DNA from: an uncultured Spirochaetota bacterium
Lineage (GTDB): Bacteria; Spirochaetota; Brevinematia; Brevinematales; JAOACQ01
NCBI GenBank assembly: GCA_963768055.1
Contig: CAVYGN010000001.1
Location: 1,230,080-1,294,079, forward strand
Length of the DNA: 64,000 bases
Reading direction: 5' to 3'
The notes under the pieces were generated by a model that saw only the letters and a program-made list of their open reading frames with translations, was not told the origin of the DNA and ran no database searches. The first letter of the stretch is position 1, and the number at the start of each line of letters is the position of its first letter. A program made the position numbers and the translations under genes. This document shows positions 1 to 64,000 of the stretch, one piece after another.

Positions 1-1100
1 TTGTATAGCCCTTGCCGATGCTGTCCTTCATAAGCCTTGAAAGGGAGGGCAGGATATCGACGGGCGGGTATATGCCTTTTCCGTTCAGTTCCCTTCCCAA
101 AACGATCTGGCCCTCGGTTATATAGCCTGTCAGGTCGGGGACCGGATGTGTTATATCGTCATTTGGCATTGTCAGGATGGGTATCTGGGTTATGCTCCCC
201 TTTTTATTCTGGACACGTCCGGCCCTTTCATAGATCGTGGAAAGGTCGCTGTACATATAGCCGGGAAAACCCTTTCTGGCGGGTACTTCGCCTCTCGCGT
301 TAGCGATTTCCCGCAGCGCTTCGCAATAACTCGTCATATCTGTAAGGATCACAAGCACATGCTTGTCCTTTTCATACGCTAAATACTCGGCGGCGGTAAG
401 CGCGACGCGGGGAGTTATGATCCTTTCGATGGGAGGGTCGTCGGCCCGGTTTAAAAACATCGCTACGTTTTTAAGAGCTCCTGTTTCTTCGAAATTTTTG
501 ATAAAAAAGAAGGCGTCATCATGTTTTATACCCATGGCTGCAAAAATAACGGCGAAATTACCGGATTCCTCGCCCGGAAGCTTTGCCTGGGCGGCGATCT
601 GAGCCGCTAATTCGTTATGCGGCAGGCCGGCTGCGGAAAAAATGGGAAGTTTCTGGCCCCGTACAAGCGTATTCATGAGATCGATTGTCGAAACGCCGGT
701 TTCAATGTATTCGCGCGGATACGCCCTGACCACCGGGTTCAACGGCTCGCCGTTGGCATTTTTTACCGTTTCCGGAATAATATCGGATAATCCGTCGATC
801 TGTTTTCCCATTCCGTTAAAAACCCTGCCGAGTATCTTTTCCGAAAGCCCTATTTCGAAAGGTTTGCCTTTGAAAATAACCCTGATCTTTTGAGGATTTA
901 TGCCGCTGGAACCCTCGAATAATTGTATTAAAAGGGCTTCGTCTGAAGACTCGAGAACTTTGCCATGCCTTACGGAACCGTCCGATAATTTCATTTCGAC
1001 CATTTCGTCATAGCCTATGCCTTTTATGCCTTCCACGATAGCGAGAGGCCCTTTTAAGCCTGCGATTCCGACATATTCTTTACTCATTTCTATGGCCATT
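1..1100 (-). CDS. atpB: V-type (A/V) ATP synthase subunit B, N-terminal ~366 aa only (C-terminus beyond the window edge)
   Basis: Absent from the ORF track because it is truncated. My minus-strand translation from ATG 1100 reads [24 protein letters not shown]...[29 protein letters not shown]...[15 protein letters not shown], typical of subunit B. GGAG lies 6 nt upstream of the ATG. The gene is 33 nt downstream of subunit A. Confidence 0.9.
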
Positions 1101-1133
1101 TTAAACTCCACCGATCTTTATTAAGGACGGTCA

Positions 1134-2909
1134 CTATTTATATTCTTCCCTTAAATCATCGAATTCCTTATGCATTTCCTTTTCGACTTCGTCAATATCT
1201 GTTAACCGGTCGTTGGGTACGGTAAGCTTGATGCGGATCATTTTTGGAATGCATTTCATATCGCGGATTGTAAGGATAGGCGCGCCAAGCTTGATAATTT
1301 CCTCCGCCCTTTCAAGGAATCTAAGAAAGATCCTCAATATTTTCAACTGCTTCTCCGGGGTGGAGTAAGTGTCTATTTCATCGAATGCTCCCTGCTGAAG
1401 AAATCCGAGCTTGATCAGCCTCGCCGTTTCCAGGTAAAGCCTTTCGCTGTCGGGCAGCGCGTCGGGTCCTATCAATTTGACTATCCTCAGAAGCCTGTCC
1501 TCTTTCTGGAGAATTTCATAGGTTTTAATCCTGACTTCCCTGTAATCGTTTGCGACATGTTCATCCCACCATGGACGGACATCTTCGACATACTGGCTGT
1601 AACTCCTCATCCAGTTTATAGCCGGGTAATGGCGACTGCTTGCCAGATTTTTATCCAATTCCCAGAAACACCTCACAAACCTTTTCGTGTTCTGGGTCAC
1701 AGGTTCTGAAAAATCCCCCCCTGGAGGCGAAACGGCGCCAATCACGCTTATGGAACCCCAGGACCCGCTTTTTGTTTTGACATAACCGGCCCTTTCATAA
1801 AACGCCGCAAGCCTTGACCCCAGGTATGCCGGAAATCCCTCTTCAGCGGGCATTTCTTCAAGCCTTCCGGATAGTTCTCTCAGGGCTTCCGCCCAGCGTG
1901 ACGTAGAGTCGGCCATGATGGCGACATCATAACCCATATCCCTGTAATATTCCCCGAGAGTTATCCCTGTATAAATCGAAGCCTCTCTCGCTGTAACCGG
2001 CATGTTCGAGGTATTTGCAATAAGTATCGTTCTTTCCATTAAAGGTTTCCCGGTCCTGGGATCGATAAGCTTGGGAAAGTCTTCAAGCACTTCCGTCATC
2101 TCGTTTCCCCTTTCGCCGCAGCCTATATAAACTATAACCTGGGCGTCGGCCCATTTTGCAAGCTGGTGCTGAGTTATAGTTTTCCCTGTACCGAAACCGC
2201 CGGGTATGCCAGCCGTTCCGCCTTTTGTTATTGGAAAAAATATATCCACGATCCTCTGCCCTGTAATCAGGGGAATTATCGGCTTGGACCTTTCCAAGAT
2301 AGGCCTTAAAACTTTTACAGGCCACCTATGGTATAATTTTATTTCAATTTCCTCGTCTTCATCGGTTTTAACTACGGCAATTACATCGTCAAGCTTATAA
2401 TCCCCTTCCGGGGCCATCTTCACTAAAACCCCTTGTTTTACGTCGGGCTTAATGAGTATTCTATGTTCAATAACGCTTGTTTCCTGCACTGTTCCAAGTA
2501 TTGCGCCGCCTTCAACCCTTGTTCCCTCTGTAAGAACAGGCTTAAAATGCCACACTTTCTCCCTGTCGAGGGAAGGTACATTAATACCCCTGCCGATGTA
2601 AATTCCCGACCTTCTTTCAATTTCCTCAAGGGGCCTCTGGATCCCGTCGAATATATTGCCGATGATTCCCGGCCCCAACTCTACCGATAAGGGGAGCCCG
2701 GTGCCGTATACAGGATCGCCCGGCCTGATGCCGCTCGTGTCCTCATAGACCTGGATGATCGCGATATCGCCCCTGATGCTTAATACTTCAGCAATCAGGC
2801 GGTAATCGGATACCTCGACGAGTTCCATCATCTGCAGCATATCTTCGAGCTTGGCATGAATGATGGGGCCGTTGATTTTTAATATAATGCCCGCTTTTTT
2901 ACTTTCCAT
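1134..2909 (-). CDS. atpA: V-type ATP synthase catalytic subunit A
   Basis: 591 aa. Walker A GGFGTGKT and the characteristic non-homologous insert of A subunits. Operon context with E, F, K and B. Confidence 0.95.
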   Translation of the reverse strand: MESKKAGIILKINGPIIHAKLEDMLQMMELVEVSDYRLIAEVLSIRGDIAIIQVYEDTSGIRPGDPVYGTGLPLSVELGPGIIGNIFDGIQRPLEEIERRSGIYIGRGINVPSLDREKVWHFKPVLTEGTRVEGGAILGTVQETSVIEHRILIKPDVKQGVLVKMAPEGDYKLDDVIAVVKTDEDEEIEIKLYHRWPVKVLRPILERSKPIIPLITGQRIVDIFFPITKGGTAGIPGGFGTGKTITQHQLAKWADAQVIVYIGCGERGNEMTEVLEDFPKLIDPRTGKPLMERTILIANTSNMPVTAREASIYTGITLGEYYRDMGYDVAIMADSTSRWAEALRELSGRLEEMPAEEGFPAYLGSRLAAFYERAGYVKTKSGSWGSISVIGAVSPPGGDFSEPVTQNTKRFVRCFWELDKNLASSRHYPAINWMRSYSQYVEDVRPWWDEHVANDYREVRIKTYEILQKEDRLLRIVKLIGPDALPDSERLYLETARLIKLGFLQQGAFDEIDTYSTPEKQLKILRIFLRFLERAEEIIKLGAPILTIRDMKCIPKMIRIKLTVPNDRLTDIDEVEKEMHKEFDDLREEYK

Positions 2910-2936
2910 AATTTTCCTCTAAACAATTGTTCGGGG

Positions 2937-3614
2937 CTAAAGTTCTCTTATAATACCAATGGGTGTTTGCTCCGAGCTCTGCCCAAGGGGATTGTCCCTC
3001 AAGACTGCCAAAAGCCAATTTTTATCTAACGACCTGTCGGACCTTCCCAGAATTTTCCCTCCAAGGTCGTTAAGATCGACAATTACAGCTCGTTCCATAA
3101 CTTTTCCGGCAATTTCAGACGCAACTTTATCGGGTTTATCGGGCCCGAGGACAACATAAGAATTATAGGGAGGAAGAGTATTAGGGGTCGGACCGTCGAT
3201 CGACGAAGCCTTATAACCGGCGACCCTGTAAAAATCACCCTTTCTTCCAAGAAGCTTCCCTGCGGATCCGATTACCGCTGCGATAAGGATCCTGACAGCG
3301 CCGCATTCTTTTAAAGCCATTTCCATCGTTTCAGGTATCCCAAGCCCTATCCCGTTCGGGGTCTTAGTCACATAATGTGAAAGAAATACGGCAAGGCGGC
3401 CGGGCTTGATCTCCTTTACCGGATATGCCCTTCCCTGCGTAATGGCTACAGCTTTCTCGCTGATAAAAATAATATCTTTCTTTTTTAACGCCGGAAGCGT
3501 ATATTTTTTTACGACATCTACAATGTTGTCTTCCCTGGTGATTACATGAGTTTTTATTGGTAATCTAACATACTTTTTGCCGCTTACGGCTATCTCGGGA
3601 TTTTTAACCTTCAT
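2937..3614 (-). CDS. CofE-like (F420-0:gamma-glutamyl ligase family, PF01996-like) protein of unknown role, embedded in the V-ATPase operon
   Basis: By-eye match to CofE blocks: KDIIFISEKAVAITQGRAY, YKASSIDGPTPN, AVIVDLNDLGGKILG and a C-terminal PLGQSSEQTPIGIIREL. The track start (GTG 3620) overlaps the AAGGAG at 3625-3620. ATG 3614 lies 5 nt after that SD, so I start the gene there. Confidence 0.6.
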   Translation of the reverse strand: MKVKNPEIAVSGKKYVRLPIKTHVITREDNIVDVVKKYTLPALKKKDIIFISEKAVAITQGRAYPVKEIKPGRLAVFLSHYVTKTPNGIGLGIPETMEMALKECGAVRILIAAVIGSAGKLLGRKGDFYRVAGYKASSIDGPTPNTLPPYNSYVVLGPDKPDKVASEIAGKVMERAVIVDLNDLGGKILGRSDRSLDKNWLLAVLRDNPLGQSSEQTPIGIIREL

Positions 3615-3644
3615 CGACACTCCTTAACAGGACAAGCTCTCCGA

Positions 3645-4226
3645 TCAGCCCAATTCTTCCGAAATCATTTTAAGAAAAACAGGTCTTTTCCTTTCAAAAA
3701 TATTTTCAAGAGAATTGTCAACATAACTTCCGCCTGAACTGCATATGACTCCGCCGTCTATCTTCACGGCATCCTTAAGGACCAGCTCTCCTTCTCTGAA
3801 ATCCTTAGCCAATTCGCTGAAAAGGCCGATATCGTCCTTTGAGAGAGACACCTCTACGGGGATCGAACCTATTAAATCGGCCGACAACCTGACCAGCTTC
3901 TTTAGAAAATTCAGGTAGCCTTCCCTGTTCTGCTTCAATTGCCTGATCAATTCTTTTAAAGATTCTTCAAGGATCCTGTCTATGAGATTTACTTCCATTT
4001 TCTGACGGTCTCTGTAAGTTTCCAGTTCCGCCTTTGCGGTCAGCTTGATCCTTTTCCGTTTTATTTCAGCCGCCAGAACCTCTTTCGCCTCCGACATCCT
4101 CTTATCGATTTCTTCAGCAGCCTCTATGATCCTTTTATCAGTCTCAATTATGGCCGCATTCAGAGACTCGTTATTGAGTTCTTCAGAATCACGGCTGATG
4201 TCGTTTAAAATTTCCTTAAGACCCAT
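3645..4226 (-). CDS. atpE: V-type ATP synthase subunit E (peripheral stalk)
   Basis: 193 aa with a long charged N-terminal helix and a globular C-terminal domain (VKIDGGVICSSGGSYVDNSLENIFE), the typical subunit E pattern. Operon position. Confidence 0.85.
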   Translation of the reverse strand: MGLKEILNDISRDSEELNNESLNAAIIETDKRIIEAAEEIDKRMSEAKEVLAAEIKRKRIKLTAKAELETYRDRQKMEVNLIDRILEESLKELIRQLKQNREGYLNFLKKLVRLSADLIGSIPVEVSLSKDDIGLFSELAKDFREGELVLKDAVKIDGGVICSSGGSYVDNSLENIFERKRPVFLKMISEELG

Positions 4227-4250
4227 AGGTCGTACCTTCGCCTCTTTTTT

Positions 4251-4556
4251 TTATATCCTTATTCCCACGGCTTCCCTTATATAATCCGCGAGGTTTTTTA
4301 AACCCTCGATGTGCCCCTTCGAATCTGGTATATCAATGACAAGGGGAAGCTCTTTTGAAAATCTCATCTGATTTATCAACTCCCTGGCCCATTCCGCTAC
4401 TCTTTCCGTTACTACTATCAAGCCGAAGCTTTTTGATTTCCTGATCTTTTTGATTTCATTTATAGCGTCTTCCTGGTTTTCAATTATCCTGCTTTCCATG
4501 CCGGAAAGGCCGAATAAAAGAGAGGTTTCTTTGTCGCCAAGAACGATCAGTTTCAT
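4251..4556 (-). CDS. atpF: V-type ATP synthase subunit F
   Basis: 101 aa. MKLIVLGDKETSLLFGLSGM...GLIVVTERVAEW...PLVIDIPD matches the small flavodoxin-like F subunit. Confidence 0.85.
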   Translation of the reverse strand: MKLIVLGDKETSLLFGLSGMESRIIENQEDAINEIKKIRKSKSFGLIVVTERVAEWARELINQMRFSKELPLVIDIPDSKGHIEGLKNLADYIREAVGIRI

Positions 4557-4575
4557 TCATAATTCCTTTTTATAA

Positions 4576-5043
4576 TTATATTCTTGTCATTATGAGAATA
4601 GCTATGACTATTCCGTAAATAGCGATGCCTTCGCCCATTGCGACAAAGACGATCGCGCTTCCGAATATTTTAGGGTTTTCAGATATGCCTCCGATAGCCG
4701 CGGCTCCCGACATTCCTACTGCTATGCCCGCTCCCAGCGAGCCGATGCCGACGGCAAGCGCAGCCGCTATTAAGCCCAGCCCCGACTGGTCTTGAGCGGG
4801 AGGTTTAGTTTCCTGTACCGATGTCTGTGTCTGTGCAGATTGTGTTTGCGCATGGCCCTTGGTCACGGCAAGTGATAAAATCCCGACGCTGAGGATCAGG
4901 AGTGAAAAAAGGCCGGTCAGGCCCAACGTTTTAATGAAAGCCCCTTTCATTTTCCCGCTTATATTTTCTTTTTTGTGACACAGATAAATCAGGATAATAC
5001 CGCCCATAAGCGCAGCGAATACGACCAAACCGATAATTATCAT
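4576..5043 (-). CDS. atpK: V-type ATP synthase proteolipid subunit K with a non-canonical N-terminal extension
   Basis: The C-terminal ~66 aa form a single c-subunit hairpin (GLIAAALAVGIGSLGAGIAVGMSG...VFVAMGEGIAIYGIVIAIL) with the ion-binding Glu. The N-terminal 90 aa hold two hydrophobic segments plus a Q/T-rich linker. GGAGGA lies 4 nt upstream of ATG 5043. Confidence 0.8.
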   Translation of the reverse strand: MIIIGLVVFAALMGGIILIYLCHKKENISGKMKGAFIKTLGLTGLFSLLILSVGILSLAVTKGHAQTQSAQTQTSVQETKPPAQDQSGLGLIAAALAVGIGSLGAGIAVGMSGAAAIGGISENPKIFGSAIVFVAMGEGIAIYGIVIAILIMTRI

Positions 5044-5072
5044 ACTTTCCTCCGCATTGTAATTTATAAATC

Positions 5073-5101
5073 ATTATAAAACTCTTTCCTTTTTATTGCA
5101 A
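5073..5101 (-). promoter_or_regulatory. Candidate sigma70 promoter of the V-ATPase operon (TTGCAA-17 nt-TATAAT)
   Basis: Read on the minus strand: TTGCAA (5101-5096), a 17-nt spacer, then TATAAT (5078-5073), about 30 nt upstream of the atpK ATG. Confidence 0.5.
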
Positions 5102-5114
5102 AGGATTTTTTGTT

Positions 5115-5191
5115 CAGTCAACAGTCGATAGTCGACAATCAACAGACAGCATAACCGCACTTCAGACTAACGACTGCAGATTGGCGACTGA
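5115..5191 (+). repeat. Imperfect heptanucleotide tandem array (locus A)
   Basis: CAGTCAA CAGTCGA TAGTCGA CAATCAA CAGACAG (5115-5149), then AGACTAA CGACTGC AGATTGG CGACTGA (5164-5191). Shares the 15-mer AGTCGATAGTCGACA with 58739-58753. Confidence 0.7.
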
Positions 5192-5282
5192 TTATATATC
5201 TCATCAAAAGTTCGCAAAAATATTGATGCCCGGTTAAAATTATTATTTGGAAAAGGGGCATTAAAAATATAAGGATAGAATA

Positions 5283-5939
5283 ATGATCGACCTCCATACC
5301 CACACTCTGTGGAGTGACGGCGAACTTATGCCGGCGGAACATGTAAGAAGGGCAATTAAGGCAGGATATGAGGCTATCGCTTTGACGGACCATGCCGATA
5401 CATCGAATATCGAGGAACTCTGTAAGGAAAGCGTGCAATTTGCATCAGCCATGAACAGGCTGCAGAATGAAATTACCGTACTGTCCGGTTTGGAACTGAC
5501 GCATATTTTGCCTGAAGAGATCCCGGAATTGACGAAATATGCAAGGGGTAATGGAGTTTTAATTATTGTTGTCCATGGAGAAACGATAACCGAGCCCGTA
5601 AGGGCCGGAACTAATATGGCTGCTATCAAAGCGGGCGTTGACATCCTGGCCCATCCCGGACTTATTTCCGATGAGGAAGTCCGCCTCGCGGCGCAGAAGG
5701 GCGTTTTTCTTGAAATTTCCGCTCGAAGAGGACATTCCCTGACAAACGGGCATGTCGCCCGCCTTTCAAGCCTGCATGGCAGTCCGATGGTAATCGATAC
5801 GGATTCCCATTCCCACAATGATTTTATATCCGATCAAACAGCGGAAAAAATCCTGCTCGGTGCCGGGCTCGACATGCAATCCCTGCCCGGAATATTCCAG
5901 AATTCACATGAAATTGTTAAAAAATCTTTCAATAGATAA
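5283..5939 (+). CDS. PHP-domain (histidinol-phosphatase-like) metal-dependent phosphoesterase
   Basis: 218 aa. N-terminal IDLHTHTLWSDG motif, plus later DHAD and HGE/HP histidines typical of the PHP fold. Confidence 0.75.
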   Translation: MIDLHTHTLWSDGELMPAEHVRRAIKAGYEAIALTDHADTSNIEELCKESVQFASAMNRLQNEITVLSGLELTHILPEEIPELTKYARGNGVLIIVVHGETITEPVRAGTNMAAIKAGVDILAHPGLISDEEVRLAAQKGVFLEISARRGHSLTNGHVARLSSLHGSPMVIDTDSHSHNDFISDQTAEKILLGAGLDMQSLPGIFQNSHEIVKKSFNR

Positions 5940-5954
5940 TCTAAAGGGATAAAA

Positions 5955-7460
5955 ATGGCTTATTCCAATTCATTTTCCCTCGATCTTTTCCCTGAAAAAA
6001 TCCCCGAAGACCTGGTTTTCATCACAGAAAGGCTGAAATCTGAAGGATATGAGGCATTTCTCGTTGGGGGAGCGGTAAGGGATATCATTTTATCGGGTAT
6101 GAAGAAAAATTCTTATTCCGATATGGAGTTCGACTTAACGACAAACGCCGAACCCGAAAAGGTAATATCCCTGTTCAGGAAAAACGGCAGGACCAGGATT
6201 TTTACAGTTCCCACCGGGCTATTACATGGCACAGTCACTGTAATAATAGTAACGAACGATATCGCTTCCAGCTATGAAGTCACCACATACCGTGTAGACA
6301 GCTTTTATAAAGACGGCCGGCATCCTTCATCCGTAAGCTTTTCTTCATCATTGACTGAAGATCTTGCCCGAAGGGACTTTACAATCAACGCCCTTGCTTA
6401 TGATATACAGGAGAAGCAAGTAATCGATCCCTTTCAGGGGCTCTCAGATCTTAAAAGGAATATAATAAAAACTGTAGGAGACCCCTTGACCCGCTTCATG
6501 GAAGACGGATTACGGCCTGTGAGGGCCTGCCGTTTTGCAGCACAGCTCGGGTTTAAAATCGACAACGGCACTTTCGGGGCTATTCCAAGGGTATTAGAAA
6601 CTGTAAGAATGGTATCCCTTGAAAGGATCCATGACGAAATCATGAAACTCATGAAAACCGGAAAACCGTCTATCGGCATTGAATACTTGAGGAAATCGGG
6701 CATACTCGAAATATTTATTCCCGAATTGCTTGAAGGATACAGGCTCAATCAAAATGAGTATCATAAATACGATGTTTACTATCATAATTTATATACATGC
6801 GACGCGGTCAATTTGGCAAAACCCCAGATAAGGCTTGCCGGTCTTTTTCATGATATAGGAAAACCAAGGGCGCAGTATTTCGCTTCTACGAACGGCAACG
6901 GAAATGTGTTTTACAATCATGAAGTGATCGGTGAAAAGCTGACGGAAAAAATCCTTAAAAGGCTGAAATTCAGCAACAACGACACAAAAAAAATAAAGAA
7001 ATTGGTAAAGCTCCATATGTTTTATTATACGGAGGAATGGAGCGACGGTGCCGTGAGGCGTTTTTTAAAAAAACTGAGGGACGATTCCATAGACCTTGAC
7101 GATCTTTTCGAGCTTCGTAAAGCCGACAGGATAGGCAGCGGCCTGCGAAGCGGAGATGCTGAGATTCTTGATAAATTTAAAAATCGGATCGAAACTATCA
7201 TTAAAGAGGACAACGCCCTTAAAGTAACGGATCTTGACATAGACGGCAATGAAATAATGAAGCGGTTCAATATCGGCCCTTCGAAAATTATCGGGGAAAT
7301 TCTTGAATATATGCTCCAGAGAGTCCTTGACAATCCGGATTTAAACAAAAAAGATAAACTATATACTATAGGCGAGGAGTTTCTAAAAAAGAAAGCCGAT
7401 TCATTAAAAGAAAATTCCTCATCAAAAAATCAAACGGATGAAATGCCGATTTTCATTTAA
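5955..7460 (+). CDS. cca: CCA-adding tRNA nucleotidyltransferase / poly(A) polymerase family with HD domain
   Basis: 501 aa. LVGGAVRDIIL nucleotidyltransferase motif, RRDFTINALAY, and the HD motif GLFHDIGKP. Confidence 0.85.
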   Translation: MAYSNSFSLDLFPEKIPEDLVFITERLKSEGYEAFLVGGAVRDIILSGMKKNSYSDMEFDLTTNAEPEKVISLFRKNGRTRIFTVPTGLLHGTVTVIIVTNDIASSYEVTTYRVDSFYKDGRHPSSVSFSSSLTEDLARRDFTINALAYDIQEKQVIDPFQGLSDLKRNIIKTVGDPLTRFMEDGLRPVRACRFAAQLGFKIDNGTFGAIPRVLETVRMVSLERIHDEIMKLMKTGKPSIGIEYLRKSGILEIFIPELLEGYRLNQNEYHKYDVYYHNLYTCDAVNLAKPQIRLAGLFHDIGKPRAQYFASTNGNGNVFYNHEVIGEKLTEKILKRLKFSNNDTKKIKKLVKLHMFYYTEEWSDGAVRRFLKKLRDDSIDLDDLFELRKADRIGSGLRSGDAEILDKFKNRIETIIKEDNALKVTDLDIDGNEIMKRFNIGPSKIIGEILEYMLQRVLDNPDLNKKDKLYTIGEEFLKKKADSLKENSSSKNQTDEMPIFI

Positions 7461-7472
7461 GGGTGCTTCCGT

Positions 7473-8768
7473 ATGGAGAATACAATGAATGATTATACAT
7501 TGTTAAGCAGAAAGAGCCTGATATCGAAGCTTTCAGAAATGCAGAAAAGATTTGAAGATATCAAATCCATGGGACTGAAACTGGACATGTCGCGTGGAAA
7601 GCCCTGCCCGGAACAGCTTGATCTGTCTATGGAAATTCTTAAAATCAATGACTTTATATCATCCGATGGAAATGACTGCAGAAATTACGGCATGGTCGAC
7701 GGTCTGCCTGAAGCCAGGAAACTTTTTTCCGAATTATTGGAAGTAAGCGAAGAGGAAATAATAATAAGCGGTAACTCCAGCCTCAATCTGATGCATGATA
7801 TAATCGCGGCAGCTCTCCTGCTGGGTGTAAACGGAATAGACAAGCCCTGGCGTTCGGAGGGTCTTCCGGCAGTAAAATTCCTATGCCCCAGCCCGGGTTA
7901 TGACAGGCATTTCGCAATATGTGAGCTTTTTGGAATCGGCATGATCCCTATCGACATGAAAAACGACGGCCCGGATATGGATAGGATAGAAAAACTGGTT
8001 TCAAAGGATGAACTTATCAAAGGGATCTGGTGCGTCCCAAATTACAGCAATCCCGATGGAATTAATTATTCCGGCGAAGTGGTGGTGAGGCTTGCCGAAA
8101 TGGAAACAAAAGCCCCGGATTTCAGGATCTTCTGGGATAAGGCATACGCGTTTCATCACCTGACTGACACGCATGTAAAAGTTGATAACCTTCTTGAAGC
8201 CTGTAAAAAAACCGGAAATCCTGACAGGGTATTTATATTCGCTTCCACCTCTAAAATTACCTTTGCCGGAGCGGGTATTTCAATGGTGGCTTCAAGCGTG
8301 TCAAATATTAAATACCTGAAAAGGCTTATATCCATTCAGACGATCGGACCTGACAAGCTTAACCAGCTGCGTCATGTAAAATTCTTTAAAAACGCCGAAG
8401 GAATTTATTCTCATATGAAAAAACATGGTGCAATTTTAAAACCCAAGTTTGACGCCGTGTTTTCAATTCTCGAAAAGGAACTGGGCAATAAAGGAATAGC
8501 CTCATGGAATAAACCCGACGGAGGCTATTTTATCAGCCTTAATGTGATGGATAACTGCGCAGGAAAAATCGTCGCTATGGCAGGCGATGGCGGAGCTGTA
8601 TTCACCAAGGCCGGGGCGACTTTCCCTTACGGAAGGGACCCGAGGGATAGAAATATCAGGATCGCGCCTACCTACCCCTCGCTGGACGAACTCAGGAAGG
8701 CTATTGAACTTTTATGCATCTGCGTCCAGATCGTCTGTATCCGTTCATTGCTGGAAAAAGAGCCGTAG
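7473..8768 (+). CDS. PLP-dependent aminotransferase (fold type I, aspartate-aminotransferase-like)
   Basis: 431 aa. MSRGKPCPEQLDL N-terminal block, PNYSNPDG, and the PLP-lysine block FASTSKITFAG. Confidence 0.75.
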   Translation: MENTMNDYTLLSRKSLISKLSEMQKRFEDIKSMGLKLDMSRGKPCPEQLDLSMEILKINDFISSDGNDCRNYGMVDGLPEARKLFSELLEVSEEEIIISGNSSLNLMHDIIAAALLLGVNGIDKPWRSEGLPAVKFLCPSPGYDRHFAICELFGIGMIPIDMKNDGPDMDRIEKLVSKDELIKGIWCVPNYSNPDGINYSGEVVVRLAEMETKAPDFRIFWDKAYAFHHLTDTHVKVDNLLEACKKTGNPDRVFIFASTSKITFAGAGISMVASSVSNIKYLKRLISIQTIGPDKLNQLRHVKFFKNAEGIYSHMKKHGAILKPKFDAVFSILEKELGNKGIASWNKPDGGYFISLNVMDNCAGKIVAMAGDGGAVFTKAGATFPYGRDPRDRNIRIAPTYPSLDELRKAIELLCICVQIVCIRSLLEKEP

Positions 8769-8788
8769 GGTATTAGAAGCACCTAAAT

Positions 8789-9640
8789 TTAATTTCTCTT
8801 TGAGACCGCTTCCTGTTTTATTTTTTTTGCTTCGGCGTCTTTTTTCCTGATATCCTGCTCAAGCTTGTCTTTCCATTTTTCGATTGTTTTTTTCGTTTCC
8901 TGGGCCTGTAACTGTTCATTCAATATAATATATATGCGCAGGAGCAAATTGAGGAATTCTATCCCCTTGTTCATGTCCGTTACACCCATTGTGGTTAGTT
9001 CATATTTATTTCTGTATTTCTGTGCGGCGTTTTCAATAAGTCTTTTGGCCAGCTGGAACAGCTCGTTTATTTCCTTGTAGAAAGGCGTTGTTGGATCGTA
9101 TACCTGCTGGGCGTAAACCTTGAAATTTATCATGTTCTTTGTAAGGGCGGCAAGCTTTCCGTACATTTCAACAAACGTCCATTTCCATTTTGAAGTATCG
9201 CCTTCAGCAAGCTGGACGATCGCTATGCAGTAATCTATCTTTTTCAGAAGATTTAAAACTCTTTTAGGATTCAAGAGAGATAGCTTCTCGATTATTTCCG
9301 CATTATCGGTAAGGGAGGAATCGATTATATTCCCTACTATAGTTTCAAGCATTTTTATTGCCTGGTAAATGTTCTTTCTTGAATTAGTAAGGTACAGGTC
9401 GTTTTTCATATCCATAATTTGAATGCTGTATTCGTTCATTTTAGCATAAACTTTGACTGTTTCAAGATAATTATTACTCGCAGCCACTCTTTTATAAAAT
9501 GAGACCGTCTCTTTATCCCTCATGCCTTCGCGTTCGAATTTCTGGGCCTTTTTCTGGATCGTTTCAACCTTTTCTTTAAGGTCTTTAACGGTTATGTTAT
9601 AAGCCTCTTTTTTTTCCTTTGGAATCTGTTTAAGCGGCAT
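8789..9640 (-). CDS. Hypothetical all-helical protein, K/E-rich termini
   Basis: 283-aa ORF with no overlapping competitor and no motif I recognise. Confidence 0.5.
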   Translation of the reverse strand: MPLKQIPKEKKEAYNITVKDLKEKVETIQKKAQKFEREGMRDKETVSFYKRVAASNNYLETVKVYAKMNEYSIQIMDMKNDLYLTNSRKNIYQAIKMLETIVGNIIDSSLTDNAEIIEKLSLLNPKRVLNLLKKIDYCIAIVQLAEGDTSKWKWTFVEMYGKLAALTKNMINFKVYAQQVYDPTTPFYKEINELFQLAKRLIENAAQKYRNKYELTTMGVTDMNKGIEFLNLLLRIYIILNEQLQAQETKKTIEKWKDKLEQDIRKKDAEAKKIKQEAVSKRN

Positions 9641-9742
9641 TTGATTATTAACCCCGACTTTTCTATTTACATTTATTATTATATAATGCTAATATTATAA
9701 TCGGAATTTTTATGTTTACAAATAAAGAGGGGCCTTTTTTTT

Positions 9743-10906
9743 ATGAGTGATAATAAATTTTTCGATAAGATACTTGAAAATATCTCGAGGCTGGACGAAA
9801 CCAAGATCAAGTCCCTCATGGAAAACCTGGAAAACGAAAAGCGGATCTATAGGGACGCTCTTGAGAATTCTGAAGAAGCCCTTATAATCGTCAATGAAAA
9901 TAAGATATTCTTTATAAACCGGAACGCCAAAAGGCTGCTGATAACTCCGAATGTAATCAATCTTCCCGCATATCCCAATGAATTGAAAAAGCAGGTGGGC
10001 AACCAGGATCTTTTCTCTTTTCTGTTGAAAGCTATGGCAATGAACGATTTTAAAAAAGAATTCGCGGACAGTTCGAGGGAATCAAGGTATTATTTTGTCG
10101 AGAGGGTAACGGTTTCCAAGAATATTTTCCTTATCAAAGTAAAGGATATTTCAAAAAATAAGGAGATGGAATTCCAGTTGAAAAACCTGGAATCGGTTTC
10201 CGCCCTCAATACCCTTGCCGCCGGAATAGCCCATGAGATTAAAAATCCGCTCACAGCGATTGACCTTCATACCCAGATTTTAAAAAAAGGGATAAACAAG
10301 AAGATGATCGAGGTACCTCCAGAAGTTCTTCAATATGTTCAGATCATTGACGAGGAACAGAGAAGGCTTGGCCTGATCGTGAACGACTTCCTTACTGCCG
10401 CCAGGAAACGCGATCTCAAGCTTACTTTTGAAGATATAAATCAATACCTGAGAGATATACTGTTCCTGATCAAGCCGGAAATAGAAAAAAACGAGATCGG
10501 CCTCAATGAGGAATACGAAGATGTGCCCAAGATATTTATCGATAAGGATTACCTTAAACAGGCGGTGATAAATCTTTTGAAAAACGCGATGGAATCGATG
10601 AAAGCTTCCGTGAACGTTCAGGCCAAAAAAAAGATTCTCACTGTAAGGACATTTTATGACAATGCGATGGATTCTGTCGGCATCTCTATAATTGACAACG
10701 GGATGGGTATCGATAGTGAGAAAATAAAGAAAATTTTCGAACCCTATTACTCCACAAAAGACTATGGAACGGGCCTGGGTTTGACCATTGTCTATAAGAT
10801 AATACAGGAACATGGGGGCGATATCAAGGTCGAAAGCAGGAAAGGGGAAGGCAGTAATTTTACAATATACCTGCCTCTCTCAAAGGGGACAAAATTGATC
10901 TCTTAA
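9743..10906 (+). CDS. Cytoplasmic sensor histidine kinase (PAS-like N-terminus, HisKA, HATPase_c); no cognate response regulator adjacent
   Basis: H-box AHEIKNPLTAI, N-box LLKNAMESM, G-boxes DNGMGI and GTGLGL. No TM segments. Confidence 0.9.
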   Translation: MSDNKFFDKILENISRLDETKIKSLMENLENEKRIYRDALENSEEALIIVNENKIFFINRNAKRLLITPNVINLPAYPNELKKQVGNQDLFSFLLKAMAMNDFKKEFADSSRESRYYFVERVTVSKNIFLIKVKDISKNKEMEFQLKNLESVSALNTLAAGIAHEIKNPLTAIDLHTQILKKGINKKMIEVPPEVLQYVQIIDEEQRRLGLIVNDFLTAARKRDLKLTFEDINQYLRDILFLIKPEIEKNEIGLNEEYEDVPKIFIDKDYLKQAVINLLKNAMESMKASVNVQAKKKILTVRTFYDNAMDSVGISIIDNGMGIDSEKIKKIFEPYYSTKDYGTGLGLTIVYKIIQEHGGDIKVESRKGEGSNFTIYLPLSKGTKLIS

Positions 10907-10945
10907 TCTGCGTCGGAGAAATTGACCCCAGGTATTTCATTCTAA

Positions 10946-11530
10946 CTACGCTATATTGTCAGTCGCAGAATCATCCATTCTGAAGTGGAATTTATAATTT
11001 ATTTCCTTATCGCCTTTTTCGATGGTTTTGATTTTTTCATAAGTAATGGATTTTGCCCCGCAAAGCTCGAGTATTTTATTAAGATAACCCATTACGACAT
11101 ATTCAAAATGATAGTGGTTAATAGGAACATTATACAGCCTTGCATCTACGCTTCCAGGTTCATACTTTACTTCAACATCTCCGGCGGTATAATACACTTT
11201 CCATAAAACCGGAAGCGCTTCCGTCACTACACGGCCTATCTCTCTATTTTTAATCAAATTCCTGTAAGGCCCATCTATTAAAGCATATTCCGCGGATTTT
11301 TCCCCCATTATCCAATATACTCTATTATCATTGTTATAAAATTTTTTTAATGAAAGATCGCTGAATAAAAGGAACTTATCAACGGGGATCAGGGTAAACG
11401 GCAGAATGTCGTTTTTAAAATACGGTTCCTTTTCGATTACCTCATTCATCAATTCTTTAAACTTCTCTTCCCCGAATTGTGAAATAATCATTTTTTTTCT
11501 TGCCACGAATGCCGTCCCCTTTACTTCCAT
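10946..11530 (-). CDS. Hypothetical protein, possibly DUF2378 / H-NOX-V4R-like small-ligand-binding fold
   Basis: 194 aa from ATG 11530. The track start GTG 11542 overlaps the GGAGG (11540-11536) that sits 5 nt before ATG 11530. Family assignment is by overall pattern only. Confidence 0.45.
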   Translation of the reverse strand: MEVKGTAFVARKKMIISQFGEEKFKELMNEVIEKEPYFKNDILPFTLIPVDKFLLFSDLSLKKFYNNDNRVYWIMGEKSAEYALIDGPYRNLIKNREIGRVVTEALPVLWKVYYTAGDVEVKYEPGSVDARLYNVPINHYHFEYVVMGYLNKILELCGAKSITYEKIKTIEKGDKEINYKFHFRMDDSATDNIA

Positions 11531-11649
11531 AAAAACCTCCACATTATTTTTTGCGGATTAATATTGCTCATTATAATTAACCTTATATAAATAGCAATAA
11601 TAAATATTTTTGTCAAATGAGAATTAAAAAAGCTTGCTTTTCCGGACGC

Positions 11650-12858
11650 TTATAACTGATAACCAAAGGAAACGCCGGCTGTAAAAGCCCCTCCGTAGGC
11701 TGTAGTTACAGGTATTAACCATATTGAACCCGATGAGGGTTTAGCTGTTAAATCATAGCCGTAAAATGCGTAAGGCATAATTACAAAATTGGCTACTTTT
11801 ATAGTAAATCCCCCCCCTATTTTTAATAAAAGAGGGCTGAATACATCAATTTGATCCTGGGTTAGCGTTACCGTTATGCCGTTTTCAGTTTCATTTAATA
11901 AAAAAACCTTTTCAAGCCCTATTGCAGGCCAGAAACTGAAAACGCTCGAGCCTAAAGGCAATTTAAGGAATATGCTTAAATCAAGGAATGAATCAGCGAC
12001 ATTTGTAACTGTTATATTTGTAGTATTGCCTAAAAGTACAAAAGAAGCGCTGGGTTGACCGGAATTAATACCATAACCTGCGCTTACGTTCAAGTAAGTC
12101 AAATCTAAAAATGTGCTGATGTACATGCTCGGTTCGCTAAAAACAGCACTCCATGGCAAAGATAAAGGGCTGCCCAGGCTGCCTGATAACAAATCCAAAT
12201 ATGATATATACTTCAAATCCAAACCGAAGCTTATAATGCTCGAATGCTGCTCATTTGTTTTTACCGGTATGTTTGTTTCCGCTTTTTCCTCGCTCGGATG
12301 CTGCTCCTCAGTTTTTTCCGGAGCGTTTGTTTCTATTTTTCCTTCGCTCGAAGGCTGCTCATTTGTTTTTTCCGGAATGTTTGTTTCTATTTTTTCTTCA
12401 TCAGAATAAGCCTCAAAACCGGCGTTTATATAAACACTGCCTTCATTATTCTCGAAACTGCCTCTTTCGCCGTTAGGAACAAAGATCACAAAATCATTTT
12501 TCTTTAATTCAACAGTTATATATTGGCCTTTCATGTTTTCTTCCGCTTTTTCAGGCGTTGATTCTTCCCCGTCGCTTCCCATCTGATAATCGAAAGATAC
12601 CGGGTACCCGTTGTTTCCATTCCCCCAGACAATATCCCGGTTAATATAGACCAGAATTTTTGTTTTATAACCGGGCTTTTCACTCAATTTATAAGCCCCT
12701 CTGGTAAATTCGAATGTATATGTGCCGGATTCTTCGGCAATATATTTTGTACCTGAGCTCATGTTTCCAGCTATTTGAATTTCTTTAGCGGCTCCAAAAG
12801 AAACCGCCGTAATAAAAAAGCAGAGGACCAACCCCGTTAAGGTTTTAATGCTCCACAT
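11650..12858 (-). CDS. Secreted protein: N-terminal beta-sandwich-like domain, 3x18-aa E/K/T-rich tandem repeat, C-terminal outer-membrane beta-barrel-like domain
   Basis: Signal peptide MWSIKTLTGLVLCFFITAVSFGAA. Alternating-hydrophobic strands in the last ~190 aa. AGGAG lies 7 nt upstream of the ATG. Confidence 0.65.
   Translation of the reverse strand: MWSIKTLTGLVLCFFITAVSFGAAKEIQIAGNMSSGTKYIAEESGTYTFEFTRGAYKLSEKPGYKTKILVYINRDIVWGNGNNGYPVSFDYQMGSDGEESTPEKAEENMKGQYITVELKKNDFVIFVPNGERGSFENNEGSVYINAGFEAYSDEEKIETNIPEKTNEQPSSEGKIETNAPEKTEEQHPSEEKAETNIPVKTNEQHSSIISFGLDLKYISYLDLLSGSLGSPLSLPWSAVFSEPSMYISTFLDLTYLNVSAGYGINSGQPSASFVLLGNTTNITVTNVADSFLDLSIFLKLPLGSSVFSFWPAIGLEKVFLLNETENGITVTLTQDQIDVFSPLLLKIGGGFTIKVANFVIMPYAFYGYDLTAKPSSGSIWLIPVTTAYGGAFTAGVSFGYQL
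12238..12399 (-). repeat. Three tandem copies of a ~54-nt coding repeat
   Basis: Encodes EKIETNIPEKTNEQPSSE / GKIETNAPEKTEEQHPSE / EKAETNIPVKTNEQHSS. The nucleotide repeat is visible as gctgctcatttgttttt...ggaatgtttgtttc units. Confidence 0.85.
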
Positions 12859-12903
12859 TTTTTTCTCCTAAAAATACCGGGATGAACACTTTTCCTTACC
12901 GAA

Positions 12904-12932
12904 ATTCTAATTCAGCGAATTTTTATTGTCAA
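12904..12932 (-). promoter_or_regulatory. Candidate sigma70 promoter (TTGACA-17 nt-TAGAAT) for the 11650-12858 gene
   Basis: Minus-strand reading is ttgacaataaaaattcgctgaattagaat. It lies ~45 nt upstream of the ATG. Confidence 0.55.
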
Positions 12933-12983
12933 TATTATTATCCGGGGCAATAAAATATTATGCTCAAAGCAGATCGATCATTA

Positions 12984-13018
12984 CTGCCGACTGCCGGCTG
13001 CCGGCTATCGACTGGGAT
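12984..13018 (-). repeat. Imperfect heptanucleotide tandem array (locus C)
   Basis: The minus strand reads CAGTCGA TAGCCGG CAGCCGG CAGTCGG CAG. It shares AGTCGATAG with loci A and B. It sits between the ttcA stop and the promoter at 12904-12932. Confidence 0.65.
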
Positions 13019-13019
13019 A

Positions 13020-13814
13020 TTAAGGCCTTTTAAAAAGGCCCGAGGATTTCGGTGAAAAGAACCTGTCCAGGAGATAATCCGGCTTCGGGTTCCTGAAGGC
13101 TGCGAATATATTTTTAGAAAATCCCGGGATCTTCGGTGAAAGTATCTTGATCATATCCCTCACTTTCTCCCTCCTGAGATCCCGGCGTATCATTTTTGAA
13201 GGGCAGACTTCTCCGAAAACAGGCAGAACTTCTTCCCTTCCGTATATGAAGCTTTCAAGCCTTGGTTTAGATATATAACAAAGGGGCCTGATCAGCGACA
13301 TTTTGCCGCCGAAGATATCCAGCCTCGGAAGCATTGAAGAAAGCTCCCTGCCGTAGAACATATTCATAAGGCTGGTCTCCACGATATCGTCCATATGGTG
13401 GCCCAGGGCTATGGATGAGCATTCATGACCCGAAGCGTATTTGATCAATTCGGTCCTTCTTTTCCGGGAACAAAGAAAGCATGTATCCCTCCGCCTGAAA
13501 TTTTCATCGGTCAGTATTTTTACCGCTGTAATCTTGATAATATCCATGGATAGCCCTGTTTTTTCCGCAACACAGGTCCTTAATTTTTCTATTCTCTCGT
13601 TATGAAGGGAATTTTCCCCGTTAAAGTTATCAACAAACACGGGAAAAAGTTTATATTTTATAGGGATACGGTCAAGCCGGGCATAGAGAAGGAGGAGCAG
13701 TGCAAGGCTGTCGATTCCGCCTGACAGCCCTATCACAATACGGTCGCCGTCCTTTATCATTTCATAATCGTTTATCGCGAGCCCCATCAGCTTTGAAAGA
13801 TTTTTCTCGGTCAA
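13020..13814 (-). CDS. ttcA: tRNA 2-thiocytidine biosynthesis protein TtcA-like PP-loop ATPase
   Basis: PP-loop LSGGIDS and CFLCSRKRR cysteine motif. TTG start with GGAGG 8 nt upstream. Confidence 0.8.
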   Translation of the reverse strand: MTEKNLSKLMGLAINDYEMIKDGDRIVIGLSGGIDSLALLLLLYARLDRIPIKYKLFPVFVDNFNGENSLHNERIEKLRTCVAEKTGLSMDIIKITAVKILTDENFRRRDTCFLCSRKRRTELIKYASGHECSSIALGHHMDDIVETSLMNMFYGRELSSMLPRLDIFGGKMSLIRPLCYISKPRLESFIYGREEVLPVFGEVCPSKMIRRDLRREKVRDMIKILSPKIPGFSKNIFAAFRNPKPDYLLDRFFSPKSSGLFKRP

Positions 13815-13988
13815 TGAATATGCCTCCGATTTTAAAGCTTATTATAACAAAATATTCAAAATATTTCTCATTATTGCCCTCGCGACAATCATTAAAGAAA
13901 TGTTCTGGAATAACCGGCTTAATTGTGTTATAATTTTATCACACTGCAAAGCTCACGCCTTCGCAGTGATCCATCAAGGAGAAATTAC

Positions 13989-14654
13989 TTGAAAGAATTC
14001 GACAGGCTTTATGACATAGTTAAAACTCTCAGGACCAAGTGCCCCTGGGACAGGGAACAGACTCCCCGGTCGGCGACCGCCGATCTTGTGGAAGAGGTCT
14101 ATGAAACAATTGAAGCGATAGAACTTGATAAGCCGGCAGACGCCAGGGAAGAACTTGGCGATTTGATCTTCCTTGTACTTTTTATCGGCAGAATGTACGA
14201 GGAATCCGGATATTTTACCTTTATGGATATTCTTAACGAGATTTCAGAAAAGCTTATCAGGCGCCACCCGCATGTTTTCGGAGACAGGAAGGAGAAAAAC
14301 ATCGACGAGATCCTTGTAAAATGGGAAGCGATAAAATCCTCCGAAAAGAAAAATTCACATAGAAAAACGCCTTTTGACGGAATTCCTAAAAAACTCCCTG
14401 AAATTCAAAGATTCGATAAAATACTCGAAAAAGCCAGAAGGGTAGAGCTCGAGATTCCTGAAATTAAAGATAGTGAACTGGCCGGGACTTTAAGCTTCTT
14501 TATTGAGAATAAAAACGAGGAAAGTTTTTCGGAGTTTCTTGAGAAATTTTTAATATACTCTTTTCAAAAAAAATTTTCAATCCCGCCGCTGATAAGGAAA
14601 ATAGGCCGGAAAACCGTTTCCAGATATAAAAAAATCGTCAAAATAATTAAGTAA
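13989..14654 (+). CDS. mazG: MazG-family nucleoside triphosphate pyrophosphohydrolase
   Basis: FDRLYDIVKTLRTKCPWDREQT...EEVYETIEAIE...ELGDLIFLV...IRRHPHVF. I prefer TTG 13989 (AAGGAG at 13975-13980, 8-nt spacing) to the track start 13923. Confidence 0.8.
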   Translation: MKEFDRLYDIVKTLRTKCPWDREQTPRSATADLVEEVYETIEAIELDKPADAREELGDLIFLVLFIGRMYEESGYFTFMDILNEISEKLIRRHPHVFGDRKEKNIDEILVKWEAIKSSEKKNSHRKTPFDGIPKKLPEIQRFDKILEKARRVELEIPEIKDSELAGTLSFFIENKNEESFSEFLEKFLIYSFQKKFSIPPLIRKIGRKTVSRYKKIVKIIK

Positions 14655-14734
14655 CAGAACTTTAATAACGATACTATATATATAAATAGGATTCCCCTTT
14701 GAGGGAGTCCGAATAAATTCCAAGGAGGGAATTT

Positions 14735-15040
14735 ATGATTGTTAACGGATTAAGCCCGGGTATAGCTATCAATGATACCGTGACGCCGGTACCCGACAGG
14801 GATCTTCTTCAAAAACAGGAGATCGAACAGGAAATACGCATTGAAAGGCAGAAGCTTGAAAAAGACACTGCTGAAAAAAACCCGAAAAAGGATTCCAGCA
14901 GATCTTCTGAACCTGATATGAGCGAATATTACCTGAAAGAGCTTCTCTTTCTCATGAGTTCCAGGGGAAATACGGCAACGATAGAAAAATTAGCTCAGCT
15001 TCTTAAAAAAGAAAGGGATACTTTGACTGGAGTTAAATGA
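14735..15040 (+). CDS. Small hypothetical protein (101 aa), charged middle and helical C-terminus
   Basis: AAGGAGGG lies 5 nt upstream of the ATG. No recognisable motif. Confidence 0.5.
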   Translation: MIVNGLSPGIAINDTVTPVPDRDLLQKQEIEQEIRIERQKLEKDTAEKNPKKDSSRSSEPDMSEYYLKELLFLMSSRGNTATIEKLAQLLKKERDTLTGVK

Positions 15041-15106
15041 AAAGCCCGGAATTTGCCATATCGTAAACTTTTATTTGCAAAACCGCACTATCAAAAATTG
15101 TTTAAT

Positions 15107-15135
15107 TTGAAAAAAAAGACGGCCTGTGCTATTAT
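15107..15135 (+). promoter_or_regulatory. Candidate sigma70 promoter (TTGAAA-17 nt-TATTAT) for paaK
   Basis: ttgaaaaaaaagacggcctgtgctattat, ending ~25 nt before the ATG at 15160. Confidence 0.45.
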
Positions 15136-15159
15136 ATTCGAACAATTAAGGAGTGCGGC

Positions 15160-16467
15160 ATGCCTGTCTGGAACCCTCAAATTGAATCCATGCCGAGAAG
15201 AGATTTAAAAGAACTTCAATTAGCCAAGCTTAAAAAACTCGCTGAATATGTTTACAAAAATGTACCTTTTTACAGAAAAAAATTCGATTCAATTAATTTC
15301 AAGCCCGATTCAATAAAAAAACTTGATGATATAAAATATATTCCATTTACTTCGAAAGACGATCTGAGAGATAATTACCCCTTTCAGCTTTTCGCTACGC
15401 CCCTCCGCGATGTCGTCAGGATCCATGCTTCAAGCGGCACGACAGGCAAACCCACCGTAGTGGGCTACACAAAAAAAGACCTCGAACTCTGGAGTGAATT
15501 AATGGCGCGTATACATACTGCCGGGGGAGTGACCAGGGACGATATTGCGCAAATTTCATTCGGATACGGACTTTTTACCGGAGGATTCGGGCATCATTAC
15601 GGACTCGAAAAAATCGGAGCCACTGTAATCCCTGCCTCAAGCGGAAACACGGAACGCCAGGTGCAGATCATGAAAGATTTCGGTACAACAGTACTGATCT
15701 GTACACCCTCATACGCCTTGCATATCGCCGATGTAATGAATGAAATGGGTGTAGATCCGAAAACCGATCTCAAACTTAAATTCGGACTTTTCGGAGCCGA
15801 GCCATGGAGCGAGTCGATAAGGAGAGAGATCGAAAAAAAACTTAACGTAACGGCAACCGATAATTACGGCCTTTCGGAATTAATAGGCCCCGGAGTATCC
15901 GGAGAATGCCTTGAAAAAAACGGGATGCATGTAAATGAAGATTCTTTCCTCGTTGAAATTATCGACCCGGAGACCGGGGAAAGCCTTAAAGACGGCGATA
16001 AGGGCGAATTAGTCATTACGCCCCTTGACAAGGAAGCCCTGCCCCTTCTGCGTTATCGAACAAAAGACCTTTCGATATTTTCTCCCGAACCCTGCCGCTG
16101 CGGCAGGACTACGGCCCGAATTATGAAGATCCTGGGCCGGACCGACGATATGCTTATTATCCGCGGGATCAATGTTTTCCCTTCTCAGATCGAAGAAGCC
16201 CTCCTGGAAGTCGAGGGCATAGCGCCTCATTACCAGATAATTGTCGAAAGGCAGAAAAATATCGATACCCTTGAAGTCCATGTCGAAGTCACCGACAGAT
16301 TGTTTTTTGATGAAATGAAAAAAATAGTCGAACTTGAAACCCGGATCGTCGACAGGTTATATACCGTACTGGGAATCAAGGTAAAGCTGAAATTAGTAGA
16401 GCCGAGGACCATAGAAAGAAGCATAGGCAAGGCCAGGCGGGTTATCGATAACAGGAAAATTTTTTAG
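15160..16467 (+). CDS. paaK: Phenylacetate-CoA ligase family (PaaK / coenzyme F390 synthetase-like adenylate-forming enzyme)
   Basis: 435 aa. N-terminal block [27 protein letters not shown]-binding motif SSGTTGKPT, and YRTKD. Confidence 0.85.
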
Positions 16468-16489
16468 TGCCTTACAGCTAAAAGCACCG

Positions 16490-17257
16490 TTAATCGAATT
16501 CAATAATTTGCCCGTCAAAAGCCAGATTTATCCCTCCGGGCAGGGTAAGACTATCCCTTTCATGAAGAAAATGGTGGGTCAAATGAATCAGGTATGTTTT
16601 TTCAGGCTTAATAATTTCCGAAAGCCTGACAGCATCTTCGAGGTTAAAATGGGTCGGATGGGGCTCGCGTCTTAAAGCGTTTATTACAAGCTGCTTAACC
16701 CCATGAATTTTTTCTATGCTTTGCCCTGAAATAAAACTCGCATCGGTAATATAGGCCAGATTTCCGATCCTGTAGCCAAGGATCGGAATAACGCCATGCA
16801 TGACAGGTATGGGAATTATTTCAAGTTCATTGATCTTGAAATCATTTTTTACATTAATGAGATTTATTCTAGGTTTTCCGCCGCCTTCCTGGGTTTTTTT
16901 GAAGATATAACCGAATCGTATCTTTATCTCTTCCAAGGCCTCTTCATTGCCGAATATATCTATAATCCTTTTCATCAGGAAATTAAACTGACGGACTTCG
17001 TCCAGGCCGCCGATATGATCCTGGTGGGAATGAGTTATAAGGATCCCGTCAATCCATTCAATCCCATATTTAAGCGCCTGATACCTGAAATCAGGCCCTA
17101 TGTCTATGAGTATTTTCGTCCCGGCGGCACTTACAAAATATGCGCTGCTCCTGAGCCTTTTATCTTTAGGGTCGGAAGACTTGCATATCTCGCATCTACA
17201 GCCCGGAACCGGAACCCCGCTCGAGGTTCCGGTCCCCAGAAAAGTCAGTTTATGCAT
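16490..17257 (-). CDS. MBL-fold metallo-hydrolase (PhnP-like phosphodiesterase family)
   Basis: HSHQDHIGG (HxHxDH) and an N-terminal CxCxxC cluster, GCRCEIC. Confidence 0.75.
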   Translation of the reverse strand: MHKLTFLGTGTSSGVPVPGCRCEICKSSDPKDKRLRSSAYFVSAAGTKILIDIGPDFRYQALKYGIEWIDGILITHSHQDHIGGLDEVRQFNFLMKRIIDIFGNEEALEEIKIRFGYIFKKTQEGGGKPRINLINVKNDFKINELEIIPIPVMHGVIPILGYRIGNLAYITDASFISGQSIEKIHGVKQLVINALRREPHPTHFNLEDAVRLSEIIKPEKTYLIHLTHHFLHERDSLTLPGGINLAFDGQIIEFD

Positions 17258-17269
17258 ATCAATCCCTGC

Positions 17270-18526
17270 TCATTCATTGCCGGATGACTTTAATTTGCGA
17301 AGCCATTCCATTATCTTTTTCTCGAAACCGAGGGTGCCAGGTTCATAATAAGACACTTCATTTTCAGTGTATTTCTGGTCAATATAATGGTTTTCGAAAT
17401 CATGGGGGTATTTATAACCTTCTGACCTGGCGGGACTTCTCAGATAATCGGGTACATTCATGATGTTTCCATTTTTTATATCTTCCTGCGCTTTATTCAG
17501 GGCCATATATGCGGTGTTGCTTTTCGGGACGCCGGCTAACAGAACGGTTGTAAATGCAAGCAATATCCTGCCCTCCGGCATGCCGATCCTCTCTATACCC
17601 TCGTAACAGCTTACCGCAGCGTTCAGGCCTTCCGGATAAGCGAGCCCTATATCTTCGGATGATAGAATTATCAGCCTCCTTGCAATAAAAAGGGGATCCT
17701 CCCCTCCCTCAAGCATGAGAGCAAGATAATACAGGGCGGCGTCGGCATCGCTTCCCCGGACGGATTTTATAAATGCCGAGATTACATCGTAATGGCCTTC
17801 TTTATCGGAATATTTTGTTTCAGCCGACTGGGTTATTTCAAAAATTTTATCTCGTGTGATCTTTATAATCTCCATATTTCCGCTTGAAAAGGCAGCCATT
17901 TCAAGAATGTTAAGGATCCTCCTGGCGTCTCCGGCCAGGTCGATTAAAAGCTCCCTGGCCCCTTCCTCGAATTCTACCTTGAGTTTTGATAAAACCGAGT
18001 CGTCTGAAAGGGCGTTGTTCAAAATGGTATCAAGCTCCTCCTTTGTATGGTTTTTGAATTCATAAATAAAGAGGCGGGACCTCAACGCCGGCTGCATTAC
18101 GAAATAGGGATTTTCAGTCGTGGCCCCGATTACAGCTATTTCGCCGTTTTCAAGGGATGAAAGAAAAGCGTCCTGTTTCGGCCTGATAAGCCTGTGGATT
18201 TCATCTATAAAAACTATCGTTCTGACCCCGGCCGCGGCGCTTTCCTCTGCCGAGGCAAGGATTTTGCGGATGCCGTCATTATCAAGCTGAAGGGCATTTG
18301 TCCTTATGAAATCGCAGTTCAGTTCGGCTGCTATAATCTCAGCGAGGCTTGTTTTACCCGTAGCAGGGGGCCCGTAAAATATCATTGAGTAGATAGTTTT
18401 GTTTTCAATCATTGTCCGGACAGGCTTGCCCTTATCAATAAGGTGAGACTGGCCTATAAAATCCTTGAGCGTCTTCGGCATCAGCCTTTTTGAAAGAGGC
18501 AGATTGGTATTCAAGAAAAGTTCCAT
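17270..18526 (-). CDS. rarA: Replication-associated recombination protein A (AAA+ ATPase)
   Basis: Walker A GPPATGKTS, Walker B FIDEIHR, and the MgsA C-terminal block YLALMLEGGEDP. Confidence 0.9.
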   Translation of the reverse strand: MELFLNTNLPLSKRLMPKTLKDFIGQSHLIDKGKPVRTMIENKTIYSMIFYGPPATGKTSLAEIIAAELNCDFIRTNALQLDNDGIRKILASAEESAAAGVRTIVFIDEIHRLIRPKQDAFLSSLENGEIAVIGATTENPYFVMQPALRSRLFIYEFKNHTKEELDTILNNALSDDSVLSKLKVEFEEGARELLIDLAGDARRILNILEMAAFSSGNMEIIKITRDKIFEITQSAETKYSDKEGHYDVISAFIKSVRGSDADAALYYLALMLEGGEDPLFIARRLIILSSEDIGLAYPEGLNAAVSCYEGIERIGMPEGRILLAFTTVLLAGVPKSNTAYMALNKAQEDIKNGNIMNVPDYLRSPARSEGYKYPHDFENHYIDQKYTENEVSYYEPGTLGFEKKIMEWLRKLKSSGNE

Positions 18527-18536
18527 CGATCTTCTC

Positions 18537-19619
18537 CTAAGAACTTTTCATTATCCTCATGAAATCGTCGAAAAGATACCGGGAATCATGAGGCCCCGGA
18601 GAAGCTTCCGGATGGTACTGAACCGAGAACGCCCTGAATTTTTTATGCCTTAAACCCTCGACCGTCCTGTCGTTAAGATTTAAGTGAGTTACTTCTATAT
18701 CTGACGGTATCGAATCCTCGACAATTGAAAAACCATGATTCTGGGATGTTATTTCTACACAGCCGGTCGATAAATTTTTTACCGGCTGATTTGCTCCCCT
18801 GTGCCCGAATTTAAGCTTGTAAATTTGGGCTCCGGCCGCAAGGCCGAGAAGCTGGTGACCAAGGCAGATCCCGAATATGGGGACCTTGCCGAGAATACCC
18901 TTGATGGCGTTTATGGCATACCTGACTTCCCTCGGGTCCCCTGGGCCGTTTGCAAGGAAAACCCCGTCCGGCTTCAAATCGAGTATCTGCCTGTCGGTAT
19001 ACATTGCCGGAATCAGTGTGATATTCGCCCCCAAAGAGTCGAATATCCTCATGATATTATGTTTCACCCCGGTTTGCACAGCAACTATATGAGGATTGCC
19101 GCTTTTAAATTCCTTCCATCTGACCGGCTTGTCGATCGATACCTGGGGAACGAGATCCAGCCCCGACATATCGGGGACCTTTGACAATTTTTCCTTAAGG
19201 CTTTCTATATCGAAATCGATTGCCGACAGTATGCCGTTCATTGCCCCGGTAATGCGGATTATCCGCGTCAATTTCCTCGTGTCTATCCCCTCGATCCCGG
19301 CAACGCTGTTTTTTTCCAGGAGCTCCCCGATCGTGCCCCTGCTGCTCCAGTTCGAATCTATTTTTGACGCTTCCCTGACAATAAAACCGGCGGCCTGGAT
19401 TTTTTCAGATTCCATATTATCCGGATTCACGCCGTAATTGCCGATCAGGGGATATGTCATTGTTATGATCTGCCCTTTATAAGACGGGTCTGTAAGGATT
19501 TCCTGGTATCCTGTCATAGCGGTGTTGAAGACTACCTCGCCCATCGTTTCGCCCTGAAACCCGAAGTTCCTGCCGCGGAATATCTCACCGTTTTTCAGAA
19601 GAAGCACGGCTTTACGCAT
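18537..19619 (-). CDS. carA: Carbamoyl-phosphate synthase small (glutamine amidotransferase) subunit
   Basis: 360 aa. GICLGHQLL catalytic Cys and QYHPE. carB is not adjacent. Confidence 0.9.
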   Translation of the reverse strand: MRKAVLLLKNGEIFRGRNFGFQGETMGEVVFNTAMTGYQEILTDPSYKGQIITMTYPLIGNYGVNPDNMESEKIQAAGFIVREASKIDSNWSSRGTIGELLEKNSVAGIEGIDTRKLTRIIRITGAMNGILSAIDFDIESLKEKLSKVPDMSGLDLVPQVSIDKPVRWKEFKSGNPHIVAVQTGVKHNIMRIFDSLGANITLIPAMYTDRQILDLKPDGVFLANGPGDPREVRYAINAIKGILGKVPIFGICLGHQLLGLAAGAQIYKLKFGHRGANQPVKNLSTGCVEITSQNHGFSIVEDSIPSDIEVTHLNLNDRTVEGLRHKKFRAFSVQYHPEASPGPHDSRYLFDDFMRIMKSS

Positions 19620-19788
19620 GATTTTACTCCCGCCTTAATTATAATATTGAAAACGATTATTCTCAAATAACGGGGGAACGGGGAAACTGGGATTTACACA
19701 GAGAGACAGAGGAACGTAGAGTTTATATTTACTGCTGCTTTATCTGTATTTCTTTCTTTTATTAAATCTGCCGACAACCGGGTGTGGT

Positions 19789-20352
19789 TTACCGCAAACC
19801 ATGAACCTTCAAATACAGCAGCGCTATGATCGTCTTCGAGTCTTCTATCTTCCCCTCGTCTATCATCGACAGGGCCTTTTCAAAAGGGACCCTCTCGCAG
19901 GCTATGAATTCATCGTCGTCGGGATCAGTCGAACCGGCCGCGAGGTCCGAAGCTTTGAAAAGGTGCAGCCTCTCCGTGCTGTAGCCCGGGCATGGAAAAT
20001 ACGAGCAGAATAGCTCGAGCTTTTGGGCTTTATATCCCGATTCCTCGAGCAGTTCCCTTTCCGCGGCCGACTTGAGGTCTTCCGACGGGCTGTCGAGTTT
20101 TCCCGCCGGGATTTCGTAAATAACCCGCCCTATCGGATACCTGAACTGCCTCACAAGGATAATATCGGTTTTATCGATGAAGGGGACTATTCCGACCGCT
20201 TCCGGGTAGAACACATAATCCTTTTTCGCCTCCCTGCCGTCGGGAAGCCTTACAAGGTCGGATTTAAAGCTGAAAGATTTGCCGGTGTGAATAATTGAAC
20301 TGTTTATCGTATGCTCTTTTAAATCGCTAAAATGCGTTCTGCCTGATTTCAT
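19789..20352 (-). CDS. NUDIX hydrolase (ADP-ribose pyrophosphatase-like)
   Basis: Nudix box GKLDSPSEDLKSAAERELLEESGY. 26-nt overlap with the purF 3' end. Confidence 0.85.
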   Translation of the reverse strand: MKSGRTHFSDLKEHTINSSIIHTGKSFSFKSDLVRLPDGREAKKDYVFYPEAVGIVPFIDKTDIILVRQFRYPIGRVIYEIPAGKLDSPSEDLKSAAERELLEESGYKAQKLELFCSYFPCPGYSTERLHLFKASDLAAGSTDPDDDEFIACERVPFEKALSMIDEGKIEDSKTIIALLYLKVHGLR

Positions 20353-21751
20353 TCTCGAAACCGCCTTTTGAAAAATTGCTTATCGGCGAAGGGTATTCGC
20401 CGTCAAAACAGGCCTTGCAGTAATCGTCGAATACGGCTTCTTCGTCGAACAATCCTTCAGTGCTAATATAACCGACGGATTCAACCCCGATGAATTTAGC
20501 TATTTCTTCCAGAGAACCTGTTATATTGGCAAGCAATTCCTCGTAAGTTGAAAAATCGATACCGTAATAGCATGGATGTCGTACCGGGGGCGAAGCGACC
20601 CTGAAATGGACTTCCGCGGGGGAACAGCTTCTGACCAGTTTCACGATTTTACGCGAGGTGGTGCCCCTGACTATAGAGTCATCGATCAAAACAACCCTTT
20701 TACCCTCGATTATCTCCCTCACCGGGATAAATTTCATCTTTACGCCGAAATCCCTTATTTTTTGCGAGGGCTCGATAAATGTTCTGCCTATGTAATGGCT
20801 CCTTATTAAACCGAGGGCGAGCGGAATTTTCGATTCGTGCGAATAGCCCAGCGCAGATACCATACCGGAATCGGGAACAGGGATAATATAATCCGCTTCG
20901 ACGGGATGTTCCCTCGCCAGTTTTCTGCCGATTTCAAACCTGTAATTATATACGCTTTTATCAAAAACTTTCGAGGAAGGCTTTGAAAAATATATCAATT
21001 CAAAAACGCAATGGTTCGGTTTTACTTCTTTATCGGTAATCTTGTAACTCTCAATTCCTCTTTCAGTTACCACGGCAATCTCATTGGGCTTCACATCCCT
21101 GATTTTCGATGCTTCCACTATTGAAAAGGCGCTGTCCTCAGAAGCGAATACTATGGTGTCGCCCATTTCAGGAATATTTGTCCCGATTTTCCCCATCGAA
21201 AGCGGGCGGAATCCCATAGGGTCTCTTGCGGCGATAAGCATGTCCTTTGAAAGAACAAGCAGAGAAAAAGATCCCTCAAGCCGGCCAAGGGCAAATTTCA
21301 CTGAATCGATAAGGTTATCCGCAGGGGCATCCGCTATAAGCTGAAGAATGACCTCGCTGTCGCTCGAAGAATGAAAACTCATACCTTTCCCCATCAATTC
21401 TTCCCTTATCGCATTTGCGTTTGTGATGTTGCCGTTATGGGAGATAGCTATGGCCCCCTTGGAAATTGCGGCGGTGATGGGCTGCGCGTTGACCAATGCC
21501 GGCGAACCGGTTGTCGAATACCTTACATGGCCTATCGAACTGTAGCCCTGAAGATATGAAAGTATGGGCTCGTCAAAAAAGTCGCTTACGCGGCCAAGAC
21601 CAACCTGTTTATATAAAAATGAACCGTCCGAACTCACTATGCCGCAGGATTCCTGCCCCCTGTGTTGAAGCACAGTCAGTCCAAGATATACATATCTGGA
21701 CGCCTCACTTAATCCGAAAATCCCGAATACCCCGCATTCTTCCTTTATCAT
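20327..21751 (-). CDS. purF: Amidophosphoribosyltransferase
   Basis: N-terminal propeptide then CGVFGIFG. PRPP-binding VVLIDDSIVRGTT. C-terminal Cys cluster. Confidence 0.92.
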   Translation of the reverse strand: MIKEECGVFGIFGLSEASRYVYLGLTVLQHRGQESCGIVSSDGSFLYKQVGLGRVSDFFDEPILSYLQGYSSIGHVRYSTTGSPALVNAQPITAAISKGAIAISHNGNITNANAIREELMGKGMSFHSSSDSEVILQLIADAPADNLIDSVKFALGRLEGSFSLLVLSKDMLIAARDPMGFRPLSMGKIGTNIPEMGDTIVFASEDSAFSIVEASKIRDVKPNEIAVVTERGIESYKITDKEVKPNHCVFELIYFSKPSSKVFDKSVYNYRFEIGRKLAREHPVEADYIIPVPDSGMVSALGYSHESKIPLALGLIRSHYIGRTFIEPSQKIRDFGVKMKFIPVREIIEGKRVVLIDDSIVRGTTSRKIVKLVRSCSPAEVHFRVASPPVRHPCYYGIDFSTYEELLANITGSLEEIAKFIGVESVGYISTEGLFDEEAVFDDYCKACFDGEYPSPISNFSKGGFENEIRQNAF

Positions 21752-21772
21752 TTAACCGATTCACCCCCTTCC

Positions 21773-22537
21773 TTATTTTACATAGAGTTTTCTTATTTTC
21801 AAATATTCATCTTTTTTAAGCGGCGAATAAATACAGAACTGGTTCTTGCCCAGGAATTTTGCCTCGTATAATGCATTGTCAGCTTCGTTCTGCAGCTTCT
21901 GAAACAACTTATCGATACCTTCAGGTTCAAGCAATTTTTTTTCTGTAAAATGATACTCTACAAACGATATTCCTGCGCTTACGCTTACAAAAATTTTTTC
22001 TCCAATGCATTCAAGGACTATGCTTCTGATCTTTTCAAGTATTTTATCACAGAATATTATAGCACCCTTTAAATCCGTCGATGGAAGGATCACATCGAAT
22101 TCTTCCCCGCCGAAACGGATCGCGTAGTCCGTAGGCCTTGAATTTCCCCTGATAATAGAAGCTATTTCAATAAGGACCTTGTCGCCGATATCATGGCCGT
22201 ATTTGTTATTAAAATGGGAAAAATCGTCGATGTCGAAACGAACAAAGGAAATGGGATACACAATTCCCTTCATTCCAAAAAATATCCTGGATGCCGTTTT
22301 TATTATCGTAACAAGGTAATCGCCCCTGTATTTAAGAAGGTTTGTTTTTTCGTCTATATTGATCTTTTTTTCCAAAAGTTTGTACTTGTCAATAAGAGCA
22401 AAATAATCAAGTTCCGAAAGCCTTAAAGCTTCCACGATATCGTCCGTAACAGCGTCATAATTAAGCAGATGGGTCAGGAGCTGGATATTCCTGATCTGAA
22501 ACTCGGATAATATTTTTTCTTCTTTTTTCGGTTTCAT
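21773..22537 (-). CDS. Diguanylate cyclase (GGDEF domain) with short N-terminal helical region
   Basis: DIDDFSHFNNKYGHDIGDKVL and the active-site RFGGEEF. Confidence 0.85.
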   Translation of the reverse strand: MKPKKEEKILSEFQIRNIQLLTHLLNYDAVTDDIVEALRLSELDYFALIDKYKLLEKKINIDEKTNLLKYRGDYLVTIIKTASRIFFGMKGIVYPISFVRFDIDDFSHFNNKYGHDIGDKVLIEIASIIRGNSRPTDYAIRFGGEEFDVILPSTDLKGAIIFCDKILEKIRSIVLECIGEKIFVSVSAGISFVEYHFTEKKLLEPEGIDKLFQKLQNEADNALYEAKFLGKNQFCIYSPLKKDEYLKIRKLYVK

Positions 22538-22551
22538 ATTTTCCTCCTGAG

Positions 22552-24993
22552 TCAGGCCCCTAACACATCCATGGCGGTCTTTACTGCCTCAACTGCGTTG
22601 ACGGAATAATGCGCTCCGATACTGTCCGAGAAATCCCGCGTTACAGCCGCTCCCCCGACAAGGACTTTGAAATTCCTGCCTTTTTCATTCATAAGTTCCA
22701 TGAATTCTTTCATCCTGGGCATTGTAGTTGTCATTAACGCGGACAGCGCGATTAAATCGGCATGATTTTCCATCGCTTTTTCAAGTATAATATCGTTAGG
22801 CACATCTTTACCCAGATCTATCACATCAAAGCCGTAATTCCTGAATAACAGGATAACAATATTCTTCCCTATATCGTGAACATCGCCTTTAACCGTTGCA
22901 AATACTACCCTGCCCTTCGAATTGCTTCTGCCGCCCTTGTTCAATAGAGGCTCGATAACAGAAAAGGCTGTTTTCATTGTCTCGGCCGAAAGCATTAATT
23001 GCGGAAGAAAATATATTTTTTTTTCGTAAAGATTGCCGACCTCATTTACCGCGGGCAGTAAAAATTTATTCAAAATATCGTCTGGGCCTATCGGCTCTTT
23101 AAGCGCATCCTCAATCAATATTGAAATATTCTCTTTGTTCCCCTTTAAAACGGCCTTGTACAACTTTTCCCCGACAGGCAAACTATCCCCTGATTTTTCT
23201 TCGTTTATAGTTTTAACTGTCTTAACACCCGCTTCGTTTTTGTCTTTTTCATAACCCGAGTAAGCGGTAATATATGCAGAGGCGTTGCCGTCCCTTGACA
23301 ATAAAACATCCGATGCCCTGACCATTCCCATCAGCTCGGAATCGAACGGGTTAACTATAGCCGAAGTAAGTCCGTTGGCAATGGCCATCGATAAAAAATT
23401 CCTGTTGATGAAAGAACGGGCGGGCAGGCCGAAGGAAATATTGGAAAGCCCGCATGTTGTGAAAAGGCCCAATTCCTCTTTGAATAATCTTATAGTCTTA
23501 AGCGTTTCAGCGGCCCCCTGCTGCTCAGCGCTTACCGTTAGAACAAGCGGGTCGGCGAGAATATTTTTTTTATCTATGCCGGTCCGAACGGCCTCATCGA
23601 CTATTTTCCTCATCAAAGCCGCTCTTTCCCCGGCGGTTTTCGGAATTCCCTTTTCGTCTATCGGCAAAGCTATAAAAGCCGCTCCGTATTTTTTAACATC
23701 TTTAAGCAGGCCAAGCCGGCTCCCTTCGGCAGAAATGGAATTGAGAAGCGGTTTCCCCGGATATATCTTCATTGCAGCAGCAGCTGCCTCCGGATTTGCG
23801 GTATCTATTGATAGAGGAGTTTTAACGAGATTACCCAGGATCTCTATCCCCTTCTCAAAATATAAAGCTTCGGAAATCCCCTCGATTCCCATGTTTAAAT
23901 CCAGTATCCCGGCTCCCGCACTTTCCTGGGCAAGGGCTTCATCCCGGAATAACTCAAAACGCCCTTCCTTAATATCTTCCGATAGTTTTTTACGTGCCGT
24001 CGGATTTAATCTTTCCCCTATTACAGTGAAAGGCAGGTCGAAGCCTATTTTCCTGACGGAATACCGGCTCGAAAGTTTCATAAAATCAATGACTGCCTTT
24101 TTCCTTTTAAGGAAAGGCTGTTGTTCTGCCGCTCTATCATGGAGAAATTTAATATGGTCGGGAGTCGTTCCGCAGCAGCCTCCTACGGCGTTCGCACCGC
24201 ATTCAATCATACGGAGGGCGGTGTCCGCGTAGCTTTCAGGCGTCGTTTTGAAAACCGTTTTCCCGTTCGAAAGGACCGGCTTGCCGGCGTTAGCCTGGGC
24301 AATAATTGGAATGGAAATCAGAGATTCTATTTCACGAATTATCCTGAGCATGTCAATAGGCCCGGTGCCGCAATTGGTTCCGGCCATATCGACTCCGAGG
24401 GCTTCCATAAGGGTAAAAGAAGCACCTGCGGGACTGCCGGTGACTGTTCTTCCGTCCTCTTCGAAAGTAATACTGGCTATTACCGGAAGATCGCAGACTT
24501 CCCTGCAGGCTATTATACCCGCTTTTAATTCCAGTATATCAATGTGGGTCTCGAAAAATATGCAGTCTGCGCCGGCATCGGCGAGAATTTCTATCTGTTC
24601 TTTATAAATATCTCCCATCTCGTCGAAAGATATACTGCCCAGCGGCTTTACGAACTTCCCGGTAGGGCCGACATCTCCGGCGACAAGAGCCCTGTTTTGA
24701 GCCGCCTTCTTCGCCAGCTTTACAGCCGCCCCGTTTATTTCTTTAAGCCTGTTTTCAAGATTAAACTCGGAAAGCTTTATCCTGTTTCCGCCTAATGTAT
24801 TTGTAATGATCAGATCGCTTCCCGCTTCGATATAGCTTCTGTGCACCGATTCGATAATATCACCATTGGTAATATTCCAAAGCTCCGGACAATCCCCGCC
24901 TGAGAGACCATACTTTTGAAGCAGCACTCCCATCGACCCGTCGCTGAAAGCCACGGATCCAAGGGATTTTTCATAAAACTCCTTCCAATTCAC
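22552..24993 (-). CDS. metH: Cobalamin-dependent methionine synthase, short form (Hcy-binding + pterin-binding + B12-binding; no AdoMet reactivation domain)
   Basis: 813 aa. GGCCGTTPDHI zinc site and DVHDIGKNIV (DxHxxG) B12 motif near the C-terminus. GTG start with AGGAG ~8 nt upstream. Confidence 0.9.
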   Translation of the reverse strand: MNWKEFYEKSLGSVAFSDGSMGVLLQKYGLSGGDCPELWNITNGDIIESVHRSYIEAGSDLIITNTLGGNRIKLSEFNLENRLKEINGAAVKLAKKAAQNRALVAGDVGPTGKFVKPLGSISFDEMGDIYKEQIEILADAGADCIFFETHIDILELKAGIIACREVCDLPVIASITFEEDGRTVTGSPAGASFTLMEALGVDMAGTNCGTGPIDMLRIIREIESLISIPIIAQANAGKPVLSNGKTVFKTTPESYADTALRMIECGANAVGGCCGTTPDHIKFLHDRAAEQQPFLKRKKAVIDFMKLSSRYSVRKIGFDLPFTVIGERLNPTARKKLSEDIKEGRFELFRDEALAQESAGAGILDLNMGIEGISEALYFEKGIEILGNLVKTPLSIDTANPEAAAAAMKIYPGKPLLNSISAEGSRLGLLKDVKKYGAAFIALPIDEKGIPKTAGERAALMRKIVDEAVRTGIDKKNILADPLVLTVSAEQQGAAETLKTIRLFKEELGLFTTCGLSNISFGLPARSFINRNFLSMAIANGLTSAIVNPFDSELMGMVRASDVLLSRDGNASAYITAYSGYEKDKNEAGVKTVKTINEEKSGDSLPVGEKLYKAVLKGNKENISILIEDALKEPIGPDDILNKFLLPAVNEVGNLYEKKIYFLPQLMLSAETMKTAFSVIEPLLNKGGRSNSKGRVVFATVKGDVHDIGKNIVILLFRNYGFDVIDLGKDVPNDIILEKAMENHADLIALSALMTTTMPRMKEFMELMNEKGRNFKVLVGGAAVTRDFSDSIGAHYSVNAVEAVKTAMDVLGA

Positions 24994-25011
24994 GAAGGCT
25001 TTCTCCTTTCA

Positions 25012-25112
25012 ATATGTCGATTAAGGGCGCTTTTAATATACCCTAACGGACACCTTCGGCCCTTCGGATAGGAAGCGCACCTGTCCTGGGGCCAGGCACC
25101 AGGGCCCATAGG
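25012..25112 (+). repeat. Structured intergenic repeat, copy 1 (inverted copy at 50408-50488)
   Basis: The 40-nt core aagcgcacctgtcctggggccaggcaccagggcccatagg (25073-25112) matches the reverse complement of 50408-50447 at 39/40. A shared left arm, atat.tcg.tt.agggcgc, is also present. Confidence 0.8.
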
Positions 25113-25302
25113 GCAAATATTATAAATACACAGTTCTTTTAGAAGATAGGATGATATTCTTGATGCATTAGAACTGCCATTAATTCTATATTATTTCATT
25201 GAAAATTCCTAATTATTGCAGGAATATATTGACTTACCCGGCTATGGGCAGTATATGGGTTTCAAAGATGTTACAATAAAATAAATTTTATTATATAAAC
25301 TG

Positions 25303-25331
25303 TTGACAAAATCATTTCAATTAGTTACAAT
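25303..25331 (+). promoter_or_regulatory. Near-consensus sigma70 promoter (TTGACA-17 nt-TACAAT) of the TetR operon
   Basis: ttgacaaaatcatttcaattagttacaat. The ORF-track start TTG at 25303 is the first three bases of this -35 hexamer. Confidence 0.6.
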
Positions 25332-25345
25332 GAGTATTCACTCAT
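25330..25345. promoter_or_regulatory. Candidate TetR operator palindrome ATGAGT-attc-ACTCAT overlapping the -10/+1 region
   Basis: Perfect 6-bp inverted repeat with a 4-bp spacer directly after TACAAT. TGAGTAT recurs at 25346-25352. Confidence 0.5.
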
Positions 25346-25362
25346 TGAGTATGGAGTCATTG

Positions 25363-25950
25363 ATGAACAAATCTAAACGTCTGGAACATAAAGACCAGAC
25401 TAGAAGGAAACTTATTAAAGCTGCTTTCAATCAATTCGCTGTCGATGGAATTTTATCCACTAAAACAGCTAAAATAGCGGACGCTGCAGGAGTAGCCCAT
25501 GGGACGCTCTTTATTCATTTTCCAACCAGAGAAGACCTGCTGATAACGGTAATATATGAGTTCGGCCAAAAGGTTGCAGGCCGTATTCATGAATTAGCCG
25601 CAATAGACGGCTCTATCAGGGAAATGCTTGATGCGCATCTGAACGGATTGATCGAATATGAAAGTTTTTATAAGAAACTTGTAATTGAAGGGCCTTTACT
25701 TCCCGTTGAAGCCAGAATTTCGCTGGTTATGATCCAATCGGCCATTTCATTCCATTTTATCAAGGCCGCCGAACTGGAAATAGCATCAGGAAAAATCCGA
25801 AGTATCCCTCTTCATCTGCTATTTAACACCTGGGTTGGACTGATCCATTACTATTTGGTAAATGGGGATATGTTTTCTGACGGAGGTTCTGTCCTGGCAA
25901 GGTATAGGGAAGAATTGCTGGATCACTATATCAGCTTGATAAGAAAATAA
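25363..25950 (+). CDS. TetR/AcrR-family transcriptional regulator
   Basis: N-terminal HTH block TRRKLIKAAFNQFAVDGILSTKTAKIADAAGVAHGTLFIHFPTREDL. Start moved to ATG 25363 (GGAG 6 nt upstream) because upstream in-frame codons overlap the promoter. Confidence 0.85.
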   Translation: MNKSKRLEHKDQTRRKLIKAAFNQFAVDGILSTKTAKIADAAGVAHGTLFIHFPTREDLLITVIYEFGQKVAGRIHELAAIDGSIREMLDAHLNGLIEYESFYKKLVIEGPLLPVEARISLVMIQSAISFHFIKAAELEIASGKIRSIPLHLLFNTWVGLIHYYLVNGDMFSDGGSVLARYREELLDHYISLIRK

Positions 25951-25969
25951 AATATAGGAGGCATATTTC

Positions 25970-26335
25970 ATGCAAAATTACGACAACTTTTTTCTTCCGG
26001 TTGACGATTTAAAATCAGCTAAGGAATATTATGAAAATGTCCTTGGAATGAAAGTCAAGTTTGATTTTTCACCCCAGGGCATGATAGCGTTCCAGGTCGG
26101 GAAACTGGAACCGGCTGTAATTTTGAAAGACCGGAACAAATTTCCGGATGTTAAACCCGCAATCTGGTTTGTCGTATCCGATGTTGCACAGGAATATCAA
26201 AAAATGAAGAAGAAGGGAGTGTTTTTTTTATCGGAACCATTTAAGATAAAAACAGGCATGGCCGTCGAGTTCGAAGACCCTTTCGGCAACAGAATGGGTA
26301 TTACCGATTATTCTGGAATTGAAATTCATAAATAG
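25970..26335 (+). CDS. VOC / glyoxalase-bleomycin-resistance family protein
   Basis: 121 aa. Typical VOC pattern PVDDLKSAKEYYENVLGMKV...FEDPFGNRMGI. AGGAGG RBS. Confidence 0.75.
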   Translation: MQNYDNFFLPVDDLKSAKEYYENVLGMKVKFDFSPQGMIAFQVGKLEPAVILKDRNKFPDVKPAIWFVVSDVAQEYQKMKKKGVFFLSEPFKIKTGMAVEFEDPFGNRMGITDYSGIEIHK

Positions 26336-26354
26336 TAATATCAGGAGAAAAAAA

Positions 26355-26600
26355 ATGAAAATTTGTATTGCATGCGGAATGCCAATGATAAAAGAGGAAG
26401 AGTTCGCAATGGGCGATATATCAAAGGATTATTGCGTTCATTGCGCCCGGTCTGACGGCAGTATGCAGTCTTACGATGAAAAGCTTGAAAGCATGGCAGG
26501 GTTTATCATCAAAACCCAGGGCTTTGATAGAAAAGCGGCCAGGGAAGCTGCAAGAGGAATGATGAGAAAACTTCCGGCTTGGCGGGAGTATCATTTATAA
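26355..26600 (+). CDS. Small zinc-ribbon protein
   Basis: CIACGMP...CVHC. Start moved to ATG 26355 (CAGGAG upstream). Confidence 0.6.
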   Translation: MKICIACGMPMIKEEEFAMGDISKDYCVHCARSDGSMQSYDEKLESMAGFIIKTQGFDRKAAREAARGMMRKLPAWREYHL

Positions 26601-27818
26601 AGACCGGTTGATTTTCAGCCCCTTCTTCTTCAACTCAGGAAATATTTTTTCTATTTCGGCAATGATTTGAGACGATACGGGCGGGCATCCCCTGATGAAT
26701 ATCCCTCCCTCTTTATCATTGCGCCTGATAGTACAGTTTCCGATGAGGAGGGTACCTTCAGGCTGTTTTCCTATCGCCTTCCCGATTGCGATCCGAAGCG
26801 GCTTTCCGGGATCGAGATAATCGGCGAAATCGGAGTAATAACGCTTCAGGAACATCAGGACTGTCGAAAGGCAGGCGCTGCAGGAATCCATATCTTCGAC
26901 AACAATATTCGAATATTCAAGGGTTATTTTTTTGGGGGGCGCTTCGAAGGCTTCAATCCATTTTATATAATCTGCCGGGTCGGCATCTATTTTATTATTG
27001 ATATCAAACCTTTTGTCCTTGATATTAAGCATTTTCCAGGCTTCTCTAAGGTGGATCACTTCCCCCGGTTTAAAACCCATCAGTTCGACCCCAATCGTAT
27101 CGGCGGCAAGACAGTTCAGCGAGGCCAGGACAATACCGGTTTTCCTGGCATTGCCGGCGCTGGGCCCCATGCCTTCCTGCGCTATTGAACCGTCAATAAT
27201 TGTAAAATCAGGCATCAGTACGCTTGCCATATCCGCTATGGCATAATCCAGCGGTTTCCCGGGCTCCTCAACCTCTTCCGACGGGGAAAGCTGATGCAGT
27301 TTGACCTTTTCCCTTCCGAAAAGGCACCCCTTCATGTTTTTAATCCCAAGCGAAACCTGTGTATGCATGTGCGTCTTCATTACAGGAACAGAAACAATGA
27401 AATTATCTTTCAGGATTTCCCTGCAGACCCTTATTTTATTTATTACCCTGCCCCCGGGAATATTGATAGTTTCATATCCCGAAGAATCAAGATCAATAAG
27501 CTCGACACCTCTCTTTCTCGCTGCTTCCGCAATACCGCTTTTTTCAAGAGATTCCAGGGCCCTGACCCCTATTATTGGGCTTTCGGCCACCGCAATGTTT
27601 TTTAATCCGGCCGCTATAAAGTGGTCGATAACGCCCGCGACGGCTTCCGGGTTTGTATTTATACCCCGGCCCGGCCCGGCCATTCTTCCGGCATTGGGCT
27701 TGATGAGAACACGCCTGTCGTTTATCCCGAGCTGATTAACCGGAAATTCCTGCAGAACCTCCCGGACTAAAACATATGCATCGTCACCTTTTCTGATCAC
27801 TACTTTATTGAAATTCAC
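26595..27818 (-). CDS. DUF362-domain protein with Cys-rich C-terminal region
   Basis: VLIKPNAGR...VPVMKTHMHTQVSLGIKNMKGC is the DUF362 signature. GTG start with GAGGAG 9 nt upstream. Confidence 0.7.
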   Translation of the reverse strand: MNFNKVVIRKGDDAYVLVREVLQEFPVNQLGINDRRVLIKPNAGRMAGPGRGINTNPEAVAGVIDHFIAAGLKNIAVAESPIIGVRALESLEKSGIAEAARKRGVELIDLDSSGYETINIPGGRVINKIRVCREILKDNFIVSVPVMKTHMHTQVSLGIKNMKGCLFGREKVKLHQLSPSEEVEEPGKPLDYAIADMASVLMPDFTIIDGSIAQEGMGPSAGNARKTGIVLASLNCLAADTIGVELMGFKPGEVIHLREAWKMLNIKDKRFDINNKIDADPADYIKWIEAFEAPPKKITLEYSNIVVEDMDSCSACLSTVLMFLKRYYSDFADYLDPGKPLRIAIGKAIGKQPEGTLLIGNCTIRRNDKEGGIFIRGCPPVSSQIIAEIEKIFPELKKKGLKINRSL

Positions 27819-27833
27819 TCTTTTATTTACTCC

Positions 27834-29591
27834 TCAGCGGTTTTTAATTCTAAAACCATCTTCAAAACTCCCGCCCCTCAGTTCAAGCCCTTTATAAGCC
27901 TGGGCAGTACTGGGAAAAGGATCGTGCCAGCAGTAGGCGGTTGTAATATTGGGTATATAATATTTATGGTTTTTATCTAAATAATACTCTGAAATTCCCG
28001 TAGGGCTCTGCCCATAATCGGCGGGTATTATGATTCTCCCGGGAATGCCGGATACATTATCTTTTAAATATGTCAAACCCCTGTTAGAAAAAAAATACCT
28101 GTCGAAAAGAAAAACTTCAAATACTATAATAAACACTATCAATGCGGCCGAATAAAATTTTGAAATCATTATAAGACGGGTATTATTATTAATAAAACGT
28201 ATTAATGCCGGTAAAATAACCAGAAGGCTGAAAACAGTAAATAACCCGGCTCCATACCTGACATCAGGTGCGCTGTAAAAAAGAAATAATACCCCGCATG
28301 CTGCACTGATATGGCATATCAGATAATTTTTATATTTTTTTATATAGGCCGGTAATTTTTTAATATGAAACGGCAATAAGGTCATGTAATATACCATGGA
28401 TAGAAAAGCCGCTGTAAAAAGGGGCCAGATAACAAACTTGTACTGTATATTAAGGCCCATAAGCCATAACGGCAGGTATTTGAAAACAGACATATTGCCG
28501 ATAGGGAATGACCAATCTTTTATCCCGTTGATGTCATCCAGAACTATGTACCCGGGCATTTTCCAATCTACATTAAAAATACCTGTTTGAATCACCGGAT
28601 AAACGACATAACCGGAAATAATTACATTTCGAACCAGCCAGGGAAATATTATTAAACAGGATAATAATACTAATAAAAAGGCCTTGAATTTTCTCCGGAA
28701 TAATTCACGGGCGGTAATATAAATAGCAAATAAAAACAATGGCGCTCCCGCAAGCTTGACAGTAATCAAATACGAAGTAAAGATAACGATGATTACACTG
28801 ATAATATCGAATTCATAAACCCCCTGCTCTTCAATTTTATTAATGAACATCAAGAAAATCGTCCATATAATAATCGCATCGGGCATATCCGTACCGGGCG
28901 ATGAAGAAAAATTCGTGTATAAATAAACCGATATCGGAAAAACAAAAGAAGCGGCGAGCCCGCTCAATCTGTTATGTTTTCTAAAAAAATCATCCGCCGT
29001 CGATAAAAAATAAAAAGCCCCGAATAAAAAAAATATCCCGTTTAAAACATGAAACGATTGCAGCTTAAAAAATGAAAAGCTGAATAAAGCGCAGGGCAAA
29101 AACCAGTTGTTGTCATAAGCTATATTTCGATGAAAATTACCCAGGCCCGGAACGGCCTTATATTCCTCGATCCAGTGAATGGATTGCGCATGATATAAAG
29201 CCGTATCGAAATTTTTCGGCGTATAAATGGAAGTCTCGAATAATATTATAAGGAAAAGAATAAAAAAGGCGGCAAGGGAAAATATAGTGTTTTTTTTTAA
29301 TTCGTTCACATGGGCCGTAAAATAACCAGATATCTTTTTGTGTTCAAATAACAGGTAAATTACTGCTATTGAAATTACAAAAATGTTAACGATTAAACCG
29401 ATTTTCATGAATATGGAAAAACATGTAGCGATAGTCCCCAGAATACAAACCCCAAGGATCAGTACTATGGGAAGACGTGTTGTATCCGTTTTTTCAAATC
29501 CGAAAATCGTTTTCAATAATTCGATAGTCATCAGCCCGTAAATATAGCTTATAATTGTTATCCAGATCCATATAAGTAATGTCAGAAGCAT
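27834..29591 (-). CDS. Large polytopic membrane protein (~14 TM) with C-terminal soluble domain; possible GT-C-like glycosyltransferase or polymerase
   Basis: 585 aa, almost entirely hydrophobic helices. GAGGT RBS. No motif I can name. Confidence 0.55.
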   Translation of the reverse strand: MLLTLLIWIWITIISYIYGLMTIELLKTIFGFEKTDTTRLPIVLILGVCILGTIATCFSIFMKIGLIVNIFVISIAVIYLLFEHKKISGYFTAHVNELKKNTIFSLAAFFILFLIILFETSIYTPKNFDTALYHAQSIHWIEEYKAVPGLGNFHRNIAYDNNWFLPCALFSFSFFKLQSFHVLNGIFFLFGAFYFLSTADDFFRKHNRLSGLAASFVFPISVYLYTNFSSSPGTDMPDAIIIWTIFLMFINKIEEQGVYEFDIISVIIVIFTSYLITVKLAGAPLFLFAIYITARELFRRKFKAFLLVLLSCLIIFPWLVRNVIISGYVVYPVIQTGIFNVDWKMPGYIVLDDINGIKDWSFPIGNMSVFKYLPLWLMGLNIQYKFVIWPLFTAAFLSMVYYMTLLPFHIKKLPAYIKKYKNYLICHISAACGVLFLFYSAPDVRYGAGLFTVFSLLVILPALIRFINNNTRLIMISKFYSAALIVFIIVFEVFLFDRYFFSNRGLTYLKDNVSGIPGRIIIPADYGQSPTGISEYYLDKNHKYYIPNITTAYCWHDPFPSTAQAYKGLELRGGSFEDGFRIKNR

Positions 29592-29603
29592 CTGTTACCT
29601 CGA

Positions 29604-30956
29604 CTAATAATCAGGAATCCGGTAGATTCCGCGCTTAACATAAATAAAGAGTTCCCTGGCCGATGAATCGCCCCATTCATCGGCCAGGGGATGCAATCCT
29701 TTTCCTGTTTCTTTCCAATTATTCAAACTCGTTATCAAATTCTCTCTGTGTCTTTTCACCGGTTCATATTTAAGGCAGTAAATCAATCCGCAATAAAAGA
29801 CTGACGATACAAGCGAGGCGGTAAATAAACGCCTGATCCAGATTGCATTATCATCTATCAATTCTACAAGGCTCAGATAAACTAATATAACGAACTGGAT
29901 TGAAACAACGCGATAGCGTGATGTAATAGCCTGGTCAAGCCCGATAGTATTTCCTCTTTCAATCATCGCACCGAAAGCTGTCAGCATCAAAAATATGAAA
30001 ACGGCAAAGAGAGCCGGATTTTTCCTATCGTACCTTATAAAACAAAGAAATATAAAGTATGATGCAACGATTATTCCCACAATCAGGGGAATTATCCGGC
30101 TTAGTGCACCTAACAGGTTTCCGCCCTGTTGAATTATATAACTTGTAAAACTGGCGCCGAAGCAGTTTCCGATAAAATAAAAAAAATATAAAGGCATGAG
30201 CTCCAGCCCCTGTAAGGTAAAAACCGGGGTTTCTATCTTTCCGAAATTCCAATATAAAAAATCACCGGAATAATAGCGGTAAAATAATATCACAGGAATA
30301 GACAATAAAAGCCATAAAACGGATTTTTTCAAGTCTTTCCTATACAGCAGGAACAAAAGGCCGATTCCAAGGAATAATACCCCGTTTGCTTGAGAGAAAT
30401 AGGCAGCTACGCTTAAAAAATATGCCAGAACGGTCCAGCCCCAATTGTCTGATTTTTCAGAAAGAATCAGAACCGAAAGATATCCAAAAGCCATAACATA
30501 AAAATTAGTCAGCGATGCCATGCCGAAAAAGCTGTTTTCCGAATATCCCGTCTGAAAGAACATGAATACAGCCGGGACAAAAAGCATTATTTTATCGGTT
30601 TTCGGCCGGAACATGCGGTAAAGTGCAGAAATGATTACTATAAGTCCGGCATTGCCTATAAACTGCATCAGTCTTACATTTACATTTCCGAATAATAAAT
30701 ACTGAAGCAGGGTAACCAGCTTATTGAAAGGCTGTCGATGATCGTTCCAGAAACCCATTATGAGATTGAATCGCTCAAGCAGGGTTTTACTATCCAGATA
30801 CCGGACCATGAACATATAAACCGTCGTATAATCGTCATTATACGGAATATTTACAGAAAATATTGCAAGATTAATAAAAAAAACAAAGAGCGGAACCAGC
30901 ATAATGGATAACCATGACAGTTCTTTCCGGCTTAACTTTAAACCTGCAAAATCCAT
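29604..30956 (-). CDS. Polytopic membrane protein (~11-12 TM), GT-C-like (acidic YNDDY motif in first predicted loop)
   Basis: 450 aa. Hydrophobicity pattern, and an IPYNDDY motif after TM1 that resembles the GT-C first-loop acidic motif. Confidence 0.5.
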   Translation of the reverse strand: MDFAGLKLSRKELSWLSIMLVPLFVFFINLAIFSVNIPYNDDYTTVYMFMVRYLDSKTLLERFNLIMGFWNDHRQPFNKLVTLLQYLLFGNVNVRLMQFIGNAGLIVIISALYRMFRPKTDKIMLFVPAVFMFFQTGYSENSFFGMASLTNFYVMAFGYLSVLILSEKSDNWGWTVLAYFLSVAAYFSQANGVLFLGIGLLFLLYRKDLKKSVLWLLLSIPVILFYRYYSGDFLYWNFGKIETPVFTLQGLELMPLYFFYFIGNCFGASFTSYIIQQGGNLLGALSRIIPLIVGIIVASYFIFLCFIRYDRKNPALFAVFIFLMLTAFGAMIERGNTIGLDQAITSRYRVVSIQFVILVYLSLVELIDDNAIWIRRLFTASLVSSVFYCGLIYCLKYEPVKRHRENLITSLNNWKETGKGLHPLADEWGDSSARELFIYVKRGIYRIPDY

Positions 30957-31023
30957 AAATCTAAATTCTCCAGTCTTAGATCAGTGCTGTACAGGAAACC
31001 TGATCCCCGATCAAAACTTTTAA

Positions 31024-32589
31024 TTATAGACTCGTTAAAGCATTATCGGATAGATACGGCCAGATATCATTTTTAGGGTCGTTAAACCTTTCCCTGATAG
31101 ACGAGAAATTAATAGGATTGATAATTGTAACCGAATCCTTATATAAATCTACTTTATAAGGCTTTATCCTGTTTAATTTTTCATCAAGAAATACAATGAC
31201 AACCGGCTTATCCAATGATGATTTATTGACATCCGCAACCAATCCGATCTTTTCATCCCTTAGAAAAACCCAGCTTCCTACCGGGTACATGGAAGCCGCG
31301 CGAATAAAAGCGTAAATAACATCCCCGTCAAATTTAATCCTTTCATTGCTTAAAAGGTTCATTAAAAACTCCCTTGGATTCAGGGGTTTTTCTACAAAGG
31401 GATTTTTTGTAGTTGACTCGATAAAGTGTTCCGCAAACATAAGGACGGGAGTATATTTAGAAAACAAATGAGGAAGAGTTCCGTTCGGCCTTCCGGAACC
31501 GTCAAAACGTTCATTATGCTGGAATACCGCATTCTGGACTTCGAAATCGATATTAAGCTTTTTTGATAAATGAAAACCCTCGCTGGGATGAAGCTCATTA
31601 ATTCTCTGGTTAGTAACGCCGAATTTAAAGCCCGGATTCATATTGGGCACGTATTTTTTTAAGCTGATATCATGGAGAAAGGCAGATATTCCGACATTGA
31701 TCAAATCCTCAAGCGAGAAGAATTTTTTACTGAGGGATAAAAAAGTGTCAAATTCGTTTTCTTTTAAAATCTCTGTTTTTCCCTGTACCATTTTAGTCAT
31801 TTCTATCGCTGTAATGAGTGAAATAATTACAACCTGCAGAGAATGATAGGATAAAAAATCCCTGAAATGATCTTCCTGAATAATCCTTGCCAGGAGCCCT
31901 ATGGACAATCTATAACCGATATCGCCCATAAGATCGGCGATAATATCTTCGACAAATGAGCTGTAAACAGTTTGATCGTTAATAACCGCATTTAAAAAGA
32001 TCTCGGCGTTTGTTTCATAGGTTTCCATTTTTTTAGCTAAATCCAGCGCGGTTATTGATCCGATTTGTTCAAGGCCCTCCAGGTCAGAAGAGGAAATGGA
32101 AAACTCATTGATAACCTTCATGGATTCTTCTATAAATTGAATACTGCTCTTTTTTAAAGCCTTGCTGAATTTGTCTTTCTGCTTCTGCTGTTTTTCATTT
32201 ATCTTTTCCAGGTAATTTTCACCCCTGATCCATTCCTTTTTTAATTCTACTATTTCCTGCAAATTGCCGCATTGAGTTATATCCGAAATGGATGTTATTT
32301 TTTGCTGACCGGTCATTTCCTTTTTTGAAATTTCATCTTTCAATTCCTTCCTGTAAATATCATTGACAGATATACCGGAACCGTCATCCTCTTCCGTATA
32401 TTCGCTTTCCAGAAGAAAAACCTGTGTTTTATGAATATTATGCTGTATGATTTTATTGATATCCAATAATGAAAGGACATGACCCCTGGTTAAACCGCAT
32501 ATATTGATATTCTCGCTGAGAACATTACCGGGTTTCAATTCACTGACATTAACTTCCTTCAGATTCCGATAATATTTTTGTCCTGCCAT
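31024..32589 (-). CDS. HD-GYP-type c-di-GMP phosphodiesterase-like protein with long N-terminal region
   Basis: AFLHDISLKK and VFQHNERFDGSGRPNG (variant of HHExxDGxGYP). GAGGTGA RBS. Confidence 0.7.
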   Translation of the reverse strand: MAGQKYYRNLKEVNVSELKPGNVLSENINICGLTRGHVLSLLDINKIIQHNIHKTQVFLLESEYTEEDDGSGISVNDIYRKELKDEISKKEMTGQQKITSISDITQCGNLQEIVELKKEWIRGENYLEKINEKQQKQKDKFSKALKKSSIQFIEESMKVINEFSISSSDLEGLEQIGSITALDLAKKMETYETNAEIFLNAVINDQTVYSSFVEDIIADLMGDIGYRLSIGLLARIIQEDHFRDFLSYHSLQVVIISLITAIEMTKMVQGKTEILKENEFDTFLSLSKKFFSLEDLINVGISAFLHDISLKKYVPNMNPGFKFGVTNQRINELHPSEGFHLSKKLNIDFEVQNAVFQHNERFDGSGRPNGTLPHLFSKYTPVLMFAEHFIESTTKNPFVEKPLNPREFLMNLLSNERIKFDGDVIYAFIRAASMYPVGSWVFLRDEKIGLVADVNKSSLDKPVVIVFLDEKLNRIKPYKVDLYKDSVTIINPINFSSIRERFNDPKNDIWPYLSDNALTSL

Positions 32590-32791
32590 CCCATTTCACC
32601 TCACTTCGAGTAACCCCTATCCCCTTTAAATAATATAGAATGCCGCCTGATATATATCAAATTTTCTTCGTCCCAATTTGAATAATTGATTTTTGGATGA
32701 TATACTTATGGGCAGTTCTCATAATTCAAGAATATTGTACATAGCCTATGCGCCCTTATTGATTTTTGTCGTTAAAATGGGGGAAAACCTT

Positions 32792-33334
32792 ATGCCTGAA
32801 AATAAATGGCATTCAACTACAGTCATTTGTGTTAGAAAAGAAGATTATATCGCGATGGCGGGAGACGGCCAGGTAACTCTTGGAGAAACTGTCATAAAGA
32901 GCAACGCAGTCAAGATAAGAAAGCTTTTTAAGGATACTGTTCTCGCCGGTTTTGCAGGCTCGGCCGCCGATGCATTCGCTTTGCTGGAAAAATTCGAGAC
33001 AAAACTGGAGGAATATTCCGGGGACATAGTTAAATCAAGCGTTAGCCTGGCCAAGGATTGGCGGCTCGATAAATACTTAAGACAACTTGAAGCGATGCTG
33101 ATCGTTGCGAATAATAAAAACACTCTGCTTATTTCCGGAAACGGTAATATTATCGAACCCGAGGATAATATCGCCGCGATTGGTTCAGGGGCTCCCTATG
33201 CCAGGGCTGCAGCGCTTGCTTTTTTATCCTCGAACCCGGACATGGCGATAAAGGATGTCGCTTACCAGTCGCTTAAAATCGCTTCAAGGATCTGTATATA
33301 TACCAATGACAGCATAACCGTAGAAGTTCTGTAA
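32792..33334 (+). CDS. hslV: ATP-dependent protease subunit HslV (with short propeptide)
   Basis: MPENKWHS-TTVICVRK...GDGQVTLGE...GFAGSAADAF. Start moved to ATG 32792. The upstream track extension has no RBS and no HslV homology. Confidence 0.88.
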   Translation: MPENKWHSTTVICVRKEDYIAMAGDGQVTLGETVIKSNAVKIRKLFKDTVLAGFAGSAADAFALLEKFETKLEEYSGDIVKSSVSLAKDWRLDKYLRQLEAMLIVANNKNTLLISGNGNIIEPEDNIAAIGSGAPYARAAALAFLSSNPDMAIKDVAYQSLKIASRICIYTNDSITVEVL

Positions 33335-33348
33335 TATCAGGATTAAAT

Positions 33349-34740
33349 ATGGCAAACCGCAGAAACTCAATCGTTGAAATAAATGAAACTTTGAATGATT
33401 TCAAACCTATTGAAATCGTGAAGTCTCTTGATAATTATATTATTGGCCAGGAAAGGGCAAAAAGGCTTGTCGCTATTGCTCTGAGGAACAGGTTAAGAAG
33501 AAAATTCGTTTCTGACGAACTGAAGGACGAAATTGCCCCCAAGAATATTCTTATGATCGGCCCTACAGGGGTTGGGAAAACTGAAATTGCCCGCAGGATG
33601 GCCCAGATCCTTGACGCTCCATTCCTTAAAGTTGAAGCGACGAAATTCACTGAAAGGGGATACGTAGGAAGGGACGTCGAATATATGATAAGGGCCCTTG
33701 TAAACTTTTCTGTTAATATAATAAAGTCCAGAATGAAAGAAGTGGCAAAAGAGGATGTTTATTCCGATGTGCTTAAAGTAATTCAAAAAAATGTATTTGA
33801 TGAACTTGCCCATTCGGGAGATTTGAACGGTGAAAATATAACGATTGACAAAACAAAGGCTAGAAACGATATCAAAAAAAGGGTAAGGGGCAATGATTTT
33901 GACAGTATGAAAATAAGCATCAAACTGCGAAAAAAGTCATTGCCTATATTCCCCATGGTTGAGATCTTTCCCGGCATGGACGAAGGCGAAGGATCTTTCC
34001 AATCTATGTTCAATGACATGGGTATGGGTATGGAATCGGAGGAGATGAAAAGGATAACCGTTAAAGAAGCCAAAGAAGCCTTGACGCAACAATATATGGA
34101 AGACAGGATTGATAAAGACAAGGCGATAGAAATCGGGATCAGGTGGGCCCAGGAAATGGGTATTGTCTTTATAGATGAAATTGATAAAATAGCAGATAAG
34201 GCAAAGGGTCAGGGACCAGATGTATCGAGGGAAGGAGTCCAGAGAGACATCCTGCCGATTGTCGAAGGGACATCTGTGAGCACAAAATATGGAACAGTAA
34301 AAACGGATCATATGCTTTTTATCGCTGCCGGGGCTTTTCATGTATCGAAACCGTCCGATATGATACCCGAACTGCAGGGCCGTTTTCCAATACGGGTAGA
34401 ACTTAACAGTTTACGAAAAGAAGACCTGAAAAGGATCCTTGTAGAACCTAAAAATTCGCTGATAAAACAATATAAAGCCCTGCTTTACACAGAAGGCGTT
34501 GACCTGGATTTCGAAGAGGGGGCTTTCGATAAAATCGTTGAAATTGCATATGAAATCAACAAAACCGTAGAGGATATCGGGGCAAGAAGGCTGCATACGG
34601 TTCTCGAATACCTTCTGGAGGATATATCATTCGAGGCGCCTTCAATGAAGGAGAAAAGTATAACATTAACCGAGGATTACGTGATAAAAAGATTAAGTTC
34701 GATAGTCAAGAGCATCGACCTTACAAAATATATTCTATAG
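33349..34740 (+). CDS. hslU: ATP-dependent protease ATPase subunit HslU
   Basis: Walker A GPTGVGKTEIARR, Walker B VFIDEIDK, I-domain insert. Confidence 0.93.
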   Translation: MANRRNSIVEINETLNDFKPIEIVKSLDNYIIGQERAKRLVAIALRNRLRRKFVSDELKDEIAPKNILMIGPTGVGKTEIARRMAQILDAPFLKVEATKFTERGYVGRDVEYMIRALVNFSVNIIKSRMKEVAKEDVYSDVLKVIQKNVFDELAHSGDLNGENITIDKTKARNDIKKRVRGNDFDSMKISIKLRKKSLPIFPMVEIFPGMDEGEGSFQSMFNDMGMGMESEEMKRITVKEAKEALTQQYMEDRIDKDKAIEIGIRWAQEMGIVFIDEIDKIADKAKGQGPDVSREGVQRDILPIVEGTSVSTKYGTVKTDHMLFIAAGAFHVSKPSDMIPELQGRFPIRVELNSLRKEDLKRILVEPKNSLIKQYKALLYTEGVDLDFEEGAFDKIVEIAYEINKTVEDIGARRLHTVLEYLLEDISFEAPSMKEKSITLTEDYVIKRLSSIVKSIDLTKYIL

Positions 34741-34748
34741 GTCAATTT

Positions 34749-35330
34749 ATGAATTTCATTAAATATTCAGCGGTATTGTTATTCATCATAAGCCTTATGG
34801 CAGTTCTTATGTACGGTATATTTATTGAATTTATGCCTGTATCATATGATACGATAGCAAGGCATAGCATCGGCGTTGTTTTCGGTGCCGGCATTACAAA
34901 ATCAAGCGAGCCAAGCCCGGCTTTAAAATTCAGGCTCGATAAGTCTATAGATCTTTACAGTGAGCAGAAAATTAAAATGATTTTCATCAGCGGCCAGTCC
35001 GCTGAAGCGACCGTTATGAAAAACTACCTCATAAAAAAAGGGATCCCTGTACGGAATATCATAGTTGATGAAAGAGGTGAAACAACTTTTATAACGGTTG
35101 AGAATGTTAAAAAATATATTCATTTCTTCGATATTGACGACGGAGCTGTCTTCATAAGCCAGAAATATCACATCCCAAGAATAATTTTCATCGTTCAAAA
35201 ACTGCATATTGAAAACGCCGAATTTATTGCGGCCGTTCCGAACAAGGTTAATATTTTCGAAGTGTCAATGATCGTCTCAAGGGAGACTTTCGCATGGCTT
35301 AAGAATATGTTTTTTGATCATGAGATATGA
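34749..35330 (+). CDS. DUF218 (YdcF/ElyC-family) membrane-anchored protein
   Basis: N-terminal TM, VVFGAGI...PSPALKFRLDKSIDLY...IFISGQS pattern. Confidence 0.65.
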   Translation: MNFIKYSAVLLFIISLMAVLMYGIFIEFMPVSYDTIARHSIGVVFGAGITKSSEPSPALKFRLDKSIDLYSEQKIKMIFISGQSAEATVMKNYLIKKGIPVRNIIVDERGETTFITVENVKKYIHFFDIDDGAVFISQKYHIPRIIFIVQKLHIENAEFIAAVPNKVNIFEVSMIVSRETFAWLKNMFFDHEI

Positions 35331-36052
35331 CCGAAGCGAATATAACCGAGATATTCCATTCTTTTCAGGGTGAAGGGTTCCTGGCGGGTAAACCCTTTCT
35401 ATTTGTAAGGTTCGGCGGATGCAATATCAATTGTTCCTACTGCGACACAAAATGGTCGAACCGGAAGAAAAAAAATTGTATTGTTAAAATGGATGATAAA
35501 AAAATAAAATTAAAAAACCCGATAACAATAGATCAATTTGCCGGGCTCCTCAAGTATTTCAAATTTTCTTTCATTTCATTTACCGGCGGTGAACCATTGC
35601 TCTATTCCGATTTCATCGAGGAGGCCCTGCCGCTGCTTCAAAATAAACAGGTCCTTATTGAAACTAACGGTACCTTATTCGAAAAAGTCACTGAAAAGCT
35701 AATCGACAATATAACATATTGGTCGGTTGACATTAAGCTTTTCAGCACCTCGAAACTTTTAACGGACAGAAACCACAAGCGTTTTTTAAATAAGATATCG
35801 GGCGGGAAGAATATTTTGATTAAATGCGTATTTTCACCGGGATCAAAAAAATCAGAACTTTTTTCTGCATTTAAAATGGCCTGTGAAATTTGTAAAAAAA
35901 ACGCCAATACCAATCTGACTTTTCAGCCTTTGACAGTAAATAACAATATAAAACCAGGAAAAAATATAGAAATTATCAGGGCTTTATCTGAAAAAGGCGG
36001 GGTCGATGTTCGCCTTATCCCGCAGATACACAGGATTTTACATATTAAATAG
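35327..36052 (+). CDS. queE: 7-carboxy-7-deazaguanine synthase-like radical SAM enzyme
   Basis: EIFHSFQGEGFLAGKPFLFVRFGGCNINCSYCDTKW. 4-nt ATGA overlap with the upstream gene. Confidence 0.8.
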   Translation: MTEANITEIFHSFQGEGFLAGKPFLFVRFGGCNINCSYCDTKWSNRKKKNCIVKMDDKKIKLKNPITIDQFAGLLKYFKFSFISFTGGEPLLYSDFIEEALPLLQNKQVLIETNGTLFEKVTEKLIDNITYWSVDIKLFSTSKLLTDRNHKRFLNKISGGKNILIKCVFSPGSKKSELFSAFKMACEICKKNANTNLTFQPLTVNNNIKPGKNIEIIRALSEKGGVDVRLIPQIHRILHIK

Positions 36053-36057
36053 CATTA

Positions 36058-36918
36058 TCAGGATCTCTTTGAAAAGAACCGGTAAGCATTTTTCTTTATA
36101 AGGGGTAATAAAATAAAATAATAAATCAGCCATATTACCGCCAGGATAATAAGGATCTTTTTATTGACGATGAATAGAAAGACAAAAGCTGAGCCTGTTA
36201 GCAAATAAAACAGTAACGGATAATACTTATTCTTTTTTAAGATTTTTTTTTTCAGGTATGCTATCGATTTGATTTTGCTTTCTTTAATTATTTCTTTTTT
36301 ACTTCTATTATGAAAATAATTTATTTTATAAAATTGAGACGACCTGTCCTCCGTCATTACTTTAATAAAAAAATAAATGCCTTTCATAGATACTAAAAAA
36401 CTGGTCTTTATATATTCTATCTGCTTTGTCTTATCTGTAATGATCGAATCAAGCAGTCCGGACAGCGATTTGATAAAATTTCTGTCAAACCCGGTTTTCA
36501 TATATGACAGCAGATACAAAGCAATCAACGTTGTAAGTTTTGTCCGGGGTGTTTCGATTGAAGCCCAGTCAGTATTTCTAACCTTAATAACAAGATCATT
36601 CTCTTTTTTAAAATCCATATCGGGGGAATAGTGGTCAATAATAGTAAGTATCATGTTATGGATACTGTCATCCAGTATGAATCCTACAGATTCATATGGG
36701 AAAAAAAACAAGCCCGGGGTCAACTCTTTGAACATTACGCCTTCCTCTTCCCATGCATCCCTGTTGACCAGGGTATTCCCCCCTTCATAATTCTCGACAA
36801 GATAATGCTTGAGATATGGCGTCTCAACAAGATATTTTAAAACATTCCAGTAAGAAATGACGTTTTCAAACTCTGCAGTGTATAGATCATTCCCGATATA
36901 TTTTATTTTTAGCGGCAT
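36058..36918 (-). CDS. Hypothetical protein with two C-terminal TM helices
   Basis: ORF with no competitor. I prefer ATG 36918 (GGGGA 7 nt upstream) to the TTG at 36945. Confidence 0.45.
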   Translation of the reverse strand: MPLKIKYIGNDLYTAEFENVISYWNVLKYLVETPYLKHYLVENYEGGNTLVNRDAWEEEGVMFKELTPGLFFFPYESVGFILDDSIHNMILTIIDHYSPDMDFKKENDLVIKVRNTDWASIETPRTKLTTLIALYLLSYMKTGFDRNFIKSLSGLLDSIITDKTKQIEYIKTSFLVSMKGIYFFIKVMTEDRSSQFYKINYFHNRSKKEIIKESKIKSIAYLKKKILKKNKYYPLLFYLLTGSAFVFLFIVNKKILIILAVIWLIYYFILLPLIKKNAYRFFSKRS

Positions 36919-37041
36919 TAAATTTCCCCAGATTAGACTCGACAATTATAATACTATCTTATTCAAAATCCTGCAAATTTTTATTTTGAATCCTGATCTG
37001 AGCCACAGTTTTCGAAATTTCATGAAGAATAAAAAATTTGC

Positions 37042-37069
37042 TTGCAAATTTCAGGGATTCTGTTATGAT
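37042..37069 (+). promoter_or_regulatory. Candidate promoter (TTGCAA-16 nt-TATGAT) for glgB, -35 embedded in the palindrome AAATTTGC-tt-GCAAATTT (37034-37051)
   Basis: Read directly from the sequence, ~105 nt upstream of the glgB ATG. Confidence 0.35.
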
Positions 37070-37176
37070 AGTTATGGACGGCTTTCATATCGGCAATCTC
37101 CTGACTACATGCATGAGGCACAGGTCCTGGAAGGGCTTGTCCCTGAGTTATAAAACTGCCCATAAGGATGATTTAA

Positions 37177-39372
37177 ATGAATTATATTGATGAAAATTCA
37201 TTGGCAAAAATAATCAATTTTGAACATTATGATCCTTTTGAAGTTTTGGGTTATCATGAAATTTCTATAAACGGGGAAAAGTCCGGTTCTATAAGCGCTT
37301 TCATCCCGGCCGCAAAAGGTATTTCTGTTATTGAGATTCAAACAGGCCGGGAAACGCCGATGGAACTCATTCATCCCGACGGTTTCTATATTTACATCAA
37401 TTTATCGGGACCTGAATTCTTCCCCTATGAGTTAAAAATCATTTATGATAATGGATATACGCAAATAACACGCGATCCCTATTCGTTTCTTCCTGTAATT
37501 TCAGAGTATGACAGGCATTTATTTAATGAAGGAAGCCATCAGGAAGCATATGAAAAACTCGGAGCCCATATTATTAATATTGACGGCGTTAATGGCGTCC
37601 ATTTTGCAGTTTGGGCCCCGAATGCAAGAGCCGCCAGTGTTATCGGAGATTTTAACGGCTGGGATACCCGGCGTCATCAAATGCGGGTATTAGGCCAATC
37701 AGGCATATGGGAAATTTTTATTCCGGGCATTTCCGAGGGTGATATTTATAAGTTTGCAATTAAAACAAAAGACGGCTCGGTTTTTTTTAAAGCCGATCCA
37801 TTTGCATATTATTCCGAACTTAGGCCCAAGACAGGCTCAATTGTCTGGAATATAGGCAAATTTGAATGGAGCGACAGGGATTGGCTGGTTAAAAGGGACA
37901 GCGGTCGCAATCTCGATAAACCGATGACAATTTATGAGCTCCATCTAGGCTCATGGATGCGGGTGCCTGACGAAAACAACCGTTCCCTGACCTACAGAGA
38001 GGCCGCAGTCAAAATCACCGAATATATAAAAAAAATGAATTATACTCATATTGAGTTGATGCCGGTTGCGGAACACCCTTTCGACGGGTCATGGGGTTAT
38101 CAGATTACCGGTTATTTCGCTCCTACAAGCCGTTTCGGGACTCCGGAAGATTTCATGTATTTTATCGATTATCTCCATCAAAATGAGATTGGAGTACTTA
38201 TTGACTGGGTTCCGGGCCATTTTCCCAAGGATGCGCATGGCTTATGCTGGTTTGACGGGACAGCACTTTATGAGCATTACGATGACAGGAAAGGAGAGCA
38301 AAGAGACTGGGGTACGAAGATATTCAATTTCGGCAGGAACGAAGTCAGGAATTTTTTGATATCAAACGCCCTGTTCTGGCTTGGAAAGTACCATATAGAC
38401 GGGTTCAGGGTCGATGCTGTAGCTTCTATGCTATATCTTGACTACAGCCGGAAGGAAGGGGAATGGATTCCTAACCAGTACGGCGGAAGGGAAAATCTGG
38501 AAGCGATAGATTTTATTAAAAAGATGAACGAACTTGTTTACAACCGCTTTCCAGGCGCGATGACTATCGCTGAAGAATCCACGGCATTCGGCGGTGTATC
38601 GAGGCCGACATACGTTGGAGGGCTGGGTTTCGAATTTAAATGGAATATGGGATGGATGCATGACTCCCTGGTCTATTTCAGTAAAGAACCGGTTTATAGA
38701 AAATATCACCAGGGGACTCTCACTTTCTCAATGATATACGCTTTTAGTGAAAATTTCATACTTGTACTTTCTCATGATGAAGTGGTTCATGGAAAAGCAT
38801 CTCTGCTGTCCAAAATGCCGGGGGACATATGGCAAAAATTTGCTAATTTAAGGCTTCTGTACACATATATGTTTACTCACCCGGGTAAAAAAATGCTTTT
38901 TATGGGACAGGAATTCGGACAATGGGACGAATGGAATGCGGATAAAAGTTTAGACTGGCATCTTACTGCATACGAACCCCATTACAGGCTCCAGAAATTA
39001 GTTTCCGATCTCAACTTTTTGTACAGGAACGAACCGGCCCTTTACGAGATAGATTTTGAACCCGGCGGATTCGAGTGGATAGATTTTTACGATTCCGACA
39101 ATAGTATTATCAGCTTTATCAGGAGGGCTAAGGACGGAAAATTCATAGTTGCTGCACTTAATTTTACGCCTGTGCTCCGTAACAATTATAAAATAGGAGC
39201 TATAGCTAAAGGCTTTTACAGGGAAATTTTCAATTCCGATTCCGTCAAATACGGCGGCAGCGATAACGGAAACAACCCGGGAATTACATCATCCGACGAA
39301 CCCTGGAACGGCAAACCCTTTTCTCTGGAAATAACACTACCGCCGCTCGCAGGTGTGGTTTTTAAACTGTAA
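37177..39372 (+). CDS. glgB: 1,4-alpha-glucan branching enzyme
   Basis: 731 aa. GH13 blocks [18 protein letters not shown] and [11 protein letters not shown]. Confidence 0.93.
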
Positions 39373-39393
39373 TCGGAAAAGGGGGTATAGGCA

Positions 39394-41475
39394 ATGAAAA
39401 CTGAAAAGGTAAAAAAAAGATTAAACAAAAATTTTATGGTGATATCTCTTTCCACCCTTGTTTTCTGTATTATCGGAGGGCTGTACTATTTGGTACCGAT
39501 GATAATTCCCGATTTTAATGTTTTTCAGGGTATCGAGAACAATTCGGTTGATTTCCGTTTTACTGCAAAAAATTACATGGATAGTGTAATTTTCAAAACA
39601 GGGAAAAACGGAATATATAACAGGATAGTTATAGCCGCAATAGATGACGAAACGATCATCGATAACAGCGGATGGCCCTTCGACAGGAAAGTCTGGGCCG
39701 ATGCCCTTAACTTCCTGAACGATTCGCTCTCAAGGCCGGGCCTCACATTCTTCGATATTGATTTCAGCGACCCCAGCCAGAAGCCCGAAAGCGACAGAGC
39801 GCTTATTAAAGCCTTCAAAAATTACAGGGGGAGCCTTGGCGAAGATATTATCCTTGAAGCTATCGAAGGGCTTGACTTAAACGCGCTTAAAACCGGCGGA
39901 GAGGAATCGATCGAAACCAGGGATAACATTATAATACAAAAAGCGATGGATTACGATTCTGAAAGGATAAAGGCCCTGAAAAAATTCGAAATAAAGGTTA
40001 CAAATGAAATAAACACTCTTTATCCGATAGTTTCCCCTCTTCTTAAAGAGCTCCCGGAATACCTCCAGTTTGTCGGCGCAGCCAATATCGAATCGCGTGA
40101 AAAGACATACAGGGCTGTTCCGGCTATCCCCTTCATCAATCCTGTTTTTTACAGGATATTGGGCCCGGATGGAAAATATTCCCTTACAAATATATGTTAT
40201 CCTTCGATAATCCTTGCAATAGTCCTGAATGAACTTAAAGCAGGGCTCTCGGATGTCGTTCTCGGGGATCATGCAGTGATTATTAAAAATGCCTTATATA
40301 AAGGGCGGAGGTCTGATTTCAGCATACCGGTGGATGAAAACTTCCAGATGAGCATAAATTACAGGTCAGGCCCGCGCAGTTCATATATCATGAAAATACC
40401 GTTCAGAAATCTTACTACCGCAAGGCTGCCCGAGGATTCAATGCTTTTTATCGGCATGTATTCGACAAAGGGCAGCAGGGATTTATATAATTCGCCGGTG
40501 GGAGAGATGTTCGGGGTAGAGCACCTGGCATACGCAGTAGGCACCATACTCAGCAGGGATTTCCTCTATGATGCCCCCGAGTGGATGAATCTTATATACA
40601 TGTTATTTTTGACTGTATTTGTAGGCTTTGCGACATCCCGGGGACTCAAATACATAGTAGGCGCGGCCTCATTATCCATAATACTGCCTATCGCTTTAGG
40701 AGTCATAGCTTTTCAATTCAACTTTATCATCTCGACGCTGATCCCGGCAATAAGCGGAATAATAGCCCTCTTAACGATCCAGATTTACATGCTTTTCACC
40801 GAAGAGAAGGAGAAAAGTTTTATAAAAACCACTTTCTCAAGTTATCTTAACCCCAAACTTGTCGACATCCTTATCCAGAACCCGGAAAGGATACAGCTCG
40901 GAGGCGAAGATAAAGAGATCACTGTCCTTTTTTCGGCCATTAAGAACCTCGGGGACATAACAGCAGGCATGGGTGCAAAGGAGCTTATAGGCTTCTTAAA
41001 CGATTATTTTTCAATGATGGCAGACATAGTGATGGACACAAGCGGAACTCTCGACAAGTACATCGGGGACTCGGTAATGGCGTTCTGGGGAGCCCCTATA
41101 GATATTCCCGACCACGCGATAAAGGCCTGCGAAGCAGGATTAAAAATGTTAGAGACGGTTAAGGATTTCAATAAAAAAAGAAGTGAAAAAGCCCTTGATC
41201 CGATCAATGTTAATATAGGGATCAATACCGGCTGCATTATTGTCGGAAATGTCGGATCTGAGAGCCAGAAAAACTATACAGCGATAGGCGATCCGGTAAA
41301 CCTCGCCTCGAGGCTCAAGGGCCTTAACAAGTTTTACCATACCCAGACCGTTATAAGCGAATATACATATGAAAAGATCAGGGACCGCTGCCTGGCAAGA
41401 GAACTGGACCTTACGCGGGTAAAGGGGAAATTAAAGCCTGTAAGAATATATGAACTCCTGGATCTTAAACTATAA
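39394..41475 (+). CDS. CHASE2 sensor - class III nucleotidyl cyclase, paralog 1 (first metal-binding Asp replaced; C2-like)
   Basis: N-terminal TM. CHASE2 block IVIAAIDDETIIDNSGWPFDRKVWADALNFL. TM cluster at ~390-470. Cyclase domain with VLFSAIKNLGD, KYIGDSVMAFWGAP and GDPVNLASRL. Confidence 0.85.
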   Translation: MKTEKVKKRLNKNFMVISLSTLVFCIIGGLYYLVPMIIPDFNVFQGIENNSVDFRFTAKNYMDSVIFKTGKNGIYNRIVIAAIDDETIIDNSGWPFDRKVWADALNFLNDSLSRPGLTFFDIDFSDPSQKPESDRALIKAFKNYRGSLGEDIILEAIEGLDLNALKTGGEESIETRDNIIIQKAMDYDSERIKALKKFEIKVTNEINTLYPIVSPLLKELPEYLQFVGAANIESREKTYRAVPAIPFINPVFYRILGPDGKYSLTNICYPSIILAIVLNELKAGLSDVVLGDHAVIIKNALYKGRRSDFSIPVDENFQMSINYRSGPRSSYIMKIPFRNLTTARLPEDSMLFIGMYSTKGSRDLYNSPVGEMFGVEHLAYAVGTILSRDFLYDAPEWMNLIYMLFLTVFVGFATSRGLKYIVGAASLSIILPIALGVIAFQFNFIISTLIPAISGIIALLTIQIYMLFTEEKEKSFIKTTFSSYLNPKLVDILIQNPERIQLGGEDKEITVLFSAIKNLGDITAGMGAKELIGFLNDYFSMMADIVMDTSGTLDKYIGDSVMAFWGAPIDIPDHAIKACEAGLKMLETVKDFNKKRSEKALDPINVNIGINTGCIIVGNVGSESQKNYTAIGDPVNLASRLKGLNKFYHTQTVISEYTYEKIRDRCLARELDLTRVKGKLKPVRIYELLDLKL

Positions 41476-41493
41476 TTTGTTAAGGAGGGGGGT

Positions 41494-43623
41494 ATGGCCG
41501 GGAAAAATAAAATCGGAAAATCGAGCACCATAATACTTATATCTTTGGCTGTAATTCTGTTTATTGCCGGGATGTTTTACCTGCCGCATGAATATGACTT
41601 TCTGTCGGTCAGAAAAGTCCTCCATGCTTTTGAAGACCTTTCCATCGGCTGGAGGTTCGTCTCCAAGTCCTTTCAAACGGGCACTTTTGTGCAGGTCAAG
41701 GGCGCGATTCACCGCAACCAGGTCCCGGGCATTTATTCTAAAATGACCATCTTCGAACTCGATGACGACTCAATCAGTTATTATAAAAGCTATCCTATCG
41801 ATAGAAAGGTATGGGCGAAACTGCTGGACCATTTTAATTCATCCAACTCGATTTATAAAAAACCCCATTTATATCCCCCCGATCTTCTTTTGTTCGATAT
41901 TTTCTTCGATAAACCAAGCCCGAACACCGATAGCGACGCCGCCCTGGCAAAATCATTCGCTTCATTCAGCCAGCCTGCTGGCGGAGATTTTATGCTTTAC
42001 CCTATTCCTATGTTCCGCCCTCAGCTTGATTCAGATAATTACATAATCGATGAAAAAGACAGAAAAACTATTATAAAAGAAGGGCTTTCCTACGATTCTC
42101 CCGAAGCCGCCGCTTTGCAAAAATTCGAATTAAATACAGGCCTTAAACCCGGGGAAATAAGACCCTTTTACAAGGTAAAATCCATAATAGGAAAAATATC
42201 GGAGAACCTTACTTTTTCGGGCTTTGTGAATACCGAGCCTATCGAACCCGGGGAAGATATATACTGCAAAAATCCCCTGGTCCTTCCTGTGGGATACTAT
42301 ATCGAGGAAAACGGGAAATTAAAAATAACTAATATATACTACCCTTCGATAGCTTTGTCGGCCGCCGTAAAACTCCTTGGCGCGGATTTGAAGGATGTAG
42401 TTCTCGAAAAGGGCAAAGTAATTATTAAAAACGCCGTCTGGCATGGCGGAAAAAGCGACTTTTCAATACCGGTGGATAATGAGTACAGGCTTTTGATAAA
42501 TTATAAAGCGACAGGCCCTTCCGGCTTCATACAAATTATGCCCATTAAACTGGCTGAGCATGCCCAATTTCCTAAAAATTCAATATTTCTTATCGGTGTA
42601 GCCACTTCCGGAATATCGGATAACAAATGGCTTTCCCCCCTTGGGGATATGTACAGCGTGGAACATATAGGATATTCCATCGGGACAATATTAAACAGGG
42701 ATTTTATTAATGAAGTCCCATTACCCTTTGAACTTGCTTACCTCATCGTTTTTACGATCTTGATCGGGATCCTGCTCTCAAGGGGGACCGGAACGGCCAT
42801 TATAGCCCTTCTGCTTGCAATAATATTTCCGCTTTTTCTCGGCTTCGCGCTATTTCAGATTAATATAATGATAGTTACACTTATACCTATTATCACAGGA
42901 GGTCTCGCCCTCGTTGCCGGTGAAATATTTATTATACTTACGGAGCAAAGGGAAAAACGGTTTATAAAATCCACTTTTTCTAAGTATGTCAGTCCGGATC
43001 TTGTTAATATCCTTGTGGCAAACCCAGAAAAGATCGAACTTGGAGGCCAGGATACGGAGGCGACAGTCCTCTTTTCAGATATAAGAGGGTTTACAACCCT
43101 TTCGGAAGGTATGCAGCCGAAGGATCTCATAGGTTTTTTAAACCTGTATCTGACAAGAATGACCAACATTGTCATGGAGACAAAAGGAACCCTGGACAAA
43201 TATATAGGAGACGCTGTTGTCGCGTTTTGGGGTACGCCGATCGAACTCCCCGACCATGCGCTTAAGGCATGCCAGGCAGGCCTTAAAATGATCGATTCCA
43301 TGAACGCTTTTAACGAAGAACAGGTAAAGTTGGGAAATAAGGCGATAAATATCGGAATAGGCCTGAATACAGGGAACATTACCGTAGGTAATATCGGATC
43401 GGAAAAGAAGAGAAATTATACGGCGATCGGCGATAATATGGATATGGCTGAAGACCTTCAGGATGAAAATAAATTTTATCAAACCAATGTTATTATCAGC
43501 CAGTTCACTTATGAAAAAATCAAGGAATGGGCCGTTGTCAGGGAATTGGACAGTATTTATGTAAAGGGTCATAATAATCCGATAAAGATATACGAACTTA
43601 TGGATTTGACTAAATGGGATTGA
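41494..43623 (+). CDS. CHASE2 sensor - class III nucleotidyl cyclase, paralog 2 (transition-state Asn/Arg replaced; C1-like)
   Basis: Same architecture as paralog 1. Cyclase domain with VLFSDIRGFTTLSE, KYIGDAVVAFWGTP and GDNMDMAEDL. AAGGAGG RBS. Confidence 0.85.
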   Translation: MAGKNKIGKSSTIILISLAVILFIAGMFYLPHEYDFLSVRKVLHAFEDLSIGWRFVSKSFQTGTFVQVKGAIHRNQVPGIYSKMTIFELDDDSISYYKSYPIDRKVWAKLLDHFNSSNSIYKKPHLYPPDLLLFDIFFDKPSPNTDSDAALAKSFASFSQPAGGDFMLYPIPMFRPQLDSDNYIIDEKDRKTIIKEGLSYDSPEAAALQKFELNTGLKPGEIRPFYKVKSIIGKISENLTFSGFVNTEPIEPGEDIYCKNPLVLPVGYYIEENGKLKITNIYYPSIALSAAVKLLGADLKDVVLEKGKVIIKNAVWHGGKSDFSIPVDNEYRLLINYKATGPSGFIQIMPIKLAEHAQFPKNSIFLIGVATSGISDNKWLSPLGDMYSVEHIGYSIGTILNRDFINEVPLPFELAYLIVFTILIGILLSRGTGTAIIALLLAIIFPLFLGFALFQINIMIVTLIPIITGGLALVAGEIFIILTEQREKRFIKSTFSKYVSPDLVNILVANPEKIELGGQDTEATVLFSDIRGFTTLSEGMQPKDLIGFLNLYLTRMTNIVMETKGTLDKYIGDAVVAFWGTPIELPDHALKACQAGLKMIDSMNAFNEEQVKLGNKAINIGIGLNTGNITVGNIGSEKKRNYTAIGDNMDMAEDLQDENKFYQTNVIISQFTYEKIKEWAVVRELDSIYVKGHNNPIKIYELMDLTKWD

Positions 43624-45353
43624 AACCTCTTAATTACGGGTTTGCACTGCTTCTGTTTGTTTTTTGTTCATGCACCTCCGGTCTTATAAAAGAAGAGCAG
43701 GAAAAGCAGCAAACAAATCTCTCTGCAGCTATTTTAGACTCTATAGTAAAGCGCTATACTATCATAATATACCCCTTCCGGAATCTCACAGGCGAAGGGG
43801 ACCTCGATTATTTGACAAACGCAATTCCGGATATGCTTGAAAACCATTTAAAACCGATAGAAAGCGAAACATCATTTATACCCTTTGAAATTGTGGATTT
43901 CAGCTTGAATTCGAATGTAATAAATCTCGTTGAGGCTTCGAATTCTATTTTTACAAATTATCTTATTTTACAGCCGGTTACATTGACGCAATACAAAGCT
44001 GATACAACGTTAGGCAATATCAATTCCATTATTACAACAAATTTGGTGAGTACAAATTCTACAAATTCAACAAATACAAATACTAATACGAATAAAGTGA
44101 TTGTCGCCAATTATACAATCGGAGGCCAGCCCTATATCATCAGTACGAATATGAACACAAATATTATCACAAATTCAATAATTACAAATATAATACAGAC
44201 CAACCTCCCAAAATTGACCAGGGAAAATTATATGGCCCTTATTTTAAACGAATACACGGATTTGACGAATATAATATGTTTCATGCCTATCGATATAACA
44301 AACAGGGGGATCGGACATACCAACGCGTTATCAAATTCAGTTAATTTATCGAATTCTATAAGCAATAATTATTCTATAAGCAATAACTATTGTGAAGTTC
44401 GTGGAAGCTACTCCCTGGTTGAAAAACGGCAGGGTCCGAACCTGCTAAAAGTCGATATGACCGCTGTTTTCGTTATGAATGGAACGAATATTATTAAAAG
44501 GGAAATAACAAGCAGAGAGGACAGGCTTTCCGAAAAGATTTTCGATTTCGTGAAACCGATCAGAAGGCTTAGCCTGAATAAAGAAACCGGCGATATTATT
44601 ATCGATTCCCAGCCGGAGGACGCCAGCATTTATTATGACGGTATCTTTATTGGAAAGAGCCCCTTATATTATCCATCGATTCCCGCAGGACAGCATGTCT
44701 TTTCATTTTTAAAACAGGGGTTTTCTCAGGTTGTCGTTAAATCCGATATCCTTACGAACAGGACAAATATAATTTATAAACCGATAGAACAACTCCAGAC
44801 CGGAGGGATAGTAAGTATCAAGTCCGAACCGTCCAATGCTCTAGTTTATATAGATTCTTCTTTTGTGGGCAAAACACCGATTGTGCTTACAGATCTGACT
44901 ATCGATACCCTGCACAGGGTCACAATAGAAACCACGGCTTCAAACTACTTTCCGTTTTATAATAACTTTACGTTGCATAATACAAATATCCAATATGAAA
45001 TCGATGCGACGCTTACCGGAATTCAGGGTACTCCTGATTGGGAACGGCGTTTGAATTGGTATGGAGTCTACGCGGGATGGGGCGTTACAGCCTTTTTCGT
45101 CGCTTTGAATATCTACGCCGATTATGAAAAACAGTACTATGAGGATCAGGTTTTTAACCAGGGAAACAGCGATGCGCAGGCTGGCGTCAGCTTTTATGAC
45201 AATCTTAATCATACAACGACTACGTGGGGTGTGGTTTCCGGCATTGTGACATTGGGCTTTACCTGCGTTGCCCTCTTCAATGAGGAAGTCTACCTGGGAT
45301 TGCGAAGCACATCGCCCTCGGATATCGACGCGTATCTAGCCTTGAGATTTTAA
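43614..45353 (+). CDS. Probable lipoprotein: LpoB/CsgG-like N-domain, N/T/S/I-rich low-complexity region, two PEGA domains, C-terminal TM
   Basis: Signal/lipobox-like LLLFVFCSC. PEGA-like IIIDSQPEDASIYYDGIFIGKSP and VSIKSEPSNALVYIDSSFVGKTP. The ATG overlaps the upstream stop by 10 nt. Confidence 0.7.
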   Translation: MGLKPLNYGFALLLFVFCSCTSGLIKEEQEKQQTNLSAAILDSIVKRYTIIIYPFRNLTGEGDLDYLTNAIPDMLENHLKPIESETSFIPFEIVDFSLNSNVINLVEASNSIFTNYLILQPVTLTQYKADTTLGNINSIITTNLVSTNSTNSTNTNTNTNKVIVANYTIGGQPYIISTNMNTNIITNSIITNIIQTNLPKLTRENYMALILNEYTDLTNIICFMPIDITNRGIGHTNALSNSVNLSNSISNNYSISNNYCEVRGSYSLVEKRQGPNLLKVDMTAVFVMNGTNIIKREITSREDRLSEKIFDFVKPIRRLSLNKETGDIIIDSQPEDASIYYDGIFIGKSPLYYPSIPAGQHVFSFLKQGFSQVVVKSDILTNRTNIIYKPIEQLQTGGIVSIKSEPSNALVYIDSSFVGKTPIVLTDLTIDTLHRVTIETTASNYFPFYNNFTLHNTNIQYEIDATLTGIQGTPDWERRLNWYGVYAGWGVTAFFVALNIYADYEKQYYEDQVFNQGNSDAQAGVSFYDNLNHTTTTWGVVSGIVTLGFTCVALFNEEVYLGLRSTSPSDIDAYLALRF

Positions 45354-46178
45354 AAATTCAGCAAGAACCCTCCCCCCTACCGGGTGGTTCTTTATATATA
45401 ACAGCCATGATAAAAGATAGCTCTCAGGCTCTCCGGTATCAAGCATCGTTCCGCTGATTTCTAAAGCTTGCACCCTCCCCATTTCCGCCAGTTTGTTTAT
45501 AGCCTCAATGTGGTAAAATTCACCGCCGGTATGGTTTTTATAATCGGTTTCCAGAAAATCGAGTATCTCCGGTGTGTATAAATATCTGCCTATTGAAACA
45601 AAATTGGAAGGCGCATTTCCATTATCCGGTTTTTCAACAATTTTTTCAATATCGAGGAATTCTCCCGACTTTTTAAATTTAACGACCCCATAACGTGATA
45701 AATTGACTTGTTCTTTTCTAATTGCAAGAATATTTTTACCCGTACGGTTATACAAATCTATCATTGAACTTGTAAGTCCGGGATCGCTTAAAACAATATC
45801 GTCCGGATAGGCAACTATTAAGGGTTCCTGCTGAATAAACGGCTTTATCATCAACAGGGCCTGTCCCGTACCCTTCATTTCCTTCTGCCTGATAAAACAA
45901 AAGTTCATATTTCTCGGTTTTATGCTGTTAAGCATTTTGCTTTTTTTACTCTTGCCGAGTTCCTGCTCCAGTTCAATCTCTTTATCGAGGTAATCCTCAA
46001 GCGGCTTCTTTCTTCTGCTCGATATAATTATAACGTCCTTTATGCCGGCTTCTTCAAACTCATCAAGTATAAAATCGATGAGGGGCCTGTCGTACAAAGG
46101 AAGCATTTCCTTTGGAAGAGATTTCGTCAGAGGTAAAAAACGAGTCCCGTAGCCTGCCGCGACGATCACGCCTTTCAT
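45336..46178 (-). CDS. galU: UTP-glucose-1-phosphate uridylyltransferase
   Basis: GVIVAAGYGTRFLPLTKSLPKEMLPL. GAGGAG RBS. Confidence 0.9.
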   Translation of the reverse strand: MKGVIVAAGYGTRFLPLTKSLPKEMLPLYDRPLIDFILDEFEEAGIKDVIIISSRRKKPLEDYLDKEIELEQELGKSKKSKMLNSIKPRNMNFCFIRQKEMKGTGQALLMIKPFIQQEPLIVAYPDDIVLSDPGLTSSMIDLYNRTGKNILAIRKEQVNLSRYGVVKFKKSGEFLDIEKIVEKPDNGNAPSNFVSIGRYLYTPEILDFLETDYKNHTGGEFYHIEAINKLAEMGRVQALEISGTMLDTGEPESYLLSWLLYIKNHPVGGRVLAEFLKSQG

Positions 46179-46451
46179 ATAAACTCCTCGATATAATTAC
46201 CGGCTTCTATAACAAATTCAGCGAAGCCACGCAAAGACTCACAAGGAGGTTTTCAGGTTTGTATAGAAATACCCTCGCTTCCCGATCCTTAAATTATTCT
46301 CCCCGTTTATTAGCGTGGCTTAGCGGATAGACAGCCAAGGCCGTAAACGCTAATATTGACCGATTGTAATAAAAAATGCATATAATTATAAAACTTTTTA
46401 TTAGCGATAACAAGAATTGCAATAATACCGATATTATCTAAAGGAGCGGCT

Positions 46452-46946
46452 ATGAATCCTATCGATTTTGCGGTAATAGTTTTATTGATTGTCGGATTCG
46501 TCTGGGGTTTCAGCAAGGGTTTCATATACATGATATTCAGTCTCCTCGCTATAATCGGAGGCCTGTTTGTCGGCAACAAATTAGCCCCCATGATCGTTCC
46601 CGTTTTCCCGCAGCAATATTCGAAAATCGGTTACATAATAGTTTTTATTATAATATTTATTTTGATTTATGTTTTAATCAAGAAATTGACTTACCTTCTC
46701 AACGATATGGTCGAGTTCCTGGAGCTCGAATGGCTGGATAGCCTTCTCGGAGGCATTATCGGCCTGGTACAATTTCTTATAATCATCGGCGTCATTATAT
46801 CTGTAGGAAATTCTTCCCGCTTTTTAAGTTTTATACCCGCTTTTCAGGATAGTAAAATTGCTTTTACAATATCAAATCTATCAATGCAGATCATCAACTT
46901 CGTGGCCGGCAACTTTTCCATCGCATCAGTGAAGCCGCTGCTATAA
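46452..46946 (+). CDS. cvpA: CvpA-family membrane protein
   Basis: MNPIDFAVIVLLIVGFVWGFSKGF with 4 TM helices. AAGGAG RBS. Confidence 0.75.
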   Translation: MNPIDFAVIVLLIVGFVWGFSKGFIYMIFSLLAIIGGLFVGNKLAPMIVPVFPQQYSKIGYIIVFIIIFILIYVLIKKLTYLLNDMVEFLELEWLDSLLGGIIGLVQFLIIIGVIISVGNSSRFLSFIPAFQDSKIAFTISNLSMQIINFVAGNFSIASVKPLL

Positions 46947-47041
46947 GTTATTCGATCCAAGTTCTATTTCTTTTTATTTTCTTTCTTGACTGCTTATAGT
47001 ATATTAATTAATATGAATATCAAGCATTGTTGAGGTTATAC

Positions 47042-48304
47042 ATGAAGATTTTATTTTCACTTGCAATAATATTCTTTATAACTCAATTATCATATACGCT
47101 GGAAAAAAAGGTGGCTGTATGCGAGATCAGGGAAGCAATAACACCGGTAACTGAGAAATATATAATAAGGAGCCTGGATGCGGCAAAATCAGGTAAATTT
47201 GACGCCGTAATATTTAAAATGGACACGCCCGGAGGCCTGCTCGACAGTACGCGCAGCATTGTACAGGCACTGCTTAATTCAACAATCGATACCATAGTTT
47301 ACGTTTCTCCCTCAGGGGCACGTGCAGGGTCCGCGGGAGTTTTTATTACATTATCCGCCAAATATGCGGCCATGGCCCCTGCATGTAATATCGGCGCCGC
47401 ACATCCGGTGACAATCGGAAACCAGGGAGGTGTGGAAAAAGAGGATGAAAACGCGAAACATCTTTCACAGAAAATTGAAAACGACTCAATTGCATTTATA
47501 AAATCAATCGCAAAGGAAAGAAAAAGAAATATTGAATGGGCCGTCGACTCGGTTAAAGAAAGCGTATCAATAACCAGCGAAGAAGCCCTGAAAAAGGGTG
47601 TTATAGATTTTATAGCAAAGGATGATTCCGACCTTGTGAGACAGATCTATGGAAAAGATACTGTTTATCTTTTTCAGCCGATTAAAAAAAATTGGGCCGA
47701 ATCTTTACTTAGTGTTCTGGCAAATCCGAATCTTGTTTATTTCCTTATGATTCTTGGTTTTTACGGGATCCTATATGAAATAATTCATCCGGGAACTATT
47801 TTTTCAGGCGCCACCGGCGCCTTACTCCTTATTGTTGCTCTTTTTTCGATGCAGTATCTTCCATTTAGCTTCGCCGGTTTTTTCCTTATTGTTCTGGCTT
47901 TTGTACTTTTTTTAATTGAAATTTTCACAACATCGCATGGTTTTCTAATCATCGGAGGATTGATCAGCCTTATAATCGGTTCTGCAATGCTATTCGACTC
48001 TCCCCTGCCCTTCCTGAGGGTTTCTTACACCTCGATAGCAGTTGTTACAATAACTACCTTCCTTGTTTTTACCGGCCTTGTATATCTGATTTCAAAAGTA
48101 CTATACAGGAAGGCTATATCCGGCAAAGACGGGATGATAGGCCAGAAGGGGGTTGCCTTTACAGATTTTATCGGAGGAAAGGGCAAAGTATTTTTTCATG
48201 GTGAAATCTGGAAAGCTAATTCTGAAACAGATATAAAAAAGGACAGCGATGTTACGATTAAAAGCATAAAAGGGCTAGAAATATCAGTTAGAGAACAGAA
48301 ATGA
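47042..48304 (+). CDS. NfeD-family membrane-bound ClpP-class serine protease (long form with C-terminal OB domain)
   Basis: ClpP-like N-domain (DTPGGLLDST...GSAGVFI), a TM block, and a C-terminal GKVFFHGEIWKA. Start moved to ATG 47042. Confidence 0.75.
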   Translation: MKILFSLAIIFFITQLSYTLEKKVAVCEIREAITPVTEKYIIRSLDAAKSGKFDAVIFKMDTPGGLLDSTRSIVQALLNSTIDTIVYVSPSGARAGSAGVFITLSAKYAAMAPACNIGAAHPVTIGNQGGVEKEDENAKHLSQKIENDSIAFIKSIAKERKRNIEWAVDSVKESVSITSEEALKKGVIDFIAKDDSDLVRQIYGKDTVYLFQPIKKNWAESLLSVLANPNLVYFLMILGFYGILYEIIHPGTIFSGATGALLLIVALFSMQYLPFSFAGFFLIVLAFVLFLIEIFTTSHGFLIIGGLISLIIGSAMLFDSPLPFLRVSYTSIAVVTITTFLVFTGLVYLISKVLYRKAISGKDGMIGQKGVAFTDFIGGKGKVFFHGEIWKANSETDIKKDSDVTIKSIKGLEISVREQK

Positions 48305-48437
48305 TTATAAAATTATTATTAAAAAATAGTATTCTATTAATTTCATAAATGAGTTAAAATAAAAGTATTATATTATAACCGTTTCAAATTTAAGTTATTA
48401 GAGTTGACCTTTTAATGAAATTTGCCGGGAGTATGGA

Positions 48438-49136
48438 ATGGCTTCAAATGATAACTCGTACATTCAAAGAATAAATAACGGAAGGTCCTTTTCTATCAAG
48501 TTATATAATAACGACAGGGGCATAAATAACTCGATCAAGAGAACAATTGAAAGTATTTTTATTAAATATAACAGGAATGATTTGAACGATATCATCTATT
48601 TTTGCATAAAAGAACTGATCCTGAATGCGATAATGACTAATGTAAAATCCCTTTTTTTTCAAAAAAATAAGCTCAATATAAACAACATCGCGGATTATGT
48701 CGCCGGAATTACAAAGTTTAACGATATGATTGAAAAAAACGAGGCAAAAAAATATTTCGCTGCGCTTCCTGAAGAAGATCTCTGGGTAAAATTCAATGTG
48801 AAGCATAGTAAACATGGATTAAAATTCGAAATAACGAATAATTCCCCTATTGTAGGAATAGAGGAAAAACAGATCAGGATGAAGCTCCAGAAATCGATGA
48901 TTTCCATAGATTTGATAGATTTTAACAATGACCTCGGATATGACGCCTATGATGAAAAGATGGGACTTGCCATGGTCGCAATGCTGCTTAAAAAGGCAAA
49001 CCTGGATGTCAGCCTTTTTCGCGTAGGAACGACTAACGGTATAACACTCTCCCGCATCGAAGTGCCGTTCTCTTCAAAGTTCAGGTCCAGCAGGAATAAA
49101 AAACCCGTAATAAAAAATGCCGGGGACGAGACTTGA
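48438..49136 (+). CDS. Hypothetical GHKL/HATPase_c-like protein (possible anti-sigma-type kinase)
   Basis: N-box-like IKELILNAIMTN and G-box-like EKMGLAMVAMLL. The assignment is weak. Confidence 0.4.
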   Translation: MASNDNSYIQRINNGRSFSIKLYNNDRGINNSIKRTIESIFIKYNRNDLNDIIYFCIKELILNAIMTNVKSLFFQKNKLNINNIADYVAGITKFNDMIEKNEAKKYFAALPEEDLWVKFNVKHSKHGLKFEITNNSPIVGIEEKQIRMKLQKSMISIDLIDFNNDLGYDAYDEKMGLAMVAMLLKKANLDVSLFRVGTTNGITLSRIEVPFSSKFRSSRNKKPVIKNAGDET

Positions 49137-49201
49137 ACTCACACAGGCTAACGCCCACTAGCCCCTCAAGCTAGCGTGTCTACCAATTCCACCACCCCGG
49201 C
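49118..49201 (-). tRNA. tRNA-Leu (anticodon GAG), class II with long variable arm; CCA not encoded
   Basis: GCCGGGGTGGTGGAATTGGTAGACACGCTAGCTTGAGGGGCTAGTGGGCGTTAGCCTGTGTGAGTTCAAGTCTCGTCCCCGGCA. It has a 7-bp acceptor stem, the anticodon stem-loop CTAGC-TTGAGGG-GCTAG, and the T-loop TTCAAGT. Confidence 0.92.
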
Positions 49202-49257
49202 ACAATTGAAAAATATTATAAGGGGTCACATTCCTTTAGTCAAATTATCTTATTTAA

Positions 49258-50271
49258 CTAAAAATTAATTTCGTCACCGATATAAAACCTTGTATATACT
49301 CCATCGGAGCCGATCAAAATCCCAAACGAATCTACCTTGAAAAATTCCTTTTTAAGAGAAACCTCGTAAAGAGTTGGGGCGTAATTCATTATCAACTCCC
49401 TGAAACCCAGGGTAAATTCATGCCAGGTTACCGCTTCCTCAAGCCTTACCCAGATATTTCCTGTAAGGGGATCATAAGTCTGGTCAGCGGAATTTGTTGT
49501 GCCTCCCCCCCAGTAAATCCCCTCAAGAATGCCATTGAAGGTAAAATCCCCAGCCTGGTATTTTCCCCCGAAACTCAACTGGCTGCAGGTCGCTATATTA
49601 GAAAGGCCGGTATCGAACCAGTTTGTAACTATCTCCGAATGCTGAAATAAAGCTCTTATATAGAAATTATCGAAAGTAATTTTCCCAAGAATCGCCTTGG
49701 GTATATCGTGCCTGAAATCCCCCTGGGAATAAGCCAGTTCGAAATGATCATCCATGTAGCCTGCCCTGATCCCCGCCGGCGGCACGACATAATTAATATT
49801 GTTGTTTACGTACTGCGGAGGCGAATCATAAGTCTCCGTCGAGTTATTTCCGTTTATATACGATGGAAAAAGCATGAAAGTTTCGGTATTGAACTGGTAG
49901 ACGGCCGCTCCTCGCAGGGAAATGAAAAACATTTTAAACAGCCTGTATTCCGAACCGTAATCGTAGAGATTGAGGTTGCCCAGGTCATACCCGTAGTTAG
50001 TATCCGGATTATGAGTATCTTTATAACCGTAAACAGTGGCGAATATCTGCAGATCGTTTATATCGTCGCTAAAATCGTAATTCCCTCTTGCATACATAAA
50101 CCTCACCTGTGCCGTATCGGAGTGGAAACCGTAACTCGCCAGCCCGTAAGAATGAATGTCGAAAGCGTTTGTCTCAAAGTAGTCGTCAGATATGTAGTCG
50201 ATTGAAAAAGCGGTTCCAGCGCAGATAACCATTGCCGCCGATATAGCAACCGCCGCAGAATACTTAAACAT
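49258..50271 (-). CDS. Hypothetical outer-membrane beta-barrel protein
   Basis: Signal peptide MFKYSAAVAISAAMVICAGTAFS, aromatic-rich alternating strands, and a C-terminal ...GDEINF. ATG 50271 lies 7 nt after AGGAG (the track starts one codon earlier at a TTG). Confidence 0.6.
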   Translation of the reverse strand: MFKYSAAVAISAAMVICAGTAFSIDYISDDYFETNAFDIHSYGLASYGFHSDTAQVRFMYARGNYDFSDDINDLQIFATVYGYKDTHNPDTNYGYDLGNLNLYDYGSEYRLFKMFFISLRGAAVYQFNTETFMLFPSYINGNNSTETYDSPPQYVNNNINYVVPPAGIRAGYMDDHFELAYSQGDFRHDIPKAILGKITFDNFYIRALFQHSEIVTNWFDTGLSNIATCSQLSFGGKYQAGDFTFNGILEGIYWGGGTTNSADQTYDPLTGNIWVRLEEAVTWHEFTLGFRELIMNYAPTLYEVSLKKEFFKVDSFGILIGSDGVYTRFYIGDEINF

Positions 50272-50407
50272 CAATAGCTCCTAAAAAATGATCATTAGTA
50301 TAAAGGGCAGATAAAATAATTCAAGAATATTGCTTATTGCATTACGGGCGGTTCCAAAAACTATTTTTGAAATTAACAATTATTGTCCTGATTGTAATCA
50401 AGATCGT

Positions 50408-50488
50408 CCTATGAGCCCTGGTGCCTGGCCCCAGGACAGGTGCGCTTGTCCCCGTAGGGCCCGTAGGGAGCGCCCTAAAGCGAAATAT
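50408..50488 (-). repeat. Structured intergenic repeat, copy 2 (inverted relative to 25012-25112)
   Basis: The reverse complement reads atatttcgctttagggcgc-tccctacgggccctacgggg-ac-aagcgcacctgtcctggggccaggcaccagggctcatagg. Confidence 0.8.
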
Positions 50489-50563
50489 TAAAATTTTAAA
50501 GATAAGGGACAGTAATCCTGAAAAATGATTGAACGGGGTTTACTTGCTACTTGCAGCTCGTAA

Positions 50564-51667
50564 CTAAATAATATCCAGATGGCTGTACAATATGAAAAAA
50601 GATATCAGAAATGACAGAATCAGGATCAGAAAACCGGAGGCTGTTTTTAAAAAGACGCTTTTCCTGTTTCTAACCCGGCCCATTAACGATATATCCAGTA
50701 AAGCCTTGATCCTTAACAGCAGCGGCGATGATTCGGTATAAAGGCACGACATGAGGGAAAATTGAGGGGTTTTTATATAAAAGGCGGCTTTTTTTAAAAG
50801 CTCCGCAAGGGTAATCGAATTGCAGTCATAGTTAACGCAGTTGTTATCACAGGTCAATTCCCTCGTCAGGTTGATCTTTTTCACATATTGGTGGATAAAG
50901 GGTATAAACCAGAAAAATGATTTCATCAAAATCACTAAATGCTGGGTCAACGCGTTCAACCAGCCTATATGCCCTATCTCATGCACTATCAGTGCCTCAT
51001 ATTCTTCATCTGTCAGCTTTTTATAAAAATTAGCCGGGATTATAATTTTAGGGTTCATTATTCCATAGGAGAAGGGTGAAAAACCCTTTTCAGCGGATAT
51101 CCATATTTTAATCTTTTTACTTTCCAGACGCTTAATGAGCTGCGTATTCGTGATCACGCGCTTTGACAATTGCGAACCTGCCAAAATGATTTTTGTGGTT
51201 ATTATGGAATAAGCGGTTTTAATAACGCTAATTATCAACAGGAATAATGATACAGTTAAGAGAGACAAAACTATCATGAGGGTGTATTTAAAACCGATAT
51301 GCTGAGTAAAGATATCGGTAAGAGTAACCATATAGTTATTGTAAATCGAGATATACATATAAAATGTAGGAATATAATAATATGTAGGACCAGCTCCCAT
51401 GTGAAGGGTCATCGACTGTGGAAGTCGATTGACAATGTCAATTCCCCTCGCGACAGCCCAGGAGGCGGTATTAAAATTAAATATTATATCATAAATAATT
51501 TTCAGAAATGGAAGCATTCTAAAAAAATAAACAGTCTTGAACATTTTCTTCCTGTTGAAGCCCAGGATCAGGATAAAAAACTCTACCATAAGGGCAGATA
51601 TACCGAAAGCTATAATGCTGTTGAAAACAATATTAGCCAAATAATAAATTAAAATTTCACCCGGCAT
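50564..51667 (-). CDS. BlaR1/MecR1-like M56 peptidase-family membrane signal transducer lacking a penicillin-binding sensor domain
   Basis: Multi-TM N-terminus and zinc motif LIVHEIGHIGW. The short C-terminal region contains CDNNCVNYDC. Confidence 0.75.
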   Translation of the reverse strand: MPGEILIYYLANIVFNSIIAFGISALMVEFFILILGFNRKKMFKTVYFFRMLPFLKIIYDIIFNFNTASWAVARGIDIVNRLPQSMTLHMGAGPTYYYIPTFYMYISIYNNYMVTLTDIFTQHIGFKYTLMIVLSLLTVSLFLLIISVIKTAYSIITTKIILAGSQLSKRVITNTQLIKRLESKKIKIWISAEKGFSPFSYGIMNPKIIIPANFYKKLTDEEYEALIVHEIGHIGWLNALTQHLVILMKSFFWFIPFIHQYVKKINLTRELTCDNNCVNYDCNSITLAELLKKAAFYIKTPQFSLMSCLYTESSPLLLRIKALLDISLMGRVRNRKSVFLKTASGFLILILSFLISFFILYSHLDII

Positions 51668-51674
51668 TTTCTAA

Positions 51675-52061
51675 TCAAACCCTCTTTAATTCCTTTTTTC
51701 TTTTTTCGATCAATTTGCTGATAAGAGCAAGTTCTTCGTCATGAATATCATCCGCGTTGTCGATAAGGTAATTAACCATTTGAAAAGATTTCCCGCCGAA
51801 AATCGATTTCTTGATTTTATCGAGCATTGAACTGATAGCCTGGCTCTTTTCCATTTTGATGCTGAATACGTAGTTTTTACCGACTTTCGACCTGTCAACC
51901 ATTCCCTTTGTAAACATCCTTGAAAGAACGGTTAAAATCGTCGTATAAGCCACATCTTTTCCTATTGAATTCTGCACATCAAAAACGCTCGCTTCCTTTT
52001 TTTCCCATAAGACGTTCATAACCTTAAGTTCCAGTTCTCCGAAAATTCTTTTTTGTTCCAT
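51675..52061 (-). CDS. BlaI/MecI/CopY-family winged-helix repressor
   Basis: 128 aa. ELELKVMNVLWEKKEASVFDVQNSI...YTTILTVLSRMFTKGMV. Sits directly upstream of the M56 gene. Confidence 0.85.
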   Translation of the reverse strand: MEQKRIFGELELKVMNVLWEKKEASVFDVQNSIGKDVAYTTILTVLSRMFTKGMVDRSKVGKNYVFSIKMEKSQAISSMLDKIKKSIFGGKSFQMVNYLIDNADDIHDEELALISKLIEKRKKELKRV

Positions 52062-52098
52062 GGGCCATCCTTAAGATCAATTATTTAATAACAATATT

Positions 52099-52127
52099 AT
52101 TATACTACATATGTAGTATGATGTCAA
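52099..52127 (-). promoter_or_regulatory. Consensus sigma70 promoter (TTGACA-17 nt-TATAAT) of the blaI-blaR1-like operon
   Basis: The minus strand reads ttgacatcatactacatatgtagtataat. Confidence 0.65.
52102..52119. promoter_or_regulatory. 18-bp perfect palindrome ATACTACATATGTAGTAT, candidate BlaI-family operator (TACA/TGTA type)
   Basis: Occupies the promoter spacer and -10. BlaI/MecI operators are known to contain TACA...TGTA dyads. Confidence 0.6.
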
Positions 52128-52463
52128 GCAATATTTTTCGGAAAAATATTAGTTATAAGCAAAAGTTGAAACCGCAGATTATTTATGCCCGCAGGGTACA
52201 CAGATTAAGTGGAATCCGAGGTTCAAGTTCTCGATTTATAACAGATGCACAATAAATCTCTCTAAATGTTCTCGTTTTAATTGAATAATTTGAATTAAAG
52301 GATTAAAATATATCGGATAATGCGTTGTTTTTTTTTAACAAACTATCACTAATAATTTAAAAATACTTAACTGCGCGGGGTAAATGGTCGAAAATTTAAG
52401 TAGGATAATTTTGCCCCCTGTTAAACCGCTTCTTTTGCCTTTATATTGGAAGATGGAGTTAAA

Positions 52464-53702
52464 ATGCCGGAAGAGATCGTATTCGAGGTAGCCAACTTTA
52501 AAAAAAATTCCTATATCATCATTGAAGACCAGGAAGATTCCAACGAATTTTTTATAATTAAACAGGGCAAAGTCATTGAAAACCGCTTTGCATCGGCGAT
52601 CGAATCGGAGAGCGGTACAAACCTGACAGTCGGAGATTTCTTCGGGGTAATATCCTGCATGACAAAAAGGCCCAGGATTGAAACCGTACAGGCAGTCGAA
52701 GACACCTCTACGATAGTTGTCAAAAGAGAATACTTCGGCTCCCTCATTCAGAAGAACACGCCTATTGCCATGAAAATACTCAGGTATTTCGGCAGGCAGC
52801 TCAGATATTACGATTCGCTATTGACAAAAATGACTCTTAAATCCTCTATTGAAGAAAATCCCAATTATCTCTTCAACATCGGCGAGTATTATAATTCGAT
52901 GAATATGCCGACCAATGCCGCTTATGCTTATCTCCATTATATAAAATTTTGCCCTGACGGCGGCTATGTCCCCATGGCTAAAATGAAACTGGCTAAGATC
53001 AATCCGTCGCAGGATGCGCTCCTGCCTGCAAAGGAAAGTTTTTATTCGCTGTATAAAGACGGCCAGATAATTTTTCTTGAACATGAACCCGGAGCTGAAT
53101 TATATATACTGCAGGAAGGAAAAATTAAGATAACAAAACTGGTCAATAATAATGAGATCCTTTTAGCCGTTCTTAAGAAAGGGGATATTTTCGGCGAAAT
53201 GTCTTTACTTGACAACAAGCCCAGAAGCGCCAGCGCTATCGCTTTCGGGAACGCTAAATTAATGGTTGTAAGTAAGGCCAATTTCGAACCCATGGTTCAG
53301 GCCCATCCTGAAATTGCAACAAAAATAATAGAACTTTTGAGCGAAAGAACATGGATAATATATAAGCAATTTTCCAATGTTTTAATAAAAGATCCTATCG
53401 GGAAATTATATGATGCTCTATATACACATCTGCAAAAGGCCCGGGTACCGATAAACCCGAGCACGGCTCATACTTTTGATTTCGGGTCTGAAGAGCTGAT
53501 AAAATTAGTCGGTTTCAACTCCGAGGAAGGTCATATCAATATAAAAAAGTTTTTCGACGAGGACAAAACTTTAAGTATTCAGGACGGTAAAATTTTCTCA
53601 AAAGATGTAACCAGTATAGAAAAGATGGTACATGTTTACAGAAGGAATATGGAACTTGAGAAAAAGCGTTTGGCCCCTCAGCAAACCTCCTCGTTGTATT
53701 GA
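52464..53702 (+). CDS. Dual cyclic-nucleotide-binding-domain protein with TPR-like linker and degenerate Crp-like C-terminal wHTH
   Basis: CNB1 has GDFFGVISCMTKRPRIETVQA (degenerate). CNB2 has GDIFGEMSLLDNKPRSASAIA (canonical FGE...RSA). The C-terminus FGSEELIKLVGFNSEEGHINIKKF resembles a Crp HTH. Start moved to ATG 52464 (GGAG upstream). Confidence 0.75.
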   Translation: MPEEIVFEVANFKKNSYIIIEDQEDSNEFFIIKQGKVIENRFASAIESESGTNLTVGDFFGVISCMTKRPRIETVQAVEDTSTIVVKREYFGSLIQKNTPIAMKILRYFGRQLRYYDSLLTKMTLKSSIEENPNYLFNIGEYYNSMNMPTNAAYAYLHYIKFCPDGGYVPMAKMKLAKINPSQDALLPAKESFYSLYKDGQIIFLEHEPGAELYILQEGKIKITKLVNNNEILLAVLKKGDIFGEMSLLDNKPRSASAIAFGNAKLMVVSKANFEPMVQAHPEIATKIIELLSERTWIIYKQFSNVLIKDPIGKLYDALYTHLQKARVPINPSTAHTFDFGSEELIKLVGFNSEEGHINIKKFFDEDKTLSIQDGKIFSKDVTSIEKMVHVYRRNMELEKKRLAPQQTSSLY

Positions 53703-53804
53703 TTCCAGCCCCTTTCCTTTACCTTTTTTAAGAAGTATGTTAAAATTACTTTAAGGATAAATGTTTTTTTATTTGCTTTTTCAATATCTTTTGCAGAGGT
53801 TTTT

Positions 53805-54395
53805 ATGGCCCTTTACCGCCTTCAGAAATGCAGCATCTGCGGTGAAGAAGAAGCCCTGATATTTGTCAAGCTTATAGGAAATGATAAAATTGAGGAAAAG
53901 GGGCTTTGCGCGCATTGCGCCATCAGATATATGAACGGCAAAGAAAAGATAAAAAGTCTCCAGTTTATCGACAGGCGAGTTCTCGATGCGCTTGAAGAGA
54001 TGAGGACCCTCCTGACTGCCATTGTTTCAAACATACAATTCATAAGTGATGTCCTGGGCAAAGACGACAAGAATGAGGTTAAATGCCCTAACTGCGGAAT
54101 ATCTTATAATGATTTAAAAGCAAATGTATTTTTCGGTTGCCCGGTCTGCTACCAGACTTTCAGGGAATTTATTAAAGAATTTATTGTTGAAGTTGAAAGG
54201 GGGCCTTTGCATAAGGGCCGAATGCCGAGAAAATATATACGATTGTATCTTCTAAAAAAAGAGGTCCTTTTCCTAAAAAATCAGTTGAAAAAGCTTATTT
54301 TCCAGGAAAGATACGAAGAGGCCGAAAAAACGAAAAAGAGGCTCGAAAGGCTGATAGGCAGCTATCCTGTCGGAAAGGAAGATGAGATCAATTGA
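53805..54395 (+). CDS. mcsA: McsA-like protein (two CxxC zinc fingers + UVR motif)
   Basis: CSICG...CAHC and CPNCG...CPVC, plus UVR-like LKNQLKKLIFQERYEEAEKTKKRLERL. Confidence 0.8.
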   Translation: MALYRLQKCSICGEEEALIFVKLIGNDKIEEKGLCAHCAIRYMNGKEKIKSLQFIDRRVLDALEEMRTLLTAIVSNIQFISDVLGKDDKNEVKCPNCGISYNDLKANVFFGCPVCYQTFREFIKEFIVEVERGPLHKGRMPRKYIRLYLLKKEVLFLKNQLKKLIFQERYEEAEKTKKRLERLIGSYPVGKEDEIN

Positions 54396-55413
54396 TTTTC
54401 CCAAGCATCAGGAGAGAAAAAGAAACTCTCTTGATCAATTGGTTTTTACTACTAGAGTAAGAATCGCCCGTAATCTTGACGGCATTAAATTTCCGCTTAT
54501 TCTATCTGAGAAGGAAAAGAGCGATATTAACGATCAGGTCAGTAATTATATTACAAAACTTCCAATAGACATTAAAATCGAGACCCTTGACGATATGCCC
54601 AGGGAAAAGGTATTAATATACCTGTCAAACCATATAATAACCAACGAATTTATCAGGAACGGCAGGGTATTGGCCTATGACATCAATGGAAATTGGGTCA
54701 TTCTGCTCAATGAAGACGATCATATCCGTATATTTGCGATCGAGGAAGGGTACAATGTTAAAAATATATATAACAGAATATCCAGTATATTGATCCAGCT
54801 TGAAGATGAAATAGATTTCGCCTTTGATGAAAAATACGGCTATCTGACTGCATCGGCTATGAATTTCGGTACAGGGCTCAGGCTATCAACTCTTGTAAAT
54901 CTTTACGGGCTGACTGCGGAAAAGCACATTGAAAATTTCATCGCGAGCGCTAACAAAACCGGCTATTCTGTTACTAACATAGCCGCATCTTCAAACGATT
55001 CCCCTTTGTTCTATATCTGCAATGTCTTTTCCCTGGGATTATCGGAGGAAGAACTGGTTAATGAATTCGAGACTTTTCTTCAAAGGCTTAACGAACTGGA
55101 AATGGAATCCAGATTGTCTTTTTTCAGCAAAAAGGATGAGCTTGAACTTTCCCTGGAAGAAATAATGGAACTCAATAAAAAAGATAGGATAGATTGGAAT
55201 AATCTTATTTATTACATCGCTCTTATCGATGCCTTGAACAAAAAGCATATTGTGGCCGATAATGTTAACCGGATCAGAAACCTTATATTCCAGTGTACCG
55301 ATGAATACATACAGTATAAATTGATGGCCGAAGCGAACGATATACCTAATATAAGGATCAGGATGCTGAAAAAAAGCATTTCGAATTTGAAATATAAAAA
55401 TCGGAGCGTCTGA
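54382..55413 (+). CDS. mcsB: McsB-like phosphagen-kinase-fold protein (protein arginine kinase homologue, apparently degenerate active site)
   Basis: TTRVRIARNLDGIKFP, NEDDHIRIF and YGYLTASAMNFGTGLRLS. Overlaps mcsA by 14 nt and clpC by 1 nt (TGATG). Confidence 0.75.
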   Translation: MRSIDFPKHQERKRNSLDQLVFTTRVRIARNLDGIKFPLILSEKEKSDINDQVSNYITKLPIDIKIETLDDMPREKVLIYLSNHIITNEFIRNGRVLAYDINGNWVILLNEDDHIRIFAIEEGYNVKNIYNRISSILIQLEDEIDFAFDEKYGYLTASAMNFGTGLRLSTLVNLYGLTAEKHIENFIASANKTGYSVTNIAASSNDSPLFYICNVFSLGLSEEELVNEFETFLQRLNELEMESRLSFFSKKDELELSLEEIMELNKKDRIDWNNLIYYIALIDALNKKHIVADNVNRIRNLIFQCTDEYIQYKLMAEANDIPNIRIRMLKKSISNLKYKNRSV

Positions 55414-57926
55414 TGAATGATTTTACTGGTTTTACACCCAGAGCGCAAAAGGTCATAACCATTCTTGCCCAGCAGGAAGCAAGAAGATTGTTCAACGACC
55501 AGGTTCTGCCCGAACATCTCTTTCTGGGCATTTTGAGAGAATCCGACAGCGCCGGCATCAGGACCCTTGTTTATATAGGCCTTGATCTTGATGATATAAA
55601 AAGAGAGCTTGAAATGATTTTGAGGAGTAAATCGACCAATACTCTTACTCTCGGCGGCATACCGCCTTCCAACAGGTTTAAAACCGTAATCGAGCTCTGT
55701 AAACAGGAATCAAAAGTTATCGGGCATAATTATATAGGGACAGAGCATATTTTGCTTGGATTATTGGCTGAAGAAGACCCCGACGCTCTTATACCCATAA
55801 TTTTCGCAAACAGGAATATTGAATTACATTTTATGCGCCAGTCAGTTATCAAGACAGTCGGATACGGCGAAATAAATGTGACAAAACTTAAGAAAAAACA
55901 GGTTAAAACCCAATTTCTTGACCGGTATTCCAAAAATCTCACCCAAATGGCTGCTTCGGATAAGCTTGATCCTGTTATCGGCAGAGGGGTTGAGTTAAAA
56001 AGGATAGTCCAAGTCCTCTGCAGAAGGCAGAAGAACAACCCGATCCTGATCGGTGAACCGGGAGTGGGTAAAACTGCTATAATTGAAGGTCTTGCACAAT
56101 TAATTGCAAATAATACCGTCCCGGATAAACTTATTGACAAAAGGATCATGCTGCTTGACCTTGGCCTTGTGGTAGCAGGCACTAAATACAGGGGCGAATT
56201 CGAAGAAAGGATGAAAAATATTATTAAAGAAGCTGAAGAATCGGAAGATGTAATTCTTTTCATCGATGAAATTCATACAATATTGGGTGCCGGAAACGCA
56301 GAGGGGGCCCTGGACGCCTCAAATATGCTCAAACCCGCTTTGGCAAGAGGTACAATAAGGTGCATTGGGGCCACGACTTTCGATGAATACAGGAAACGGA
56401 TCGAAAGGGACAAAGCTCTTCTGCGCAGGTTCCAGCCTATTACAGTCAATGAACCGACTATCGAAGAGACCATTGAAATATTGCTGAAAATAAAGTTCAA
56501 GTACGAACAATATCATAATGTCGCTTATACCGACAGGGCAATAGAGGCTGCAGTGAAACTTGCCAACAGGTATGTTACTGACAGGAAACTGCCGGATAAA
56601 GCCATAGATCTTATAGATGAAGCCGGAGCATTTTGCGGAATATCCCTGGATGGAAAACCTGAAGAGCTTCTTAAAGTCGAACGGGAAATAAATGTCCTGG
56701 AGGAAAAAAAGAACAACATGGTAAAATCCCAGGTTTATGAAAAAGCCGCCTATATAAGGGATAAAATCAAAGAACTCAGAGGGATTTATGAAGAGGCTAA
56801 ATCACAATGGCTTTCGGAAAATAAAATGGATAAAATTTTGATCGATCAAAAGGAGATTGAACTCGTCCTTTCTTCAATAACAAATATCCCTATTCACCGG
56901 CTTGACGATGAAAATAATAAAAAAAGATATTTGAATATAAGCACGGAATTAAAAAAAAGTATAAAAGGCCAGGACAAAGCAATTGAAACAATTTCAAACG
57001 CTATCAAAAAGAGCGTCGCCGGCCTTAAAAGGATCGGCAAACCTATATCCAGCCTTATCTTTATCGGGCCTACAGGGGTTGGAAAGACAGCTCTCGCAAA
57101 GACCCTTGCTAAATTTATCTTCGGGTCTGAAGAGGATCTGATCAGGGTGGATATGAGTGAATATATGGAAAAATTCAACGTATCCAAACTTGTAGGAGCC
57201 CCTCCCGGATATATTGGCCATGAATCCGGGGGAGAGTTGACGGAGAAGATTAGAAGAAAACCCTATTCGGTTGTGCTTTTCGACGAAATTGAGAAAGCAC
57301 ATCCTGAAATATTCAATATGCTTCTCCAGATTCTTGACGAAGGATTTATTACAGACAGCCTTAGTAATAAAGTCGATTTTAGAAATACTATTATTATTCT
57401 CACTTCGAATCTTGGAACCGATAAACTTGCAAATAAAGGTAATATGGGCTTCCTGGACAACGCTTCAAGCGATGACAAGAATAAGGAATTTCTCTATAAC
57501 GAGTTAAAGCAGTACTTTAAACCTGAATTCCTGAACAGGATAGACGATATTGTAATATTCAATCCGCTTGAAGGTCCGGTCCTGATGGAAATATTTGACA
57601 GGATGATCTTTGAGCTCAATGAAAATCTTACTCTCAAGGGGATTAAATTCAAGATCAGCGATGAAGCCAGGGATTATATAATTGCCGGCGGATTTGAAAG
57701 CAAATATGGAGCGAGATCACTGTCCCGCGCCATCAGCAAATATATTGAAATTCCTTCGACCGAACTCCTGCTTAATGAAAATATCAGTACGGATGATTTA
57801 AAATCCCCGATTGAAATAGCAATATCAATCAAAAAACAAAAGATATCCCTCAAAATAAATTATAAGGGCGTTAAAAAAATATCCAACGGCAGCGATACTT
57901 CAATTGAAAAAGCCGGGCTGTTATAA
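55413..57926 (+). CDS. clpC: ATP-dependent Clp protease ATP-binding subunit ClpC
   Basis: 837 aa. Duplicated Clp_N, two AAA+ modules (GEPGVGKTAI, GPTGVGKTALAK), a UVR-like M-domain and an MGF ClpP loop. Confidence 0.93.
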   Translation: MNDFTGFTPRAQKVITILAQQEARRLFNDQVLPEHLFLGILRESDSAGIRTLVYIGLDLDDIKRELEMILRSKSTNTLTLGGIPPSNRFKTVIELCKQESKVIGHNYIGTEHILLGLLAEEDPDALIPIIFANRNIELHFMRQSVIKTVGYGEINVTKLKKKQVKTQFLDRYSKNLTQMAASDKLDPVIGRGVELKRIVQVLCRRQKNNPILIGEPGVGKTAIIEGLAQLIANNTVPDKLIDKRIMLLDLGLVVAGTKYRGEFEERMKNIIKEAEESEDVILFIDEIHTILGAGNAEGALDASNMLKPALARGTIRCIGATTFDEYRKRIERDKALLRRFQPITVNEPTIEETIEILLKIKFKYEQYHNVAYTDRAIEAAVKLANRYVTDRKLPDKAIDLIDEAGAFCGISLDGKPEELLKVEREINVLEEKKNNMVKSQVYEKAAYIRDKIKELRGIYEEAKSQWLSENKMDKILIDQKEIELVLSSITNIPIHRLDDENNKKRYLNISTELKKSIKGQDKAIETISNAIKKSVAGLKRIGKPISSLIFIGPTGVGKTALAKTLAKFIFGSEEDLIRVDMSEYMEKFNVSKLVGAPPGYIGHESGGELTEKIRRKPYSVVLFDEIEKAHPEIFNMLLQILDEGFITDSLSNKVDFRNTIIILTSNLGTDKLANKGNMGFLDNASSDDKNKEFLYNELKQYFKPEFLNRIDDIVIFNPLEGPVLMEIFDRMIFELNENLTLKGIKFKISDEARDYIIAGGFESKYGARSLSRAISKYIEIPSTELLLNENISTDDLKSPIEIAISIKKQKISLKINYKGVKKISNGSDTSIEKAGLL

Positions 57927-57930
57927 AATC

Positions 57931-58644
57931 CTATAATTTTTTCTGGAGATTTTTCAGCTGATTGATCTCTCCCTGGTCTTCGTAAATATTTCCCTCATCG
58001 AGCGGAATATTCAGACCCTGTGTTATTATTTCAGCCGCTTTTTTCCTGTCTAAATCCATCAATAATTCAGCGTAAAACCTGAAAGCGACCCTATTGCCAG
58101 GCCCGTATTCGATCGCTTTTTCATAGTCGCTCTGCGCTTTTTTTGTGTCTCCCACGCTGATAATGGCCGGCGCAAGATGATAAACCCGGGCCCTTAGCAT
58201 GTAGCCCGAACCGTTTTCATATGAAGGATCTATATTAATAGTCTTAGTCGCTTCTTTAATAATAAGGTCTGCTGTGAACAAACTGTCAAGAATACCGTTT
58301 GCTTCAGCCCAGGAACCGACGCTTATCCCCAGGTAATAATGGCCTTCGACCTTGCCCGGCTCCAGATTGGTGGCATTCTCAGCCGCTTTTTTCGCTTCCA
58401 GGAAGATCGGTTTTTTTTGTTCCGCTTTTTGTATATAATTATCAGCTAAATAATGAGCTGAACGCGCAAATTTCCATGCATTTTCGTAATTTGTTTCTTT
58501 ACTGTACATTTCTTTATAATACTCGTAAGCCTTCTTCGCTCCTTCAACACTATTCCTGTTGCTTCAGTAACTATCGTCCGAATCCGAATATACAGCCGCA
58601 GTGAAAATAAATAACACAGCGCTCAGGATGAAAGCCTTAAACAT
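57931..58644 (-). pseudogene. Secreted TPR-like protein gene interrupted by a single in-frame TGA (codon 27, 58566-58564)
   Basis: AAGGAGG lies 5 nt upstream of ATG 58644. It encodes MFKAFILSAVLFIFTAAVYSDSDDSY-TGA-SNRNSVEGAKKAYEYYKE, continuing in frame into the track ORF that starts at 58509 (MYSKETNY...). No RBS precedes 58509. Confidence 0.55.
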
Positions 58645-58737
58645 AGAAACCTCCTTAACCAGTCAATTATATAATCTTAATCTTAAATTAAGTTATTTTC
58701 AATATATTTATGTTTTAATATAAAACATTGTAATATA

Positions 58738-58765
58738 TAGTCGATAGTCGACAGTCGACAGTCAT
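58738..58765 (+). repeat. Imperfect heptanucleotide tandem array (locus B)
   Basis: TAGTCGA TAGTCGA CAGTCGA CAGTCAT, followed by GTCGACTAAC at 58787-58796. Confidence 0.7.
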
Positions 58766-58803
58766 ACTATCAGTATCCTTTCAACTGTCGACTAACTATA
58801 AAT

Positions 58804-58832
58804 TTGCTATATCATTAAGTAAAATATAAAAT
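58804..58832 (+). promoter_or_regulatory. Candidate promoter (TTGCTA-17 nt-TAAAAT) for murG
   Basis: ttgctatatcattaagtaaaatataaaat, ending ~28 nt before the ATG. Confidence 0.4.
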
Positions 58833-58859
58833 CTTCAAAAAGGTTTTCAGGATTGGTAA

Positions 58860-59966
58860 ATGAGGGCTGTAATCAGCGGCGGAAGGACCGGGGGGCATTT
58901 AATCCCAGGAATATCGATGTATAGGGAAATTAAAAGCAGAAATATTAATTGCCGCTATATAATGAGCTCATTCGATCTTAATTACCCCGTCGTTGAAATC
59001 GTTGAAAAGGGCGACCGTTATCTTCTCCCCCTTAAAAACATGTCAAGAAAATTATCCATAAAAACTCCTGTTTACATTATAAAAATTCTTATGACTTTTT
59101 TCAGGGTGCTGTGGCAGATAAGAAAATTCAATCCGGATTTTATTGTCATAACAGGAGGATATATATCGAATCCCGTCGCTTTATCCGCTGTCATTCTCAG
59201 GAAACCCCTTTATATAATAGAACAGAACAGCGTCGCCGGCATCACTAACAGGTTTTACGCCCCGTTTTCAAGGAAAATATTTACTTCCTTTCCTGATACT
59301 AAAAAAATACCGTTAAAAAAAACAGTCTTCTCCGGAAACCCCTCACTTTTCCATGAGAGGATTTCAGGAGATGTTGCAAGATCTTTTTTTAATCTTGGTG
59401 ATTATAAAAGGATAGTAGGCGTAATTAGCGGAAGCCAGGGATCAAAAACAATCAATGAATGTTTAATTAAAATACTTCCGGAATTAACAAGAGACAATAT
59501 CGGAATAATCTGGAGCGCAGGCTCGGTTGAATATGCAAAACTTTTAAATTCGAATGAGATTGACCGGCTGAAAAGTGAATACCCTAACCTGAGGGTCTAT
59601 CAGTTCATTGAAAGGATGGATTACTTTTTTTCAGCAGTTGACTGCGTGATTTCACGGGCCGGAGCTTCATCCATATCGGAACTTTTATATTATGAACGTC
59701 CGTCTCTATTGATACCTATAAAAAATTCCCCCGATAATCATCAGGCCCTTAACGCGTATTACTTGACATCGAACAACTGCGGGGTTGTAATTGATGAGGA
59801 CGATTTGTCGCCCTCAATCTTATCTGAAAAGTTGCTCCGGATGTTTGAAAACCTGTCTTATTACACTGAAATGATTAAAAAAATAAGCGGCATAAAGCCT
59901 CAATGCCCTGAAAAAGTCATAGTTGATAATATTATCGCTGATTATTTCGGTTTTAAGCCCTTTTAG
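58860..59966 (+). CDS. murG: UDP-N-acetylglucosamine:lipid I N-acetylglucosaminyltransferase
   Basis: GGRTGGHLIPG N-terminal motif, and C-terminal RAGASSISELL. Confidence 0.88.
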   Translation: MRAVISGGRTGGHLIPGISMYREIKSRNINCRYIMSSFDLNYPVVEIVEKGDRYLLPLKNMSRKLSIKTPVYIIKILMTFFRVLWQIRKFNPDFIVITGGYISNPVALSAVILRKPLYIIEQNSVAGITNRFYAPFSRKIFTSFPDTKKIPLKKTVFSGNPSLFHERISGDVARSFFNLGDYKRIVGVISGSQGSKTINECLIKILPELTRDNIGIIWSAGSVEYAKLLNSNEIDRLKSEYPNLRVYQFIERMDYFFSAVDCVISRAGASSISELLYYERPSLLIPIKNSPDNHQALNAYYLTSNNCGVVIDEDDLSPSILSEKLLRMFENLSYYTEMIKKISGIKPQCPEKVIVDNIIADYFGFKPF

Positions 59967-59991
59967 GGCACTTCTACTAACCGCCCTTTAG

Positions 59992-61356
59992 TCACCTTCT
60001 TCGGACTTCCTCAAAAATTGAATTGAGCTTCGACAGGGTTTCATCATAATTAGATTTTTCAAATATACCTTGTTTAGTGAATTGTTCTATCTTCTGGATC
60101 TTACCCAGGGCATAATCGATAGATGGATTCGACCCCCTGACATAAGCCCCTATATTAATAAGGTCTTCAGAATCTCTGTATGTAGCAAGGACTTCCCTCA
60201 GCTTGTTCGCGTTCTTTTGCTGAACGTCCCCTGTAACATCGACCATAAGCCTGCTTATACTGTTCAGGATATCTATGGAAGGGTAGTGATTCTTTGAAGC
60301 CAGATTCCTGGATAGAATGATATGACCGTCAAGTATACCTCGTACTGCGTCCGAAATAGGCTCATTTACATCGTCGCCTTCGACGAGAACTGTATAAAAT
60401 GCTGTAATGGTCCCTTTTTCAGCGGCTCCTGTCCTTTCAAGCAGTCTGGGAAGTACCGAGAAAACGCTTGGCGTATAACCCTTTGTAGCCGGAGGTTCCC
60501 CTATAGCAAGCCCCACCTCTCTCTGCGACATAGCAAACCTTGTTATCGAGTCCATCATCAGCATAACATCAAGGCCCTGGTCCCTGAAATACTCGGCGAT
60601 AGTCGTTGCAACGTACGCCCCTCTTATCCTCAGAAGCGGGGGTTCGTTCGACGTAACAGATACTACTACTGATCTTTTCAATCCTTCCTCGCCAAGGTCC
60701 CTTTCTATGAAATCCCTTACTTCCCTTCCCCTTTCCCCTATTAACCCTATTACATTGATATCGGCTGTAGTATTGCGTGCAACCATGCCCAGCAGTGTAG
60801 ATTTCCCGACTCCGCTTCCCGAAAATATGCCAATTCTCTGGCCCTTGCCGATTGTAAGCACGCCGTCTATTGCCTTGATACCCGTCGTTATAGGCTCTGT
60901 AATCCTTTTTCTCCTGTAAGCGTCTGGCGGTTTCCTGTCGACAGGATAATAATCCATCGCTTTAACGTCGCCCTTTCCGTCTACCGGGGTTCCGTCGCCG
61001 CCGAGGACCCTGCCGAGAAGCTCTCTGCCAACTGGAATTTCGAGCTTTCTTCCAAGATTGAGGATACGAATGCCCGGCGAAATCCCTTTGACTTCTCCGA
61101 GAGGCATTATTAAGGTTTTATTTTTTTTAAATCCTACTACTTCCGCCTTCAGACTTCCCGGAGACTGCCCGTTAGTGTTTATCTGGCATACATCGCCAAT
61201 TGAAGCGAACGGACCGACAGATTCAATAGAAATTCCAACGACATCGCTTACCCTTCCGATTGTTTTAATAGTTACTGCTCTATCGAGCGACTTTTCATAT
61301 TTAGTAAAAACATCTTTGTTTTTTGTATCTATTTCATCGGTAAGAGTTTCGGCCAT
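59992..61356 (-). CDS. fliI: Flagellum-specific type III export ATPase
   Basis: Walker A GSGVGKST, and MMDSITRFA. Located next to fliH. Confidence 0.93.
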   Translation of the reverse strand: MAETLTDEIDTKNKDVFTKYEKSLDRAVTIKTIGRVSDVVGISIESVGPFASIGDVCQINTNGQSPGSLKAEVVGFKKNKTLIMPLGEVKGISPGIRILNLGRKLEIPVGRELLGRVLGGDGTPVDGKGDVKAMDYYPVDRKPPDAYRRKRITEPITTGIKAIDGVLTIGKGQRIGIFSGSGVGKSTLLGMVARNTTADINVIGLIGERGREVRDFIERDLGEEGLKRSVVVSVTSNEPPLLRIRGAYVATTIAEYFRDQGLDVMLMMDSITRFAMSQREVGLAIGEPPATKGYTPSVFSVLPRLLERTGAAEKGTITAFYTVLVEGDDVNEPISDAVRGILDGHIILSRNLASKNHYPSIDILNSISRLMVDVTGDVQQKNANKLREVLATYRDSEDLINIGAYVRGSNPSIDYALGKIQKIEQFTKQGIFEKSNYDETLSKLNSIFEEVRRR

Positions 61357-61361
61357 GCGCG

Positions 61362-62390
61362 TTATCCTTTATCTTCAAGCAAAGATTTCTCTGCTATCTG
61401 AGATTCTTCAATTTCGTTTTCCAGTGCAGAACCGTTTTCCTTTGTTTCGGGCATTTTACCCTGAACTTTCATCGGCATATAATATTTAATTTTATTCTCG
61501 ATTTCTTCAAGCTGAGTCGATACTTTGGCATCAATCTCACCGATATCGGTCTCGATATAAACCCCTCCCCGGTCGATTGCCGGATCTTCCAGTATTTTAA
61601 CTTCAGGCATGCCTTCTATCATTTTTATCAAATCTGCCTTGTGCCTGGTCACAAAATCGAAATCCTCACGGTTTACATGAATAAAAACCGTCATCGCTCC
61701 ACGAACAAGCGACAGGGATTCCCTGACGTTGTTGATGACCATTTTATTATCTTCCTGGCTTAATTTTTTTACGATCTTTCTTACCATCGTCAGGACCAGA
61801 TTGATAATCTGTCTTTCACTGTTAACAAGGATCTTCTCCCTTTCTTTTATAGTAGCTGCTATGATCGAATGAAGCCTTTCTACGACATTTTTCACTTCCT
61901 CGACGCCTTCCTTGTAACCCTCATCCCTCCCTGCTTCATAAGCTTCTTTTCTCGCCTGCCCGGTAAGTCTTTGCGCTTCTTCCCCGGCCTGTCTCAATAT
62001 TTCGGATTCCTGTTCTCTTGCTTCGCTGATAATCCTTTCAACTTCGGCGGCCTGATCTTGCAAAGCTTTTTCTTTTTCTTCCATGGACTTTTTGACTCTT
62101 TCGAAGGCGTCCTTCTCCGCTTCTTTTTGAATGGCTTCCGCGTCAATTTCTGCTTTTTTGATTATTTCATCAGCTTCTTTTTCCCCGGCTTCCAGTTTAG
62201 CTGCTATTTCATTTTCAAGTTTTTTTATTTCATTATGAAGGTCATCGATCCTTTTATCCGATTCATCGACATCCTGCTCTTTGGTTTTCCTAAAAACTTT
62301 AGGCGCCTGGACAACAAATTTTGTATTCTCAATTAAATACTGTCCGGAGCGAAGTATTTTAGAATGAACATCGTTGAACGATTTTGCCAT
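61362..62390 (-). CDS. fliH: Flagellar assembly protein FliH (E/K-rich N-terminal half)
   Basis: Position between fliG and fliI. C-terminal FliH/V-ATPase-E-like domain. I prefer ATG 62390 (GGGGGA 5 nt upstream) to the TTG at 62411. Confidence 0.75.
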   Translation of the reverse strand: MAKSFNDVHSKILRSGQYLIENTKFVVQAPKVFRKTKEQDVDESDKRIDDLHNEIKKLENEIAAKLEAGEKEADEIIKKAEIDAEAIQKEAEKDAFERVKKSMEEKEKALQDQAAEVERIISEAREQESEILRQAGEEAQRLTGQARKEAYEAGRDEGYKEGVEEVKNVVERLHSIIAATIKEREKILVNSERQIINLVLTMVRKIVKKLSQEDNKMVINNVRESLSLVRGAMTVFIHVNREDFDFVTRHKADLIKMIEGMPEVKILEDPAIDRGGVYIETDIGEIDAKVSTQLEEIENKIKYYMPMKVQGKMPETKENGSALENEIEESQIAEKSLLEDKG

Positions 62391-62412
62391 TATAATCCCC
62401 CGAAAAAACAAC

Positions 62413-63525
62413 CTAAACTATAATCTCGTCTTCTGCATTTCTGGACAGGACGATCTCTCCCTGTTCCTCCAGCTTCCTGATTATATTTACTATTTTTTGC
62501 TGAGCTTCTTCAACGTCTTTCAGCCTTATCGGCCCCATATATTCCATATCCTCCTTGAGCATCTGAGCGGCCCTTTTCGACATATTCCTGTATATCTTAT
62601 CCTGGACTTCAGGATCAACCGCTTTAAGGGCTTTAGCAAGATCGGAGGTATCGACATGCCTCAACACTTTCTGAATAGACCTGTCGTCAAGAGTTATCAC
62701 ATCTTCGAAAACGAACATCTTCTTCTTGATTTCTTCAGCCAGGTCGGGATCGTCTTCTTCAAGCGCTTCTATGATGTTCCTCTCTGTCGACCTGTCGGCA
62801 TTGTTTAGTATCGCGACGACCGAATCGATACCTCCGGCCGATGTATAATCCTCGCTTGCCAGTGTGGAAAGCTTCCTCTCGAGCACCCTTTCAACTTCCC
62901 GCAATATTTCCGGAGAAGTCCTGTCCATCGTTGCTATCCTTTTAGCAACATCAGCCTGAATTTCATGGGGCAGGGCGCTTATAATATGAGCGGCCTTTTG
63001 CGAATCAAGATAAGACAGGATAAGGGCTATTGTCTGGGGGTGTTCGTTTTGAATAAAGTTTATCAGATGAACAGGGTCTGTTCTTCTGATAAAATCAAAC
63101 GGCTTTGTCTGCAATGATGAGGTAAGCCTGTTGATAATGTCGACGGCTTTTTGAGTTCCGAGGGCTCTTTCAAGGACTTCCCTGGCGTAATCCACACCGC
63201 CGTTTACTATAAAGTCCTGGGCCATCATCAATTCCTGGAATTCCATCAATACGGAGTCCCTTTCTTCAGAATCGACCCTATCGATCCTGGCTATTTCAAA
63301 TGTCAGTTCTTCCACTTCATCTTCTTTTAGATGTTTGAATATATCAGCCGAAACTTCCGGACCAATGGATACAAGGAATACTGCAGCTTTTTCCCTTCCT
63401 GTGAGCGCCTTTTTCTTTTCCCTCTTTCCACCGGCTTTACCCTTATGTCCGCCGGTTCCCTGGGTCTGTTCGGCTGTTGCGGTTAAATCGGGATTTCCCG
63501 ACGCAGGCATTTTATTTTCAGCCAT
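62413..63525 (-). CDS. fliG: Flagellar motor switch protein FliG (with ~45-aa G/K-rich N-terminal extension)
   Basis: REKAAVFLVSIG, the torque-helix region LKEDMEYMGPIRLKDVEEAQQKIV. AGGAGG RBS. Confidence 0.92.
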   Translation of the reverse strand: MAENKMPASGNPDLTATAEQTQGTGGHKGKAGGKREKKKALTGREKAAVFLVSIGPEVSADIFKHLKEDEVEELTFEIARIDRVDSEERDSVLMEFQELMMAQDFIVNGGVDYAREVLERALGTQKAVDIINRLTSSLQTKPFDFIRRTDPVHLINFIQNEHPQTIALILSYLDSQKAAHIISALPHEIQADVAKRIATMDRTSPEILREVERVLERKLSTLASEDYTSAGGIDSVVAILNNADRSTERNIIEALEEDDPDLAEEIKKKMFVFEDVITLDDRSIQKVLRHVDTSDLAKALKAVDPEVQDKIYRNMSKRAAQMLKEDMEYMGPIRLKDVEEAQQKIVNIIRKLEEQGEIVLSRNAEDEIIV

Positions 63526-63534
63526 ATATTCCTC

Positions 63535-64000
63535 CTATTCCTCAGCCAGCCAGGTTCTGATAAGGCGGGAGACATCGTCTGGCCTTTCCCTGGAAATATT
63601 GATGGCATTTTCCAGTAGTTCCGCCCTGGCTTTCTCTTCAATCGAAAGTTCGACTGTCGCAGCTTCTTCCTCCGCCGCTCTTAATGCAGCTTCTCTCATT
63701 GCCTGCTGCTGGCGTGAGATTTCTTCTTCTCTTAACCTTCTTCTTCTCTCAAATTCCCTGGCAACGGCTCTGTAAGCCAGGGTCGCCAGGAACAGGAAAA
63801 ACAGCACGACAATTGATGCCAAAAGCGTTCTTCTAAGCTGGATCTTTTTTCTTATGCTTTCATTATCCTTTTCAAATTCTTTTGTATGATCAAAGGGTAT
63901 CGACCTTACAACTACTTCATCGCCGCGTTTTATATCATAATTTACTGCACCTTTCAGCCAATCTTCGAAACCTTTCAAGCTGGCATCGTCAACCGGATGA
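63535..64000 (-). CDS. fliF: Flagellar MS-ring protein FliF, C-terminal part (N-terminus beyond the window edge)
   Basis: The frame is open to the window end. It has a C-terminal TM (LLASIVVLFFLFLATLAY) and a charged FliG-binding tail, and lies immediately upstream of fliG. Confidence 0.85.
   Translation of the reverse strand, partial: HPVDDASLKGFEDWLKGAVNYDIKRGDEVVVRSIPFDHTKEFEKDNESIRKKIQLRRTLLASIVVLFFLFLATLAYRAVAREFERRRRLREEEISRQQQAMREAALRAAEEEAATVELSIEEKARAELLENAINISRERPDDVSRLIRTWLAEE

Follow-up and report, generated by a model that had tools for sequence, protein, structure and literature searches.

As far as can be judged from alignment with related genomes, the GC-rich repeat upstream of metH is part of a larger non-coding insertion. 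We consider it rather probable that this insertion is a small, non-autonomous and lineage-specific element of the MITE/REP-like type, a kind of 'mobile promoter', and that the repeat is its GC-rich internal module. In the window (the whole stretch of 64,000 nucleotides analysed here), we have found three copies, of which two are long (~158 and ~175 nt) and one is internally deleted (~52 nt); the GC-rich module is present in two of the three. All three are insertions relative to the orthologous loci of relatives, and all lie within promoter or 5′-UTR DNA. That is, multiple dispersed copies occur which are polymorphic between relatives, with three in 64 kb and every corresponding site empty. We favour the mobile-element reading because there are three insertions, because conservation along the element is mosaic, because one copy is a deleted derivative, and because the element has neither coding capacity nor a nearby transposase. 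No transposase was found in the window, and the window and the syntenic blocks consist of housekeeping genes; since no transposase is encoded in either, the element should be non-autonomous. As a sequence family it is new, and its kind is a known one. Of the three options raised by the first-pass annotation (a REP/MITE-like element, an sRNA or a cis-regulatory leader), the first has gained from the three unrelated intergenic insertions with empty orthologous sites, while the other two have lost ground.

The core of the repeat, AAGCGCACCTGTCCTGGGGCCAGGCACCAGGGCCCATAGG, occurs exactly at 25073-25112 (plus strand) and with one mismatch at 50408-50447 (minus strand), which agrees with the identity of 39/40 reported before. 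No such match arose in 100 shuffles (0 expected by chance), and the core pair is the longest inverted repeat in the 64-kb window. The left arm is 16/19 identical between copies 1 and 2, again as described, and the genes flanking copy 1 are indeed metH (with four Pfam domains) and a TetR regulator. The extent should be corrected in two points. The 40-nt core is borne out, while the homology actually runs 2 nt further, to 25114 and 50406, respectively; and the 101-nt interval originally delimited is real, yet according to the empty-site comparison it makes up only the left two thirds of the ~158-nt insertion. Copies 1 and 2, which are in inverted orientation and 25.3 kb apart, are the only non-coding stretches reaching 65% GC over 40 nt in a window of 41% GC, and their cores score 118 and 90 bits, respectively, with a covariance model. 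Along the element, near-identity is seen in the core and at the termini, and the interior cannot be aligned.

The nearest named homologues of metH belong to Brevinematales/Brevinematia spirochaetes. Syntenic loci of relatives (denoted by L and a number) were found through proteins that are 66–81% identical, and all three sites are flanked by conserved synteny to the left and to the right. Copy 1 lies between metH (22552-24993, minus strand) and the gene called for a 195-aa TetR protein (start 25363), and the features at this site are as follows.

25011..25168, plus strand: copy 1, whole insertion of ~158 nt (boundaries ±3 nt, from local alignments with L020 and L019)
25011..25030, plus strand: left terminal arm AATATGTCGATTAAGGGCGC, whose GGGCGC is the predicted 5′ strand of helix P1
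25031..25072, plus strand: variable region of tandem CCTTCGG / CCCTTCGG units
25073..25114, plus strand: core, with the predicted 3′ strand of P1 (AGCGCaCCU) and helix P2 (GUCCUGGGGCC..GGGCCCAUAGGGC)
25115..25153, plus strand: AT-rich spacer, unalignable with copy 2
25154..25168, plus strand: right terminal module ATATTCTTGATGCAT (exact motif match)
25169..25178, plus strand: resident flank TAGAACTGCC, candidate target site
25183..25212, minus strand: conserved metH promoter (−35 TTAGGA, 18-nt spacer, −10 TAGAAT)

In L020 and L019, the sequence upstream of metH aligns to 25214->25169 (the promoter half) and to 25012->24963 (the half with the ribosome-binding site), and to nothing between them. 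The 155–158 nt between the aligned halves are therefore an insertion. The site is empty in L019, L020 and L021; in these relatives the promoter (TTGGGA-18-TAAAAT, as predicted for the L020 counterpart of the block) is followed by the ribosome-binding site 15 nt later, and the metH upstream region of L022 likewise lacks the element. The gene order DUF362, glyoxalase and TetR beside metH is the same in the window, L020 and L021, and L019 matches on the metH side. The flank TAGAACTGCC is homologous to TATAACGGCT in L020 and to the matching stretch in L019; it can be aligned base by base to the empty sites and hence belongs to the resident DNA, outside the element. Copy 1 is located between the −10 box/transcription start of metH and its ribosome-binding site, and the metH promoter would transcribe it antisense, as a 5′ UTR of ~185 nt. 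An antisense-strand metH riboswitch has been rejected, as the leader of the relatives measures only ~25 nt and, on the strand in question, no gene follows copy 2. The sigma-54 −24/−12 consensus is TGGCAC-N5-TTGCA, and the minus-strand junction between resident DNA and copy 1 (25164-25179), TGGCAG-TTCTA-ATGCA, closely resembles it and is oriented toward metH. A sigma-54 promoter for the right module has also been rejected: only copy 1 fits (TGGCAG-N5-ATGCA), copies 2 and 3 do not have the −12 GC, and the likeness is taken as coincidence.

The second copy separates the genes for a BlaR1-like M56 peptidase (50564-51667, minus strand) and for a 337-aa protein without a Pfam family (49258-50271, minus strand).

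50315..50489, minus strand: copy 2, whole insertion of ~175 nt (empty sites in L012 and L015)
50470..50489, minus strand: left terminal arm AATATTTCGCTTTAGGGCGC
50448..50469, minus strand: variable region, CCCTACGGG twice
50406..50447, minus strand: core (predicted P1 3′ strand and P2)
50315..50330, minus strand: right terminal module ATATTCTTGAATTATT, containing a −35 TTGAAT (50324-50319)
50297..50302, minus strand: resident −10 TATACT of the 337-aa gene

The right boundary of copy 2 is ambiguous by ~4 nt, owing to a T run. The spacer between BlaR1 and the 337-aa gene measures 292 nt in the window, versus ~127 nt in L012 and ~76 nt in L015, where the order BlaI-BlaR1-hypothetical gene is kept and no GC-rich element is found in the spacer. 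In the relatives, the −10 box comes 12 nt after the shared block CTTTAAAATTTT (the L015 promoter being TTTAAA-17-TATAAT), while in the window ~175 nt are intercalated between this block and the −10 box. The −35 TTTAAA, which is the partner of the resident −10 in the relatives, thus lies upstream of copy 2 in the window, and the TTGAAT of copy 2 is 16 nt from the resident TATACT. Judged by this arrangement, the outward-facing TTGAAT of copy 2 has likely taken over as the −35 of the 337-aa gene. The strand of copy 2 expected to be transcribed, as the 3′ region of blaR1, is the sense strand.

The third copy is found upstream of hslV.

32718..32769, minus strand: copy 3, internally deleted, ~52 nt, both ends kept (..TCAATAAGGGCGC, then ATAGG..ATATTCTTGAATTATGAG)
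32711..32717, minus strand: resident flank AACTGCC, candidate target site by copy 3

This site reads ..TCAATAAGGGCGC, then ATAGGCTATGTACAATATTCTTGAATTATGAG, then AACTGCC. In copy 3 the left arm is fused straight to ATAGG, the end of the core, and the right module follows; we read it as an internally deleted derivative which has both termini. An alternative MAFFT alignment assigns the site to the 3′ half of copy 2. The site is empty in L020 and L022, where ~50 nt are absent. Copy 3 sits between the −10 box of hslV and its ribosome-binding site, with the hslV promoter predicted as TTGAAT-17-TATACT (32678-32706, plus strand) and the start placed at 32792 by alignment with L020. From their positions, copies 1 and 3 likely lengthen the leaders of metH and hslV.

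The ends of the element can be described from these copies. The left arm has the consensus AATATKTCG..AGGGCGC, and the right module common to all three copies is ATATTCTTGA plus 5–8 nt (N8). The 15-base motif ATATTCTTGA-N10-CTGCC has exactly three matches in the window, at 25154 (plus), 50306 (minus) and 32711 (minus). Its 12-base version has four matches in 183 kb, with none added at one mismatch, while shuffles give ~1 match at ≤1 mismatch. All three copies abut A(A/T)CTGCC, 3–6 nt from a −10-like hexamer: on the flipped strand, the sequence up to the junction is TAGAAT-taat-GGCAGTT at site 1, TAGTAT-aaag-GGCAGAT at site 2 and TATACT-tat-GGGCAGTT at site 3. The conserved flank points to a target preference, for which these three sites give hints. 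No consistent direct repeat was seen between filled and empty sites that would qualify as a target-site duplication, though the AT-rich flanks could hide TA or 1–2 nt. As candidate terminal inverted repeats, matches of the AATAWTTC..AAG type can be seen by eye between the ends (7/8 in copy 2, 10/13 in copy 3 and 5/8 in copy 1); these matches are short, AT-rich, in need of an indel and statistically unconvincing.

The fourth 12-base match comes from L022 (metH 72% identical), at 6520, upstream of an AMP-binding gene. There the site reads ATTCTTGAGTTATTAAA and, past the junction, ATTGCCCG-TATAAG, with the same right module and flank. What precedes this module is another GC-rich palindromic repeat, with many GTCGAC, of which a second copy lies upstream of L022 metH. 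This suggests, at the level of sequence, a clade-wide type of element with species-specific hairpins; so the species of this clade appear to carry different extragenic palindromes in similar places, at times joined to the same promoter-like end.

The palindromic repeat of L022 (2.74 Mb) is made of CAGTCGACAG units, at 6445-6507 and 9740-9802; the two copies of 63 nt are 79% complementary, and each can be drawn as a hairpin. The first follows an HD-domain gene, the second is immediately upstream of metH, and both precede a TTGA(A/G)T −35-like hexamer.

Several other differences have been noted around these loci. Downstream of TetR (25970-26598), a glyoxalase gene is followed by a Zn-ribbon gene; the order is reversed in L020:8603-9201, and L016 has an extra gene of 235 aa. 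An 84-nt tRNA whose variable arm is long (49118-49201) separates the 337-aa gene of the window from the next conserved gene; at this position L012:11347-13764 carries a RelB/ParE toxin-antitoxin pair together with genes for a B12-binding radical SAM protein and a TetR regulator, so the tRNA spot is variable between genomes. In addition, three tandem 54-nt repeats (76–87% identical) at 12238-12399 lie inside an ORF of 402 aa on the minus strand (11650-12858); it belongs to no Pfam family and looks like a repetitive protein.

Further copies of the GC-rich module were sought in several ways. With a covariance model of the two copies, no other copy was detected in the window and the loci of seven relatives (119 kb; 183 kb in total). 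Exact matches to the CCTGNCCTGGGGCCAGGNNNCAGG hairpin, three in GTDB genomes and four in JGI metagenomes, have been dismissed as chance, as they lie in DNA of 56–72% GC and are without the flanking AAGCGC. An exact-pattern scan of viral contigs gave 0 matches, and no similarity to plasmids and phages was found by blastn. Logan contigs extended the same genome past the window by 2.4 kb, which is coding DNA and contains no copy. Five Logan contigs of the same organism (L001, L005, L006, L007 and L018; ERR10755942 / ERR11596056) all end inside the 33-nt identical core, on four sides; such breaks are expected because the core is a repeat. Actually, three of the four ends stop 7–12 nt short of the two-copy prediction (k=31), which may come from more variants (e.g., with another number of CCTTCGG units) or from low coverage over the GC-rich hairpin. 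We have not taken the breaks as extra copies, as the other ends lie in ordinary coding DNA and coverage gaps are an equally good cause. The first-pass annotation had stated that a lack of further copies and of covariation would speak against a selected structure; the outcome is divided, as neither a further GC-rich copy nor any two-sided change has been found, yet the termini do occur in a third copy.

It is very unlikely, in our judgement, that the repeat is a structured RNA, i.e., a trans-acting sRNA or a cis-acting leader or riboswitch in which P1 with its variable hairpins and P2 make up the functional fold. Such an RNA would agree with the restriction of non-coding GC-rich islands to the two copies in a 41% GC window, and with the two-domain minimum-energy architecture that both share. 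RNAalifold on the two copies predicts P1 as AGGGCGCU/AGCGCaCCU around the variable region, which upholds the closing helix GGGCGC/GCGC proposed earlier, while the P2 hairpin common to both (GUCCUGGGGCC...GGGCYCAUAGGRC) reaches −17.3 and −14.9 kcal/mol. The hairpin CCUG-u-CCUG(GGGC)CAGG-cac-CAGG put forward previously can form (−10.2 kcal/mol), but it is clearly less stable than this alternative. Both substitutions in P2 between the copies are one-sided and G-U compatible in the sense of the first-pass annotation, and the variable region retains small hairpins despite its sequence change. The tandem units described for copy 1 are there, but the first is CCTTCGG rather than CC-UUCG-GG, and as tetraloop hairpins such units have just 1–2 closing pairs. 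On the other hand, folding is no better than in shuffles (z = −1.7 and −1.35 in that sense, and −0.7 and −0.8 in antisense, none significant), and 0 of 20 predicted pairs in the two copies show a two-sided compensatory change in the annotated sense. That the UNCG loops read in the same sense had been taken as a sign of selection on structure; this argument is weak, as the orientation follows from the common descent of the arms. The complement of the UUCG / UACG loops reads C(GAA)G / C(GTA)G, and GNA triloops are very stable in single-stranded DNA, so the loop type chooses no strand. As to known families, Rfam at gathering thresholds yields just the tRNA at 49118-49201 over the whole window, and at E≤10 the two loci, searched on either strand, gave only noise (MicC, AfaR, SNORD47, E>1). 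A cis-regulatory leader is disfavoured by this result and by the lack of conservation in relatives: a 5′-UTR position is conserved neither for metH (L019–L022) nor for the 337-aa gene (L012, L015), the element is absent upstream of the TetR and 337-aa orthologues as well, and its GC-rich part lies upstream of the predicted promoters of the TetR gene (25303-25331, 11/12 match, downstream of copy 1) and the 337-aa gene (downstream of the GC-rich part of copy 2), outside their leaders. A free-standing sRNA finds no Rfam match either; no flanking promoter-like or terminator-like sites are predicted at copies 1 and 2, and the strand expected to be transcribed is antisense at copy 1 and sense at copy 2. 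In addition, copy 3 is without the whole module, yet its ends are kept. An RNA function is thus unsupported.

An unlikely reading, to which we still allow some weight, is a shared regulatory DNA module, i.e., a promoter plus an operator with protein-binding GC-rich palindromes, duplicated before several genes, which would have spread by recombination (promoter capture) with no dedicated transposition. All three copies are hosted by promoter regions, the TTGAAT of copy 2 has the correct spacing of 16 nt to the resident −10, the same module precedes a −10-like TATAAG in L022, and highly similar upstream sequences before unrelated genes of one genome have been described as 'putative mobile promoters' (PMC3575422). 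However, the right module of copy 1 faces away from metH and is 125 nt upstream of the TetR promoter; that of copy 3 is 15 or 19 nt from a −10, and the HD-domain gene downstream of it has its own predicted promoter; the three downstream genes show no obvious common function; and the orthologous promoters of relatives, as predicted, work without the module. That the copies are debris of something larger, i.e., solo IS ends or the terminal repeats of a transposon or an invertible segment of 25 kb, seems to us highly improbable. The inverted GC-rich copies 25.3 kb apart would suit it, as would a tRNA gene 1.2 kb from copy 2, but L012 is collinear inside and outside copy 2 (BlaI-BlaR1, then hyp - ... 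- NfeD - CvpA - NTP transferase - PEGA - CHASE2 cyclase), and the 25 kb are resident chromosome rather than cargo. On the basis of this synteny, a composite transposon or an invertible 25-kb segment has been rejected. Moreover, the interval holds housekeeping genes and no recombinase, the similarity runs outward from it and not inward, and no plasmid or phage record is similar. An inversion between the copies has likewise been set aside, as the BlaR1-hyp junction is ancestral (L012, L015) and there is no evidence for such an event.

Returning to the mobile insertion element, the P1 and P2 hairpins together with the termini would be the recognition structures for a mobilising enzyme encoded elsewhere, which may act on single-stranded DNA, and insertion would prefer ...GGCAG(T/A)T next to a −10 box. 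The conserved hairpins probably serve mobilisation; gene conversion, or selection for some cellular function, could instead explain why the core is nearly identical (39/40) next to an interior that cannot be aligned. The right module, in turn, might be no terminus of the element but a common promoter motif. We regard as quite unlikely the bolder version, in which this is an undescribed miniature element of Brevinematales with strand-specific insertion after −10 boxes, no terminal inverted repeats or target-site duplication, an outward −35 and a swapped hairpin cargo. Such an element would insert a few bases past the −10 at ...GGCAG(T/A)T, perhaps via the single-stranded DNA of the open complex, and its hairpin 'cargo' would be exchanged by species, namely the module of the window versus the GTCGAC palindromes of L022. 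It would then be a dedicated promoter-rewiring device, mobilised by an HUH-type or other enzyme.

If the mobile-element reading is true, a false riboswitch/sRNA lead upstream of metH is removed, and housekeeping genes (metH, hslV) are seen to receive a small mobile element in their promoters and leaders, in a spirochaete order, Brevinematales, that has been little studied and is known mostly from metagenome-assembled genomes. The −35 replacement by copy 2, if it holds, would be a concrete case in which miniature mobile DNA rewires transcription. The one-sided flank by −10 boxes and the swap of hairpins between species are the sole features possibly beyond the ordinary, and with three copies they count as hints.

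Compared with known systems, the element is like the riboswitches and leaders of methionine genes (SAM, SAH, cobalamin, T-box) in its place immediately upstream of metH, where it would be in the 5′ UTR. Unlike these, it has no covariance-model match, is missing from the metH upstream regions of the three closest relatives, and has a second copy with no following gene on that strand. With miniature elements derived from IS200/IS605 (PATEs), it may share the absence of terminal inverted repeats and target-site duplication, a short conserved sequence at one end only (GGCAG(T/A)T before the junction on the flipped strand, at three sites) and predicted structured DNA near the other. It differs from PATEs in that the window has no TnpA/TnpB gene or full-length parent, the hairpins near one end are only predicted, and no Rfam family matches. 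REP/REPIN sequences (RAYT, IS200/IS605-like Y1) resemble it in being GC-rich imperfect palindromes in extragenic places of an AT-richer genome. As with them, its sequence is species-specific, L022 having a different palindromic family in comparable places; it shows neither clear terminal inverted repeats nor a target-site duplication; and the hairpins would form in single-stranded DNA. Unlike REP, a conserved GTAG-type tetranucleotide at the hairpin foot is not found in both copies: copy 2 has GTAG on its flipped strand alone (in CCCGTAGGG, which occurs twice), and copy 1 (CCGAAGG) does not have it. A REP is a palindrome of 20–40 nt or an inverted doublet, while the present element has two unequal helices, a variable insert and a long AT-rich tail, with two GC-rich copies in 64 kb by the covariance model and no RAYT gene in the window.

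Similar upstream sequences before unrelated genes of one genome have been termed 'putative mobile promoters' (Nijveen, Matus-Garcia and van Passel 2012, PMC3575422), and Correia, ERIC and REPIN are named beside them as promoter-bearing elements (PMC3575422). In sequence, the element is not similar to any described family, and unlike Correia and ERIC it has neither clear terminal inverted repeats nor a demonstrable duplication of TA or another target, and it is seen in three copies with a conserved 7-nt sequence on one flank. In its general properties, it is like the Correia elements of Neisseria, the ERIC elements of enterobacteria and the putative mobile promoters: it is non-coding, intergenic and ~100–200 bp in length, related genomes differ in whether they carry it, its insertions fall into promoters or leaders, it can provide a −35 that faces outward and add a structured segment to the mRNA, and it occurs in internally deleted variants.
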